From: Pseudovirgaria hyperparasitica
Taxonomy: Eukaryota
DNA length: 64,000 nucleotides
NCBI GenBank assembly: GCA_010093815.1
Contig: ML996565.1
Strand: one strand, 5' to 3'
Program-made: the position numbers and the translations under genes
Notes under the pieces: model-generated
Told to the model about the DNA's origin: nothing
Database searches by the model: none
Seen by the model: the letters and a program-made list of their open reading frames with translations, nothing else
Shown: one piece after another, positions 1-64,000 of the stretch
Layout: every line of letters starts with the position of its first letter
Numbering within the stretch: the first letter of the stretch is position 1

Positions 1-2178
1 GACAAATGGATCATCAGGTTGGTTGTGGGCACCAGACATCCATGCCGGTGTGACGCCGTTGTAAGCCATCTCACTGTTGCTGCGTTGGCTGCTGTCGACC
101 GAGCTGTTGCGATTGTGGCCTCGCATGGCACGCTTCTTCTTGTAACGACGGGCAATGAAGAACATGGCAGCACCGTAGGCAGCAACACCTCCAATGGCAG
201 CGAAAGCAATGCCGACACTGCTTGCAACGACAGGAGACTTGGAACCAGCACCTCCGTCCATGGTCCCACTATCGTCACCAGTGCCGGAAGGGTTGGTAGG
301 GTCTGCGCTGTAAGGGTTGTTCGGGCTACCGCTGTCCGGAAGTTCTCCAGCTTGCAGTGGGATCGCAGTATTGATGACGTTCATTAGGTCCGCGACAGGC
401 TGCACATCGTTACTGTAAAGAGCCGACCTGGGTGTGTGAAGATCAATGTTTAGCTTGTCAAACATGTCACTTGGAATGTAGAACATGACCAAGGTCGTAA
501 CGTAGCCCATAGTACCGGTGGTGTCGTAAGGTCGGATAGAGTTCATAACGACTTGACCGTCCTTAAGCTTCAAACCATCTTTAACACCCTGTCCGAGGAA
601 GGAGAAGATCTGCATCGGTGACTCCGAGTTCCGTACTACGAATGGATAGTTCAGTTCTCGTTTGAACCCAATCTGAACCAGTGTCGAGTTTGCTGGAGGA
701 GTCGCCATACCGCCAGGAGGCTGAATGACTTTGGGCATTTCGGTTGGGATTCCAGAGGGAGTTGGAACGGGCTCGGTTCCGGAAGGCGTCGGGTCCATCC
801 AGATTGAAGTCTCGATGATCTGAGAGGTCAACGAGTTGGTACCGACGGGTGTTTGGGTCAAGACAAAAGTGGGTTGGGCGGTAGTGGCAGGTGGCTCGGA
901 AGGAGTAGCTTCGGAGGGAGTAGCTCCGGTAGTGTAAGCTCCTGTTGGGGTCGCTTCAGTTGGGAGGCTGTCGGACGGAGTGGCCTTTGAAGGAGTTGCC
1001 CCGGAGGGTGTAGCGTCCGTTGGGCTGGCTCCAGTGGGAGTGGCATCAGATGGCGTGGCGTCCGATGGTGTAGCCACACTCGTGCCAGGAGTGGGAACTC
1101 CGGTGGGAACATCACTGACTCCAGTGGACGGGCCAGTAATGCCAGGCGTAGGGGTGCCACCGGTGATTGGTGTCAGTAAACTCGTGAGTCCGGAGACGAT
1201 TGATGGGATCAGACCGCCGTCAGAGGTTGGGGTAGGAGAAGTGCCAGTCTCGGGGTTTGTGTAGTCGGCTGTTGGCGATGGGCTGCCTGGAAGAAGGGTG
1301 TCCAGAATCGAGCTCAAACCAGGAATGAGACCGGAAGGTGCTTGACTTGGTTCTGTTCCGATTGCAGAACTGAGGCCGACCGTGATGTCGCCGGAAGTAG
1401 GTACAGGCTCTGGGGTGGGAGTCGGCGTCAGAATTGGAGTCAAGATTGGACTCAGAATAGGGTCTAGAAGGCCACTATCCTCTGGGGTCGGCGAAGGGGT
1501 TGCGTAAGAAGCCGGGACTCCTCCAGTCGTTCCTACATCTGTAGGAATAGGCGTGGCAATTGGCGTCTCGACAGGCGTCTCTGCAGTTGACGGCTGTGGT
1601 AAAAGGTTCGTCAATATAGGATCAAGGAGGCCGGCTGATGACTGAGCTGGTGTCTCGACTGGAGTTTCTCCGCCATCAGATGAGACGGGTGCTGTGGTCG
1701 GGGTGAGAGGGCTCTCTGGGACACCACCGGTTGATCCGACGCTGCTACTAGGGGTTGGTTTGGGCAGAAGGGGCGAAAGAACAGGGCCGAGTAGACCACC
1801 GTCTGATTGTGACGACGGTGCCTCTCCACCGGACGACGACGGCTGCTGAGAGCCTGAAGGGGCGTCCGAGGGAGAATCGGAAGGGTTGTTTGAGGGTTTA
1901 TCAGAAGGAGTGTTGGAGGGCTCATCAGGATTGAGATTTAGCAGATCAGACAAAAAGCCGCCTCCAGTTTGCCGCGTGGTGACCTCTGGTGAGGTAGATG
2001 GATAGGCCACGGCGGGCTCGGTCACGTTTGGAAACTGACGTTTGACATGCCTCGGGAAGTAGTACCGTGGTTGAGCAGCGGTGTTGACAGCGGGGGCAGC
2101 TTCGGCCGTGGTCAGAAGTGGACCACAAAGCGTGGCCACGGCGACCGACATGGCCCAAATGGTTGTTGTAGTGCGCAT
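1..2178 (-). CDS. MSB2: Msb2/Hkr1-type signalling mucin (3' end runs off window)
   Basis: My translation from ATG 2178 is open to position 1 (missing from the ORF track). It shows a signal peptide MRTTTTIWAMSVAVATLCGPLLTTAEA, RYYFPRHVKRQ, a long S/T/P mucin region, an Hkr1/Msb2-type domain (LVQIGFKRELNYPFVV...QIFSFLGQGV...GYVTTLVMFYIP), a TM helix VGIAFAAIGGVAAYGAAMFFIA and a basic stop-transfer RRYKKKR. Confidence 0.88.
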   Translation of the reverse strand, partial: MRTTTTIWAMSVAVATLCGPLLTTAEAAPAVNTAAQPRYYFPRHVKRQFPNVTEPAVAYPSTSPEVTTRQTGGGFLSDLLNLNPDEPSNTPSDKPSNNPSDSPSDAPSGSQQPSSSGGEAPSSQSDGGLLGPVLSPLLPKPTPSSSVGSTGGVPESPLTPTTAPVSSDGGETPVETPAQSSAGLLDPILTNLLPQPSTAETPVETPIATPIPTDVGTTGGVPASYATPSPTPEDSGLLDPILSPILTPILTPTPTPEPVPTSGDITVGLSSAIGTEPSQAPSGLIPGLSSILDTLLPGSPSPTADYTNPETGTSPTPTSDGGLIPSIVSGLTSLLTPITGGTPTPGITGPSTGVSDVPTGVPTPGTSVATPSDATPSDATPTGASPTDATPSGATPSKATPSDSLPTEATPTGAYTTGATPSEATPSEPPATTAQPTFVLTQTPVGTNSLTSQIIETSIWMDPTPSGTEPVPTPSGIPTEMPKVIQPPGGMATPPANSTLVQIGFKRELNYPFVVRNSESPMQIFSFLGQGVKDGLKLKDGQVVMNSIRPYDTTGTMGYVTTLVMFYIPSDMFDKLNIDLHTPRSALYSNDVQPVADLMNVINTAIPLQAGELPDSGSPNNPYSADPTNPSGTGDDSGTMDGGAGSKSPVVASSVGIAFAAIGGVAAYGAAMFFIARRYKKKRAMRGHNRNSSVDSSQRSNSEMAYNGVTPAWMSGAHNQPDDPFV

Positions 2179-3892
2179 TGTCTAGTAATTAAAATCCTAC
2201 TATTTTGGTGGTGGTACCGATGAAACGGGTAGGACGGTATAAGTCTGCATGGGTTAGGGTTTTGTGGTGAAAGAAGTCGAACGACGTACCCTTTCAAGTA
2301 TGGTATAAAAGAGTGAAACTGACGAGTCAGGGAACAATGAGTGGCTCTGATAAAGTGTGTTAGCAGAACTCTCTGGCTGCGCACAATACTGCGCGTCGAA
2401 TGGATGAGACGTACAGACTGACGGTGCAGCTATGATACCAACGCTTTCCGCGAAAAATGGCGCGCGACGTTACAGGGATCGATTTTCAAGACTACTAGCA
2501 ACACAACATCGTCCAAGCCGTAGAATGTAATGCGAGTAGGTCTAGAGCAGAGGCTGCGCGATAGTGATGCTCGTTGCAGGCACACAAAGGTCCACGAAGG
2601 CTGATGTTCAAAGTTGTGTGGTGTATCCTTGAGGACAAATGACGGGTCGATCAATTGTCTAATTCCAAACACAGCCAGCCAACAAGTACTGCAAGTAATT
2701 CTGATACCTTTTTCGCAAGCCAATGCCCCCTCGAACTGTGGTATCGATTGCGGATTGTAGGAAGAAAGCGAAGCGGAGATGGCGAGCGTTGGACAATCGA
2801 CCGAAATGAACGGCAGTCGGTTTCCTCGGCGAATTAAAGAATGGCAGTCCGATCAAGAAAACCTCCACGATAGATGTCGCAAAAGATCGAGAGGAACTGA
2901 AAGGTATCGCAACGATGCAAAGAGTGGCAGATGTTTTGAGCTTAACGAATGTGGGCCAGCGATTGAGTTGAGAGAAGACGCTGGAGGAGGAGGAGTAGGA
3001 GAAGGAGAAGGAAGAGGAGGCTCGAACGGCAGACTGGAGGCACTATAGGGAAAAAGCGAATGCAGTCGAAGCGGGAGAGGCTTAGTTAGTATCGAGCAGC
3101 TCAGTCGGGGCGGAATGGCGGAGGTAGAGGATGAAGGTAGTGAGAAAGGTAAGATGGCGGCGTAGTAGGAAGCGGAAGAGGAAAAGGGACAGCGGTAGTA
3201 GCAAGGTGGAGGTAGTAGTGTGGTGGTAGTATGTAGGGAGCGCAGGTAAGTGACAAGACAGGAACGGGCAGTAGTGAGCAGTGGGTTGAGATGAGAATTC
3301 TTCTTTTGGGGGGGGGGAGGGGGTGTGCGAGGTGCGAGAGGTGCGAGGGAGGGCGGCGTAGGGAGCAACAGAGGGAACAGCAGAGGGAGCAATACAGTAA
3401 TTAGCGGGTGGACGGTGGGTAGACGGTAGCAGGACGGCGGGCGTTCCAGCTGCCAAACGACCTCAACTGGGCAAGGCGCGCGTATATGTTAGACTGGCTA
3501 CCTAGCTAGTGGCTTTTTAAGAAGCAGTCATGGGTTTCCCAACTGGTGGTAGCCAACCCACCTTAGAGAGGAGCCACCTATCACCTTAAGGGCAGATTAT
3601 CTACTCACCTACAGTACTAAGGTATCATGTAAGGTATACATACATACATATCTACGCAAACACGCCGACTGACAGCACATTTCTCCCTCATCTTCATCGT
3701 CAACGTCAACGTCAATGCCCTTACCTATGTGGCCACCATCAATCCCTCTACTGTATCTGTCAATCTTGCAAAGACATGCCATGCTCACCCAACTTCCAAT
3801 ACCAGACTCCCTGCATTAGCTACATACGCCCACAAACAAGGGCAGCCGCACTTGCAACCGCGCGCAGGGATGGTGAGAGCAAAGACAGCAAG

Positions 3893-4002
3893 CAGAGTCA
3901 GAGTCAGAGTTGGATCAGAGTCAGAGTTGGATCAGAGTCAGAGTTGGATCAGAGTCAGAGTTGGATCAGAGTCAGATTAGAGTCAGAGTCAGTCAGTCAG
4001 AG
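3893..4002. repeat. Minisatellite, about 4 copies of 17-bp TCAGAGTCAGAGTTGGA built from CAGAGT hexamers
   Basis: Directly visible tandem units with no spacers. Confidence 0.9.
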
Positions 4003-6741
4003 TATATTAGCAGACATTCTTCACCTGCAGCTTGCAGACAGACTGTGCCTCTTTATTCCGCGCATGCACGACTCGTTGTTCAATGTCTTCAATCTTTGAA
4101 GCCTGAAAGGCATGTTGTTGGAGCTCTGGCCCAGCACTCCTTGCGTGATAGCTCAGCCGCGAGACAACAGATCAATTTGGCTAAAGCAAATTGCACGTCT
4201 TAATTAGTATTAGTTAGGACATCGGATGAGCTGGATTTCGCGAGCATGAGGCTGGAACAGGTCAATAGTCTTGTCGACCGTCGAGTTATGCGAGGTGATG
4301 GGATGGATGCAAGTAAGTTCGATAGTTCGCAGGCGTCCTGGACGGTCTCGGATTGGGAGCAGTGGACTGGCTCCTTAGACATGCTAGCTCAGGTACAGCC
4401 AGCCCGAAAGTAGACTCCAGAATGCATCTGCATCACATCCCCCCAGACATCCACGACCGTCGACGGGCATTTTCCCACGATGCATCCGACTTTAGCCAAC
4501 ATTATAGCCCTCATTCTCCGACCGGTCAGTGGGGCTTTGGGCTTTCTTGCGTGGCATTCGCGGCATATTTTCTTTGTTGGCCGTGGGCGTCTCGCTGTTC
4601 AGTGACTAAACAATCAACATCATCTGGCGTACAACACAACACTGGGCATTTCCTCTCTCCTCATCATGACAGATATGCTGAATACCTATGACAGATGGAT
4701 GTGCGCCATACTTATTTTTGTGGAGGAGGAGCAGCAGTCGGTTTGCGGGCACCGTTGAAGCACGGCGGGGCGGTACAAGGAGGACCCAGGCAGCCCAAAG
4801 CAGAGGGGAATAGGGATTCCTGGAGAAGGAGGAAAGGGGAAATCTCATCAACCAACAGCACAGCCAGCAAGTACCCAGCACCACTTGCACTGAGAACCAG
4901 GCACAAGGCACCAGGCAGAAGACAAGACAAGACCAAACAAGACTATACAAGGGACGGCCATGTGCAATTTCAGCATCCAATTAATTAAACCTTGGTTCCT
5001 GCATCCTTGCCTTGGGTCTGACTGGTTGCATTCGCGTCTGGGCAACTGTCCAAGACTTCCAAGGCGGCGCCAGGGGCCCTGTTTCGCGCCCACAACAAAC
5101 TGCAAGACTTTGGGGGGGGCTTATTAGCGCAGCCACGCAATATCCCTCCGCCATATCCTGTTGTCACTGTCTACGCGGGCCATCATTCTCACACTCCCTA
5201 GCGGACAGTACGTATTTGTTATTCATTGCTGGTTAGTCGCTTTGCGCGTGAAAGTTCGGACAGCTCATCATCATCATATTTGCCACTTTTCCGGCCATGT
5301 CATCGAGGGGGAGAGAAGTTAGAACTGAGAAGACTATCCTATCCCCTCTCCTTCTCAGCTGACCAGCCTGTGCCCTGACCACTGGCAGTGAGCGATTGTG
5401 TGTGACGCTGGCAGGGGCTGTTGGCTGCTTGTGCTTTGCTTGTGCTTGCGGTCTATTCCAGATTCCAACGTTGCGCTACCGTGGGAGAGAACACACTCCC
5501 TGTCCCCAGATGGTTGTCGTACACTGTACACAGAACTGGACACTGGACACTAATTAGGCTGGACACTGTGCTGCTGGTGAGAATCAGTTAATGACCGTCT
5601 GTGTCGACTGCTCGGCGTGCCCTTCTGGAACCGTCATCGTCTTGGTCTAGTTCTTCGTCGCCGTCTCCTGACAGAAAGCACTAGAGGCGCTGACATTGCT
5701 TAGACTTTGGCTCTCTGGAACTCTGTTTGGTGATGCCAATGAACAAACGGATGAATGAATGAAAGAAGCAATGAATGAATATTCGATCTCGTGGCGGCAC
5801 AGCATCTAATAATTAATCATATCAGGCTGGCCATCCATTATTATTACCTATTTTCTAGGAACGAACGATTCAAGAAACCTTTTTGCTAGGTATGTACTCT
5901 ACTCGTGCATCCTCCCTGCTCCGAATAAACTCCCCCGCTACGCCCCCCGTTTCCGGAATCCGCTAAATACTAACTATCTTACTCCCTTACCACCTTCTTG
6001 TCTGCCGAAATTAAAATCTCATTTCCAAATTCCTCCTCGTGCGTTCTGCCGATCCCGAGAATGAATCTGTAACATATCAGATTTCCCTCGTTTTGGGTTC
6101 TCTGGATCGTCCTTTTCTATTTTTGTGACATGCCTTTAATGGCACATTTTTGGCTGTTTATCGATTGTGCGCGCTTTTTTTGGACGTTCATTTCGCGTCT
6201 TTGCGTCGAACAGCTGTTTGTTCACTTTCGCCTTGGCCGTACACCTCTCTCCTCTTACTCTTACCATTCGCGATGTTATTCATGCTTCATCATCATCAAG
6301 TCAATCCATTCCATCCATGTTTTCAGAAATTACATACCTCTCATCTCCAAGAGATTAAAAATCAATCAATCCGGCGGTTCGTTCCCACCTTGCCTCCACA
6401 TCGCTCGAACACCCATCCCCCTACTTACTTCCTCACGCGCCGTTTCAGGATGCTGTAGCGTCCTGCGTACCATGTCGTGCAGACTCGCTCTGTCTCTCTC
6501 TCTACTCTGTCTTTCTGTCTCTTGTTCCGCTCTCTAGAGTCTATAGACTCTAGATTCTCGCCTTCTTCTTTGACGTCTAAACGGATCCGTCGCCTCGTGT
6601 CACCACCTTCACCACCCCGAGCCAGTATCGGGCTCTTTCCGCGATGTGACGGGCTACTGTACGACATCTCACCTCTTGCGCGCCCGTTCTCGGTCGAGCG
6701 AGTGGGCGAACACACAGCTTGTGCTCGCCCAGTTCTTCTTT

Positions 6742-6826
6742 CATCCATCCCATCCATCCATCCATCCATCCATCCATCCATCCCTAGCCGTTCATTCATA
6801 CATACATACGTACGTACGTACGTACG
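6742..6826. repeat. Compound microsatellite (CATC)n followed by (CATA)n(CGTA)n
   Basis: Directly visible tandem tetranucleotides. Confidence 0.9.
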
Positions 6827-7240
6827 ACCAGCAATCCGATCCCAACGAACAGAATTACAAAATCGTATCAACCATCACAATCCGCCCGTCTTCATCATCC
6901 AGTCATCCATATCTCATCTACGTAAACACATTAAATAACAGCAGTACCACCACACCCCCACAATCAATCCCCCAGCCCCACTCCCTTCGATCATATTCCA
7001 GAAGCCACACAACCTGAAACAAGGGGGACCACTTGGCTCTAAATCCCTCGCCCCCGCTATGTATAGTCGCGCAACCTTTCGCAGTTGCGATTGCGTGACT
7101 GTGCTGGACTGTGCTGGACTGGACCGGACTTGTGATTGTGATTGTGATTTTGATTGGGTGTGGTGGTGTGTGAACGCTTGCTCTGTGCTGATAGGTGTGT
7201 CTTGTGGGTTTATTGGTGTCTTTTGTGTGTCTTTCTGTGT

Positions 7241-7275
7241 GCTGCTGCCGCTGCTGCTGCTGCTGCTGCTGCTGC
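7241..7275. repeat. (GCT)n trinucleotide microsatellite
   Basis: About 11 units with one interruption. Confidence 0.9.
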
Positions 7276-7926
7276 GGATACGTGCTGGTGATGCGAAGAC
7301 TATGGCATGCTCCACCACCCAACTGTGGGCCTTGAGATCAGTCACATTGAAGTTGATAAAACTCATATCTGCGCATACATGTGAAGTCACTTATCCTGCA
7401 TATCTGCATATCGGTCTGATCTTGATTAGATAAAGACGGTGACCAACGGCTTAGTAGTAGTTTATTCTATCATAGAATATACTCTATTATTCTATCTAGC
7501 TATACTACTATCTATCTATTCTGTTCTTATAGGGTCTATCTATTTTCTTTTATATTATATGAATCATATATATATTGATGAATTTTACCATGTTAAATCA
7601 ACCTGAAACTAAGCCAGTAGTAATTAGTTCATTTAGTAGGGCTTGCCTCCACCTGTTATTGACTAGCGTTGCCTATGAACCAATCGCCTCTCGTGTGCTG
7701 ATTTGGAGTGATCAACGATATTGAACTTTTTGACTTCAACCCGTCAGTTCCGCCAGTTTCGATTCCGCCGCCTCGCCCATGCCAAATTCCTGACGTCTCG
7801 TAGGATCAGTAGAGCGTATCCCGGTTTGATCCCTTCCACTCCCGACTGTATCCTGCCATCGCAGCCTGCCCTCCTTCGGCGAATCCGAAGCTGATTTCAT
7901 ACAAGAAGAAGAATACGAATGCTGCA

Positions 7927-8802
7927 ATGTTTGGGCTCGCTCAATGTGCGCTAGGGTTTGCTCGAAGTGTCGTCCTCTGGCTTACTAGAAATATTCGGTG
8001 GCTTGCTGCGGCTGGAATAAACTGGCCTACCTATCGAATCGACGCTCCGCTTGTAAAGTCTCTTGAAGACCTGCAGACACATTGCAATCATAACACGATC
8101 GATGGCGATGGCAATATAGAGTTTTCGTACTCTACATTCTCCTTTATCACCAAGGAACATACCGTCTATTGCGGCCGATCATTAGTGAAGAAGCTCACTC
8201 TTGAGATTGTTAATGAGAGTTTGGAACTGGTTGCTGATAAGGACGTGTATCCAGAAGCGCCGTCACATATAACAAGGGTTACGACGATAGGCAGCGGTGC
8301 CTTTATTAAAGGGCCAGCACTCACATTTTACGAGGAACTCAGAGGCTCAGAGAAGATAGCACAGATACTCTTACAGGAAGCTGAGATGCTAGAGCAAATA
8401 CAGCGTAACCCCCACCCTAATATTATTCGGTATCATGGCTGCCAGGTCTATCGAGGTCGTATTACTGGCCTGGTTTTAGAACGTTATCCTTTCACACTGG
8501 AGGAACGAATGCGTAATGGTGGCGGTGATCTCAACTTGGCAGTAGGCTTTGACGGACTGAAGTCTGGGGTAATGCACCTCCATTCTCTCGGGCTTGCTCA
8601 CAACGATATTAAGGCGAGCAACGTTATGGTTGGTATGGACGGCGCATGGATCCTGGTAGATATTGGCTCTTGCCGGCCATTCGGCGATCATCTCATTATG
8701 GCACGTCAACCAGAGTGGGAGACTTCATCACAACAGCATGACACGGATGCACTAAGTGAACCTTGGAGTTGGCTAATGGATCGCAAGGCAACAAGCGTTT
8801 GA
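7927..8802 (+). CDS. Small intronless protein kinase-like protein
   Basis: AFIK (ATP lysine), EAEMLE (helix C), HPNIIRYHGC, LHSLGLAHNDIKASNV catalytic loop, LVDIGSC (DFG equivalent). The C-lobe is very short and the true start is uncertain. Confidence 0.82.
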   Translation: MFGLAQCALGFARSVVLWLTRNIRWLAAAGINWPTYRIDAPLVKSLEDLQTHCNHNTIDGDGNIEFSYSTFSFITKEHTVYCGRSLVKKLTLEIVNESLELVADKDVYPEAPSHITRVTTIGSGAFIKGPALTFYEELRGSEKIAQILLQEAEMLEQIQRNPHPNIIRYHGCQVYRGRITGLVLERYPFTLEERMRNGGGDLNLAVGFDGLKSGVMHLHSLGLAHNDIKASNVMVGMDGAWILVDIGSCRPFGDHLIMARQPEWETSSQQHDTDALSEPWSWLMDRKATSV

Positions 8803-8929
8803 GTGGAGGCCGGTCTGAATTGCAGTTGCTGTCGACCACAGTCACTTCTCTTCTGATATCACTGCCAGTGACCTGGATGATATACGTGCTTCTTCGATGA
8901 CACCTTATCTTCATTAGCTTCTTCAGCAA

Positions 8930-9870
8930 TAGCTGCTAGATACGACGCACATGATAATAGCCTGTAGAAAACAACCTGGTGATTAGGGTTATCTGAATAA
9001 TTTTAAGGTTATTCGATATAGCTAAGGTGGTTCGGAAGATGTTGAGAGATGCATATCTATCTACTTTTATACTATAGCCTACGCTCTTAGGGCGTGTTAG
9101 ATAAGAAGGCCTAGATATAATCTAAGTATAAGCTTAGACTAGTACTCTATGTATAGTTAACGGAATTGGTATACTAGATTATTGAAGCCTACGTACGTAC
9201 GTTAGATAGAGTATAGTTTCTTAGAATATTATATCTAGAGAGGGTTATAGATATACTACTAGCGTTAGAGTAGAAGAGTCGAATATAGATATAGATATAG
9301 ATATGGATATAGATATAGATATAGATATAGATATAGACATAGATATAGATATAGATATAGATGTAGATATAGATAGCTACGATAATAGATATCGCGGTCA
9401 TGTATTATACTACTAGTACTTCTTCTACTTCTCTTATATACGTATGGTTTTAGTGTACATAGATAGTAATATACCTTATACCACGAGAGAATCTTCAAAC
9501 TAGTATAAGTACACGTCCGGTTCAATAACTATGTATGCTAAGTTATATAATAAACCACGAACCATTCCTTGACCGAGCTCTAGCATAGAGAATCTTATGT
9601 CCCTATATATGATATGTAGTAGCGTAGCATAGTATGATAAATATTGAAGCATAGTATGATAAATATTGAAGCATAATAGATAAGATAAATATATATGCTT
9701 TTCTATGATATCCCCTTTCTCCATTATACAGGGCTATTAGATATATAGATATAAGGCGACTCTATACTAAGTGCGTAATGTCTAACTCGTATATGATTTG
9801 ACTCCTTGTGACTGGTGCAGCATGATATATATACTTATATCTAGCTTAGAGATAGAGAGACTTGGAAAGT
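8930..9870. mobile_element. AT-rich, RIP-like degenerate repeat relic (element type unidentifiable)
   Basis: Strong excess of TpA/TAG/CTA, few CpA/TpG, no credible ORF. A similar patch lies at about 7440-7640. Confidence 0.5.
9283..9376. repeat. (ATATAG)n hexanucleotide microsatellite
   Basis: About 15 slightly imperfect tandem units. Confidence 0.92.
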
Positions 9871-11372
9871 CTAAGGCGGTAAAGAGAGAGGGAGAGCTAG
9901 AAAGGTCTCACTCCTTACTCACACCACAACCCAAACATACACAATCAAACTCCATTATCACAATATCCATGACAGCGGCATCCTCGGTATACCGATACAA
10001 CTCTCGTAGACAACGAAGAATTGAGATTTTGATCAGTAGAATCGATCCTTCATAACAATCTTCCCGTTATAGCGATGCGTGCGATTGACGTGGCCATAGT
10101 TTATATCTTTTCATTATCATAGGATTTGATCGTACCAACTTTGAATCACTTAGCTGTATACTCCTCACAGCCTCAACATCTTCACGCTACGAATTCGTCT
10201 ACACGCGCTGGAAACGCACAGGTCAACAGACAGACAGCCTAACACCTGGTTGTCGTGGTTATGGTTATATCAGTCGAGGTAGTGCGGTACGGTCCGCGCC
10301 TGAACTTGGCCTGGATGGAGGGATGGATGCATGGATGTGATTAGGGACTACGTAAGTTGGCGATTGCGGGATGGACGGCGGTGGTGTGTGTTAGAGGTCA
10401 GGGGTCAGAGTGGTAGGACAGGATAGGACGGGATGGGATGAGAGTGTATAATATGGTTTGTCTTGGACTTTATATGATATGATGGGATTTTCATTTGTAT
10501 GTGCTCAAGCCCTGATTATATAGATCTACGTTTAAGAAGGTACCTTCTTTACTTATCAATTTACCGAGAAAGAGAAGGACAGGTCCAATGGATGCGATCG
10601 ATCTAGTGTAGCCGACGTACATGGATTGGAGAACTGTATGTCCTTAACCACACACTCACAAATCAAAGACAGATATAAGTCACCCCTGTGTGTGCGTCAC
10701 TCGCGACATCCAGAGTAGTACATGTATGTATGTCCTTAACTATGTACACCCACTCTTGCGTGCCACGGGCATCTCATCTCGAACAATCCGGGCATCCATA
10801 GCTCCGCAATAAAAACCCAGCAGTCATCAACAAAGTCCGCAATGCACAGCGGCATCATGACGACATCCAGCCAGGTTCCGGGGTCGAGAGATGCCCCAGT
10901 ATATAAAGTTCTTACCTAGCCTAGCCATGCCACCGATGCTTCTGACAGCCAAGCCAAGCAAGCCGCAAGCCCCCCGATAGCCATAGAGGCTCTGATTGGT
11001 AGCCCGGATTCTCGCTATTGCATAAGTGGAATAGTAGCCCCTGTTTTCTTGCTTTGGCGAGGGCCGCTCTTACAAGACCCTTGAACCCTCTTTCCCGTCT
11101 GACGTCCATGTTCTATCCTTCTTCTTTTGCTCGACCTACGAATACGGGAAATACATCGTGTGTGTACGACCCTTTCTGTGATGGAGAAGATGTGTTCGTC
11201 TTGTCTATGTTATTGATCTCGCAACGTAACGATTGCAGGTTTGAGACTGCGTTAGGGTAGCTGTTGTGCGGGAAAGTGCGAAGGTCTGGCTCTTCCACGT
11301 GCACAAGGATCGCAGTCCACTCCCGTTCGCACTTTTCCACACTACCGGGCAATATCTACTCGCGGGCGCAGC

Positions 11373-12557
11373 ATGATATCGCAGTTCGCCCTGAGCAGAC
11401 GATCCGGCGTGCGGATATTCATTCTCAGCTTCATACTTTTCATCATTGTCAAATCAATCAAGGAAGCCGTTGGGGGCTACGGCTGGATAGTACAGGCCGA
11501 CACGTACGATACGGGCCGATACGTGACAGCGTCTGCCAAACAAGCGCTCGGCGGAGGAGCGCCAGATGTCGTCGGGGTGTCAGTGTGGGATGGAGTCGTG
11601 GGAGACAAGGTAATCGTCATGTCGAGGACGGAGGAGGAAGATGCGAGTTGGGTGGAGGAGGAACTACCAGAGTTAGTGCACAGTATCCCGGCCTACTCAA
11701 CGTCGAAACGACGTGCTGATCTGATGGTAGTTGGCAGAGGATGATATACACGACGCTGAAGGCGAAGACTGCTGGGTCGCAGAAGAAGAACTCGACGACG
11801 CTGCAGAATGTTCTGCCTCGACATAAAGGTCACGAGGCGTTTGCGTATCTGACATACCTGATCTCGAACTACGACACGCTTCCGGAAATCATTGTGTTTC
11901 TGTAAGACATCACATTCCCACGCCATGCCGGTATAGATAGGCAGGACTAACCGCCACAGTCATCCGCACAAAGACGGCTCGTCAGCATGGCACGTCGACC
12001 AACCACTGCACTCCAACCCGGCCGCCGTCCGCGCGCTGAACCTCACACTCGTCCGCGAACGCGGCTACGTCAATCTGCGCTGCAACACACGCCCAAATTG
12101 CGTCGCCGGAGGCGAAGAAATGCGACATCCCCGGCTGCTTACGCGCGAGATATGGCGCAGCTTCTGGGCCGGGACCAGCACGCCCTACGACGTGATGGAG
12201 CAGGAACTGAAGCAACGACCAACCATCGACTATGCAGCAAGCGGCAACTACACACAGTCGTTTCTCAGCTGGCTTGCAACTGTGGTTTCCCCAGGTCCAA
12301 AGTTTCAGGCAACATACCCGACGCCGCCGATTGCGGATACCGCGGGTGCGCAATTTGCCGTCAGCAGGAATGCTGTCCGGATGCGACCGAAGAACGACTA
12401 CGTCGCCCTCAAGACTTGGCTCGTGCATGTTAAGAAAAATGATAATGTCAGCGGACGAACGTTCGAGTATCTCTGGCACGTTGTCTTTGGCCAGCCGGGA
12501 GTGCTGTGCTATGATAGAACGAAATGCGAATGTGAAGTCTTCGGACGCTGTCCTTGA
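11373..12557 (+). CDS. DUF3431-family membrane-anchored protein (3 exons)
   Basis: N-terminal TM IFILSFILFIIV. Introns about 11672-11730 (GTTAGT..TAG) and 11901-11959 (GTAAGA..CTAAC..CAG). The spliced product has KGHEAFAYLTYLISNYDTLPEIIVFLHPH, GYVNLRC, AQFAVSR and GRTFEYLWHVVFG. Confidence 0.88.
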
Positions 12558-15164
12558 AGCTTATTGTGCACGCAACGGTGACCAATTTTCGAAGCAGCAT
12601 AGCTTGCACAGTACTCCCGCTGCCTACGGAGCAATTCCTTTGCCATCTCTGGCTCCGGCATTGTTACAAGGACCATGTTCGAGGCCGAAAGCACGATTTA
12701 GTGATGAGGACCAACCGTCATAAGCGAGTCTACAATTCCGCAAACCGGACCATGGATCAGCCAATCTCTTGTCTACGACACGGGCTTATGGTTCCCACTG
12801 AGCATGTGCTTCAACCACACCTTTACCTCCAGAGTCACTTCTATCTCAGAACATCGCTTCATGAACCACGGACAGAAGTATTTGAATTCTTGTTTGTGTG
12901 CTACAAATGATGATACGTTCAACGAGGCCCAGTCTCTCACGGCACGAACGAATAGGACAACCCAAATCGTTTCCGTACAAATCGTGCAGATATCTTCCTC
13001 TATTGTGAATCTGCAGTCGACAAACTGTTCCAGCATCACGATTAGGCCCCGTCAATGATGACCAGTCGTCAGCTTTTGGCGTCGATCAAATCAGGCAGCG
13101 TATGAGGAGAGATGTAGATGTCTCGTGAACTTTGACGAGCCGATAACGGACGACACGGAGTCGCTCGTGCGGTTCTCATTGGGTACCTGAAGATTGCGGC
13201 CTAATCTCCCTGGTGAAATAGAATGCTAACCCCATGCCCTTTGAAGGCATACAGTGGATCACAAAACTTATGTTGATGCATGAGGAGTATAGCGTATCAT
13301 TGCAGCCAGCAACACGCACAGCAGGTGGAACAGACGGAACAGTTTCAGTGTACGTAGACATGCTGAGTCATGATAAGGATGAAATGAAATATGCATCCTC
13401 CGGGTCCCTGCCACCATCATAACAAGTCCTCATTATGCATGAACGCTTTTGCGTTCCGTGTGTGCAGCGGAGTTTTGGCTTTTGGGCCATCATGTCGTGT
13501 CCTACGACGATATCTAGAATCGCTTTCCGCTTGGCCCAATTCCTCTGGCCATGGTAAGAACGTAATTCTGCATTAGAGTCTGTAAAGTCGCTACGCACAC
13601 CTCAGCAGTTCACGCACCAAACCTCGCTCAGTGGACACAACGTAACAGACGGGACAGCAGTACACCAATGTGGAACTTGTAAGCGGACCGTACCGTCAGT
13701 AAGGCGGGTCTGAGCAGAGTTGCCAGTGGCATTAGCGGGTTAGAGGGCAGTGGAGTACCGCAAGTAGGTGCAGCGGCGACGGGAAGTGGGACGGAAAAAA
13801 GTGTCCACTAATCACCAATTCTTATCGAGGGGAGAGGGAGTATCATATCGAAAGATATTGAGGCTGCTCGCGAAAGACAGCGACTTCGAATAAGTGCGGC
13901 ACGTGGTCAAGGATTGAGAAAGTATTGCGAGGATTAGGCTTCGGAGGTGCAGGATCGGGAGTAGTGATGACAATGCACCTGGCAAGGAAGCAGAGAAAGG
14001 AAGCTGTCGACAGTCTGCTGGTCTTGGAGCGCGACAGCAATGTGATTGGCCTGAGAGTGGTGAGGGGAAGAATGTACAGAGGTTAGGAGATCTGACGTGC
14101 AGGGTCAAGGTCATATATCCATACACAATGATGGTGGTGCGCATACGAAGCTAACTTGGTTACTGAAAAGCGGCCTGCTTGCGTTCCTGTTGTCTCATTC
14201 TGCTGCGACGGCCAGGGCCTCTCTTTGGAGTGCGGGCTCCGATGTTTCCACGGTATTGCGGATGTGCGACACTGATGGTTTCTGGACGTTTGTGAGGATT
14301 CAAAGTGAGGCGAGCCATGGATGACAGCGTAGACGTGGCATGTCTGCGCTGGTCTCGAGAAGTTGTCAATAGAGGGGCAGCTTGTCGCAGAGTTGCTGAA
14401 GCCATGCAGGAGATGCCTCATTCATCGCGCGTGCAATCAATGCATCGCCTCAAAGACAGGTGGCGCTTTTTGATGTAGAATAATATCAATACGCGCATCG
14501 AAGCGTCCGTGAATTGACTCGATTGATGGCCATTTGTGCGCAGCACGGCATGTTCGAGACTCGAGTGATGGGAGCTACAGCCTGAGCTGTACTCAAAACG
14601 ACAGGAGTCTCCCACTAATAACTATCAAGCGATAAACAACTACACCAATGGACAGGCGTCATGGGTAGTGGCGTGCTGCAACTACGTGAAGCTGCAGCGG
14701 CTGCATGCGCTCGACCCAACGGCCAGCGAATGGTGGGCCAGAGCGTGTACTACAAGTAGTCGGTGAGTGAGAAAAGAGGATGCTGCTCACAGCCCTTTGG
14801 TCTTTGCGCACTTCTTTTTATATCGTTGACTGAGAAGGGGTCGATATGGTGGAGGGAGAGGTGATGGTGGGGATGGGAGCTGAGCGGCTTGATCGATCGA
14901 GTGAAAGGATCCAAGAGAGACAAAGCTGGTTCATCGAGGGTGGGAGAGGAGAAGGCGAGTTACCTGAGACAAAAGAAGCGTGCGATGTCCGTGGAACAAG
15001 GTAATTGTCAATTGTCTCAATATAGTTGTAGTGTAGTGCGTTGTGTAATGATTCATGTGTGGCTTTGTGTGCGTAGTGAGGTGTGAATGAGTTTCATTGA
15101 AGTTTGTTGACTGATGGCGCCTTGTCAGCCGTAATATCAGGTATTAATTACACAGCCATTACCT

Positions 15165-15300
15165 CTCACTGCCACTGCCGCTGCCACTGCCACTGCCACC
15201 ACTACCCGCTGTCGACGTACCCAAGACACCTCCAAAGACCCTCCCAAGACACCCAAAAGACACCCCAAAGACACTCCAAAGACACTCCAAAGACAACACA
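15165..15300. repeat. (CCACTG)n tract followed by imperfect CCAAAGACAC repeats
   Basis: Directly visible upstream of the 15984 kinase. Confidence 0.7.
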
Positions 15301-15983
15301 AGGAGTCAAGGACTCAGCTGCACGTCCCCGGCCACATATGCCTGCCTGACGCCTGACGCTCAGGCTACTAAAGCAGCGCCGGCACCGTTGTGAAGCCTCC
15401 CGCTGTACCGCCGCTTTCTCTACCAGGTTTTCCCCTACACTACATTTACAGTAATACCTTCTCGTCCTCCCCCTTCCAACCATCCCCAGCCTGACACTGT
15501 CTTCCTGCATCTCTGTATATCACCACATCTTCTTCTTCCTCTTCTTCCATACGTACCACGATTGCTGTCCTCCACCTACAGCTACTCCGCATTGTCACTT
15601 ACCGCCCCGCTTCAGTTCTCCGGCTCCTCTCCGTCTATCCGTCCGTCGTGCAGCTCCACCACAGCCTCCTCTCCCTGCGTACCACTTCCACACGCCTCCA
15701 GGCGCGCGCCCACATTTCGTCACCGCTTCGTCCATTCAATCCATTCATATCCTCGAATATGCAGACTTCCTGATGGCTCTGCACGTTTCACCACATCAAT
15801 ATCCATTCTACAGCATGACATACGCTCCTATATGACAATTAGGCCCGTAGCTCTCTTGTTTTGCTACCTGACGCTGCATTGTACCTTGTACACGTCGCGC
15901 TGCCCAATCCCAATACCGGTACCTGTACCTCCCCTCCTCTAGGGCCTATCGTGCCCTCTTCCCTCAAACACCCTACCTGACCT

Positions 15984-18900
15984 ATGGATCGGGCCAATCC
16001 AGTTTCCATGCCGCAGTGCTCCCAATTCGCAGATGACCTTCCCCATGACCACTCCACCACGGACCCAGCAGATCTCCCGCACCACTCCCTCAAGACAAAC
16101 AGCTCTAGCATGTGGGATAGATTGGTTCCGAAGCTGGGGAACTGGTTGAAAAAGGAGGATGGTGGAGAGCTACTCTCAGTCCCACTCGAGAACCGCGACC
16201 CATACCTCGACAAGCCTACATCCTTGGGCAGAAGATCATCTGGCCGGAAAGCTGTACCGGGTCTACCTAGGAACATCACTTTCAAGAGACAAAACTCAGA
16301 GAAGAGAGATCGTTTGATACCTGTTGATCCCCAGAAAGATTCAAGGAGAGCACTTTCTGTCGGAAGGTTCCGTTCAGGATCCAAGAGAACGCTTTCACCT
16401 CACCCTGTTTCCTCTCCTTCCCTTTCTGCACCTGATGTGCGGACTATTGATGGTCATAGTACTCAAGGCACGATTGCGCCTAACGAGGTAGTCACAGATG
16501 CAAAGACTCAAGAGAATGCAGATATGCCCCTGGATGATATCCTGGAAACTTCTAATCGTGCCCAACCGCCCCAGATCTCCACAAGCAACGATGTGCTGTC
16601 AGATCATGACTCATTATCTGAACCTATCGATGAACGTCTTCTGCAGCAGGAGCTAGAAGCAAAATGGATACTAAACCTAAGCATGCACTTTCGTGACGCA
16701 TCGGATCGCGAAAAATTCTTCATTACCTATGCTGAAGCGCCCAACAAGTGGCGCCGCGTTACAGTATCGTGCGATTATCGAAACGTGACACCTGATTCGC
16801 TTGAGTACGATCTTAAGAGTCTGCACTATCCGCGCGACAAGAACTGTAGGATATATGAGTCGATTCGCGACTCTCTACCCGATATACAGTTCTATGAGAC
16901 CGTTACCAACCTGAAGCTCCAGACAGATGATGGCCGATTGCACGTCCACGTCACCGAAGACGTCAACGAGATCATTGCCTATCCTCCAGTCACTGCCGTC
17001 TCACACCTGAACTGCAAGATGTATCATGAGAGCTCGGTCAATTTTGAATCTCACATCTCTGGCTTTGTCTACAAAGTTGCAATTGGAAAAAGGACGTACA
17101 TCAAAAAAGAAATTCCCGGCCCGGACACGGTGGAGGAGTTTCTCTATGAGGTCAACGCATTATACAGGTTGCGCAGTTCTCATGGCGTCATCAAATTTGA
17201 AGGCCTCATTGTCGATGAGACAGGTGACCGGGTCAAGGGTTTGTTGATCAGTTATGCTGAGCAAGGAGCTTTGGTCGACCTCATCTTTGATTTGAAGAAA
17301 TCGCCCCATCTTCGTTGGGGTAGACGGGAACGATGGGCCAAACAGATTGTAAAGGGTCTTTCGGAAATTCATGAAGCCGGATTTGTTCAAGGCGACTTTA
17401 CTCTGTCCAACATCGTCGTCGACAGTCTGGACGACGCAAAGGTCATCGATATAAATCGCAGAGGCTGTCCTGTTGGCTGGGAGCCTCCAGAACTGACCGA
17501 TCTCATCGAAAGGAACCAACGAATCTCCATTTACATTGGTGTTAAGTCTGATATCTTTCAGCTTGGAATGGTCCTGTGGGCAATCATGGAAGAGCAGGAC
17601 GAACCTGAAAGGGAGGACCGCCCTTTACTTGTGGACGACGCGCTAGCTATACCGGAGTACTTCAAGGCAATCGTCAAAGCATGTCTGAGCGAAGATCCGG
17701 AAGGACGGCCATCTGCGAAAGACATCTACGGGAGATTCCCGCCCATCGACCAAAGCTGTGCTATGCCTTTGGGTGCTTCACATCAAAGCCTATCGACACA
17801 CCGATCGGACAAGGAATACATTGATCCCTCTACAGCAGTTGATCTGGAAGACATTGATCTCTACCGTCGTGGGCGTGCCCTCGTCATGGCTTGCGGCGAA
17901 GATGCAAAGTATCCCGACACCACCACAAATCGTACCTCAACATCGTATCACGTCGATAGCTCTGACTATTCGTTTATTCCAGCCCGTAGCGGATCGCCGA
18001 CTAGTGCGAGCGCACTCACGAGTCACAGCCGACGTCCATTTGACAATTCTCCAGATCCGGTGCGCGCGCTCTCAATGAACGACAGCAATATCGATGGTGT
18101 TGGTAAATTGAGTGAGAAAGAGCAGAGGTGGGAAAAGATTAACATCGACTCGGACATGCGAATGGAAATGGCGAAACGTTCAGAAAATCCCAGAGAGGAT
18201 CGTGTGCCGAGCAGTTTTGATCCCTATCGTCCGCATTCTCATGATGCCACCAACGAAGTGGTGCCTGTCTCGCAGTTCACGACTACTGTACCCATCAATG
18301 ATACCCCTGAGGCAACTCCGAGGAGAGGTGGGACATTTAGTGATGATACACCCAAGGCTCATCGAGAGTCTGCACCTGAGGTTAGGGTAGGATTTTCCGT
18401 GATACCCGAGCTCGCTCAGCTTGATTCTGCAGTAACTGATGACCGTCAATGGCTCCCATCACCCCCATCAATGCCCTTGTTTCGCCACGAGAAGGATCCT
18501 ACCATAGCTCCATTATTACCCCACGAGCAGGCAACTTCGTTCTATAATGATGCCATCCCACTCGATATATCCCCAACGAGTTCCAACCGCAAGGCGTCTC
18601 TCGAGCTACCGGCATTTTCTCGAGGGCACGTGATTGATGCGGACGGACCCCCTCCCGGATCACGAGGTTCCGGTTCCGGGTCATTCTCTGATCGCGTTCA
18701 CAATCGTAGATCGCATGACGCACACTTGGCAGACCTTGAAACAGAAGTTCTTTCGGTACCTACGCCAGCACCCATCCGGCGACGAGAATCGGGTCCGTTT
18801 GGACCACCCGTGCATCACGACTCTGGATTCCATGAGCCTGACGTGTTGTTAACCACAACAACTGGATTGGGGGAGTGGACGAGCAAAGCGGTCCCCGAAA

Positions 18901-19094
18901 AAGTCGATGAGCTAAAGCGATTAGAGGAACGCGAAGAGCGACGCAGAATGAGTGATGAGATGGACCAAAAGCGGATCAGAGATGAAGTCCAAGAAGTCCT
19001 GAGGAGTGTGAGCGGCAATCTTGGAAAGATGAAGATAGAGGCGAATGCGAATGGTGACAGTGGTGCACATCCGCAACGCAAAGCTGATGACTGA
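15984..19094 (+). CDS. Fungal protein kinase with atypical catalytic motifs (1036 aa)
   Basis: SGFVYKV, YIKKE, EFLYEVNAL, IHEAGFVQGDFTLSNIV, VIDINRRG, GWEPPE, KSDIFQLGMVLW, PEGRPSA. It is preceded by a conserved-looking WILNLSMHFRD..REKFFITY block and followed by a low-complexity tail. Confidence 0.9.
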   Translation: MDRANPVSMPQCSQFADDLPHDHSTTDPADLPHHSLKTNSSSMWDRLVPKLGNWLKKEDGGELLSVPLENRDPYLDKPTSLGRRSSGRKAVPGLPRNITFKRQNSEKRDRLIPVDPQKDSRRALSVGRFRSGSKRTLSPHPVSSPSLSAPDVRTIDGHSTQGTIAPNEVVTDAKTQENADMPLDDILETSNRAQPPQISTSNDVLSDHDSLSEPIDERLLQQELEAKWILNLSMHFRDASDREKFFITYAEAPNKWRRVTVSCDYRNVTPDSLEYDLKSLHYPRDKNCRIYESIRDSLPDIQFYETVTNLKLQTDDGRLHVHVTEDVNEIIAYPPVTAVSHLNCKMYHESSVNFESHISGFVYKVAIGKRTYIKKEIPGPDTVEEFLYEVNALYRLRSSHGVIKFEGLIVDETGDRVKGLLISYAEQGALVDLIFDLKKSPHLRWGRRERWAKQIVKGLSEIHEAGFVQGDFTLSNIVVDSLDDAKVIDINRRGCPVGWEPPELTDLIERNQRISIYIGVKSDIFQLGMVLWAIMEEQDEPEREDRPLLVDDALAIPEYFKAIVKACLSEDPEGRPSAKDIYGRFPPIDQSCAMPLGASHQSLSTHRSDKEYIDPSTAVDLEDIDLYRRGRALVMACGEDAKYPDTTTNRTSTSYHVDSSDYSFIPARSGSPTSASALTSHSRRPFDNSPDPVRALSMNDSNIDGVGKLSEKEQRWEKINIDSDMRMEMAKRSENPREDRVPSSFDPYRPHSHDATNEVVPVSQFTTTVPINDTPEATPRRGGTFSDDTPKAHRESAPEVRVGFSVIPELAQLDSAVTDDRQWLPSPPSMPLFRHEKDPTIAPLLPHEQATSFYNDAIPLDISPTSSNRKASLELPAFSRGHVIDADGPPPGSRGSGSGSFSDRVHNRRSHDAHLADLETEVLSVPTPAPIRRRESGPFGPPVHHDSGFHEPDVLLTTTTGLGEWTSKAVPEKVDELKRLEEREERRRMSDEMDQKRIRDEVQEVLRSVSGNLGKMKIEANANGDSGAHPQRKADD

Positions 19095-20105
19095 ACCTTC
19101 AGCACTCATTACCACTTTATACGCCACCCTAAGCGTGGTACTCCCGCACTAATACTATGGAGGCACAGGCATCGATGCCACTTTGTCTTACTTTATTATG
19201 ATATCCCCAACTTCGATTTTGTTGTTTTGCTAGAATTTTGGGTATGGCGTATGAACGTTTTGGGACGATTGTGTTTTTTGATTTGCGCCTTGCCTTTCGA
19301 ATGGGAGAGACAGTCGTGGCCAGTCAGTGACGACTGCATAACGGCTGGGTGGTTTTGGTCTTTGATCACATGCGTCACGTTGTTGGATACGAACTTACGA
19401 ATAGTTGATTGGGGCTAGCGGAGGGCTGTCTGGGCCAGGCACTTATTTTGTATCACGACATTGTATCCAGGTACATGCCATGCTCCTGTCCTGCAGGTCT
19501 GCTTACTCTGGTGACGTCGACAGACAATGAATGCTTCGGCCTCGTTTTAACGTGGAAGTAAGCCGACCGACCGGCTGGACGGATCAGAGACTTTGGTCCG
19601 AGAGCAGAGACATCTTGAACAGCGCGCGTGTATACAAGCCCCACTACTGCCAGTGCCCTGCTTGTGCTTTATTGTCCGGAAAATCCAGCACTATGGAATG
19701 ACTTTCGGGCTCTTGTAGCTTTAATGGGATGTTATTATTGAGTTTGACATGTGCGTATGTGAGCGTATGTGTGTGTATGTGTACGTATGTACTCTGTATG
19801 AAACAATGACCAAGAGTGAGGAAGGAGTCCATCCCGTCCCGTCCCAGGTCCTGTCCTGTCCTACCCGCCAGCCGCCGCCCATGTTTGTTCGTTTAGATCA
19901 GTCTCAAATCCCGTCGTATTAAGGGACACGTGCGTGCGTGTGCGTGTGTGAGAGTGAGAGCTCTGTCTGCTATACGAAATAAATGTTTGGCCACCGGCCT
20001 TTGTCTGTCCTTTCATTTCATTGTCCTGGGATGGATGGGGATTGAGTTGGAATCGAAAACCTGTTATTTGGGCTGGAACCACCAAGACGAATGCGAGGCG
20101 AAGCG

Positions 20106-20107
<2 letters not shown>

Positions 20108-20139
<32 letters not shown>
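20108..20139. repeat. (GT)16 microsatellite
   Basis: Perfect dinucleotide run. Confidence 0.95.
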
Positions 20140-20141
<2 letters not shown>

Positions 20142-23099
20142 TTGGTGATCAAAGGTGGCCGTTGTTTGCGCGTCACGAGTTCTCCTCCCCGTCCCTTCGG
20201 GACCCCTTTGGGATGGATGGCCCTAGTTCGTGTTTCTTGGATATGCGTGCGTGCCTGACTGGGGTTTGGGGAGAGACGCTTGATTGGTGGCTGGGGACTG
20301 GCGATTGGAGGCCTGGGACTTGCGAATTACGAATGGCGAATGGCGAATGGCGAATTGTGGAGACAGTGAAGATGGTGAAGATAGTGAGGATGGAGCGCAC
20401 GTGTGTGCGCGTGTGGAGTTTGGATTATGATGGCCTTGTCGTCCGTACTTTCAAGTATGATGGGATTGTCGTGCCGTGTGTGTGTATACCGTATGTGTAT
20501 ATAGGTATGTGTTTGTGTGTGTACTGAACGTATCAAGAAACATCCCGGATACGTGGCACGAGGGCAGCAATTCGCAAAGTCTACCGTCCACGTACCTCGC
20601 TCACTCACTCGCGCCAAATTCTAACAGACCCGGATAAAGGCCTGCAGCTTTCCCCTCACCTACCTGCGTCTTCTGGGTAGGTACCTAGTACCTAGGCTTA
20701 AATCTCTGCAATCCCCTTGTAAGTAGTGTATATGGTGTATAGTATATAGCATGTAGCATATAGTATATCGTATATTGTACATAGTCGTACATGGTATCGG
20801 TTCAACCCACGGTATTCCCTGGACCATCCTTTTCCGAGGAATAGACGTCGTCATTCTCTCGTTTGGATAACCGAGGAAAATCCAAAGCATGTTTACCGAT
20901 GTACGTGTACATGTCATCCAGACAACTAGCCAGTCAGTCAGCCAGCCAGCCAGCCATACACACATACACACAGACACGCAGGCAAGTCATCTCTCGAATA
21001 TTACCGCATTCCACACGCACGCCGCAATCAATCATACATTATGAGAAAAATCCCAACAAAAGCCCCCACGCACGTATGCAGATCGTTTTTGGATCGACGC
21101 TCTGGAAGAGAAGGTAAATTAGGTGCCCGTTACGGGCGCGTGTGCCTGTGTGCGAGGGTGTGCGTGTGCGTGTGCGAGAGCCAGGAGGAACCCAGCAGGG
21201 CACGGAAAATTCGTCCCGAAATCCGCGTGTCGTTGCACGCGTTCGCCCGTCCGTTTGTGTGTGTATGCACCACGTTGTAAGAATGTGTCAGATAAGGCTG
21301 GGGCGGGTCCATGCCAGGGTGTTTAGGGTTAATATGTTATGTGAACGGGCCCGGGAGGTAAAGTACAAAGTCTTGGTGTCTGCGGGAATAATTTGCAAAA
21401 GACGAAGAAATTTTTCTATATGTGTGTATATGTGTTTCTCGTCGGGTTACCTGATGAACTAATTGCCTCGTACCCCACACTTTGTCTTCAGTCCAGTCGA
21501 ACGTACGAACTCAGATTGGCGAGCAAAGACGTGTGAGTGAGTTAGTGCGTTAGTGAATTAGTGTGAATGAGTCAGTCCATACAGAGATACATACACACAC
21601 CTCACGCCAACTTCAAGGAAGGAAGCGTGAGCGACAAGGCTGAGCTAAGTGGACCCACCGGACGGGACTTTCCAGAACGGCTGTCAGGAGAGGACTGGTT
21701 CTTGATTGGACGGTCGGGCGATACCCCCAGCCCGCTCAGAACCCGAAGGAATACGAGGTGCGTTGTTCGGAGATCAGGATGCCCAGGAATCCTGATGACG
21801 CACGCGGGGGGCTGGTTGGTGCACGCTCGGCTGTTGGCTGGCTATCGGCTTGGCGAAAGCATGTAGGACTGGGGGGCTTTGCATGAACGGACGATTGGTT
21901 GTGATCACAGGGCTGGTGAGTGAGATGTCCGGATATAGAGTTGTGAGTTCCTTGTTGTTTTGCTTGATGCTAATGCGGTGAGGCTATAGGTGGCTTTGCT
22001 AAGGATACCTGGGATCGAGGGTTGGTAGTGAGGTTTCTAGCGTGGACTAACGCGATATATTGTGTCGTCGAGCATGCGATACCTCTAGGTTTATATTTAC
22101 AGCCTATCGCTATAGCTGGGCATGACGCGCGTAAGGCATTCGATACCTTGCTGATCGCTTGAATGTAGTGAACGCGCGAGTAACAAACCTTGGCTACTGA
22201 CCCCAATAGTAGTGCTGGGTTCAAAACACTTGGACTATAAGCCATTGGAGCGTGACATAGATCTTCCTTAGAATTACCTAGAAAGCAATTCTGATATACC
22301 CCTCTGTTGCTTAGCCGACTTTCGAGCATTTTCAGTGGTCTACCAAGTAATCAACTATACTAGCTCGAACCTTTCAGGCTCAATCTCGTATAAACCTAAT
22401 GATACCGTCATATATCACAGAAGGACCGAGGTTACTTTTGCCCGTATGGAGGTGAGTCTGTTGAGATCCTGGTCGACAAACAGCAGTAGGCGCAGCCTAC
22501 TAATCACGAAACTTCCTATACAAACACCAGCATCAAAGCGCGACCGTGGACCAGGCCAGAAGAAGGTGGTCAAGGCATTAGTGGGGAGAGCTCGGGTACA
22601 GACGCACTATGAGAGTGAGTTCGTTTGGTCTGGTTGCCATGAGACGCGGAGTTGCCACCGGGATAGTGCGCCACAGACGACCGGTAACGGACGTTTCGTA
22701 TCTGTCGCTCACATACAGTGATCGTGCTAGTACAATCTCGCATACGCAGTGCAACAACGTATTCCCATAGTGTGCTTGCGAGTCAGCCGTAATCGCGGGG
22801 TGAACAGTATACGTCGTGTTCGTGTATACGTCTTTCTGTAAGACCCTGTTGATCAAGATTCCCGACGTTTTCGGATATCCTCGTTATACGGTAGCGAAGC
22901 GCAGTTGTAGACCTGGTGGCCTTGTTTCTGATAGAGTCGCGATATATAAGCGTGATAAAGAAGCCATGTTCATGTCGACATTCACAATCCACCTTTATCC
23001 TCATTCACACAACCAATCTTCTACCCCAAATCACAGAATCGACCTTTTGTCCTCAATCACACAACCATACCCGCATCTATTTCCACTTGTACCTCAAAC

Positions 23100-24094
23100 A
23101 TGGCTCCACACAGTACCTCACCCACGACTGAGACTTGGTCACCCCCAATCAAGACCCCTGTCACTTCTCCTCAAGATGTTTACACTACCTTAAACTATAC
23201 CGAACTCCCTGCCGGCGCCAACGGCCTCGACGTCATCGGTGATCAGTCTGGGGTACCAGAAGATCAACGACGCATGAAGCAGCGCGACGATATCACTGTA
23301 GCTAAAGACGTCGTTATCAAAGACGTGCGCGGAAGAGAGGACGAATTTAAATTGGATGTCCAAGGATTCCAATATGTGAATCATTCAATCGAGGGGGTGA
23401 CTGACTGGACCGACCCGAAGCAAATCACGGAAAAAGTTCAGCCAGCCACAGTGGAGTTGGTGAAGAAATTGTGAGTAGTCCTCTGGCCAATGCGCCTGAT
23501 CCGGCAAAGGGACATTCGCCTCAATCTACTATGTGAACGAGGAGTGCTAATGGTGACTGCAGGACTGGTGCCTCGAAAGTTGTTGTTTATCTCGATCGCA
23601 ACCGGTTCAACCCAAACGAGAAGGGGAGTCAAATGTCCACGGCACACTCTCCCTCTCATGGCGTCCACACAGACCTTACACATGCATCCTGCCATTTCAC
23701 CTTGGCCAAGTCGGTCCCAGATCCAGCAGAACGGGATGAGCTCCTCAGCGGCAGATATATCGTCGTCAACGTATGGCGACCGGTAGTGACAATCAAGAAA
23801 GACCCTCTCACAGTTTGCGACTGGCGCTCCGTCGACCCGGTCAAAGACATCTACAATGATCGTAGAGTTGTGGGCGATAACGTGATGGAGTTTGGACTTC
23901 CGATATACAGTGACAAGCATGAATGGTATTATCTGAATGAGCAGAGGCCGGATGAGCCTTTAGTGTTCAAGCAGCTGGACAGCAACTTGGAGACAAACAT
24001 TACATTGCCGCACTCGGCGTTTGTGGACCCGAAGTATGTTGACTACCCTCCGAGGCGCAGTATCGAGATGAAGTGTTTTGCCTTCTTCGATTGA
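23100..24094 (+). CDS. AsaB/CmcJ/NvfI-like oxygenase (hydroxylase/desaturase), 2 exons
   Basis: Intron 23471-23562 (GTGAGT..GCTAAT..CAG) joins the two ORFs in frame. Motifs DVRGREDEFKLDVQGFQYV, VHTD, NVWRP, DPLTVCD, HEWYY, PHSAF, RRSIEMK. Confidence 0.85.
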
Positions 24095-24689
24095 GTTCTT
24101 CGCGTGCAGGAATGAATAGGGGGTGTCAGGAAGGGGTGTCGATTACGGATATGATCTTCATGTTATCTTTACGCATGTATTCTCTTGAATGATTTTGCTT
24201 AGCATTCCTTGTACTATATCGTTAGATTCATTCAATGAGTATGTCCAGATGAGAACCTGCATTGATTAGACTGTAGACACTGCATTGGCTGTGACGCCGA
24301 TACCATCTAGTGCAACACTGCAACGCGTGTCATCGAAAGCGAATCGATCGTGCAATGATCATGGCGAAAATAGGCATATAATTAATGAAAGAGTAGCGAG
24401 GTGCAACGATGCATAGTCGAATTATATCAAAGTGACCATTTACCGGCAAGCGATGGACGCTACTGTGGTCAGTGAATAAAGCATGGGATGGCTAGGGAGC
24501 TAACCTAGCGACTCCACCCGTTAATCCTAGTTAGGGCAGGTGCGCGCTACGCACATTCATCGTCATATACACCGTCATGACCTATTCGAGTGTCAAAATC
24601 TTTGATTTAGGCCTCAGCGCGCGACGCGTCTTCGTGTCATCGAATTGTTTCCCTCAACGTTCTAATCGCGGTCATTCTGAAAATGGACC

Positions 24690-27600
24690 ATGCCTCCATA
24701 CGTTTCACGCAAGCGCTCTCGATCCCCGGCGCTTCCAGTCGTTCCTCCTCGCAAGCGCATAGCCACTAAGAGCAAATATGTACGAGGAAGTAATAAGAAA
24801 AAAGATGTGTTTCACGCCTTGGATGAGCTGAGCAAACCTGCTAAAAGATCTCGGACGTTGGAGGAGAACCAGAAGTTCCTGGACGCACAAGAAGAAAGCG
24901 ATGCCCAAAGTCGATCAGACGCATCCTCCAGCGACGACTCCGACGAATTTGAAGATGTCTTGCAAGACGCCGATACTCCTGCTACCGCAAAGAGTCGCTG
25001 TACACAGAGTGGTAGTAGTACAGCAGAAGAGAGCGAGGATGATAATGAGCAGGACGACGACGACGCAGTGAGCACTGGGTCGACCAATTGGCACGACCTC
25101 CTTCCAAACACGAATACCAACCATACTGCACCTATACCTTCTGGGGATCTTCAGATCACTCTTCCAAAGGCAAATGAGCAACCTGACTATTCTCATTGGG
25201 CGGCCGCGCGAGAAACAACAGGCAAGAAAGGCCCAAGTAAGATCGAGAGACAGATCCGTGTTCGAACTCATTGCATGCATGTGCAGTTCCTACTGTATCA
25301 CAACCTTGTGAGAAACAGTTGGATACAGGACAAGGAGGTACAGAAATTACTGCTTGATAAGCTCAGTGAAGGCTGTTGGAAAGAGATCTGCATTTGGCGG
25401 GAAGCAGTCGGCCTTCCACACCTGGGCAAAGATGAGCATGGTACAGCAGGAAAAGCTGCCAGGAAGATGTCAAGAACAGATCTAAAGAAGGCTCAAGGAA
25501 AATTCAAGGGGAAAGAGAAAGGCAAGGACAAGCCTAAGAAGGATGACCCCAGAAGCCAACGCGACTGGTCTAACACCGCGACCCGCGATCCTGACAATTC
25601 TCCACATGACGGGCTACCCCGATTACTGCAATACCTGCTGTCATTCTGGAGGAAGATATTCAAGCCTACTGCACCGTCGCTGAAGAAAGTTGGATACCTC
25701 GAGTCATCTGCGTTACAAGCACACATGCGTGCCTACAAGAAGGACAACAAAGATGTCGAGAGGTTCGGAGAACGTATCACGACCAGAGAAGAGTTCAGAG
25801 AATGTGCTAGAAAGACAACAGGCAGTAGAGACGTCGGCCAGCAACTGTTTACAGGACTACTACGTGCTGTTGGAATAGAGGCGCGTATGGTTTGCAGTCT
25901 GCAGCCTGTCGGATTTGGCTGGTCGAAAGCTGAAGACGGGAAAATGAAAAAACCTGCGCAGACTGCATACAACATATCAGCCGCGGAAGTTGTATCAAAA
26001 GGTGTCGAGAGCACGAGGTCGAAGACCTCAGCCCGCAAATCCAAGGGCGGAAATAAAGGGAGCAAGACTGCGCCTATTGATCTTGACTCGGACTCTAGCA
26101 GTTTAAGTGATCCACCTTCAGACTCCGGGTCCGACTTGTCTATTGTCGACTTGACGCCCTCGAAGTCTGCGACTCCAGCACGAAGAGGTTATCCTCACAC
26201 ACACCCATACCCAACTTACTGGACTGAAGCTTTTTCTCCTGTGACTAATAGACCTCACGCTGCCTCTCCTCTTACTGCCCCACATATTGCAAGCACAGCC
26301 GAAGCATTTCAGGCGTTTGAGCCCCGTGGCAAGGACGCCGATAAAGCAAAGCAAGTGTTTGCCTACATCGTGGCCTACTCATATGATGGTACGGCAAAAG
26401 ATGTCACAGTACGCTACCTAAAGCGACACATGTGGCCGGGTAAAACGAAAGGTGTGCGGTTGCCTGTCGAAAAGATACCAGTCTATAACAAGCATGGCAA
26501 GATCAAACGTTGTGAGGAATATGACTGGTTCAAGAATGTTTTGTCTGCATATAGACGCGATGCTCATCTCCGCACCCAGGCTGATGAGATAGAGGATACC
26601 ATAGATCTCATACCTGTTAAACCCAACAAAAAAGACAAGGAAGAGAATCTTGATACGCTTACTGGCCTCAAGGCATCTGCCGATTACGTGCTCGAACGGT
26701 TTATGCGACGTGAAGAGGCTCTTTTACCTACAGCGAAGCCCGTTCGCAATTTTACTTCGGGGAAGGGCGATAAAGCAAAGACTGAGCCCGTATACCGCCG
26801 TGCGGATGTAGTCTCGTGCAAGACGGTTGAGTCATGGCACAAAGAGGGCCGCGAAATCATCCCTGGTGCACAAGCACTGAAGCGTGTCCCACATCGGGCT
26901 GTTACGATTGCAAGAAAGCAGGAGATAATAGACCATGAGCGCGAGACGGGAGAGAAACCTTTGCAGGGACTGTATTCGAAGGCTCAGACGCAATACATCA
27001 TTCCTCCTCCGATTGAGGATGGACGCATTCCACGCAACGCCTTTGGAAACATCGACGTATATGTACCAAGCATGGTTCCCAAAGGAGCATCGCACATCCC
27101 CCTTCGTGGCACTATGCGCATCTGCAAGAAGCTTGGTATTGATTTTGCTGAGGCCTGTGTGGGCTTTGAGTTTGGAGCGCAGCGCGCAGTGCCTGTCATA
27201 CATGGTGTGGTGGTGGCTGAAGGTCACCGAAAGCTGGTGCGCGACGCATGGCACGAGGAGCAAGTGAGGCTGAAAGAGAAGGAAGAGAAGAAACGTGAAG
27301 CTAGGGCACTGGCGCTTTGGAAGAAGTTTCTCACCGGTATGCGCATTATAGAGAGGGTTAGGGCAGAGTACGGCACAGGTGTAGGCGAATCCGCAGATAT
27401 CAATCCTTTCGTGCACAAAAAGGCAAGCATAAAGCAACATGCAGATATTGCACGCGCGTACGAAGACTGTGGTTTTCAGGCACACGATGAAGAACAAGGG
27501 GGCGGCTTCATCATGCCAGGCCACGAAGAGGAGGAGATGGTACCAAGGGTCGCTGCAAACACAGCCATAGTTACCGATGGTGGTGGCGGCTTCTTGCCAG

Positions 27601-28049
27601 ATGCTGACCGTGCATCCGGATCTGAAGGAGGCGGTTTTATGCTAGAGGAAGAGGTGGTAAAGTCACGCTCTGTGACTCCAGACACATCTTCACACGACTT
27701 AGTACGGACGCCAATGTCACTCCAAATAGCTCATCAGCAGAGTCAAGGCAGCGCGAAAGGCTTATCTGTCAACGCAAGAATGAATAAGAGACGACGTATA
27801 GCCGAAGACAACGATACTGTTCCAATGCCATCATCCCCAGAAGTACCTACCAACAATAAAAACGAGGACGAATTCAAGCCAGAAACGTCATCCCGGAAAG
27901 GGAGAGCCAAAGTACCCAGCACCACTCCATCGAAACAAGAGCGCCAGCCAGCTCGTGTTGTGCCAAAACGTCAGGCTGCGAAGCGAGCGAGCGCAGGAAC
28001 GGGATCGAAGAGCAAGTATTTTGAAGGGAGCGATGAGAGCGATGCTTGA
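24690..28049 (+). CDS. Rad4/XPC-family nucleotide-excision-repair damage-recognition protein (possibly the Rhp42/Rad34-like paralogue)
   Basis: Transglutaminase-like block (GSRDVGQQLFTGLLRAVGIEARMVCSLQP, PTYWTE, AKDVTVRY) and beta-hairpin domains (YVLERFMRREE, LQGLYS, IPRNAFGNID, GIDFAEACVGFEF, AVPVIHGVVV). Confidence 0.93.
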   Translation: MPPYVSRKRSRSPALPVVPPRKRIATKSKYVRGSNKKKDVFHALDELSKPAKRSRTLEENQKFLDAQEESDAQSRSDASSSDDSDEFEDVLQDADTPATAKSRCTQSGSSTAEESEDDNEQDDDDAVSTGSTNWHDLLPNTNTNHTAPIPSGDLQITLPKANEQPDYSHWAAARETTGKKGPSKIERQIRVRTHCMHVQFLLYHNLVRNSWIQDKEVQKLLLDKLSEGCWKEICIWREAVGLPHLGKDEHGTAGKAARKMSRTDLKKAQGKFKGKEKGKDKPKKDDPRSQRDWSNTATRDPDNSPHDGLPRLLQYLLSFWRKIFKPTAPSLKKVGYLESSALQAHMRAYKKDNKDVERFGERITTREEFRECARKTTGSRDVGQQLFTGLLRAVGIEARMVCSLQPVGFGWSKAEDGKMKKPAQTAYNISAAEVVSKGVESTRSKTSARKSKGGNKGSKTAPIDLDSDSSSLSDPPSDSGSDLSIVDLTPSKSATPARRGYPHTHPYPTYWTEAFSPVTNRPHAASPLTAPHIASTAEAFQAFEPRGKDADKAKQVFAYIVAYSYDGTAKDVTVRYLKRHMWPGKTKGVRLPVEKIPVYNKHGKIKRCEEYDWFKNVLSAYRRDAHLRTQADEIEDTIDLIPVKPNKKDKEENLDTLTGLKASADYVLERFMRREEALLPTAKPVRNFTSGKGDKAKTEPVYRRADVVSCKTVESWHKEGREIIPGAQALKRVPHRAVTIARKQEIIDHERETGEKPLQGLYSKAQTQYIIPPPIEDGRIPRNAFGNIDVYVPSMVPKGASHIPLRGTMRICKKLGIDFAEACVGFEFGAQRAVPVIHGVVVAEGHRKLVRDAWHEEQVRLKEKEEKKREARALALWKKFLTGMRIIERVRAEYGTGVGESADINPFVHKKASIKQHADIARAYEDCGFQAHDEEQGGGFIMPGHEEEEMVPRVAANTAIVTDGGGGFLPDADRASGSEGGGFMLEEEVVKSRSVTPDTSSHDLVRTPMSLQIAHQQSQGSAKGLSVNARMNKRRRIAEDNDTVPMPSSPEVPTNNKNEDEFKPETSSRKGRAKVPSTTPSKQERQPARVVPKRQAAKRASAGTGSKSKYFEGSDESDA

Positions 28050-28430
28050 GGCCGTATCAACCATGCGCCGTAATTGAGACCGTATAAGACACTGTAGTGA
28101 CTACGCACGTCTCATTAGGAGCTCGTTCAGTCACGCGTTAAATTTAAGACAGTTGAAATGAGTTGTTCGACATCCATCCATACCAATGACAGCGCCAAGT
28201 CTGGTAGGACGCGATTATTAAGCTCGAGCGTGGCCTGATACAAAAGCGCTAGCCTTCATTTAGCTTTCATTCCTTTGACATTGGCAAGACATTCTGCGAC
28301 TTATTAGTGGCAACCAATATATCTTGAAACGTGTTCCAAGCCCCGAGCATCCATCGCCTCAACCATCACGCGTCCACCCCCGTAAGCTTCTTGCCCCGTT
28401 CGAATGCACCATCCATACGAATACGCTATT

Positions 28431-29884
28431 CTAACCTTGAGCAGTATTACTCGGGAAGTGCGTCGTCATCGCTTGGGTTTCCCAGCTTGACCTCACTGAT
28501 CTTTCCGCTAGAGACTGCACCCTCGAAGTGTACGACGGTGGCGGCAAATATCGCACAGACTCCTTACTCGCCGCTGCACTCGTGGTCATTTGTGGTGTAT
28601 CGATCCTGGATCTATGGCCGCTGTGGGTCTCGAAAGTCTCTTGTGCGTCACCCATGTAAATAGCCGGAAGCTGTTTGTCTAGATTCGGTGCCGCACGAGT
28701 TGCAGTTGCCCTGTGGTGCGCATAGGGCGAGACTGGAGTCGTAACGACCATGGCCTCTTTGCTTGTTGCATCTACGACTAGGCATGCTGCTTGTTTGGTA
28801 CGATCGTACATGCCGTTGTCTGTAACAGTGGAAGCACTGGGCGTCGTAGTTGAAACCGATCGGGCAGTTCGCAGATTCGAGAACCATCCAGCGATGGCGC
28901 CCCAGAGTGGCTTGTAGGTCACACTACAAGCGCAGACGATCGAGACGGCCAAGTGGACGTTTGTCCATACTTCGGCTTTGCCGAACGAGACGAGCTGGAT
29001 GCCTGGTTGGTAGATCTCCCTGATGCGTATGATGTTGGTGATAACGGCGAAGATTCCTAACATGAAGATGCTTGAGAGAATTATCTTGTTGCGTAGCGGG
29101 ATGTTGATCGTTAGGACTTGATGGACGGGGAGCAGCAAGATGAAAAGATCTATGGCTGTCTCGAGGGCTCCTGTGCCGAGGAAGTAGACTGAGTAGTTGG
29201 CGCATTCACCTGGCATGAGCGGCTTCCAGAACTTCTGAAGTGGTTTGCAGACGAGGAAGTTCGCCAACATTGTTCCAAGGAGCCACCTGTCTGTTTTTCA
29301 GTCACTGACAAAGGTATGTGCAACGCATTCTGGCTGTGACTGGAACTTACAGGCCAGAAAGAAGCATGGCAACTAACGTTGCTCTTCTGTACCTGTCGGT
29401 ATCAAATATCCTACGGTAGAACGACAGGAGCGTCATCTTCACAGCGAAGAGAGCTACAAGGCTCAATGTAAATGCCACAAATCGAGTCTAACAATGAAGT
29501 AAGTCATGTCTTCGGGGCTGACATCAAACAGTACTAACCACCATGTATCGCTCTGACTTCTTCCACGACTCTGGAGTCCCAATCACCAGCAACAGCTCTG
29601 TTACCTCTCTCCCTCCACCCCCAGTCATTATCCCTACCTTTTTGTCAGTGAAAACCTACAGTTAACCAGTTCGACAGTAACTCACCCCAGAGATTCGCGG
29701 CAGCACACCCGAAATACGCCACAAGCGCAAATATTATCCACAGGTCGTCCACATGGTATCCAGCCTTGACCAAGGACTTGCAAATATACCGTAAGATCAC
29801 GGATACCGCAGATACAACGACGCAAATTACGCCAACCACGTAACTACGTCGACCAGACCACGTCAGCTCTTCCAAGTCGTCCAT
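28431..29884 (-). CDS. PTH11-like integral membrane GPCR (fungal rhodopsin domain, no CFEM), 4 exons
   Basis: Exon 1 VSVILRY..GYHVDD. Three canonical introns lie between 29685 and about 29287. Motifs KMTLLSFYRRIF, CKPLQKFW..GEC, DLFILLLP, IIRI, IVCAC..YKPL. Confidence 0.88.
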
Positions 29885-30703
29885 GTCTTCTCACACTAGC
29901 GATTATATCAGAAAGAATATGAAAAATGTTGGGACCAGCCCAAAAAATGCATGAATGAATAAATGAATGAAAATGAATGAAGGACATGTAATCCTAGGCC
30001 ATCAGAGCCCTTCAAAACTGATACGGGGGCAGCCTGCGACTAATAACATAACGGCTATGAGAGCGTAAGCTTTGCCAACTCTGCAACAGGTAAAACAAAA
30101 ACTCACACCTACACAGTAAAGAGAGAGACAGCGAGGCGAATATATCAATGCCTTAAGCCCGCGCCATACATTGTGCATGAATGCTGTTGATGCACAGACC
30201 TGCCCAAAGAAGAAATGCCAAGAGAATGCTCTGACGCTTTAGGTAGGGCCGACACCTACAGCCCCCAGGATTGTACGCAATAGGGGTCCGAGTGTGATAT
30301 TGGGGCCGTACTAGGATGCCAAGAGGGGGCGTGGTTGCAGACTGCGTCGCACAAAATCTCACTGTCCTACCGCAAGTGCCTCATAGGTTTATTTTCTGGC
30401 TTGGAATGTACAACAAGATGATTGTTTAGAATGCGTGCGCAACGCCTGTGGCGCAGCCGCTACTTACACTAAGCACTCATAGCATCCTACCACACGTGAG
30501 CACAAGACTCTCTGGGATACCTTGCCTGCCGCTATAAGAAAGGTGACGTTTTACGAATACGAGAACGAGTCCTCCCTTTGGACGACGAAGACGTGACATG
30601 TCGCAATTTAGTGGCCACTATATTGAGAAACATTGTTTATTTAATCCTTAGAGATGCCCTCTTCTTCCCTTGTGTATCTTCAATAAAAATCTCTTGACTA
30701 ACC

Positions 30704-31597
30704 ATGACTAGTACCACCAAGATCGTCATAATTACTGGATGCAGCTCGGGGATCGGCCTTGCTGCCACTAAACTGTTTGTGGAGAAAGGATACAATGTGT
30801 TCGGCCTCGATGTCGCAGACTTCGCAATCGAGATGGACGATAAGGTATTCTCATTCCACAAAGCAGACCTCTGTAAAGATGGTGCGATTGAGGCCGCCGT
30901 CGAGGCCTGTGTGAAGAAGTTCGGGTATGTATCACTCCCTAACAACCCCGTGATGTAGTCGATTAACATGTTCCAGACCGCCCACAACACTGCTCAACAT
31001 CGCCGGTGTCATGGACGCCTTCGAGGCCGCAGACACCGTCTCCGACGCTCAATGGGACCGCCAGATCGCAGTCAACCTCACCGCGCCTGTCAAACTGATG
31101 CGCGCGGTCTTGCCCCACATGCAAGCAGCCAAACAAGGCGCCATTGTCAATGTGTGTTCGCGCGCTGCAATCGGCGGCGCCTGCGCTGGTGTCGCATATA
31201 CGGCCAGCAAGCACGGTCTCGTACGTCCCCTTTCCAGTTTTCCCGTCGATCATTGTTATTTTGCTCCACATACTGATATTCCCAGCTCGGCGCAACCAAG
31301 AACACTGCCTGGCGTTTTCGCAAGGAGAGAATTCGCGTCAACGCCGTGCTTCCGGGCGCTATCGCCACAGGAATTGGATCTAGCATAAGCAGAGATTCCT
31401 TTGACAAGGCCTCTTACGCGGAGTGCTTGCCGGTTACCAATCTGACCAGCGACCAATCACTAGAATATGAGCAGAGAAAGGAGCAGGACATTCAGCCGGA
31501 AGCTGTTGCAAAGAGTATATATTTTCTGGCGAGTGAGGATGCGGGGGTTTTGACGGGTGTCTGTATGCCGGTCGACAAAGGGTGGAGTACGATTTGA
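30704..31597 (+). CDS. Short-chain dehydrogenase/reductase, 3 exons
   Basis: TGCSSGIG NAD(P)-binding motif, NIAG, catalytic YTASK, IRVNAVLPG, VDKGW. Introns about 30925-30976 and 31221-31285. Confidence 0.92.
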
Positions 31598-32105
31598 GTG
31601 CGGTAGAGGTGGTATATGACATGTGAACGTCGCGAGGTGGCTGGGTCTTGGTTGCCGACTCTTCATGGCTTATCGCTCGAATTGGGTTAGGCTACATAGT
31701 CCAGTGTTTTCTCGCATAACATAAATTCGCACCTGTAGTAGGGATCAATGTGTTGGATATCGAGCTGCTATTGAATGCGGCTCCAGTCATCTGACTTTAC
31801 TCTACAAGCTTTGCCTACCTCAACCTATCACCTGCATAACCTATCCACGCTATCTCATCATCAATGGGAACGTGGACTGACATGGGCGCTGGTACTGTTG
31901 TCTATATCGCCGAGGAAACCCACCTACTCCATTAATATTCCATCACGGACGCTCACATCACCATCTTGATAGCTGCTGATAGAAATTCTATCAGGCATTG
32001 GGGGTCGAGCGCAAGGTCAATAATCAGTGTGTCTACAGGTCGTATTGCCGAATTCTCCGGGCCTTACACACTAAGTGATCCGCGCATGTCTATTTTCCAA
32101 ATCCT

Positions 32106-34958
32106 TCAGAAAGGAATAGGTTTCTTCCACGCCGGCAGCTGCCTGAGATTATCTTCGTCGAATTTCACATGCCTCTTCTCATCGAGCCACGCCCCCTCAT
32201 CGGTACTCTTAAGACCCTTCTTTTCATTCTCTTCAATTAGTCTCTTACTCAATCCCATATCATCTTGAGGCAGCCAAATCGTCGCTGGCTTACTGATCAG
32301 ACTAGGATTTGTATACGCATTCTTGAGCTCATCCTCTGTATATTCGATGGCATCACCATCCTCTCCTTGGTTGTGCAAGAATGTTTTCATAACCTTATGA
32401 CTTGCGTAGATGTGTGGCTCAAAGAAACGCGCAACGGGGTCTACAACGCGTTTTGGAATATGCATGCTGTTGCCTAGACTTTGGATGCGAGAATGCTCAT
32501 CGGCACCATCTATGACCCCTTCTTCCGCGGTAAGCAACGGCTCTTCTTCTTCTCCTTCAGCTGCTAGCAAATCATCAGGGAAGTGATCCTCAAGCGGACT
32601 CAAGTAGCGGTTCATAACGACATTGTAAGCGATTGTTCCGAAGAATAACACTGCGATCATGATTGAGGGGCCAGTCGCTTTTCGTAGTCCGAATAATCCA
32701 ATGAGTGCGAGCTCGCCGACGTATATACCAGTCAACATTTGCGTCAGCGCCCGGGTGTAGCACTTTCCTTTCGTTTCGAGCTTGGGCTGGACGACGTAAA
32801 GAAGCTGGTGGCGGTAGCAGAAATAAAAAAGTATCAAGCCAATAGCAGCAATACCTAGTACGAGAGGCGAGATGATCGAGTATGCAAGGGCGATGATGAC
32901 GAAATTATTGAACTTGGGATACATCTTACCCCATCCTATGCCTTTCATGGTGGTATACTGTGTGTATTTGTCTCGGGGTGTCTTGTTGATGAACCAGTCC
33001 CAGAAGACATATTGGAAGAGATCGGAATAATTGAGGATATTTTTGGTTGCCGAACCGAGACCTTGCAGAATGAAATAAGTGAGGTAGAAGTTGGATGAGC
33101 TGGGTAGCTTGTCGGCCAATAGCATCGGGACATTTCCAGGATTGTTGATGAGTTGTGGTACAAAAGCAGTTGCTGACGAAGACAGAGCAGTAACGAAAAA
33201 GACTTGAATGATCTGAAATAGATAGTACCACGTCTGTACTTGTAGCTCTGCCGTCACTGTTGTTGGTTCGAACATTTTTGCAACATCTGTAGTGTGTCAA
33301 TCAAATGTCGACTACTAGGATTCGCAGCTTACATCTCAATATGTCCGGAACATATGAAGCGATGAAGCTCGTCGCTAAAGGGGGCAGTAGTCCTACCATC
33401 AGTCCCAAGATGGGATCTGGCAGACTTTTGATCCAGCCAAGCCACTGAACTTTTTCTGCTAGATAGTTGACATTGGAGATCGAGGCGATGAATGCAGTTG
33501 GTATAGACCAAAAGATGATTAGTGCTATTACAAACACGTTACCGGCAGACTTCTTTGACAGTCGAACAGATTGAGGTAGCGTGATGTTTGTCCATATGAT
33601 TTCTTTTGGCAGGACACCGATCAATTTAGACTTGATCGCAAGATTTGCTGGCATTGGTATTTTTGACTTTGGATTGCTTCGGTAAGCTCGTTGAGCGGCC
33701 GACTGCGTTGCGTATTCCACGAAAATGGCAGATCGGGCTTCAGCAGCATCCGTGCTATGTAAATCTCGATCTTCGTCGACTTTCTGTACTTTGGCGGTAG
33801 CTTCGGCCTGGAGATGGTCAATCGCGTCGGATTCTGTCCCGAGGACATAGTATTGCTTGCGAATTGGTCGCAGGGCAGAGATTGTCTGGTCGGTCAAGCC
33901 AACCACGCCTGAGCCATTTCTCTTCGATATTTTCGCTCTCTTCTTGTTCACCGTCTTCAGATAACAAAGCTCGGTAGACTCCAGTTGAGCTAATGTTGCG
34001 TTCCTTGCTCCCACGTGCTCATCCAATTTTGGTGTAGGCTTCACCACCCATTGTCGCATGACCTCCTTGCCCAAAGTGGACTGGGATTCACCGTCAACCA
34101 ACACATCTTTTGGTGGATCAAGATAGAGTACAGTCCTTGAAGAAAGGCGAGAGGCGTTAGTCCTTGATAGGTGCCAAGCTTGGCGTAGACCGATCAACCA
34201 CATACGTTCTCGGGCTATCGTAAACATGACGAAGCCAAAATATACCCAAGCCACAACGGCATGTGCATACAGACGTTTCTTACCATGAACATTCCCGAAC
34301 CCAAGCTTGTCCAACTGAGAAGCATTGCCCTTACCAGTGGCGTTAACAGGGAAGAGAATTGGCCAGGTGATGCAGGCTCCAATTACACAGATGAAGATGA
34401 TAGTCTTCAGAAAACGGAGGTAGAGATACGCATCGAGAGATGAGTGTTCTAAAACGAATTTATCGCCTAATTGCCATATGGGTTTTAGCCATTCGATGCG
34501 TGCTGTGCTCGAGCCTGGAGTCCGATCTCTGTTGAATGTCAGGCCCAGATTTTGATATTTACGCCGTGACGGTGGTATTACTTCTCTGAAATAAGGTCGA
34601 TGTAAGTCCTCGGGGCATAAATGCGTTTATGATAGCGCCTGATGAGGCAGAATATCACAAGAAATATGATAGCGGTGATAAGAGACGGGACAAAAGCGGC
34701 GATGATTGCGGCAAGTGACGCAGACTTACTGCCTGACTAAAGGCATTGTTAGTATCAAGCAGTCCAAGTGTATCAGAAGAGTGAAGGCAGAATGCCCTCC
34801 ATCACTTCTACGTAAAGCAGGGAGCAGGGATCATGGTGCTCGTGGGTGTGTAGTACGTCTGGAGCACTTACGTCATTACCGCCGTTCTTGTCGAAAGCAA
34901 AAATGCGATCTGGAACGTCCCAGTCCAGCGGGGAGTAGAGCACTGTTTGTGCATCCAT
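32106..34958 (-). CDS. CSC1/OSCA/TMEM63 (Phm7/DUF221) stress-gated cation channel, 4 exons
   Basis: Exon 1 MDAQ..GGND, then intron 34871-34737. Motifs IYAPRT, LDAYLYLRFL, ILFPVNATG, SSRTVL, PKEIIWTN, FQIIQVFFV, SNFYLTYFILQG, YSIISPL, YRHQLLYV. Multiple TM helices. Confidence 0.92.
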
Positions 34959-35704
34959 ATTCTATGTATGTCAGGATTCAGGTCAATATCAAGACTAGCG
35001 TTGGTGATTGTGAAAGAACCATGTCAAGGTAGATGGAGATGGCAACGTGCAACCGGAATCTCGAAACAAGGCAACAGGATTGAGCAGGATTGGAGCTGGC
35101 GCCACTCTTGGCTGTGGCTGAGCACTCATGCGCAGATCTGAGCACGTCACGTTGATCTAAGGACCTAGGTGCTTGCCTTACGTGGACGAGAACAACGACA
35201 ACGACACTGCGCGAACGACCCATACGAGTATCACCGTATCTATTACTAGAATCATACTAGTCACCAAGTCAACTATGCCGAGATGGAACTCCACACCTTG
35301 TTACATGTACTCCATCCTCTCGGACGTTCCTCCGGCCGGTCTAGAGTTAGATTGGGGATGCAAGGCTGCTCGAGGAGATCGGTCAGTCAGCCTGCATTAG
35401 CTGGCTCAGTTCTGTACACAATCGACCTCGTATAGACAATACTGTGCCCCTAGTGGTGTCTAGAGTCAAAACCACATTGGCCGATATCCTGCGTGAGATG
35501 CTGATCGGTGTCATTGTCTCCCTGAGAGACTTCTAGACCATGTTCACTCGATCTTATCGTATTTCAGCTGAAAGTGGGCGGGGCATAAAACGCACTACAA
35601 GACCTGGAATTGAGAACTGGGAAACTCTTCTGTATCACTGTGTCCTCCAGCAAAATCTAGCAAGGTGCTAACCAGAAAGTCTTCGAAGACGTGCCAGACT
35701 CATC

Positions 35705-36263
35705 ATGGTCATCTGCAATTCAATCCTCGTACACTTACTTCTGACGATACTCGTCTCTGCTGCTCCTAAACAAATGTCGAAGATGGCCACGTGCGGCTAC
35801 CCGGTGTTTCGTTCTCTCCCAATCGAGGAGGGCATGTTCCCGCGCTCTCTTTTTGGCCGGCAAACCTACAGTCCCAATTGTCCCATGCTAACCTTATCAT
35901 GTGACCCTACTGGCTCCATTTGCTGCGAATACGGGAAGCAATGCTGTGGCAATGGTTGCTGTGATATTGGCTATAGCTGCGAGTCGACTTCCTCTGGACT
36001 TGCTTGTTGCCCGTACTCGGGCGTGGCAGAGGGTGTCTGCGCCGATTTATCTGTTACAAATGTTCGTCATATTCAAATTTATGTTTGACCGCGGCTGATT
36101 TGTAGCGAAGCCATGCCAAGGAGACGACCAGTACTGCGTAGCCACAGACTATTGTTGCCCCATCGACACTGGATGTGCTGTTTATAGCGATGGCTCTCCT
36201 TATTGCGCTACGGCAGATTCTCTCCCATCGATCTCCACGACAATCACCCCGATATACTCCTGA
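35705..36263 (+). CDS. Signal peptide plus Cys-rich (CC/CCP) ectodomain exons, probable 5' part of the TM-HET gene
   Basis: MVICNSILVHLLLTILVSA is followed by 13 Cys including four CC pairs. Intron donor GTTCGT at 36062, branch-like GCTGAT, candidate acceptors 36105/36110. The frame from 36111 reads PCQGDDQYCVATDYCCPIDTGCAVYSDGSPYCAT and stops at TGA 36261. Confidence 0.7.
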
Positions 36264-39012
36264 CTCTGCTACAATGCGCTCAACATACAGTCCCCCCCCA
36301 GAAGAATACAGCAGTATTTCGACTATCTCCACGCCTGAGCCCGATATACCATTATTCTCCATACCCGGTGATACGTCGACTTTGACCACTACAACCGATT
36401 CCTCTCCTGCTATTTCTACTCGTCCTGTAACAGCAAGTCTACCATATACGCCTTTGATGAGCTTAGTTTCGAGCCTTCATATAAGCTCTTCTCTAGGGAT
36501 AGAAGCGAACTCGAAGTCATTTTGGAATAGTCCTGTGTCAGAGACCGCAACTTCATATACCCAATCCACGGGCTCTTACACATCGACAAGTAATGGTCCT
36601 ACGTCCACAATCTCTACTATCACTACCACGAGTTCCATAAATCCTACAAGAAGTCCTCTCTCCAGTAGCGCGATTGGAGGAATTACAGGGGGTGGTATAG
36701 CTGCTCTCTTCGCTCTTCTTCTCATCTGGTGGTGTATCCATAAAGGCTGGTGCCTCACCCCTAAGAGGTCTAACGGAAGCACCGTCCACGTGGTACATCA
36801 GCATCATCATACGAGCCCCAAAGTCCCCCGCGTGCCGGAGACACATACCAGCTTGGACCATCGACACAAAATTATCCGTCGAAAACAACGTTCAGACCTT
36901 CCACGGAGCACTCGCTACAAACCCGGTCTCGATGACGAACGAGAATCTCCTCGTCTCTTTCAAAGACTGCCTCAGGGCTGGATCCTATTAGCTCACCTTC
37001 AGCCGGGAGAGGGTAATGACGCTTTACACTGCGAGATACGAGACAGCACTCAATCTGAGAAGTATGAGGCACTCTCTTGGGTCTGGTTTCAGCGCTCTCG
37101 AATAGAGAAAAACTCGAAGAAGCCCCTTAGGATGATCCCAATGCTCGTTAGTCGGTCGGATGGGATCAAAGATGGGCAACATATCATTATGTGGATTACT
37201 CCAAATCTCGCTAGAGCCCTATGGAAGCTACGTCCGCCTCTAGGTCAGACATCCCGACCGTTATGGATTGATATGCTCTGTATCATACAAGGCAGCTCTG
37301 TTGAGGCAAGAGAAGATCAAGAACAACAGCTGCCACTAATGGCCTCCATCTATGGCTCTGCTCAATACGTGATTGCCTGGCTCGGGGAGATTGCTGAGGG
37401 TATAGAATTCATATTCGAACAGGCCAACCTCATTATCGGTCTCGACACGCCTTTTTCTGAAAAGATAATGCCTTACAAACCCTTCGTTGACTACAGTCCG
37501 AAGGAAGTTCAAATTATACATGATTTTGCTTTGAGAGATTACTGGACTAGGATTTGGATTGTCCAAGAATTTGCCCTATCAAACTCCAGCTTTTCGCTTA
37601 TTTTCAAATCCGACGAGCTCGAAACAACGTGGCCTCAAGTGAATGTTCTCATCAATGATATAGATGGACCAACGCAACATGGCGTCGTCCGAAATATTGT
37701 TGACGACTACGTACTGTTCCCGGGCGTGGTCAATTGTTCGGTTCTGGCCGCCGTCCGCAAGTATGTGAGACCTGCCCAAATATTACAATACAAGTTTTAC
37801 GAGATCAAACATGAGGGCCTCCGACTACTGCCTTTGATTCACTATCTACGCAATCACATGTGTGGCGAGCCCATGGATCGCTTCATGGCTCTCAAATCAC
37901 TCACCCGTGGTGATACATTTGATATAATCAGTCCCCAATACAATATTAAGAACCAATATGTAGCGGAGTATGGTAGTCAAGCGTGGCTTGCACTAGAGCG
38001 CTTTTTTCCTCGCGTCACTCGTCCTGTCAAATACCACAGATCCGAACTGACAGCGATCGCTCATACATACGGTCAACTCGTCGAACTCGTAGCCATACTC
38101 TATGGTCGTCTCGATGCCCTCAACTGCAACACGGGCCAGACTGAGGAAGAAAGCCTCCATGGGTATGGCTTATCATCCTGGATCCCCAACCTCTGGAGCC
38201 CGCACACCACGTATTCACTCATCGATGGCGGCCGCGGTCCCGAAACCTGGTTTCAGGACATCGAGCACATGTACTCCGCTGGAATGGCAAGACCGCCAGC
38301 AGTATACAGACTAAAACCCCTTGATGGTAGTCACTACAGCCCAGACCCAGGCAAGCTTCTAGTTACAGGCTTCCAATTCGACTATATCGACAAGATACTG
38401 CCCCAGGCTGTCACGCCACAAACGCTCGAGGTACCACTCGGCGAACGTACCGTTGCGCGTCTCAATGACGCACTGCTTACCTGGGCAGAAAACAATGCCG
38501 CTGAGCTGGATGGGTGGGGTCTGGGTATATACCGAGACTGGAATGGCGGCTACGATATGGCGTTGCGCCGCATGCTCGTTGCAAATGTTGATCCCGCTCG
38601 GGCCTTTGGCAATCCCACTGCGAAAACCTCCGGCCACGACCTCAACTTCTGCAGGTCTACGGAGTGGGGCCAGGAGCCGACGCGCACGCTGACTGATGTT
38701 ACGAAGGTCTGGCCACAGGAGATCATGCGTGTGCACCTCAACAGGCGTATGTTCCGCACTCGTATGGGGTATATTGGTGTGGGACCTGAAGCCTTGAAGA
38801 AGGGTGATTTGGTCGTTATTCTTTTCGGGGGGCAGACACCTTACGTGCTTAGAGAGAATAGTTTGGCGGCTCCGACGAGAATACATGGGACTGGTCAGAA
38901 AGGGCGGTGGCAGACGTATAAATTTCTAGGCGAGTGCTATGTTGACGGAATCATGGGCGATGACAACGGAACGGCAGATAGCGATCATCGCCAGGACTTT
39001 GTTCTAGAATAG
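36175..39012 (+). CDS. Single-pass membrane protein with cytoplasmic HET (HET-6-like) domain
   Basis: One stop-free ORF. It has a Ser/Thr stalk (about 36260-36670), a TM helix AIGGITGGGIAALFALLLIWWCI (about 36670-36738), HET motifs YEALSWVW (37063), LWIDMLCIIQ (37261), QLPLMASIYGSAQYVIAWLG and YWTRIWIVQE (37540), and a HET-6-type C-terminus RRMFRTRMGYIGVGP..GDLVVILFGGQTPYVLR..FLGECYVDGIM. Confidence 0.9.
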   Translation: MLFIAMALLIALRQILSHRSPRQSPRYTPDSATMRSTYSPPPEEYSSISTISTPEPDIPLFSIPGDTSTLTTTTDSSPAISTRPVTASLPYTPLMSLVSSLHISSSLGIEANSKSFWNSPVSETATSYTQSTGSYTSTSNGPTSTISTITTTSSINPTRSPLSSSAIGGITGGGIAALFALLLIWWCIHKGWCLTPKRSNGSTVHVVHQHHHTSPKVPRVPETHTSLDHRHKIIRRKQRSDLPRSTRYKPGLDDERESPRLFQRLPQGWILLAHLQPGEGNDALHCEIRDSTQSEKYEALSWVWFQRSRIEKNSKKPLRMIPMLVSRSDGIKDGQHIIMWITPNLARALWKLRPPLGQTSRPLWIDMLCIIQGSSVEAREDQEQQLPLMASIYGSAQYVIAWLGEIAEGIEFIFEQANLIIGLDTPFSEKIMPYKPFVDYSPKEVQIIHDFALRDYWTRIWIVQEFALSNSSFSLIFKSDELETTWPQVNVLINDIDGPTQHGVVRNIVDDYVLFPGVVNCSVLAAVRKYVRPAQILQYKFYEIKHEGLRLLPLIHYLRNHMCGEPMDRFMALKSLTRGDTFDIISPQYNIKNQYVAEYGSQAWLALERFFPRVTRPVKYHRSELTAIAHTYGQLVELVAILYGRLDALNCNTGQTEEESLHGYGLSSWIPNLWSPHTTYSLIDGGRGPETWFQDIEHMYSAGMARPPAVYRLKPLDGSHYSPDPGKLLVTGFQFDYIDKILPQAVTPQTLEVPLGERTVARLNDALLTWAENNAAELDGWGLGIYRDWNGGYDMALRRMLVANVDPARAFGNPTAKTSGHDLNFCRSTEWGQEPTRTLTDVTKVWPQEIMRVHLNRRMFRTRMGYIGVGPEALKKGDLVVILFGGQTPYVLRENSLAAPTRIHGTGQKGRWQTYKFLGECYVDGIMGDDNGTADSDHRQDFVLE

Positions 39013-41203
39013 GGTTCTGGAACACCATATATGTACATTTTCATGATTGTTAGTGGTTTATCCTTCTATAAATAAGCAAAAAATCCAAGATCGTAGTGCA
39101 TAATATCGAGTCGGGGTACCTAACATCTTCAGTCACTCAGCCTACTAGCAACATTCCTCCAGTACCTCATCTTGAATTTGGCTCTAGACCATGTGCTTAT
39201 GCAATGAAACAGATTCTTTCTCCATCAGGTTTATGTCCTGAATACATAGATGTCCAATACATCCTGAGGCGAGGAGTAGAGGGTTGTCATGAACATGTCC
39301 AGCGAGGCAACGCCGTGTCACCAAATATAAAATTAGATATGCATAGTCTGAGTCCCTGTAGGTGTTTAGGCAATTGACATTCGTCTCTGAGCGTCAGGAG
39401 CCGAGTTCTGAAATTGCCTTCTGAACTCCTTGACTGTTACTGATTCGACCGCAATTACAAGCACTAGCAGTGTTTAACTGGGAGTCCTATGTCAGGAAGT
39501 ATAGACTACCTGCCCACGAGAACACCGGTGACAGTATTTGTCCAACATGCAATCGTACTTTGAGATCCAAAAGCTAATACTGTAAGCTGTAGCTGACTGG
39601 TCGAGAGGCATTTATGCGCCCGAACGCAAACCTGTACAACAAAATACAATGTCTGTGCTAGATAGAGTCAGCAGTTTTGTGAGCGCTCCGTTACTGTCGC
39701 GTCTCTCTGGGAGGTACTGCGTGGTATCGAGGAGCTTCGCGACTTTTTTATCTCTCCAGTACGTCCGATAAGCACCCCTGATGTGGTCTGAGATCCCACT
39801 ACAACTGAGGGACTCTTGTGACTTGGATGAATGTGCTTAGAAAGGGTTCTGTTGATGTAAGAGTCCCCAGTAACTAGTACGAAGTGAATTATATTGGCGA
39901 GGTGATTTTGGAGTAGATACATGTGGTTCGGAGGGATCGTTTATGGCTTTTATTAGAATCAATCCAAGAGGCGCTAAGACTAGCATCCACCTGCTCTTTA
40001 TCTACAGATCTTCATACTGCGTCATACTCTGGTCATCTTCCTTGAGAATTTTCGCCAGTCTCCAGCGCTGATGGTAGAGGCGAAAAGTTGAGGTGTAGAA
40101 CCAAAGAAATACCTAGGCACATAATGGACAGGATAACTAAAAGTGAGTCGACTGTGCTGCGCATAGAAGCTATGCAGACTATCTAAGTCTAGTGTGAAGT
40201 GATGTGAGAGGACACCCCAGCCTGGAGACGCATGCGTGACGAAGGAATGCAGCCTGAGAATACACCCCGGTTCCAATGTGCTGAAGTCCCAAGGCGCCAT
40301 AGTAATAAGGACACATACTATTGGAGCTTCGATATCATAGTCCCCGGCGTTCAATCCATACGTTATGTCTAGTTGAACCATCCGGCTACATTGCAGCCAC
40401 ACAATGCTACTTGCATTTGTCTTTGATGAGTCTAGAGCTTGACGTCAATCATTCTCATCAATATTAGGATATAGCTGTCGGTGAGGCTTTTCGGTCGGCC
40501 AGTGGAATTTAAGGCAAGTATGTCGAGCACCAATAGACGTTCCAAAGCGTATCTATCCGATTGGTGGACGTTGCCAGATGAAGTAGAAAAGAAAAGATGC
40601 CGTCCTTGATGCGCTACGACCAATATAGCCTAGCGCTGGATTTTCGTGGCAGTGGATACCTAGTCCGAAATTGGGAAACGACACAGAATGAAAGGATGAG
40701 TCGATAACAAGAGTATCGCCAGACTTTCAATTATGCAGTTGGGAGAGTAGTCATGCAGCCTTGCGCAGGCTGCACTGTGGTGTAGCATGCATATATACTG
40801 CAACAAGGTCCCCACTTTTCGCACAGGGTGAGTGTTGCGATCGACAAGGAAGCTCCGGACTAGGAAAATAGCTCTGCTTGCACTGGTCTTTATTCGGTCA
40901 GGTGTAGCGAAGAGGTTACCTTTCTCCCATAGCATCTATCAGTGCAAGAACTAGTGTCAGTAGGAACATAGGTCGGGTTTGGATATGCACACAAGGTCAT
41001 TATTCCATTATTATTACTGATCATTTCGGCATGATACAACCATACATACGACGATACACACAGTGGACACCCAAGTGCCATGCCTGATCCTCGCCATCAC
41101 GAAGGAAATCCATAGCTTCCAGAACACAATTTCCTCCCATCTCATTCATAACTCATCACTTCCATTCGCAGCATATTCTATGCATACGTGTGTATGTAGA
41201 CAG

Positions 41204-42241
41204 TTAGACCTCCTCACTGACCTTCTGCTTAGAGCTCAGGGGCTTGATCATGGTTGAGAGATCACCGACTGGAAGGTATTAGTTGGAGTCCAAAAATGAC
41301 TGCATGAGGATACATACCAGGTAGCGCTAACGGGAAATCAACGCTCGCAAGCATGATGCCGAAGAACAAGTACCAGCCGAGAAGACAAACGACAAATGCC
41401 AGTGCGCCCGCAGCTACTGTCATATTGTGGATCATGTCTGGGTTGCCTTGTGGGGTCTCGAGGAAGACGCCGGTCAAAAGACCGAAAGCGGGGATGAGAA
41501 GCAGGAAGATGAGCACGAAAACAACGTTCGTGCGCAGCGCACAGATGAGGTAGAAAAAGCACATTAAGCCCATGGAAAGCGTAAAGTAGCCGAACGAGTG
41601 GTTGAAGACAGGATTCTCAATGCCCGAGACCTCAGGGGAGTCCCCAGATGCTGGGACGTTGAAGGCACCAATAGCGTTAAAGTATGGGGTCAGTGTAGCA
41701 CCAAAGATGAGCCAGAAGGAGCCTTGGCTTATGTTAGTTGGGTGAAGAGAAGATGTAGTAACTTCACATACCAAAGCTGCCGAATACGATGAATGGAAAT
41801 GTATTGCCCAGGATGAACTCGCCAACGGCACCGAGAATCATTAGGAGACCACCAGCGAACCAGTAGGTGCCGACGGTCGCAGCTCCGAGACCACCAGCGC
41901 CCCGCCATCCGAGAAGAGCAAACGAAAGTGGAAAGAGAGCAAGCAAGAATCCAATGAGGCAGCTGAGACCGATATTAGAGAACAAAGCAGACACGAAAAC
42001 ATCTAAATACTTACAGCGGCGTTGGATTGGCGAATGTCTTACGGAGATCACCTGCCACACGGTTCTGAGGCGACAGGTAGATTTTCTCAAAGAGTTCTGG
42101 CGAGATGGAGATAGAACCAGCTGTCCTGATTCTTTGGAGAGCATTGTCAGCTTGTTCATTGCTTCCTAGGTGTTGGTGGAAATCTTTTTCCAGAGGATCG
42201 CCATTGGTGTTGGCTTGAGAGTAGTTGCCTTCGGCGGACAT
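41204..42241 (-). CDS. GPR1/FUN34/YaaH-family transporter, AlcS-like (4 exons)
   Basis: ELFEKIYLSP..GDLRKTFANPTPL, GEFILGNTFPFIVFGSFG, ICALRTNVVF, LASVDFPLALPVGDLS. Canonical introns, stop TAA at 41204. Confidence 0.92.
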
Positions 42242-44926
42242 TATGAGTATTCGTCAATGGACAATAGATGCAGGAGGAGATAGTAATGAAGGAGCACCAG
42301 GCTGCTGGGACGAGGTATCTCGAATCAGGCGAGGAAGAGTATAAGGACTTTGCGGCACAAATCGACGGCACGGGGGAGTTGCGATTCAAATATGAACATC
42401 CTGTAAACCTCGGGAGCCGTCAATGACTCCGCACCTCATCAGATCCCCAAGCCATCACGAGCTATGAGACGATCTGGAGAGCTACATTTGACGAGATGCT
42501 AACAATGCCTAGTTAGGACGGAAGGGAACCGCATGGTCCTAGCTTTTCTCAGAGCTGTGGGCATTGGCGAATAGACAGCTGCGCATTTTCGATCGTGCGA
42601 AACGGTGAACGGATCGATGCAGGGATCCGTTACTCTTTTCCAGGCTGGGGCACATCCGAAAGCAGACCTTTGGTTGCTAGGAGTTTGGCACACTGCGCAT
42701 GCATAGCAGCTGATGTGGGTTTTAGGTGGTATACCTACCGATCCTGAATATCAATGTAGATATGTGATTGCCTAAGTAATTTGGATTTTGAACTAGGAGC
42801 ATCTCAAAGTGAGTGGCACCAGACTCGCGAAGGGTTAGTCGAGTACAGTAAAGATTGGGTAGGATAGGTACTGACGACTGCAGGAGAACGACTAGCAAGA
42901 AAGCGATGGAGTGACAGTGGAGAGAGTTGAGAATATGGGGAAAGTAGGAAGGCCATGCCGTGTTGAGTATGGACCCGGGTGGCCGGAGCTTTGATGTGGG
43001 GCAAGACGTGGCCTATCATGTCTATGTTGAATGGATCATTTTGCGGGGTAGCTCCCGGCGCTAACGGCCACGGTTGTAGAACATTGCCAGGCTGATATTC
43101 CTACGCCGAGCTTAATCAACCCCGGCCTTTCGTATTGCCATTGCCCCTATGTTCCATCTCGCACGCGGTCTACGTCACTCGACAGGTACGGCAGTCAAGC
43201 TTCTGACCACCTTTTTAAGGCTCGACTTGCATCCCAACTCTAGGGACGGTGTACATGCCTGTTGCTGAGCTTGAGCTGTTGCTCAACTGTGAAATGTTCA
43301 TATTGGTCGGAAGTGGCCTTTTGAGTCTGCTGGCAATTCGTGTACTTTACAGTACCTACGCCCGAGATTGGGCATTAGAGCGCTGCTTCGCAGCGATGCA
43401 AGCTATAGACGGATGGCGTTGGTAGCAAAACAAGTGTCGTCTATCGTCCCGGGCCAAAGGCTTGGGGCGCTTGTGCGAATCAGGGGTCATTCTAACGCCT
43501 GAATCAATCATGGGGTGTGTGATGATGGTCGCCAACAGCTTGCCATAAATGCACGGATAGCTCAGGTATCTCTTAACCTGGACAGCTGATCGTCAGGTTT
43601 CGTAACAACTTGCCGCGTCAAGATTCCGCGATTAGAGATTCGTGATTCGTGATTCGTGGTTCATGATTCATGCTCCGTGCTCCGTGCTCCATGATACGTG
43701 TTGGGAGGCCCCCGATGTTCCATAAAATGCGAACTTCCGCTGACTGCTTACTCTTCTTCTTCACATTGCCGAAGCATATACCCGAGCCTTATCTGCTCGG
43801 AGATGAAAACCGCAGCGTAGCCTTCGTGACTATGTCGAATTGTGTGCAAGAACACATATTCTTCCTTAGCTGACCTTCATGTCACAACGATCCGTACTGC
43901 AATTGCTCAATCTCAGGATTGCCAATCCATAAGACTTGGTAGAACAGTAGCAGGTTTAGACCTAATGGTTTTGGAGCTTCATCATACCATCAGGTGGCAG
44001 CCTTGCTTGCCTTAATAGACATAACAGTCAGTTGCTACATTAGAAAATGTATCTCCATACCTTGTTAACTGGTCTACGCATATTAGTATATGACAACGTC
44101 GGACCACCAGAGTACGCCTTCATAAGAAATGGGTTTTACGCATAATGCTACGGCTGCATTCTCCGAGTTCCAAAGCAGAACTGGGCTTTTCGCGGAGATG
44201 GCAACCGGATGCGCGAGCAGTGAAGGTCACAAATTCTATGCGATTCGACAATCGTTCGAAGATCGTACTTGGTTTACCGAAATTGCAGATACCCGCATCA
44301 TTCGCTCCCCATGGCGCGACTGCAAGCTCGCGTTTGTTCTCGGTGAGTTCCAGACCTTATTTTATCCCACTTCGCTAATGGGTCAGAACTTTCCCGTGAT
44401 GGGAGGCTTTGATGGTGTTCAGGTGCAATGCCAAGTGCCAGCCTTTAGCAAGACACGAACCGCAACCGATCCCTTTCGCCACACATCCATCGACCCTTCA
44501 GCTGAGACGCTGCGTTGGAAGAATGGGTTTAGAGTCTTGTCTCACGTGTCATTCCGTGGTACGACACGTTCTCATGTTCGATAGCCTTCAATATAGTTAG
44601 AACCCTAGAATTTACTAGGCCAGTGGCCTGAAAAAAACGCTCTGCAAAAAGAAGACGCGGAATGAAGAACTTCTCTAGGTCGATGACACGATATATGAAG
44701 TCAGCTACTACTTTTCCATTAATGCAATGATTGTGGAACGTTAGGCTCAGGACGATGAATTTGCAGGTGCATCAGAGCTATACCGTAGAGAAGAGAGATG
44801 CCCGGGTATTCATCTAAACATCTATGCTTCACTCAACTCCACGAGACAGCGGCCAAAGATCAAAGTGGTGACATGGTGGGCGACAAACCGAACAAGACCG
44901 ACCTTAAAGAACCTCAATATAGGCCA

Positions 44927-45819
44927 CTAGTTTTGTAATCGCCATAAAGGTTCCTTTCCGATGGACGCCCAGAATTGTCTGCGCTCTTCGAAGACCGCCT
45001 CGCACCAACTCTTCACTTCGGGAAGCTTGATACGCGTTGATACCCACGTGAATTCACCGAGATCTACGCGCCCTTCTTGTGATCGCTCGTATTCTACCAT
45101 CTGTAGAAGAAGCTCCATTTTGTCAATATCATGAACATAAGTTGCTTCAAGTGTCCGATCATCCTCATATTCTTGCCAAATCTGCCTTATCTCTGTTCCT
45201 GAAAGTCCAGGAACACTACCCAGCAATCGCTGGCAGATATAGTCCATAGTTTCCGATTCACGGCGCGACTTCTCAGGTTTTGAAATCCCGTCGACTGGCG
45301 TGATGTCGCCGACTAAGGCCTCAGCCATGTCATGCACCAACGCCATCCTTGTACAGTGTGGGATGTTCACCCGGGATGAGAGTGAAGGAGGAGCGAGCAT
45401 GGTCAATATTGACATTCGATACATGTGGTCCGAGATTGACTCGGCATCCTCAAGCCCGAATCGTCGCCAGCCAGCTCTTTTGGTAGTCTTCAATCGCTCA
45501 AGAATATGGAAGAATGGAATTGGAGAATCCTTATCATGCTCAGGGCGGTGAGGAATGGTGGATAGTACTGCATATAAGTCAACGATCATGTCTCAACATT
45601 GCACGAAGTGGGCTGTAAGGCCATGTGCTTTTCGTCCACGTACCGCTTTCCGGGGTCCAAGGTTGATCGGCCTTGAAGTTGACGTTCGTGGGGACTCCTG
45701 ACGAAGGCTCTGTTAGGATGGTTAATAGATGCATGAGCATTTACTGCGTGGTGCTTACTAGAAGGACTGTTAGTCTGAGGAACGTCCTCAGCGGGACTGT
45801 CAAGTATCTTTGGGGACAT
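44927..45819 (-). CDS. HD-domain 5'-deoxynucleotidase (HDDC2/YGK1-like), 3 exons
   Basis: LKTTKRAGW, ESISDHMYRM, ALVHDMAEALVGDITP, DIDKMELLLQ. Two 5' introns (GTAAGC..CTAACAG and GTACGT..GCAG) join ATG 45819 in frame. Confidence 0.92.
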
Positions 45820-46154
45820 GACTGTAGTCAACAAGCGGTATAGCTAGAGAAAGATCACTTTTGATAATTCGCAGATCCTGATCATCCTATGAAGGTCCGT
45901 CCTAAAGTGTAGAGTCTAAGGTTTGCAAGAAAGCTCAACAATCGAAAGTGCCGATGTTGTGATTTCGCAAGCCAAACAAAGGGCGGCGGTTCCTAATCCA
46001 TCGGACCACGGAAAACGTTGGCCCTGGCTTGATCGGCATGCTTTTTGGTGGGGCGACATGTCGTTCCTGCCAAGACCGGCAGCAAGCTCATGTTGTGACC
46101 TCACAGTGCAAAACAACAATTGTCTTGCTGCTGGAGCTTGCTCTAAGTGCAAAC

Positions 46155-48247
46155 ATGGCCCGCTCATACCTGTCGCTCTTTGTCACAAACTTGAGGCTTC
46201 TGGACCTACATCATTTGTCTGATTGGCCCGATATCACAGAAGCTTCATTCGCTACATCTTCAAAGGATCATCAAAACCAGAAGCAACGCATCAGACAAGC
46301 AGAATGGGCCTTGTATCGTTTGTTCGAGACTTGGGATCCTTCCGAGACTCGCAGTGTCAGTATTATCATCGAAAAGCATGTACTGCACTCACAATTGCAT
46401 AGAAACTCCAGCCATTCTTCCCTCCTTTCGAACCCCTCCAATCGATCAACCTCCGAGCTGCTTTGTTCCGATGCCTGAACGATTTGAAGAAAAATGGAGT
46501 TCTGGGTCGAGAAGCTTCACTGCGCAAAACTATGTTGGATGAATGTAAAGGCGACAAGTTCGTGGAGATGCTTTTCTTCTTTTCCACGGCAGTACTGAAG
46601 AGGAAGCTGGACGACACGTCGCGGAACCAGTCGCATATGAGTATTGCAAGAAAGATCTCCGTGGCCTCAAGTCTCAGAGGTCCGGAAGAGCAGATACAGC
46701 TTGTCCCACTACTAATTGCTCACGCATCGTCAATAAGTACGATTCTCAAAAAGAGGACTTCGAATACGGTCCTATACTCCGAGGTCAACGAGCTCCTACA
46801 GATCACGTCACTCGACATTACTGAGAAAGATCGAAGGTATCAAGCTATCGCAAGCCAGACGGCAGGTGCTGATGGCGGTATCCTGGCGTCAGAAGCAGCC
46901 AGAAAGCAATTACAAGACAATTGGGTTGCCAATCAAAAGTGGCTGGAGGTAGTGATCAATGGTGATGAAAAGCAGGGCGATGACGACATCCTTAGTGGCT
47001 CATACAATAACTTCCTCCAACACATTCAAACAGGCAACCAACAAAGCAAGAGAGGGACGAAGACTGGCTTGATTGAGGATTTAGAGGGTCGCATCAGGAT
47101 TCAGGAGCGACGTCTTCGCCGGTGGGATGACTTTCAACAGAGGTTCAAAACTGCAAACGAACCAGATACCATCCTAGAATCAAAAACCAGTGCGAGGCCG
47201 CTTAGACAACCTTTGAGTATTCAGTTCAGTGAGCATGAGTGTCTGCGTCCAGGACAGAGTGGTGCTCCGACCTCTCCGAAACCAGCCTTCCATCGCATAC
47301 TAGATTACCGTAATGTAGTGGATGCGACACTGGAAGAACTTGAAGCTATGTCCTCTCGAAAAGAACGCCCGAGAAAACCAGTCTCAGCAAACGCAGTGCG
47401 AAATGCATCTGGCAGGCCAGTATCACAAGGGCCTATCCCAGATGAAGCGAGCAACACGACCAGTGACGTGTCCAGTGCTTCTCAGAGGCCTCGAAGGCAG
47501 ACTTCGCAACAGAAGCTGCCGCCTACGACCTCGCAGAGACTTGATTCAAGTAGTGAGAAGCTAGCGCTACTAGAGGTAGAGTCTGATCCATCTATCACTG
47601 CCAGCGCATCTGTTCACTGCAGTAATCGGATAGACATGCAATCTCTATCGACTATAATGCCAGAAATACGAGACACTAGCACAGTTGTGGAGGCCATGCC
47701 TACACTCGCCGAACAAATCGTAACTTCTGTAACTGACGCGTCCCCATCCCCCGTCAAGCGAGAACCGCGCCTATCCCTAGTTGATAGGACCAGATTGTCT
47801 ATGGCTGCACATACCTTCGGCCCCAGCACACTGATGTCCGTTACCGAATCACCCGATCTGCCGTCTCCTGTTCCACCCATGCCAGAAATTCCAGACGATC
47901 GGGCGAACCGGCGTACAACGCTCCTCGAGCGTACACGTCAGTCAATGAGTCTCGCAGCAACAAAGCCGAAGCCTCGCCAGTCGATGAATAAGAAGCGCCA
48001 GTCCTTGTTTCCTGTTAACCAATTCGAGACACCCAGAAAGACGACCTGGTCTCTCGAAGAAGAAAAACCTGCGGAAGAAGAGGTGACGCTTGAAGATGCA
48101 GACTACGACAACATATTCAAAAGCAGGCCTAAGATTGCACACAGCCCCGCGCCGTCTCCAAGCTTCATCGAGGATACATCCGCTATTGGAGGCGAAGAGT
48201 GGGAGAGTTCCCCGCTGCGTAGATTCCAGAAGACTGGTGACGCATGA
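46155..48247 (+). CDS. Augmin/HAUS subunit 6 N-terminal domain protein
   Basis: SLFVTNLRLLDL..WPDI, EWALYRLFETWDP, intron 46356-46402, KLQPFFPP..QSINLRAALFRCLNDLKKNGVLG..LRKTMLDECKG. The C-terminus has SLFPVNQFETP and FKSRPKIA. Confidence 0.85.
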
Positions 48248-49255
48248 ATCTTCGTGAATGCACCTGTGAACATCGTTCCAATGCTCTAGTGAAGACCACA
48301 GTCATGCCAAGCAATATGTGACCAACATATGGCCGTCGACGGTAAGATAGCAGGGGCAAGCGTCCGTGCCCCACTGTCATCAACAACAACTCAGACGACT
48401 GAAAGTTCTGTCAATGTGGGCCGCACAACGAATGTTTTGGCTGTATGACTGGCCTATGCCTTTATATGAAAGAGAGTTAAATGAATCCTAAAACATCATG
48501 ACTGCCACATATACAAGAAATCGCTACAAAGGTGCGGACGAAAGAGCCTTATATCTGCCACTTACGAGGTAGCCAGGTGCGCCACGGCACATGTTGATTT
48601 TCGAGTTTCAGGTACAGGCATTCTCAACCATTTGGCTGCAGCTACCGTTTAGATTGTAAGGGCTTGCTTGCGTCTAGATCGACACAATGCTAGAAATCGT
48701 CCATGCAATGTAATCAGTGACAAGAGCATTGGTCTCACCTATGAATCGGTTGTGCAGCTTAGGCGAATCCTACAGGTCCACGCCATGGGTATAGGTAGCT
48801 CTTATTCAGATTAGCAGAGCCTTTAGCAATATGACCCATCGTTACAGTTGGCCCCTCCATCCTGACATTTCGGAACTAGAGTTTACTATGCATAAGTAGC
48901 TCAAGGATAAACGTACGAAAAGGGTTTCTTTGCATAATATCACAGTCTCCAGTGACCTCAAAGTCGCCTTTGTTGAATGAATGAAAGGAGACGCAAGTAT
49001 TCCAGACATCTAGGAATTTAAGTAAATCTCTAGCTATTGCCCTTGTTAAGCTTTTGACAGAGAAGATAACATAAAGTGCAGTGCTTCAAAATGAAATATG
49101 CGTTAAGATGGAGTTCCATCACCATTTCCGATTTTCCTTTAATCGTCCACCTTCCATGACGTCTTTCCAACTTGTTTTCAACTCGACAGCAACGACCTCG
49201 AGATAATAAGACAGGTGTACGAGAGCTCTAGCTCAACATGCCAACCACACAATAC

Positions 49256-50665
49256 TCAATAGAAGGCCCTAACATAATCTCCTCCGATCTCTCTCTCATC
49301 CACATTCGCCAACTCATGGATCTTCTCAACACGAACCACATCCAACCCCTTCCCTAAAGCGCTCAGCGCATCGCTCCTAATAACACATGAAAACACCACA
49401 TCCCACCCCTGAACGCCTGACGCATAGAATGCTTCAGCGGCTGCACTCTCTCTGCTCCCGAAACTCAGTACCTTGAAGACCTTCTCTGTCGGACTCGGTC
49501 CTCGTGCGCTAAAGCCCGGGGCCGGATCCATGTATGATGAGAGCACGACAATGTATACGAGCGACGTGTTCTCCAATTTCTTGGCCACGGTGTGCGTACA
49601 AGTCGTGCATGCACCGCTGTAGTTGCGCGCCAAGTGGCCCATGCGGGTGACACAGGTGTACACGTCGTCGTCCAGTGGTGCAGTAAACACGTGACTAGCC
49701 CATACTCTTGGAATGCTGGCGTTCAGGGGCGAGATGGAGCGGCCCTCGACTTCGGTGCTCAGATACTCCGTCGCGCTGGCAAGCTCGCCACGTTTGCACA
49801 GGGACAGGATGTGTGACTCGTCGGACGCGGCCGGCCAGCGGTACCAGACTTCGGTTTCGGCAGCGCGCAGGAGTGACGAGTGTTTGGCGAAGTCGTAAGA
49901 TCCGGCGTGGTGGAAGGTGGTGTATATTCTCTTGTTGAATATGGTGCGCACGAGTTTGTCTTCGGGCTTGTTGTCGTCGGTGTAGACTACAGGAATGAGT
50001 TCTGAGTGGGAGGTGATGATCTCGGAGCCATTCAAGGGGTCTGTTGGGATTGGATGCATACCACCAACATGCTCAAATGGAACCATACCTGGAGGTAAGG
50101 ATGATCTAAGTGGCGCCCCCTGAGGTGGTGGCGGTGGAATGTAAGGGCTCTTACAAGGCCTCAGGTTCTTTGGTGGGAATGCGGGGGGATTGCGGTGCAC
50201 GAGTGGTGTAGGCGCCTGATTCGCAGATACAGGCATTGATGACTTGGGAGCTGTTCGTGCTAAATTGGCATTGGGGACAGGACCAGGTGCAGAGTGTGCC
50301 TTCGTGATTTTTGGTTCGTGGGACAGGGTTGCGGCAGGTTCCTGCGTCGTCTTAACAATGGTGGTGTTTGGTCTCATCGAGGTTTGCAGCGTCTCCTCGT
50401 CTTGCTTGTCCTTCGATGCAAGGGACACTATTGGCCGTGTGCTCTTGAAGGCAGTGTGAGGACTCTCCGTCGTAGCGCTTGCATGGGTGTCATTGAGCTC
50501 ATTATTACGTGGAGTTCCTGTATCGATCGAACCCTTAGTTTGAGGTGTGTATAAATACGCTGTGTCTATACCGTTCCGAGTCTTTCGTTCTGTGGAGAGC
50601 TGGCACCCATCGTCATAAGGCGTGTTGATTGCGTCGACGAATACCATATCTTCGTCGTTCCTCAT
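49256..50665 (-). CDS. Hypothetical protein (469 aa)
   Basis: Long stop-free ORF with a T/P-rich disordered N-half and a globular-looking C-half. No family recognised. Confidence 0.7.
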   Translation of the reverse strand: MRNDEDMVFVDAINTPYDDGCQLSTERKTRNGIDTAYLYTPQTKGSIDTGTPRNNELNDTHASATTESPHTAFKSTRPIVSLASKDKQDEETLQTSMRPNTTIVKTTQEPAATLSHEPKITKAHSAPGPVPNANLARTAPKSSMPVSANQAPTPLVHRNPPAFPPKNLRPCKSPYIPPPPPQGAPLRSSLPPGMVPFEHVGGMHPIPTDPLNGSEIITSHSELIPVVYTDDNKPEDKLVRTIFNKRIYTTFHHAGSYDFAKHSSLLRAAETEVWYRWPAASDESHILSLCKRGELASATEYLSTEVEGRSISPLNASIPRVWASHVFTAPLDDDVYTCVTRMGHLARNYSGACTTCTHTVAKKLENTSLVYIVVLSSYMDPAPGFSARGPSPTEKVFKVLSFGSRESAAAEAFYASGVQGWDVVFSCVIRSDALSALGKGLDVVRVEKIHELANVDEREIGGDYVRAFY

Positions 50666-53014
50666 TGTCAGTCGGGTTGATCGTTGAAAAGGAGTTGCTT
50701 GGATTGTAGAAGATTGATTTAGCTTTGGACTACTCTACATGTGTGATGATGAGCGATTCTTATACTTCATAGTTAAGTACTTATAACGTTGATATCGCTA
50801 TTTGACGCTGTGTTCGAGACGAGGAGTCAGATGAGGCTTCCAGTAGAGTCATGCCAGTCGTAGTTTTCATCATCATGACACAAAGACCAGGGCGTATACT
50901 TGGATGCCTAAATGCCAGTCACTTTTGGGAGCACAAGCGTCAGACTGAAGCTCCAGAGATTCCAAAGATTAGACTGCATATGAGATGACCCAGTTGCCGG
51001 ATATCCCATGATGAGATAAGCGCCCAGGTGCCGATGTATTGGTGCAACGATGCCTCACTTTAAAGCTCGATATCAAGCCAGTGCTTTATACAAGCGGGAA
51101 TGAAATCAGATAGAATCAGCTTAATGTCATGGTATAGATAGGGTCCATATTGTGAGGCAACGCTAAACCGGATTGATTGAATGTAATCCAGGGAGAAATA
51201 CTTCGAGACGACTCCCAGGTAGCGACAGCGAGGCTACGCATCTCATACTCAGTGCATATCAGCATTGATAGGTATGACCAGTAGCGATTGGTGGAAATTG
51301 AAGATCTTGAATTTTCGTTTCCAAGGCTACTGCATTACTGTTGTATTGTCAAACATTCGGTGTCGAAGTCACTGAGCAAGGGCTCGCCTGAACCTCACGC
51401 CTCATTATTCTACCACTCTGTATGGCATCGTTATGATTCTAGCGACTGCTCGCAATATAGGGATGGAGCATCCCGTACTTTCTGACCCCGAAGCACGCTG
51501 TACGTCCTCGGAAGCCAGCTCCTTGGTAACCAATTAGGGATAAATATTACACTTGGTATGTGCTGGCAAGGGAGCAACTCGGCTACGCCCTCAATACGGA
51601 GTTATTTGATGACAGCCAATGCTTCATACCTGGGAGGCCTAGACGCACCAGTCGGTGAGCTCCCTCTGCATGGCGGTAGACCGCTCAGGACAGACCGCTG
51701 TTTCTTAGCGCCCAGCCATAATTTTATGACGTGACGTGCACATGCGCAAGCTACCTCCAGTACCAGTATACGAAAGTTTGTATTGAAGTGTAGGAGAATC
51801 TATGTTTAAAGTCTATTCTCTAGACCTCATGTTCCATCCTTGATGATGGTGAGCTCTAATGTAGTAGTTCCTTAGTCACGAGTCTGGAGGTGCACCTAGA
51901 ATGTAGGGGAGGGTGATGTCCTGAAGGCTTTAGGATACAATTCGAAATAACCGCTAATCAGATAAAGTTACTAACTACGAAAGTGCCATTGTGACTTGCT
52001 GATCTATTTGACTTTAAGGTTGTGTTGACTATTCATCGCTTCGATTTGATGCAGATTGTCAGATTCGATGATAGAGTCCTCATGGAACCATGTTTCAAGA
52101 CTCAAGACCAATAAGAAGCAGCGGTCAAACACGCACTACGCTCTTGTCAAGAAGATTCGAAAATAATTTGCGAGAGGGAGGAGGGTGGATCACCAGGCTC
52201 ATGACCAAGAAGGGCACTTCTATAACCTCTGTGATAAAGAAAGGAGTCGTCATAATATGTATGTCTAGGGTTCGTGAGGCAGTAACACAGCCGACCCTTG
52301 CCATATAGTACGATCTTGTAGAGATCTGCCCAGCCTGATTCGCTATAGGGTTAGCTTAAGTTTGAGGCTTTCGTTTGCCTTACAGATCAGCACCCAATCA
52401 GCACAACTTCTATCTTAAACAGAACTTCCTTTTTTAGACCCTCATGCTCTTTGCACGCTTATTGAGCACGTCTGGAAATATATGTGGACTGCCTGTGAAC
52501 TGGTGGTGTCAAACGAAGAGTGTTACTGGGTTCAACTTGAGTGAAAGCAATACTTGTCTGAAATCACCAGTAAAGTTTGCAGGGAGTACAATAAGGCTCG
52601 TATGAAATGAAGCTATGGTATTTGCCAGTCAAGTAGTGCTAGTCTCTGCATGTCTACCTGGAAGGTGTAACTGGTGGTTTTGCTGTCCTTCCATATGTTT
52701 TATCATAGTTGCAGGGCCAAAAACAAGCAATCGTATCAAAAGGTCGAACCTTGGTTTGAAAATAGATTATTCACGTGAGTTTGAAACAATGATGAAGCAA
52801 CGATGGTTGTATGAATAAAGTTATATATAATGACGGAGGTAGAAACTTTATCAGCAGGTAACGATGTGCCGGAGTTTCTCCGCAATCTCAGTAGCGCTAT
52901 AGCACCTATGTATACCATACTACATACCGTATCGGTGTGGGCTTCTGAATCGGACTCGTCTATTCTTTGTCCCTCTCTGTTGTAAGCATAAGCACATGAA
53001 CACTTAGACTCATC

Positions 53015-53555
53015 ATGGCGACCGCCACGCAGTATAAAGATCGACAATTCCTCGCAGTCATCGGCGACGAGGCACGCAAGCTCACAAGCTCACTACACAT
53101 TTGAAGACGCTAACACTGTCCTCAGGACTCAGTCACCGGCCTCCTCCTCGCAGGCGTGGGAGTAAGCCTTACAACGATCTCCGTACCCTTTCAAAGCTAA
53201 TCTCTCCGCCTCCCAGCACGTTACAGCCCCGCCAGACGCGCAGAAGAACTTCTTAGTCGTAGACGACAAGACGGACACGTCGACGATCGAGCAGACATTC
53301 GTACGCTTCACAGAAGAGAGGAAAGATATTGCGATCTTACTGATCAACCAACACGTATGTTCACATTGTATGACGTAAAAGAGGACGTCACAGCATTGTT
53401 GACGAGATTTATAGATCGCAGATAGAATAAGACATCGGGTCGATATGTATACGGCTGCGTTCCCGTCACTACTGGAGATTCCCGCGAAGGACCATCCTTA
53501 TGATCCGGAGAAGGACAGTGTATTGAAAAGAGTGAGGAGGCTGTTTGGGGAGTAG
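53015..53555 (+). CDS. VMA7: V-type ATPase subunit F, 4 exons
   Basis: Spliced product [77 protein letters not shown]. Introns 53072-53125 (GC-AG), 53162-53216 and 53355-53414. Missing from the ORF track. Confidence 0.96.
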
Positions 53556-53877
53556 GTAGACTGAAGGACAATGGCCTGTAGCTTGTCGGATACGCTTTAT
53601 GTTACGACTAGAAGATTGGGGAATGATACCTGCACTAAATCAACATCACGTCTTCACGTTGGCAGTTTTTGTTACGCGCTTGGTCTCTGCGACCTGTAAT
53701 TGTACGCCTTTTATGACTATATACCCCTGTAACGACATAGAGCATCGAAGTATAAGGCGTATCACTATGACCAACGCCGGGAATGTAACTTCAAGCACGC
53801 ATAACTTATGAAGACGATGACCATAGTACGTTCTGTCCCGATTATATCCTATGCACCCTAGCCGCAAACATTCCTCA

Positions 53878-54548
53878 TCAAGGAAACTGCACATGCGCAG
53901 TCAAGCAAGTAATTGTCTCCTTGTCCTCATTGAAAACGTCGGCTAGAACGGTGTATTTGCCCTATTATAATGCGTTAGGACTTGCTTCATAAGATCGGAT
54001 ACCGGGTCATGACGTACTGGAGGAATCTGCTTGGGAAGATCAACATCACGACTAAATGTTAATTCGCCTTTCTCAAGAGGACACTCCTTATCCACTTTCT
54101 CCAGGTTATCACAGAGATCTGCTTCCTGGTTGATCAGGGTGATGAGCCCGTACTTGACTTGCAGATGAACCTTTGCACCCGCCTCTATCTTCTCTTTCAC
54201 GGTACCATTTGCTTTGATGGACAGAGTTTGGCCACTAGAATAATCAGGAGTTAGCACCATCGCCTGAAGAAGCTTGAAGGCGAAAGCGTCGATAGTCGCT
54301 AGAACGGAGATACGTCGACATCCCATGACTAAGGGTTGAACTTACGGTTTTGGTGGGTTTGGGCTCAAATCAACTTTGTCAATCTCCAGTTTGTAGTCCT
54401 TGGGGTCGGCGCAAAACTCGAGCGGGTTTTCGCCTGGTACGCTGAGCTCTTCGTTGATCACGACCTGTCCGCCGAAGCTACCAAAGTCGAGCGCCTGGAC
54501 AGATGTGACTGTTAGGGCGAGGCCTAAGAGGGCGGAAGTAATTTGCAT
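53878..54548 (-). CDS. NPC2: ML-domain PG/PI (sterol) transfer protein, 3 exons
   Basis: Signal peptide, [60 protein letters not shown]. Confidence 0.93.
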
Positions 54549-55104
54549 GGTGGAGTGAAAGGTTTGGAGGGTTTACAGCTATATATCAGGTAGGCTAGGT
54601 GTGAGAAGTTGGGAGCTGTCGAGGTAGATGGAAGAGAGCTTGAGGTTGAGATGCTTGTTGGGTCTCGTGAGTCGTGGTTGGCGGGGACGCTGGCGCTAGT
54701 CAATCAATGCAGCATCCGCTGTGCGCCACGTGCATTAATCGATCCAGAGATGACGTATAATTACTGCCGATGACTACTAGTCTTGATTAGTAGTATAACA
54801 ATTGTGAATGGGAAATATCATGCTGGTCTTCATTCCGTAGTCTTACGGACATGTTCAACGCTCTTCGTATTGAGGGCTAAATCAATCCTAACAGTGCCTT
54901 TGTTGTTAAAGTTTGATGAACATATGCAATCGCTTACGACACACAGCCTGTGTTCTATTACAGGAATATTTCCTACCCAACAGAGGTGCCATTATACGAC
55001 TCGCTTTTGCTTGCTCGCTCGCTCATGCCAATATGCATACTTTCAAAGACCTCTTATAAGCCATGACGCCGCCCATGCTCGCTAAGTACAATTACATATG
55101 TTTC

Positions 55105-58100
55105 TTATCTCAACCACGACTCCACCTGCTCTCGTAAGGCAACCAGACGATCCAGAACTTGAGCATCGGCATCATTATTTCGGCTGAAAACTCCTGAGCT
55201 CACAACGGCCCTCAGGATGTCTGCTACACTTGCTGCCCGTTCGTCATCACCAAAGAGTTCTACATCTCCAATTGATGTCTCTTGATACCAGTAGTCGATG
55301 ACATGGAGAAGTCCAAGGCCGGCCAGTCTGCGAAATTCGGGCGCGCTCCAACCTGGTTCGTCACCCGAGAAGAGCCACTCCAATACTGTAACAACGCGCT
55401 CTGCCGAAATTTCAAGGTAGAGGAAAAGTTGGAACATCCATGTAGGTGGGGCGGGGATGGCCTTATCCACATGATACTTCATAAATAGGGGCAAAAGAAA
55501 TGCTAGCAAAGATTCATTACGTTAGATATGTGCGGTCCAATGGGTCAAGGTCAACTGCAACGACTTACGGACTGAAAATACGGCTTCCGAAGTACGTAAC
55601 TTGCGGCCGATTGCTCGGATTGCTGAAGGAAATAGCTCCCATTTCTTCTGTTCCTCGACGTCTCTATCCAATTGAGCGACGTAACGGTGCCAGGTTTGTT
55701 CGATGTCTTGCGCGACCCTATAGTCGGCTGATGCGTAAATGAGCAAGCATATATCCCAATAACCTGCCGGATCCGCGATTCCGTTGAAGAGTTCGTTGAT
55801 ACTTTTGACCTGGCCATCGAGATCTTTGAGTGTGCTCTCTTTATTCTCTGGGGTGTATCGAATGTCTGCTTGTAGTCTTTCAACGAGCTCTGCCTGGATA
55901 TCAGCCAGATCTAGCAGCTCAGAAGCTTCTCGCAAGAGCTCCTGGCGGGAGTTGCGCGAGGTGCGCATTTCTGCAATCCCAGGTAGGCGAGTCGAAGCAT
56001 TGGCCTTGGCTTTACTGAGATACTCGACCCTCTGTTGGAGATTCAAAGTGAAGTCACTCTTTGCGAGCATGACTTGAACTTCTGCAGCCTTGAAGAATTC
56101 ATGGTGACGAGCGAAATATCTCCATAGCAGATCAGCGTGATGCGCACTCCCTTGACTTTTACGCTTAAGATACGTCGCTACAAAAGGTGATGTGTCATCA
56201 AGCAGATTCTGTATCTTCCCAGTTTCAAGATACCAATCGAACAAATAATTTTGAAACACTTCATCATCAGATCTGCTGATCTCGTCGTGTGCCTCATTGT
56301 AGCGTCTACCCATGGCAGAGATCTGACCATCAACGGCAATTGGATTGGCTACCACCGCAGTATCAACTGCGATAATCACAGACTTGATGAGTTCGTAACA
56401 CCTTGTTCGTGTATCATACTGTGCTTTTCTTGGGTCTTGTGATGGCTGCCCATCCCGTAACCAACTCAATGCTTTTTTCCCCGGATCTCTAGTTGAGGCG
56501 ACTTCAAGAGAAAGATGGATAGCTCCTAAGCCACTTTAGTAAACACTCCATAAGCTAATCTAACCAACTTACCGGCATAGAAGCCTAGCTCTGTATACTG
56601 GCGAACAGCCCATATTAGATGCTCCATTGACAAGCTAGCTGAGACTTTACCAAAGAGTTTGAGGCTGTCGTTGAGCAATGCTCGTGCCTTATCCGTGGTT
56701 GGGCCAGCCTCAGATGCCTTCTTCAGCTGTTCTTGCGCCTTGAAAATCACAACATCGTCTGCGCTGCAGAAGCTGCCACATCTTCTCCGAAGTGCCTCTG
56801 CGACAGTGTCAACGTTCGATCCTTTCTCGATATTGCGATTCACGATGGCCTTCACAAGCTCCTTCGCAAGCTCGCGTCCTTCGCTTTTGCAGAACAACGT
56901 TTCGAACGTCAATTCACGAACTTTTTGGCGGGATGCATCTGACAACTTAATGAGAATCTCGTCAACTTTCTCGTCAAACAACATTTGCACGAAGGCCATG
57001 CCCTCGATGATGTTTGCAATGAGCACCACCAGAGAATTCAGTGCTCTGTGTTCTCCTTGCAGTGCGAGCTCTTCGGATTTCGAATTAATTCGACTGAGCG
57101 CTTCAGGTCCGGCTAAGCCATCAATGAATGACTTGTTGGAGTCTAGAAACTCTTTAAGCGCTATCAAATCTCGTTGTACATCCTGAGTCTTGGTCAATGG
57201 AACTGCAGGCTCAACTTGAATGCCACGAGTTGTAATTATCTCCTGGATGATAGTAGATTTCCAGATCGATCTTACGACCCGAGCAATGTAGATTGCTAGG
57301 CCACCATGACGAGATGATGGTCGAACGTTGTCAATCGTAGGGGCAGCCTGGTCGATACTAGTCTCGTTGATGACGGCTTTTCCGCCGAGATCAATGAAGG
57401 CTTTTCGTGCTTGCTCGAGCACTTCAGTATCGGAGACTTTTGCGACTCTCAAATCAGATGTGACCTCTGTTCCTTGACCACAGGCCACGGCCAGTGCAGT
57501 CGCACTGGTTTCATCACGGCCATAAAGTCTCGCAAACTTCTTCAGCTCGCCACTCACTCCTTCCTCTGGTGTGCCACCGTATCTGATGATGGCGGCAAAG
57601 ACATCGACCAGACGCCTCCTACGTATTATTTGCACGCCGGTGTTTGTAAGAATCGCGAGTTCACAGACCGGTTTATCAAATTGGATCGCTAGTTCGTTAC
57701 CGTAGCCTTGTGGCGTTGAGGTTGCAGTCGCCGCTGGCACGAGCATCCCAACGTCTGACACGAAACTCCCTAGCTCAACAGTCTGTGCGTTTTCGATAAA
57801 CTTGGACGCTTGCATCTGATCTGTTAACGCTGCTAAGCGACCTGTGTCTGGAGCTGACGCAAGAAGGACGTCAATATCTGGCATGTTTGGTCGCCTGAAG
57901 AAGCAGAGAAAATAGCCAGAACCAAAACGATAGGTAAGCCGAGCAGAAGGGACAGTGGGAGGAGGAGCTTTGATATGGTGTGGTTGCATACTGGTCGGAG
58001 CAGAGCTTTGATTTGAAGAGCCCCAGATACCGCCTGATGTCGCACTGAGAAAGACTCTGTGGCCAGTGGACATTGTTGCGATGAGGCTGAGTCGCGGAGA

Positions 58101-59260
58101 TTCCGTCGAAGGAATAGGACAAATGGATGCGACTTCAGTCCCAGGCTGGAGCAGTTCCGTTGTGTTTTGTATATGGCTTATGCTTGTCTTCAATTTCGAG
58201 ATGGATAGCGTCAAGGAGAGGTCGAGAATACCATTCTCCTTCAGTTGAAAAATGCGAATAGTTGAGGTAGACGAAAGGGTATAGAGAAGGTTCCGCGAAT
58301 CGTCAACCATCATCTCCCGAACATGTTCGCGAGACGAAGGTTTTCCAAAGCTCAAGTTGATTGACGGGAGTACTGTGGAAAATGGTTTCGTAACGTGGTT
58401 AATCTTCCCACACCGATTGCTGAACCATTTCTCCTCCTGCTGATACGTGAGTTCATGGACGTCATCCGATTCTGCACCGGCAAAGAATATTCGTCCCGTC
58501 CTGTCTGAGCCTGCAATGATATTGTTCTGCCCTGCTTTGACTGGCACTTTCATGTTTGTCTGATACAGCGTGATCCCCTGTACACCCATTGGACCGCGTT
58601 CGAATGAGACACCTATCAGGATGATATCTGCACTCGTCGCCACTACTAGAACGTACTCAATGGTTTTGACAAAAACACCAGGACGAGGCTTGAGGAGTTT
58701 GACGGCGTTTATGGCATGCGGTTGATCCTCGAACCCAACCAGATCAGGATTTGGATGTGTAAAGTCCCAGAGATAAAGCGCGTTGTCAATGGCTATCCAT
58801 GCATGATTCAGCTCCGCAAACAAACCCATCATCAACGCCGTTTGCGCCAAATTGTACTGGTCGAGTATCCGATCGGGGATCTCATAGTTCTTGATCTTTT
58901 GATAAGGGTTCCAAGCTGGGTTGTTGGAGTCCTCATAATCATGCGAAATACCCTCTGTCACATTTTAGTTCTCTATCTCCCACTACTGGAATACGACATA
59001 CGTGCAATATACCTTTCCAACTCAGGATATCTTCTGTCTCGGTCTAGATAGTCGTTCACCGTCTTCGATGCTCTTTCAATCGGTGTCAACTGTGAATTTG
59101 ATGAAGTAGTGAGCTGCTGGGAGATTTGCGTTGTGGAAACCGGTTGTGATATCAGCTGATTTCGCGTGCTCTGCGTTGCTGGCCTCGATGGAGCTGGAGT
59201 TTGCGCAAAGTTGCCAGGCATCGGGCGCTGCGGTGTCGCAGGAGGTGCAACAGCCGCCAT
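55105..59260 (-). CDS. NUP170: Nucleoporin Nup170/Nup155, 4 exons
   Basis: MMGLFAELNHAWIAIDNALYLWD, ELTYQQEEKWF..CGKINH, YGRDETSATALAVAC, LRRRCGSFCSADDV, DDEVFQNYLFDWY, LQQRVEYLSKA. ATG at 59260. Confidence 0.95.
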
Positions 59261-59721
59261 GATAGCTAAGAATGGCGCATGTAAATGTGACACGGTACGG
59301 CAAGGAGCGTATTTTCGTATCGTATAGGTTTGCGCCGGGTCTGGAGAGATGTAGACGTCGGGCTTGTAGGATTGCGCGAAGCTCTGTTGCTCGCGCGAGT
59401 CTACGCGTATTGTACTGAACTTGAAGCTACTAGTAGTGGGAAAAGATTTGCTGACTAACGGCTTTGAGGACGGCTGTACTAAGGCCCAGCTTGGAGAGCT
59501 CCTCAATGGAACAAGCATCAGGCACGAATTCAAATAACAATTGACATCAAACAGCAGCCTGTAAGCTCTGTCACATTAAACGCAAAGCTGGGGCCGTCAA
59601 TTATACCTCACTTCAAATCATCACCTAATTAATAAACTTACGTATATACTGGCGTCCCATCAGTAGATACATGCAGTGAGTATGTATGTAGGTAAGGAAG
59701 GTATTCTAACATTTCACTGAC

Positions 59722-60315
59722 ATGATCACCTCAAGCCCGCTCATACCTATGGCCACTCGACGTATCTACCTTCTTACCAGACCACATATACATACTGGTC
59801 AATCATCAATATGTCTATCACCTCGCACCCAAATCGCCGTCCAGTCTCGTCATAACAGTACAATATCATCTCCCGTCCTCTCCCGCCTTCGACCAGACCT
59901 CAAGAAAGCAATGCAAAATAAGGACAAGACGCGTCTCAATGTTCTACGAGGTATCTTGGCTTCAGTGAATGATGCTTCGAAGATTGGGAAGCCTGTAGAG
60001 AATGACGCAGCACTACTTGCCCTTTTCAAGCAGGAGATCAAGATGGTGACCAGTGCGAAAGCTGAAGCCCTTCAAGCAGGACGAACGGATTTGGTGGAAA
60101 AACAAGATGAGACAATCAGTGTGCTGAAAGAGTACTCTGGCATGGTCAGCCTTGTCAGTGAGGATGAGATTCGCGCGGTTGTGACAGAGGTAGTGCAAGA
60201 GCTAGGGAAAGGCGCACATGTGGGCTCGATGATAGGTAAGGCAAAGGAAAAGCTGAGCGGAAGAGCGGTGGAAATGAGTGATGTCGCAAAAGCAATTAAA
60301 GCAGTTATTTCATGA
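59722..60315 (+). CDS. AIM41: Mitochondrial YqeY/GatB-C domain protein (Aim41-like)
   Basis: Arg/Ser-rich presequence-like N-terminus (start may be 59749), DLKKAMQNKDKTRLNVLR, AGRTDLVEK..VLKEY. Confidence 0.85.
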   Translation: MITSSPLIPMATRRIYLLTRPHIHTGQSSICLSPRTQIAVQSRHNSTISSPVLSRLRPDLKKAMQNKDKTRLNVLRGILASVNDASKIGKPVENDAALLALFKQEIKMVTSAKAEALQAGRTDLVEKQDETISVLKEYSGMVSLVSEDEIRAVVTEVVQELGKGAHVGSMIGKAKEKLSGRAVEMSDVAKAIKAVIS

Positions 60316-60496
60316 ACACCTACCAGATAAAAGAACATAAGTGTTCTTTAAACTCCAGCGGCCAGGATAGCATAGCTGCCATATGGACTTTCATGATTTC
60401 ACACACCTAATAGGAGGAAATGCTTCAGACTCAAATTGGTAGCTCAAGCTCCTGTTGCTCTCCTTAGAGGGAAGGTTTGGCCGCCTGCATGGTTGC

Positions 60497-61462
60497 CTAT
60501 TGCTTCCCAGTAACCTCAAAGATACTGCGTCCTGCACCTATCTCAAATATTCAAGATGTGTTTCGCCTGCCAGCCGTAACCTGTGGCACACTTGTAGCGA
60601 TACCAAATCACCCCTCGCTATTGAGGCTTGGATATCGGACCATATCCAAGCCCGACAAATCAAGTATACGTTTAGGATAGCTCTCCTGGTACATGTCAAG
60701 CGTAGTGGTTCGATCGCCTGGGATTTCATACCACTTGGAGTTAATGACGAAGTGAATGTTCTTCATCTCCACGAATAAGTTACATGGATAGGTGAAGATC
60801 GTGTACGGCTCTCCGGGGGGAGAGAGTGCAAATCTCCCATCCTTGAAGTGCCATTTTCGGTCCGGTCAAACTCTCCAGTCGGTCACTCTAGGATCAAGGT
60901 TCTGCTCAGGATCAAGGAGTTGGAGTCCTACACCAGCACTCTCTTCTGCCCAATATCCAACATTTAGATCCCCGATTCACAGATAGTCTGTCTGCCAGAC
61001 GAAACTGCAGGTATCTTCCCAATTTCCCGTTTTCCAATCGTCAGGAAGCTCGAGATGGGCCACTGAGTGAAATTTGGGCATGATTATGATATAGCCGTTG
61101 ATGAAGTGGAGGTCCTTGAGCATTTTGCCTGCCTTCGACGGAGACCCACCGACCATGAAGATATCTCGGATAGGCTCAACCATCTTCTTGATTCAAACCG
61201 GAGCTAGGATGTTCCTTGCCTGCGTGGCGTTCCAAGTCGGTTCGTCCTTCTTGCCGGGCTGATCCATCCGTTTCGAACAGAAGTCACACACTCGATCGAT
61301 TGTTTCGTGTAGAGATTCGTCGCTCAGGACTCTTGTATCTTCGCCATCCACCTTCCCGATGATTGCGCTATTCTGAACGGTTTTGTGGACAGGCTTCAGA
61401 GTAGCTGTAGTCAGACTGAGGCAGCTTAAAGCTACGATGGTATGTATGATGTTTCCCCACAT
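60497..61462 (-). pseudogene. Secreted-protein gene interrupted by five in-frame TGA codons
   Basis: Signal peptide MWGNIIHTIVALSCLSLTTA. The same frame continues through TGA at 61193, 60977, 60866, 60608 and 60551 to the first other stop, TAG at 60497. Confidence 0.5.
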
Positions 61463-62835
61463 TGCGACGGTGAAGAAGTGAGAGGCGAGATTTGTAAAGG
61501 TGACCAGAGACAAGCTCCTTAATACAGAGTATTCTAGGTCACTTGATATGAATCTCGCCTCAATATAAGCCTGTTTTCATTATGTTTATTTACCTGTCCG
61601 GACTTAGCGGAACCCAATGTGGTATCAGCCCATCTGTGTAATCAGTCGGTTCAGTTAATGTACTATCCTACCTTTGAAGGCTGCTCACGCAATCGCTGTA
61701 TCAGTTTCCAAGCTCAGGAACCACCATCTTACAATGCACCAGCGCTGATGCATAACAAGATAACGACACATTATATAGAATTCGATGTTTTCAATGGGTA
61801 CCCAGGTAGGTAGTACTGGCGCTAGCCGGGGGATGCTGTCGAGTCTGGAAATGCTATTGTACCTAGGTGAACGTCTACACAGGATTACTCGTGAGTGAGA
61901 AGAAGACTATACATTCCAACATAGCAGTAGACGTCGTGCGTCCAAGCTATCGTGGGCTTGTAACTGGAAATACCGTAGCATCAAGCCACATGCAAGGTCC
62001 ACAAGTCATGATTGCAGCAGATGAAGACTAATGGTGATGATGCAGCTGCAGCTAGCGGGCGTCGCATGAACTACAATAACGTTAGACAACGTGCTTTATA
62101 GTGCTGTTCAGAGATTCGAAAGTGCTCTTAGAAAATTAATGATGAGTGAGCTGGATATTAACGAAGGACCAAAGTGATGGGCGCCACAGACGTCATCTTG
62201 GCGATAATACCACGAAAGCCTTCACGGCGCGCCGAATGATACTCTGATACGCTGCAGGACAGGATATCCTTGACAGGAAACCCAACTATCACAGCATACG
62301 AAACCTGCACTGCACACTCCGTTGCCCAACTTCCTTGGTTCTGTACGCTGCAGCCCATGGTGCTTAAATCTGTGTTTGTCCGCACTACATATTCTCCTGG
62401 GGCCCGCTCGCTCGATAGCTTATCGCCCTCCATCCATCAATGATCAATCCATTCCCTCCACACCTTCCCGTGCCGCTTCATCCTTCGGCATTCCCCCATC
62501 CCTCTCAGGGACACTGTCGATCTCTAGGGAACTGAATAGACTTTCGCTGCTGCTATCGCTGCCGCTCTTCGCGCTCGATTCCCTCACCTTGATCGATTAT
62601 CGGCGTCCGAACGCAGGTGTGAGGCTATAGTGACGACGCTCAAATCTCGAGCCCCTCTTTCGTAACCTGGTTCATTGGATCACCCGCTTGGGCTCACCCA
62701 AAAAGCTCTCTCAACCGCCCACCAGCCTTATATACTCTCCTTCCTCAACACTTCTTCCCGATCTGCGTTCAGGAATATCAACCTGTCCAGCATCCCTATT
62801 AACATATAACATTCGTACCAACTGTCCGCGTGAAG

Positions 62836-64000
62836 ATGACGCACCGCTCTTCGACAGGCGATCTGGGTCACTACGACGACGATTCTCGACCACAACGATG
62901 GGACCGAGAGAGGTTTGAGCGTATTCGAAGCCGTGGTCCTGAGAGCCGAGAGTCGTTTCGTTTCGAAGAGCGCGACTCTGGGCACGGCAGACGAGGCTAC
63001 GACACCGAAATTGACATTACGGAGCGCAATCGTGGAGGCCGTACTCGCATCGAGGTCATCGACCGAGACTACGAAGACGAAAGACCTACGCGACGCCGTC
63101 CAGAGTTCCTGGATCGCCATGAGCCGACACCATCAGAAGTCAACAAGACTGCGCTTGCTCCCTACCGGCGCAAGTCTATCGTAGAACGAGATCTCGATCC
63201 ACCAGCCCGCCGTCCCGCTCGGCCTCAGTTCGTTCGCCGACAATCATCCCTTGACACGTTTGATAGACGCCCAATTGCACGGTATGGAGACCGAGAAAAA
63301 GAGGAATGGCGTCCACCTACAAATGTTCCGATTCCTCTTCCCTTCCGCGAGCGCCGCCGCAAGCCTACATATGATGATTATGATGACTACGAGGAGATCA
63401 GGTACAGAGACTATGAGCCCGACAGTAGAGAGGAATATCGCGATATCGAGATTCGACGCGAGAGAAGCACTCGACGGCGACGGCGGTCTGGACGCTCTAA
63501 ACGAGCTCCGTCTTCATCAAGCTCCTCTAGTGCCAGCACTCAACGTCCAAGCGTGAAGGCCTCTAGTGTCCACACTCCCAGTGTACACAGTGTCAGCGTA
63601 CATCATGTTCATGAGCCCAGTGTTCACGAGTCCAGTGTTCACGAGCCCAGTGTTCATGAGCCTCCACCTCCGCCACTCCCAGGCAAAAAGGGCAGGACCA
63701 GGATGCCAAAGCGCCTTGTGCATATCAACGCGCTCATAGAAAAGGGCTATGAATTTGATGACGAGGTGAGTAACGTTCTTTCCTTGATATGGTTGACCGC
63801 GAGATCTCATCGTCTTATAGGAAGATTTCCTGGTCGTGCGACGTGCTTTGGAGAAAGAGCAGATCGATGAAGTGATAAAGATTAGCGAGGGCTACAAAGA
63901 AAGTGAGTGTTTTGTGACTGTTGAGCAATATTCATTTCTGACATATCAGGCCGCGTAACATACCGCTACGAAGACACTGGAGAGCCAGCACCTCCACCAC
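62836..64000 (+). CDS. Conserved fungal Arg/Glu/Pro-rich protein (DUF8035-like); runs off window
   Basis: RWDRERFE, RPQFVRRQSSLDTFDRRP, PIPLP, KKGRTRMPKRLVHINALIEKGYEFDDE|EDFLVVRRALEKEQIDEVI. Introns 63766-63820 and about 63903-63949. The family name is from memory. Confidence 0.8.

Follow-up and report, generated by a model that had tools for sequence, protein, structure and literature searches.

A transcribed HET-protein locus of Pseudovirgaria hyperparasitica, probably a recently frameshifted allele of an uncharacterised type-I membrane family

Organization and transcription of the locus

The window analysed here is a 64,000-nt stretch of contig ML996565.1 of the Pseudovirgaria hyperparasitica genome (assembly GCA_010093815.1). 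Two overlapping plus-strand ORFs were distinguished in it: ORF1, encoding a signal peptide and a cysteine-rich head, and ORF2, encoding a stalk, a transmembrane (TM) helix, a linker, a HET domain and a C-terminal region. The features of the locus are as follows (window coordinates):

35205..35704, plus strand: 5' leader, present in the spliced contigs (X3 starts at 35205, X4 at 35201)
35705..36061, plus strand: ORF1 exon 1, signal peptide (MVICNSILVHLLLTILVSAA) and Cys-rich head module 1 (translation P0009, hydropathy, alignment A1)
36062..36110, plus strand: intron of 49 nt, GT..AG, phase 0, between '..N' and 'PC..' (joint in the X3 and X4 contigs)
36111..36263, plus strand: ORF1 exon 2, frame 0, head module 2 (6 Cys), 18-codon Ser/Thr tail and stop (translation P0010)
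36190..39012, plus strand: ORF2, 940 codons and stop, frame +1, stalk, TM helix, linker, HET domain and C-terminal region
36207..36260, plus strand: frame-change zone (0 to +1, by gain of one base or loss of two), with a C4 run at 36247-36250 inside
36258..36263, plus strand: TCC TGA (then C), final sense codon of ORF1 with its stop, the same as the canonical antizyme +1 site
36264..36669, plus strand: Ser/Thr/Pro-rich stalk, frame +1 (composition scan)
36670..36738, plus strand: single TM helix AIGGITGGGIAALFALLLIWWCI (hydropathy; AIGG start common to L002 and P0056)
36739..37062, plus strand: basic stop-transfer stretch (HKGWCLTPKR) and cytoplasmic linker (sequence)
37063..37569, plus strand: HET domain (Pfam PF06985), ending in WIVQE (37555-37569) (Pfam match)
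37570..39009, plus strand: C-terminal region common to stand-alone HET proteins (..IGVGP..GD..ILFGGQTPYVLR..LGECYVDG..) (alignments)
39013..39093, plus strand: 3' untranslated end of the spliced contig (the X3 contig ends at 39093)

The locus is covered by two DNA runs (X1, X2) and two spliced runs (X3, X4), the spliced contigs coming from a second study. The 3840-nt X3 contig consists of 35205-36061 joined to 36111-39093, with 0 differences from the window, and X4 carries the same joint (36061/36111). The 36062-36110 intron is still present in the DNA contigs and removed in X3 and X4, as are three introns of the adjoining minus-strand gene; X3 and X4 were taken as RNA assemblies solely because these four GT..AG introns, kept in the DNA contigs, are absent from them. 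Every base of X3 and X4 equals the window, so they possibly derive from the same strain, and no second allele was seen among X1-X4. Four short ORF-opening ATGs (35275, 35283, 35498 and 35540) were listed in the 5' leader of the spliced transcript. The locus is best explained as one transcription unit, spanning at least 35205-39093, with one 49-nt intron; the continuity of X3 and X4 is at contig level, as two overlapping transcripts would assemble alike and ORF2 may have an internal start site.

The N-terminus of ORF1, read from ATG 35705, is hydrophobic (11-residue hydropathy mean of 2.95). Exon 1 encodes 14 cysteines and exon 2 encodes six, and since one of the 20 sits in the signal peptide, the mature head contains 19. 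The signal peptide and 19 cysteines that the original prediction, made from the sequence alone, had placed directly upstream of a long ORF are thus present in the product of exons 1 and 2. The frame-0 reading of exon 2 from 36111 (PCQGDDQYC...SPYCATADSLPSISTTITPIYS) stops at TGA 36261-36263, 18 codons past the last head cysteine. No Pfam family matched the window head at E ≤ 1, and a Foldseek comparison of the head module 1 model (pLDDT 65.7) with the PDB returned only weak granulin, TNFR and EGF rows (E 1.1-7). A granulin-like hairpin stack for this module is a lead only, as is a granulin row in the Atlas (TM 0.2-0.3).

Frame +1 is stop-free over 36142-39012 (956 codons), and so contains the open frame of 36175-39012 noted originally. 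Its first ATG, at 36190, gives a product of 940 aa, which is the window's own database protein (P0001). ORF1 and ORF2 overlap by 74 nt, and nine ORF-opening ATGs lie upstream of 36190 on the observed transcript contig. In the 956-codon reading, Ser and Thr make up 38-55% of 40-residue windows over residues 41-180, and the sole TM-grade segment (residues 177-199; Kyte-Doolittle 19-residue mean of 2.13) is followed by HKGWCLTPKR, so composition and hydropathy agree with the expected Ser/Thr stalk, single TM helix and basic stretch. The distance from the end of the helix to the start of the Pfam HET match is 108 residues (about 75 to the first conserved HET strand), close to the predicted linker of about 100 aa.

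The HET domain is complete, as proposed, and keeps the WIVQE glutamate: PF06985 was matched over its full profile (1-146 of 146, residues 308-476; 66.9 bits against a cut-off of 22.5, E 3.2e-18), with WIVQE at residues 472-476. The core motifs YEALSWVW, WIDMLCIIQ and WIVQE are all present, and S48, D113, Q211 and E212 (cytoplasmic-part numbering) each show at least 90% conservation, up to full invariance, across 57 aligned rows. There is no Met from the TM helix to the YEALSWVW motif, and therefore the HET part cannot arise as a separate cytosolic protein. The AF2 model of the cytoplasmic part has a pLDDT of 75.2 and a pTM of 0.82.

Relatives with the same architecture

A search of 1.84 billion representatives with the exon-1 product gave 16 matches at E ≤ 1e-3. 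Twelve of these, together with the window exon-1 product, were aligned (alignment A1, 13 rows); P0011, P0015, P0017 and P0018 were left out as repeat or unrelated proteins. Ten cysteines of head module 1 are invariant across A1. A metagenome scan identified four loci, three of them fungal, and the bacterial one (L004) was dropped. In L001 (861 codons) and L002 (850 codons), head module 2, stalk, TM helix and HET domain are encoded in one ORF, with Pfam HET matches at E 6e-29 and 7e-19, respectively; no Pfam family matched their heads at E ≤ 0.1. Likewise, a 950-aa annotated protein of Lojkania enalia (P0056) contains head, stalk, TM helix and HET domain, and the fusion sought in other fungi was thus found in L001, L002 and this protein. 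The third fungal locus, L003, encodes a Cys-rich head without HET; behind the head come a stretch rich in Ser and Gly and a hydrophobic C-terminus. Minus-strand ORFs of L003 that looked HET-like by eye were rejected, having no Pfam match.

The position and phase of the intron are common to the window, L001 (6313-6359) and L002 (3156-3242), and the six module-2 cysteines of the window align with those of L001, L002 and P0056. The cytoplasmic part is closest to that of L002 (28% identity over 681 columns, E 2e-47). The single-ORF relatives, the common intron and the likeness to L002 exclude the possibility that two genes were joined here by a chance open frame. When the window ORF was compared with 5.8 billion proteins, eight matches were obtained, its own protein and seven distant ones (at most 29% identity in the best HSP); none of the database proteins matched scored over 69 bits, and no orthologue of 525-1673 aa was found in this set. 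A search with the head region of P0056 returned no match except P0056. In a synteny comparison of L001-L003 with the 44 ORFs of 100 aa or more at 24000-50000 of the window, matches came solely from the two ORFs of the gene itself. One extra match was to a second HET-like stretch on the opposite strand of L001.

Alignment A2 was built from 47 of 51 matches (P0070, P0074, P0077 and P0078 were left out). In the tree, the window groups with L002 and P0029 (SH-aLRT 93), and L001 and P0056 stand apart on long branches in the free tree. A single clade of the five head-TM-HET rows was not rejected (p-AU 0.843, LG+G4). Long-branch attraction may partly explain the AU result.

Judged from these sequences, the head-stalk-TM-HET architecture is real and conserved in a small ascomycete family of predicted type-I membrane proteins, defined here as the window, L001, L002, P0029 (partial) and P0056. 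Its layout is best explained as a signal peptide, a two-module head (10 + 6 Cys), a Ser/Thr stalk, a TM helix and the basic stretch behind it, a linker roughly 75-110 aa long and a HET domain, the last extended C-terminally, on the best explanation, as is usual in stand-alone HET proteins.

The frame break and its possible explanations

The originally predicted fusion of a sensor head with a HET domain therefore holds for L001, L002 and P0056, each with one ORF, while in the window the head is out of frame. Splicing of 36062-36110 joins exon 1, which ends in phase 0 at 36061, to frame 0, and the stalk-TM-HET part is in frame +1. With TGA 36261-36263 in frame 0, the head and the long ORF do not form one reading frame as had been supposed, and standard decoding gives only a 169-aa secreted head. 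The break was placed in 36207-36260, since frame 0 reads as head or stalk up to its stop, frame +1 resembles stalk from around 36250 onwards, and the relatives are single-frame. ORF2 has no signal peptide and lies behind nine upstream ORF-opening AUGs, and is thus probably untranslated, or hardly translated. The +1 frame is still open across 2.8 kb, which points to a recent break; the open frame is the sole basis for calling it recent.

The reading that we prefer, with fairly high confidence, is that the locus is transcribed and represents a recent frameshift allele within a type-I membrane HET protein family that is so far uncharacterised. By its sequence, the window holds a member of the head-stalk-TM-HET family that is broken by descent rather than an intact one, and the copy in the P. 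hyperparasitica genome probably cannot make the whole receptor. An intact polypeptide would be expected here from the single-frame structure of the relatives if the break were an assembly or sequencing error or were removed by a second intron. However, X1, X2, X3 and X4 have zero base or length differences from the window, so that two DNA and two spliced runs agree over 36111-39093 with neither insertions nor deletions, and the spliced contigs contain no further joint there; an assembly error is ruled out by this identity. A rescuing second intron would lack a donor, as there is no GT between 36182 and 36290, and the alternative acceptor at 36104-36105, which puts exon 2 in frame +1, runs into TAG 36139-36141. 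An intact product of this copy is thus scarcely credible. A functional split of the gene is also very unlikely. It would consist of the secreted 169-aa head and a head-less stalk-TM-HET protein translated from a shorter transcript, starting at ATG 36190 or at an in-frame ATG further downstream, with the TM helix acting as a signal anchor. Both frames are intact and transcribed, a head without HET exists in L003, and the basic residues after the helix make N-out insertion of the head-less protein conceivable. But on the observed contig 36190 comes after nine ORF-opening ATGs, and translocation of the 176 N-terminal residues would need to occur with no signal peptide. MALLIAL, the hydrophobic beginning of the long ORF, is an off-frame reading of head module 2, and a similar off-frame stretch occurs in an unspliced ORF call of L001 (P0012).

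Less probable again is programmed or leaky +1 ribosomal frameshifting at UCC-UGA-C (36258-36264), which would give much soluble head and little full-length receptor. Formally the arrangement is that of antizyme: ORF1 ends in TCC TGA C and is overlapped by a +1 ORF2, open for 940 codons without a signal peptide of its own and, as in the antizyme cassette, without a plausible start of its own, so that some trans-frame full-length product is possible. According to one study, UCC-UGA is where ribosomes shift in most antizyme mRNAs of metazoans and in many of fungi, and the stop codon 3' of the shift site affects the level of antizyme shifting (PMC1874602). However, antizyme is unrelated to the protein encoded in the window, and the two-ORF arrangement is not conserved, as L001, L002 and P0056 encode everything in a single frame. 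The predicted RNA fold of 36230-36400 is no better than that of shuffled sequences (z -1.16; 26 of 200 fold at least as well), and TCC-TGA is the off-frame reading of ACT CCT GAC (Thr-Pro-Asp), codons that are ordinary for the stalk. The great rarity of +1 recoding in cellular genes also counts against such a shift. More improbable still is the most far-reaching reading, in which the family would be a true fungal surface death receptor and functional analogue of Toll-like receptors, dosed in this organism by +1 recoding, with the secreted head as a possible decoy or co-ligand.

Likeness to known systems and proposed action

The full-profile Pfam HET match places the locus with stand-alone HET proteins (Neurospora HET-6, TOL and PIN-C, and Podospora HET-domain genes), and 56 other HET proteins could be aligned with it in the core motifs and the C-terminal region. 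In stand-alone HET proteins, however, the core motif is preceded by 30-130 residues, and signal peptide, ectodomain and TM helix are all absent; an upstream TM-grade segment was found in only 4 of 50 HET relatives with the motif (P0001, P0056, P0073 and, doubtfully, P0003). In Neurospora, the het-c / pin-c system couples a secretory-pathway membrane protein, HET-C, to the HET-domain death effector PIN-C. There, two genes are involved and the HET protein is cytosolic, whereas the intact relatives described here combine both in one polypeptide.

Wsc and Mid2 proteins of yeast and other fungi are wall-stress sensors in the cell-wall integrity system, and share with the window family a signal peptide, a Cys-rich head, a Ser/Thr stalk, a single TM helix and a cytoplasmic tail. 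Their signalling tail is short, whereas the window family has a HET protein of about 750 aa inside, and neither WSC (PF01822) nor Mid2 (PF04478) was matched by Pfam in the window, L001 or L002. Look-alikes of the P0056 head-stalk-TM part in the ESM Atlas were ascomycete 'Mid2 domain' and TM_ErbB1 clusters (0.88-0.89), which are leads only.

The analogy to animal Toll-like receptors drawn in the original prediction stands for the layout, type-I with a TIR-like fold inside, and is one of layout rather than membership. It does not extend to the ectodomain: Toll-like receptors have an LRR ectodomain, whereas the window head has none. No Pfam TIR match was found in the window. In a wide structure search, 24 of the 50 matches listed had TIR, ThsB or SEFIR titles, with Z values of 5.5 (SARM1 TIR), 5.5 (Hydra TRR-2 TIR) and 5.2 (MyD88 TIR) and a maximum of 5.7; all are below the noise bar of 8, and the query was the whole 692-aa model rather than the HET domain alone. 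Nucleoside deoxyribosyltransferases reach Z values equal to those of the TIR rows (seven rows among the matches listed), and Foldseek found nothing in the PDB for the cytoplasmic model at E ≤ 0.001. The modelled likeness of the HET domain to the TIR fold is therefore weak.

Intact family members may act as receptors and in cell death. Like Wsc/Mid2-type sensors, they would extend their head and an O-glycosylated stalk into the cell wall; clustering induced by a ligand or by damage would bring the cytoplasmic, TIR-like HET domains together; and this would set off regulated cell death or signalling that depends on HET. In the accessible main-text portion of the full-text literature, no account of a HET protein with a TM anchor was met. 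A comparative study reports that fungi were found to have neither Toll-like nor LRR-type surface receptors (PMC2939053). In two recent reviews the biochemistry of HET proteins is classed as undetermined, and the sections concerned leave membrane-anchored forms unmentioned.

For the window copy, annotation as an intact 940-aa protein that starts inside a head-coding exon is inappropriate. As a natural frameshifted allele, it would show that such genes can be lost quickly, and the intact relatives, such as the Lojkania enalia protein, are the ones suited to functional work. Current explanations of non-self recognition and regulated cell death in fungi invoke cytosolic NLRs, gasdermins and stand-alone HET proteins; a conserved family in which a HET domain follows an ectodomain like that of wall sensors is a testable candidate for coupling outside sensing to a TIR-like death module.

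The spliced transcript and its two reading frames

Four public runs cover the stretch: two gave DNA-type contigs and are possibly the assembly's own source (X1 and X2), and two belong to another study in which the kind of run is unrecorded (X3 and X4). Contigs were compared over positions 33000-41000. At this locus those of X3 and X4 skip a GT..AG interval of 49 nt (36062-36110), and in the adjoining minus-strand gene they skip three CT..AC intervals. All four intervals are present in the DNA contigs, and X3 and X4 were therefore read as RNA assemblies. A 3840-nt X3 contig consists of 35205-36061 joined to 36111-39093, with zero differences to the window, while X4 spans it with two pieces and shows the identical joint (36061/36111). 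The head, stalk, TM helix and HET domain thus assemble as one transcript, although a contig does not prove a single molecule. Short contigs of 532 and 154 nt from the spliced runs lie 3' of the gene (40217-40753), and no contig was placed between them and the gene end (39094-40216). The X2 contigs are interrupted at 36069-36098, where a 55-nt contig carries 25 foreign letters resembling a loxP-type linker; these are most likely the trace of a mate-pair library junction, not a genomic feature.

Features of the leader and the adjoining gene
35205-35704, plus strand: 500-nt leader with four upstream short ORFs (ATGs at 35275, 35283, 35498 and 35540, spliced contig)
33000-35034, minus strand: adjoining gene for an RSN1/CSC1-type channel (Pfam RSN1_TM, E = 3.6e-35; PHM7_cyt; RSN1_7TM)
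33287-33332, 34529-34581 and 34737-34871, minus strand: introns of the channel gene (spliced contigs)

Only about 170 nt separate the leader start from the 5' end of the contig of the divergent neighbour (about 35034), a spacing that suggests a bidirectional promoter shared by both genes.

Translation from ATG 35705 (ORF1, frame 0) gives a hydrophobic N-terminus followed by Cys-rich sequence, with 14 cysteines in exon 1 (head module 1) and 6 in exon 2 (head module 2). One lies inside the signal peptide, leaving the 19 of the original prediction. Exon 1 ends at 36061 in phase 0; the reading continues at 36111 with PCQGDDQYCVATDYCCPIDTGCAVYSDGSPYCATADSLPSISTTITPIYS and stops at TGA (36261-36263). 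This stop is unrescued, so that standard decoding yields a secreted head of 169 aa.

The long second frame is +1 relative to the spliced head frame. It runs for 956 codons without a stop (36142-39012), and its first ATG (36190) opens ORF2, of 940 aa, which is also the public database protein for the window (P0001). Residues 41-180 of the 956-codon reading form a stalk with 38-55% Ser+Thr per 40-residue window (composition scan). The hydropathy scan found a sole TM-grade segment downstream of the N-terminus, AIGGITGGGIAALFALLLIWWCI (residues 177-199), with HKGWCLTPKR next. Pfam HET (PF06985) matched residues 308-476 over the entire profile (E = 3.2e-18, 66.9 bits versus a cut-off of 22.5). Stalk, TM helix, basic residues and complete HET domain are therefore present in one stop-free ORF, as had been proposed, and the WIVQE glutamate was likewise found, closing the Pfam match. 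Since the sequence from the TM helix to the YEALSWVW core motif contains no Met, the HET part cannot arise as a separate cytosolic protein.

Relatives with the architecture in a single frame

A search of the exon-1 product against 1.84 billion representatives returned 16 proteins at E ≤ 1e-3. Twelve of them, small Cys-rich ORF calls from fungi, were kept as a family, and 4 were dropped as repeats or unrelated. Being unspliced, most of the kept calls extend into the intron. Ten invariant Cys are common to the twelve relatives and the window product. A metagenome scan with the head alignment identified four loci (L001-L004); L004 was bacterial and was dropped. In L003 (5728-6755) a fungal head precedes a Ser/Gly-rich stretch and a C-terminus that is hydrophobic and GPI-signal-like, in a short gene without HET; this marks the head as a movable extracellular module.

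In L001 and L002 the intron after the head exon (47 and 87 nt, respectively) matches that of the window in position and phase, between '..N' and 'PC..'. The post-intron ORFs (861 and 850 codons) encode head module 2 and a Ser/Thr stalk, then a TM helix, basic stop-transfer residues, a linker and the complete HET domain (Pfam E = 6e-29 and 7e-19). A search with the L002 ORF matched 51 proteins, including P0029, which is 86% identical to it and is an ORF call beginning within the TM helix. Another of the 51, an annotated 950-aa hypothetical protein of Lojkania enalia (P0056), unites the two head modules with stalk, TM helix, poly-Pro and HET in a single chain. Six Cys of head module 2 align across the window (frame 0), L001, L002 and P0056, and AIGG at the start of the TM helix is common to L002, P0056 and the window +1 frame. 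No known Pfam family matched the heads of the window, L001 and L002. The low-confidence predicted structure of head module 1 is a beta-hairpin stack, with weak granulin-like matches.

The cytoplasmic parts of the window and L002 align over 681 columns (28% identity, E = 2e-47), and database proteins found with the window ORF score at most 69 bits, far below this match. A tree built from 57 cytoplasmic parts places the window with L002/P0029 (SH-aLRT 93), and L001 and P0056 lie on long branches with poor support. Placing all five head-TM-HET rows in one clade was not rejected (p-AU 0.843, LG+G4) and gave a likelihood above that of the free quick search; long-branch effects may contribute to this result. 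None of the genes neighbouring the window locus is shared with L001-L003. The family is small within the data reachable.

A second HET-like stretch (1675-2268, minus strand), matched by the window ORF in tblastn at E = 8e-8, lies about 3.6 kb upstream of the L001 gene on the opposite strand. P0073 (Coleophoma crateriformis) and P0065, which lack a Cys-rich head, have one or two hydrophobic TM-grade segments before the HET core; HET domains may have become membrane-anchored more than once.

The frame break

The window locus is a member by descent of this head-stalk-TM-HET family, with its frame broken within the low-complexity stalk. The proposed fusion of a Cys-rich head to HET thus holds for L001, L002 and P0056, but in this genome the head is in frame 0 and HET in frame +1. 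The change, equivalent to one extra base or two missing bases, falls after the last head cysteine codon (36204-36206) and before the stop, a zone that includes a C4 run (36247-36250). Just 3' of the break, where ORF2 codes for the stalk, a run of eight C (36292-36299; Ser-Pro-Pro-Pro) forms a second slippage-prone site. No GT dinucleotide occurs between 36182 and 36290. An alternative acceptor five bases upstream would enter the +1 frame, but TAG 36139-36141 closes it.

No second joint was found in the spliced X3/X4 contigs, and none of the four runs has missing or extra letters relative to the window; the break is therefore real DNA and RNA sequence, and it is most improbable that one head-stalk-TM-HET polypeptide is encoded here. 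The +1 frame remains open across 2.8 kb, which leaves two readings: a recent break, or a frame still in use. Use by +1 frameshifting at the end of ORF1 would formally follow the antizyme arrangement, since TCC TGA C closes ORF1 and the overlapping ORF2 is in the +1 frame; most metazoan and many fungal antizymes have UCC-UGA as their shift site (PMC1874602). However, the relatives L001, L002 and P0056 are single-frame, the 171-nt stretch spanning and following the site folds no more stably than shuffled versions of it (z = -1.16), and TCC TGA C is an off-frame reading of the ordinary stalk codons Thr-Pro-Asp, which makes frameshifting very unlikely. A functional split into a secreted head and a TM-HET protein that starts internally and lacks the head is slightly less improbable, though still unlikely; the 940 codons of ORF2 include no signal peptide, and nine ORF-opening ATGs lie ahead of it on the observed spliced contig. 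The window copy is probably a recent null or nearly null allele.

Putative function of intact members

The family shares its outside layout (signal peptide, Cys-rich head, Ser/Thr stalk, one TM helix) with Wsc/Mid2-type wall sensors. Language-model look-alikes of the P0056 outside part were ascomycete Mid2-type clusters (0.88-0.89, rated by the tool as leads only). The AF2 model of the cytoplasmic part had a pLDDT of 75.2 and a pTM of 0.82. In a wide structure search with the whole 692-aa model, residues about 41-290 matched TIR domains and nucleoside deoxyribosyltransferases best among the matches listed; the top ten had Z 5.0-5.7, and every listed score fell short of 8, the noise bar of the tool. 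Judged by title, the 50 listed included 24 TIR, ThsB or SEFIR entries and 7 deoxyribosyltransferases. Published reviews describe HET as a distant TIR relative sufficient for cell death, and the modelled matches agree with this kinship, adding little. It is plausible that in intact members a wall-borne or foreign ligand, or wall damage, would cluster the ectodomains, and that the HET domains would in turn oligomerise and start death signalling.

HET proteins as such are well known. A type-I membrane form whose Cys-rich head is conserved was not found in full-text literature searches of main texts, nor is it mentioned in the accessible portions of HET reviews and a comparative study. The broken copy lowers the direct value of the window locus; the head-stalk-TM-HET family is still a concrete candidate for fungal outside-in death signalling.
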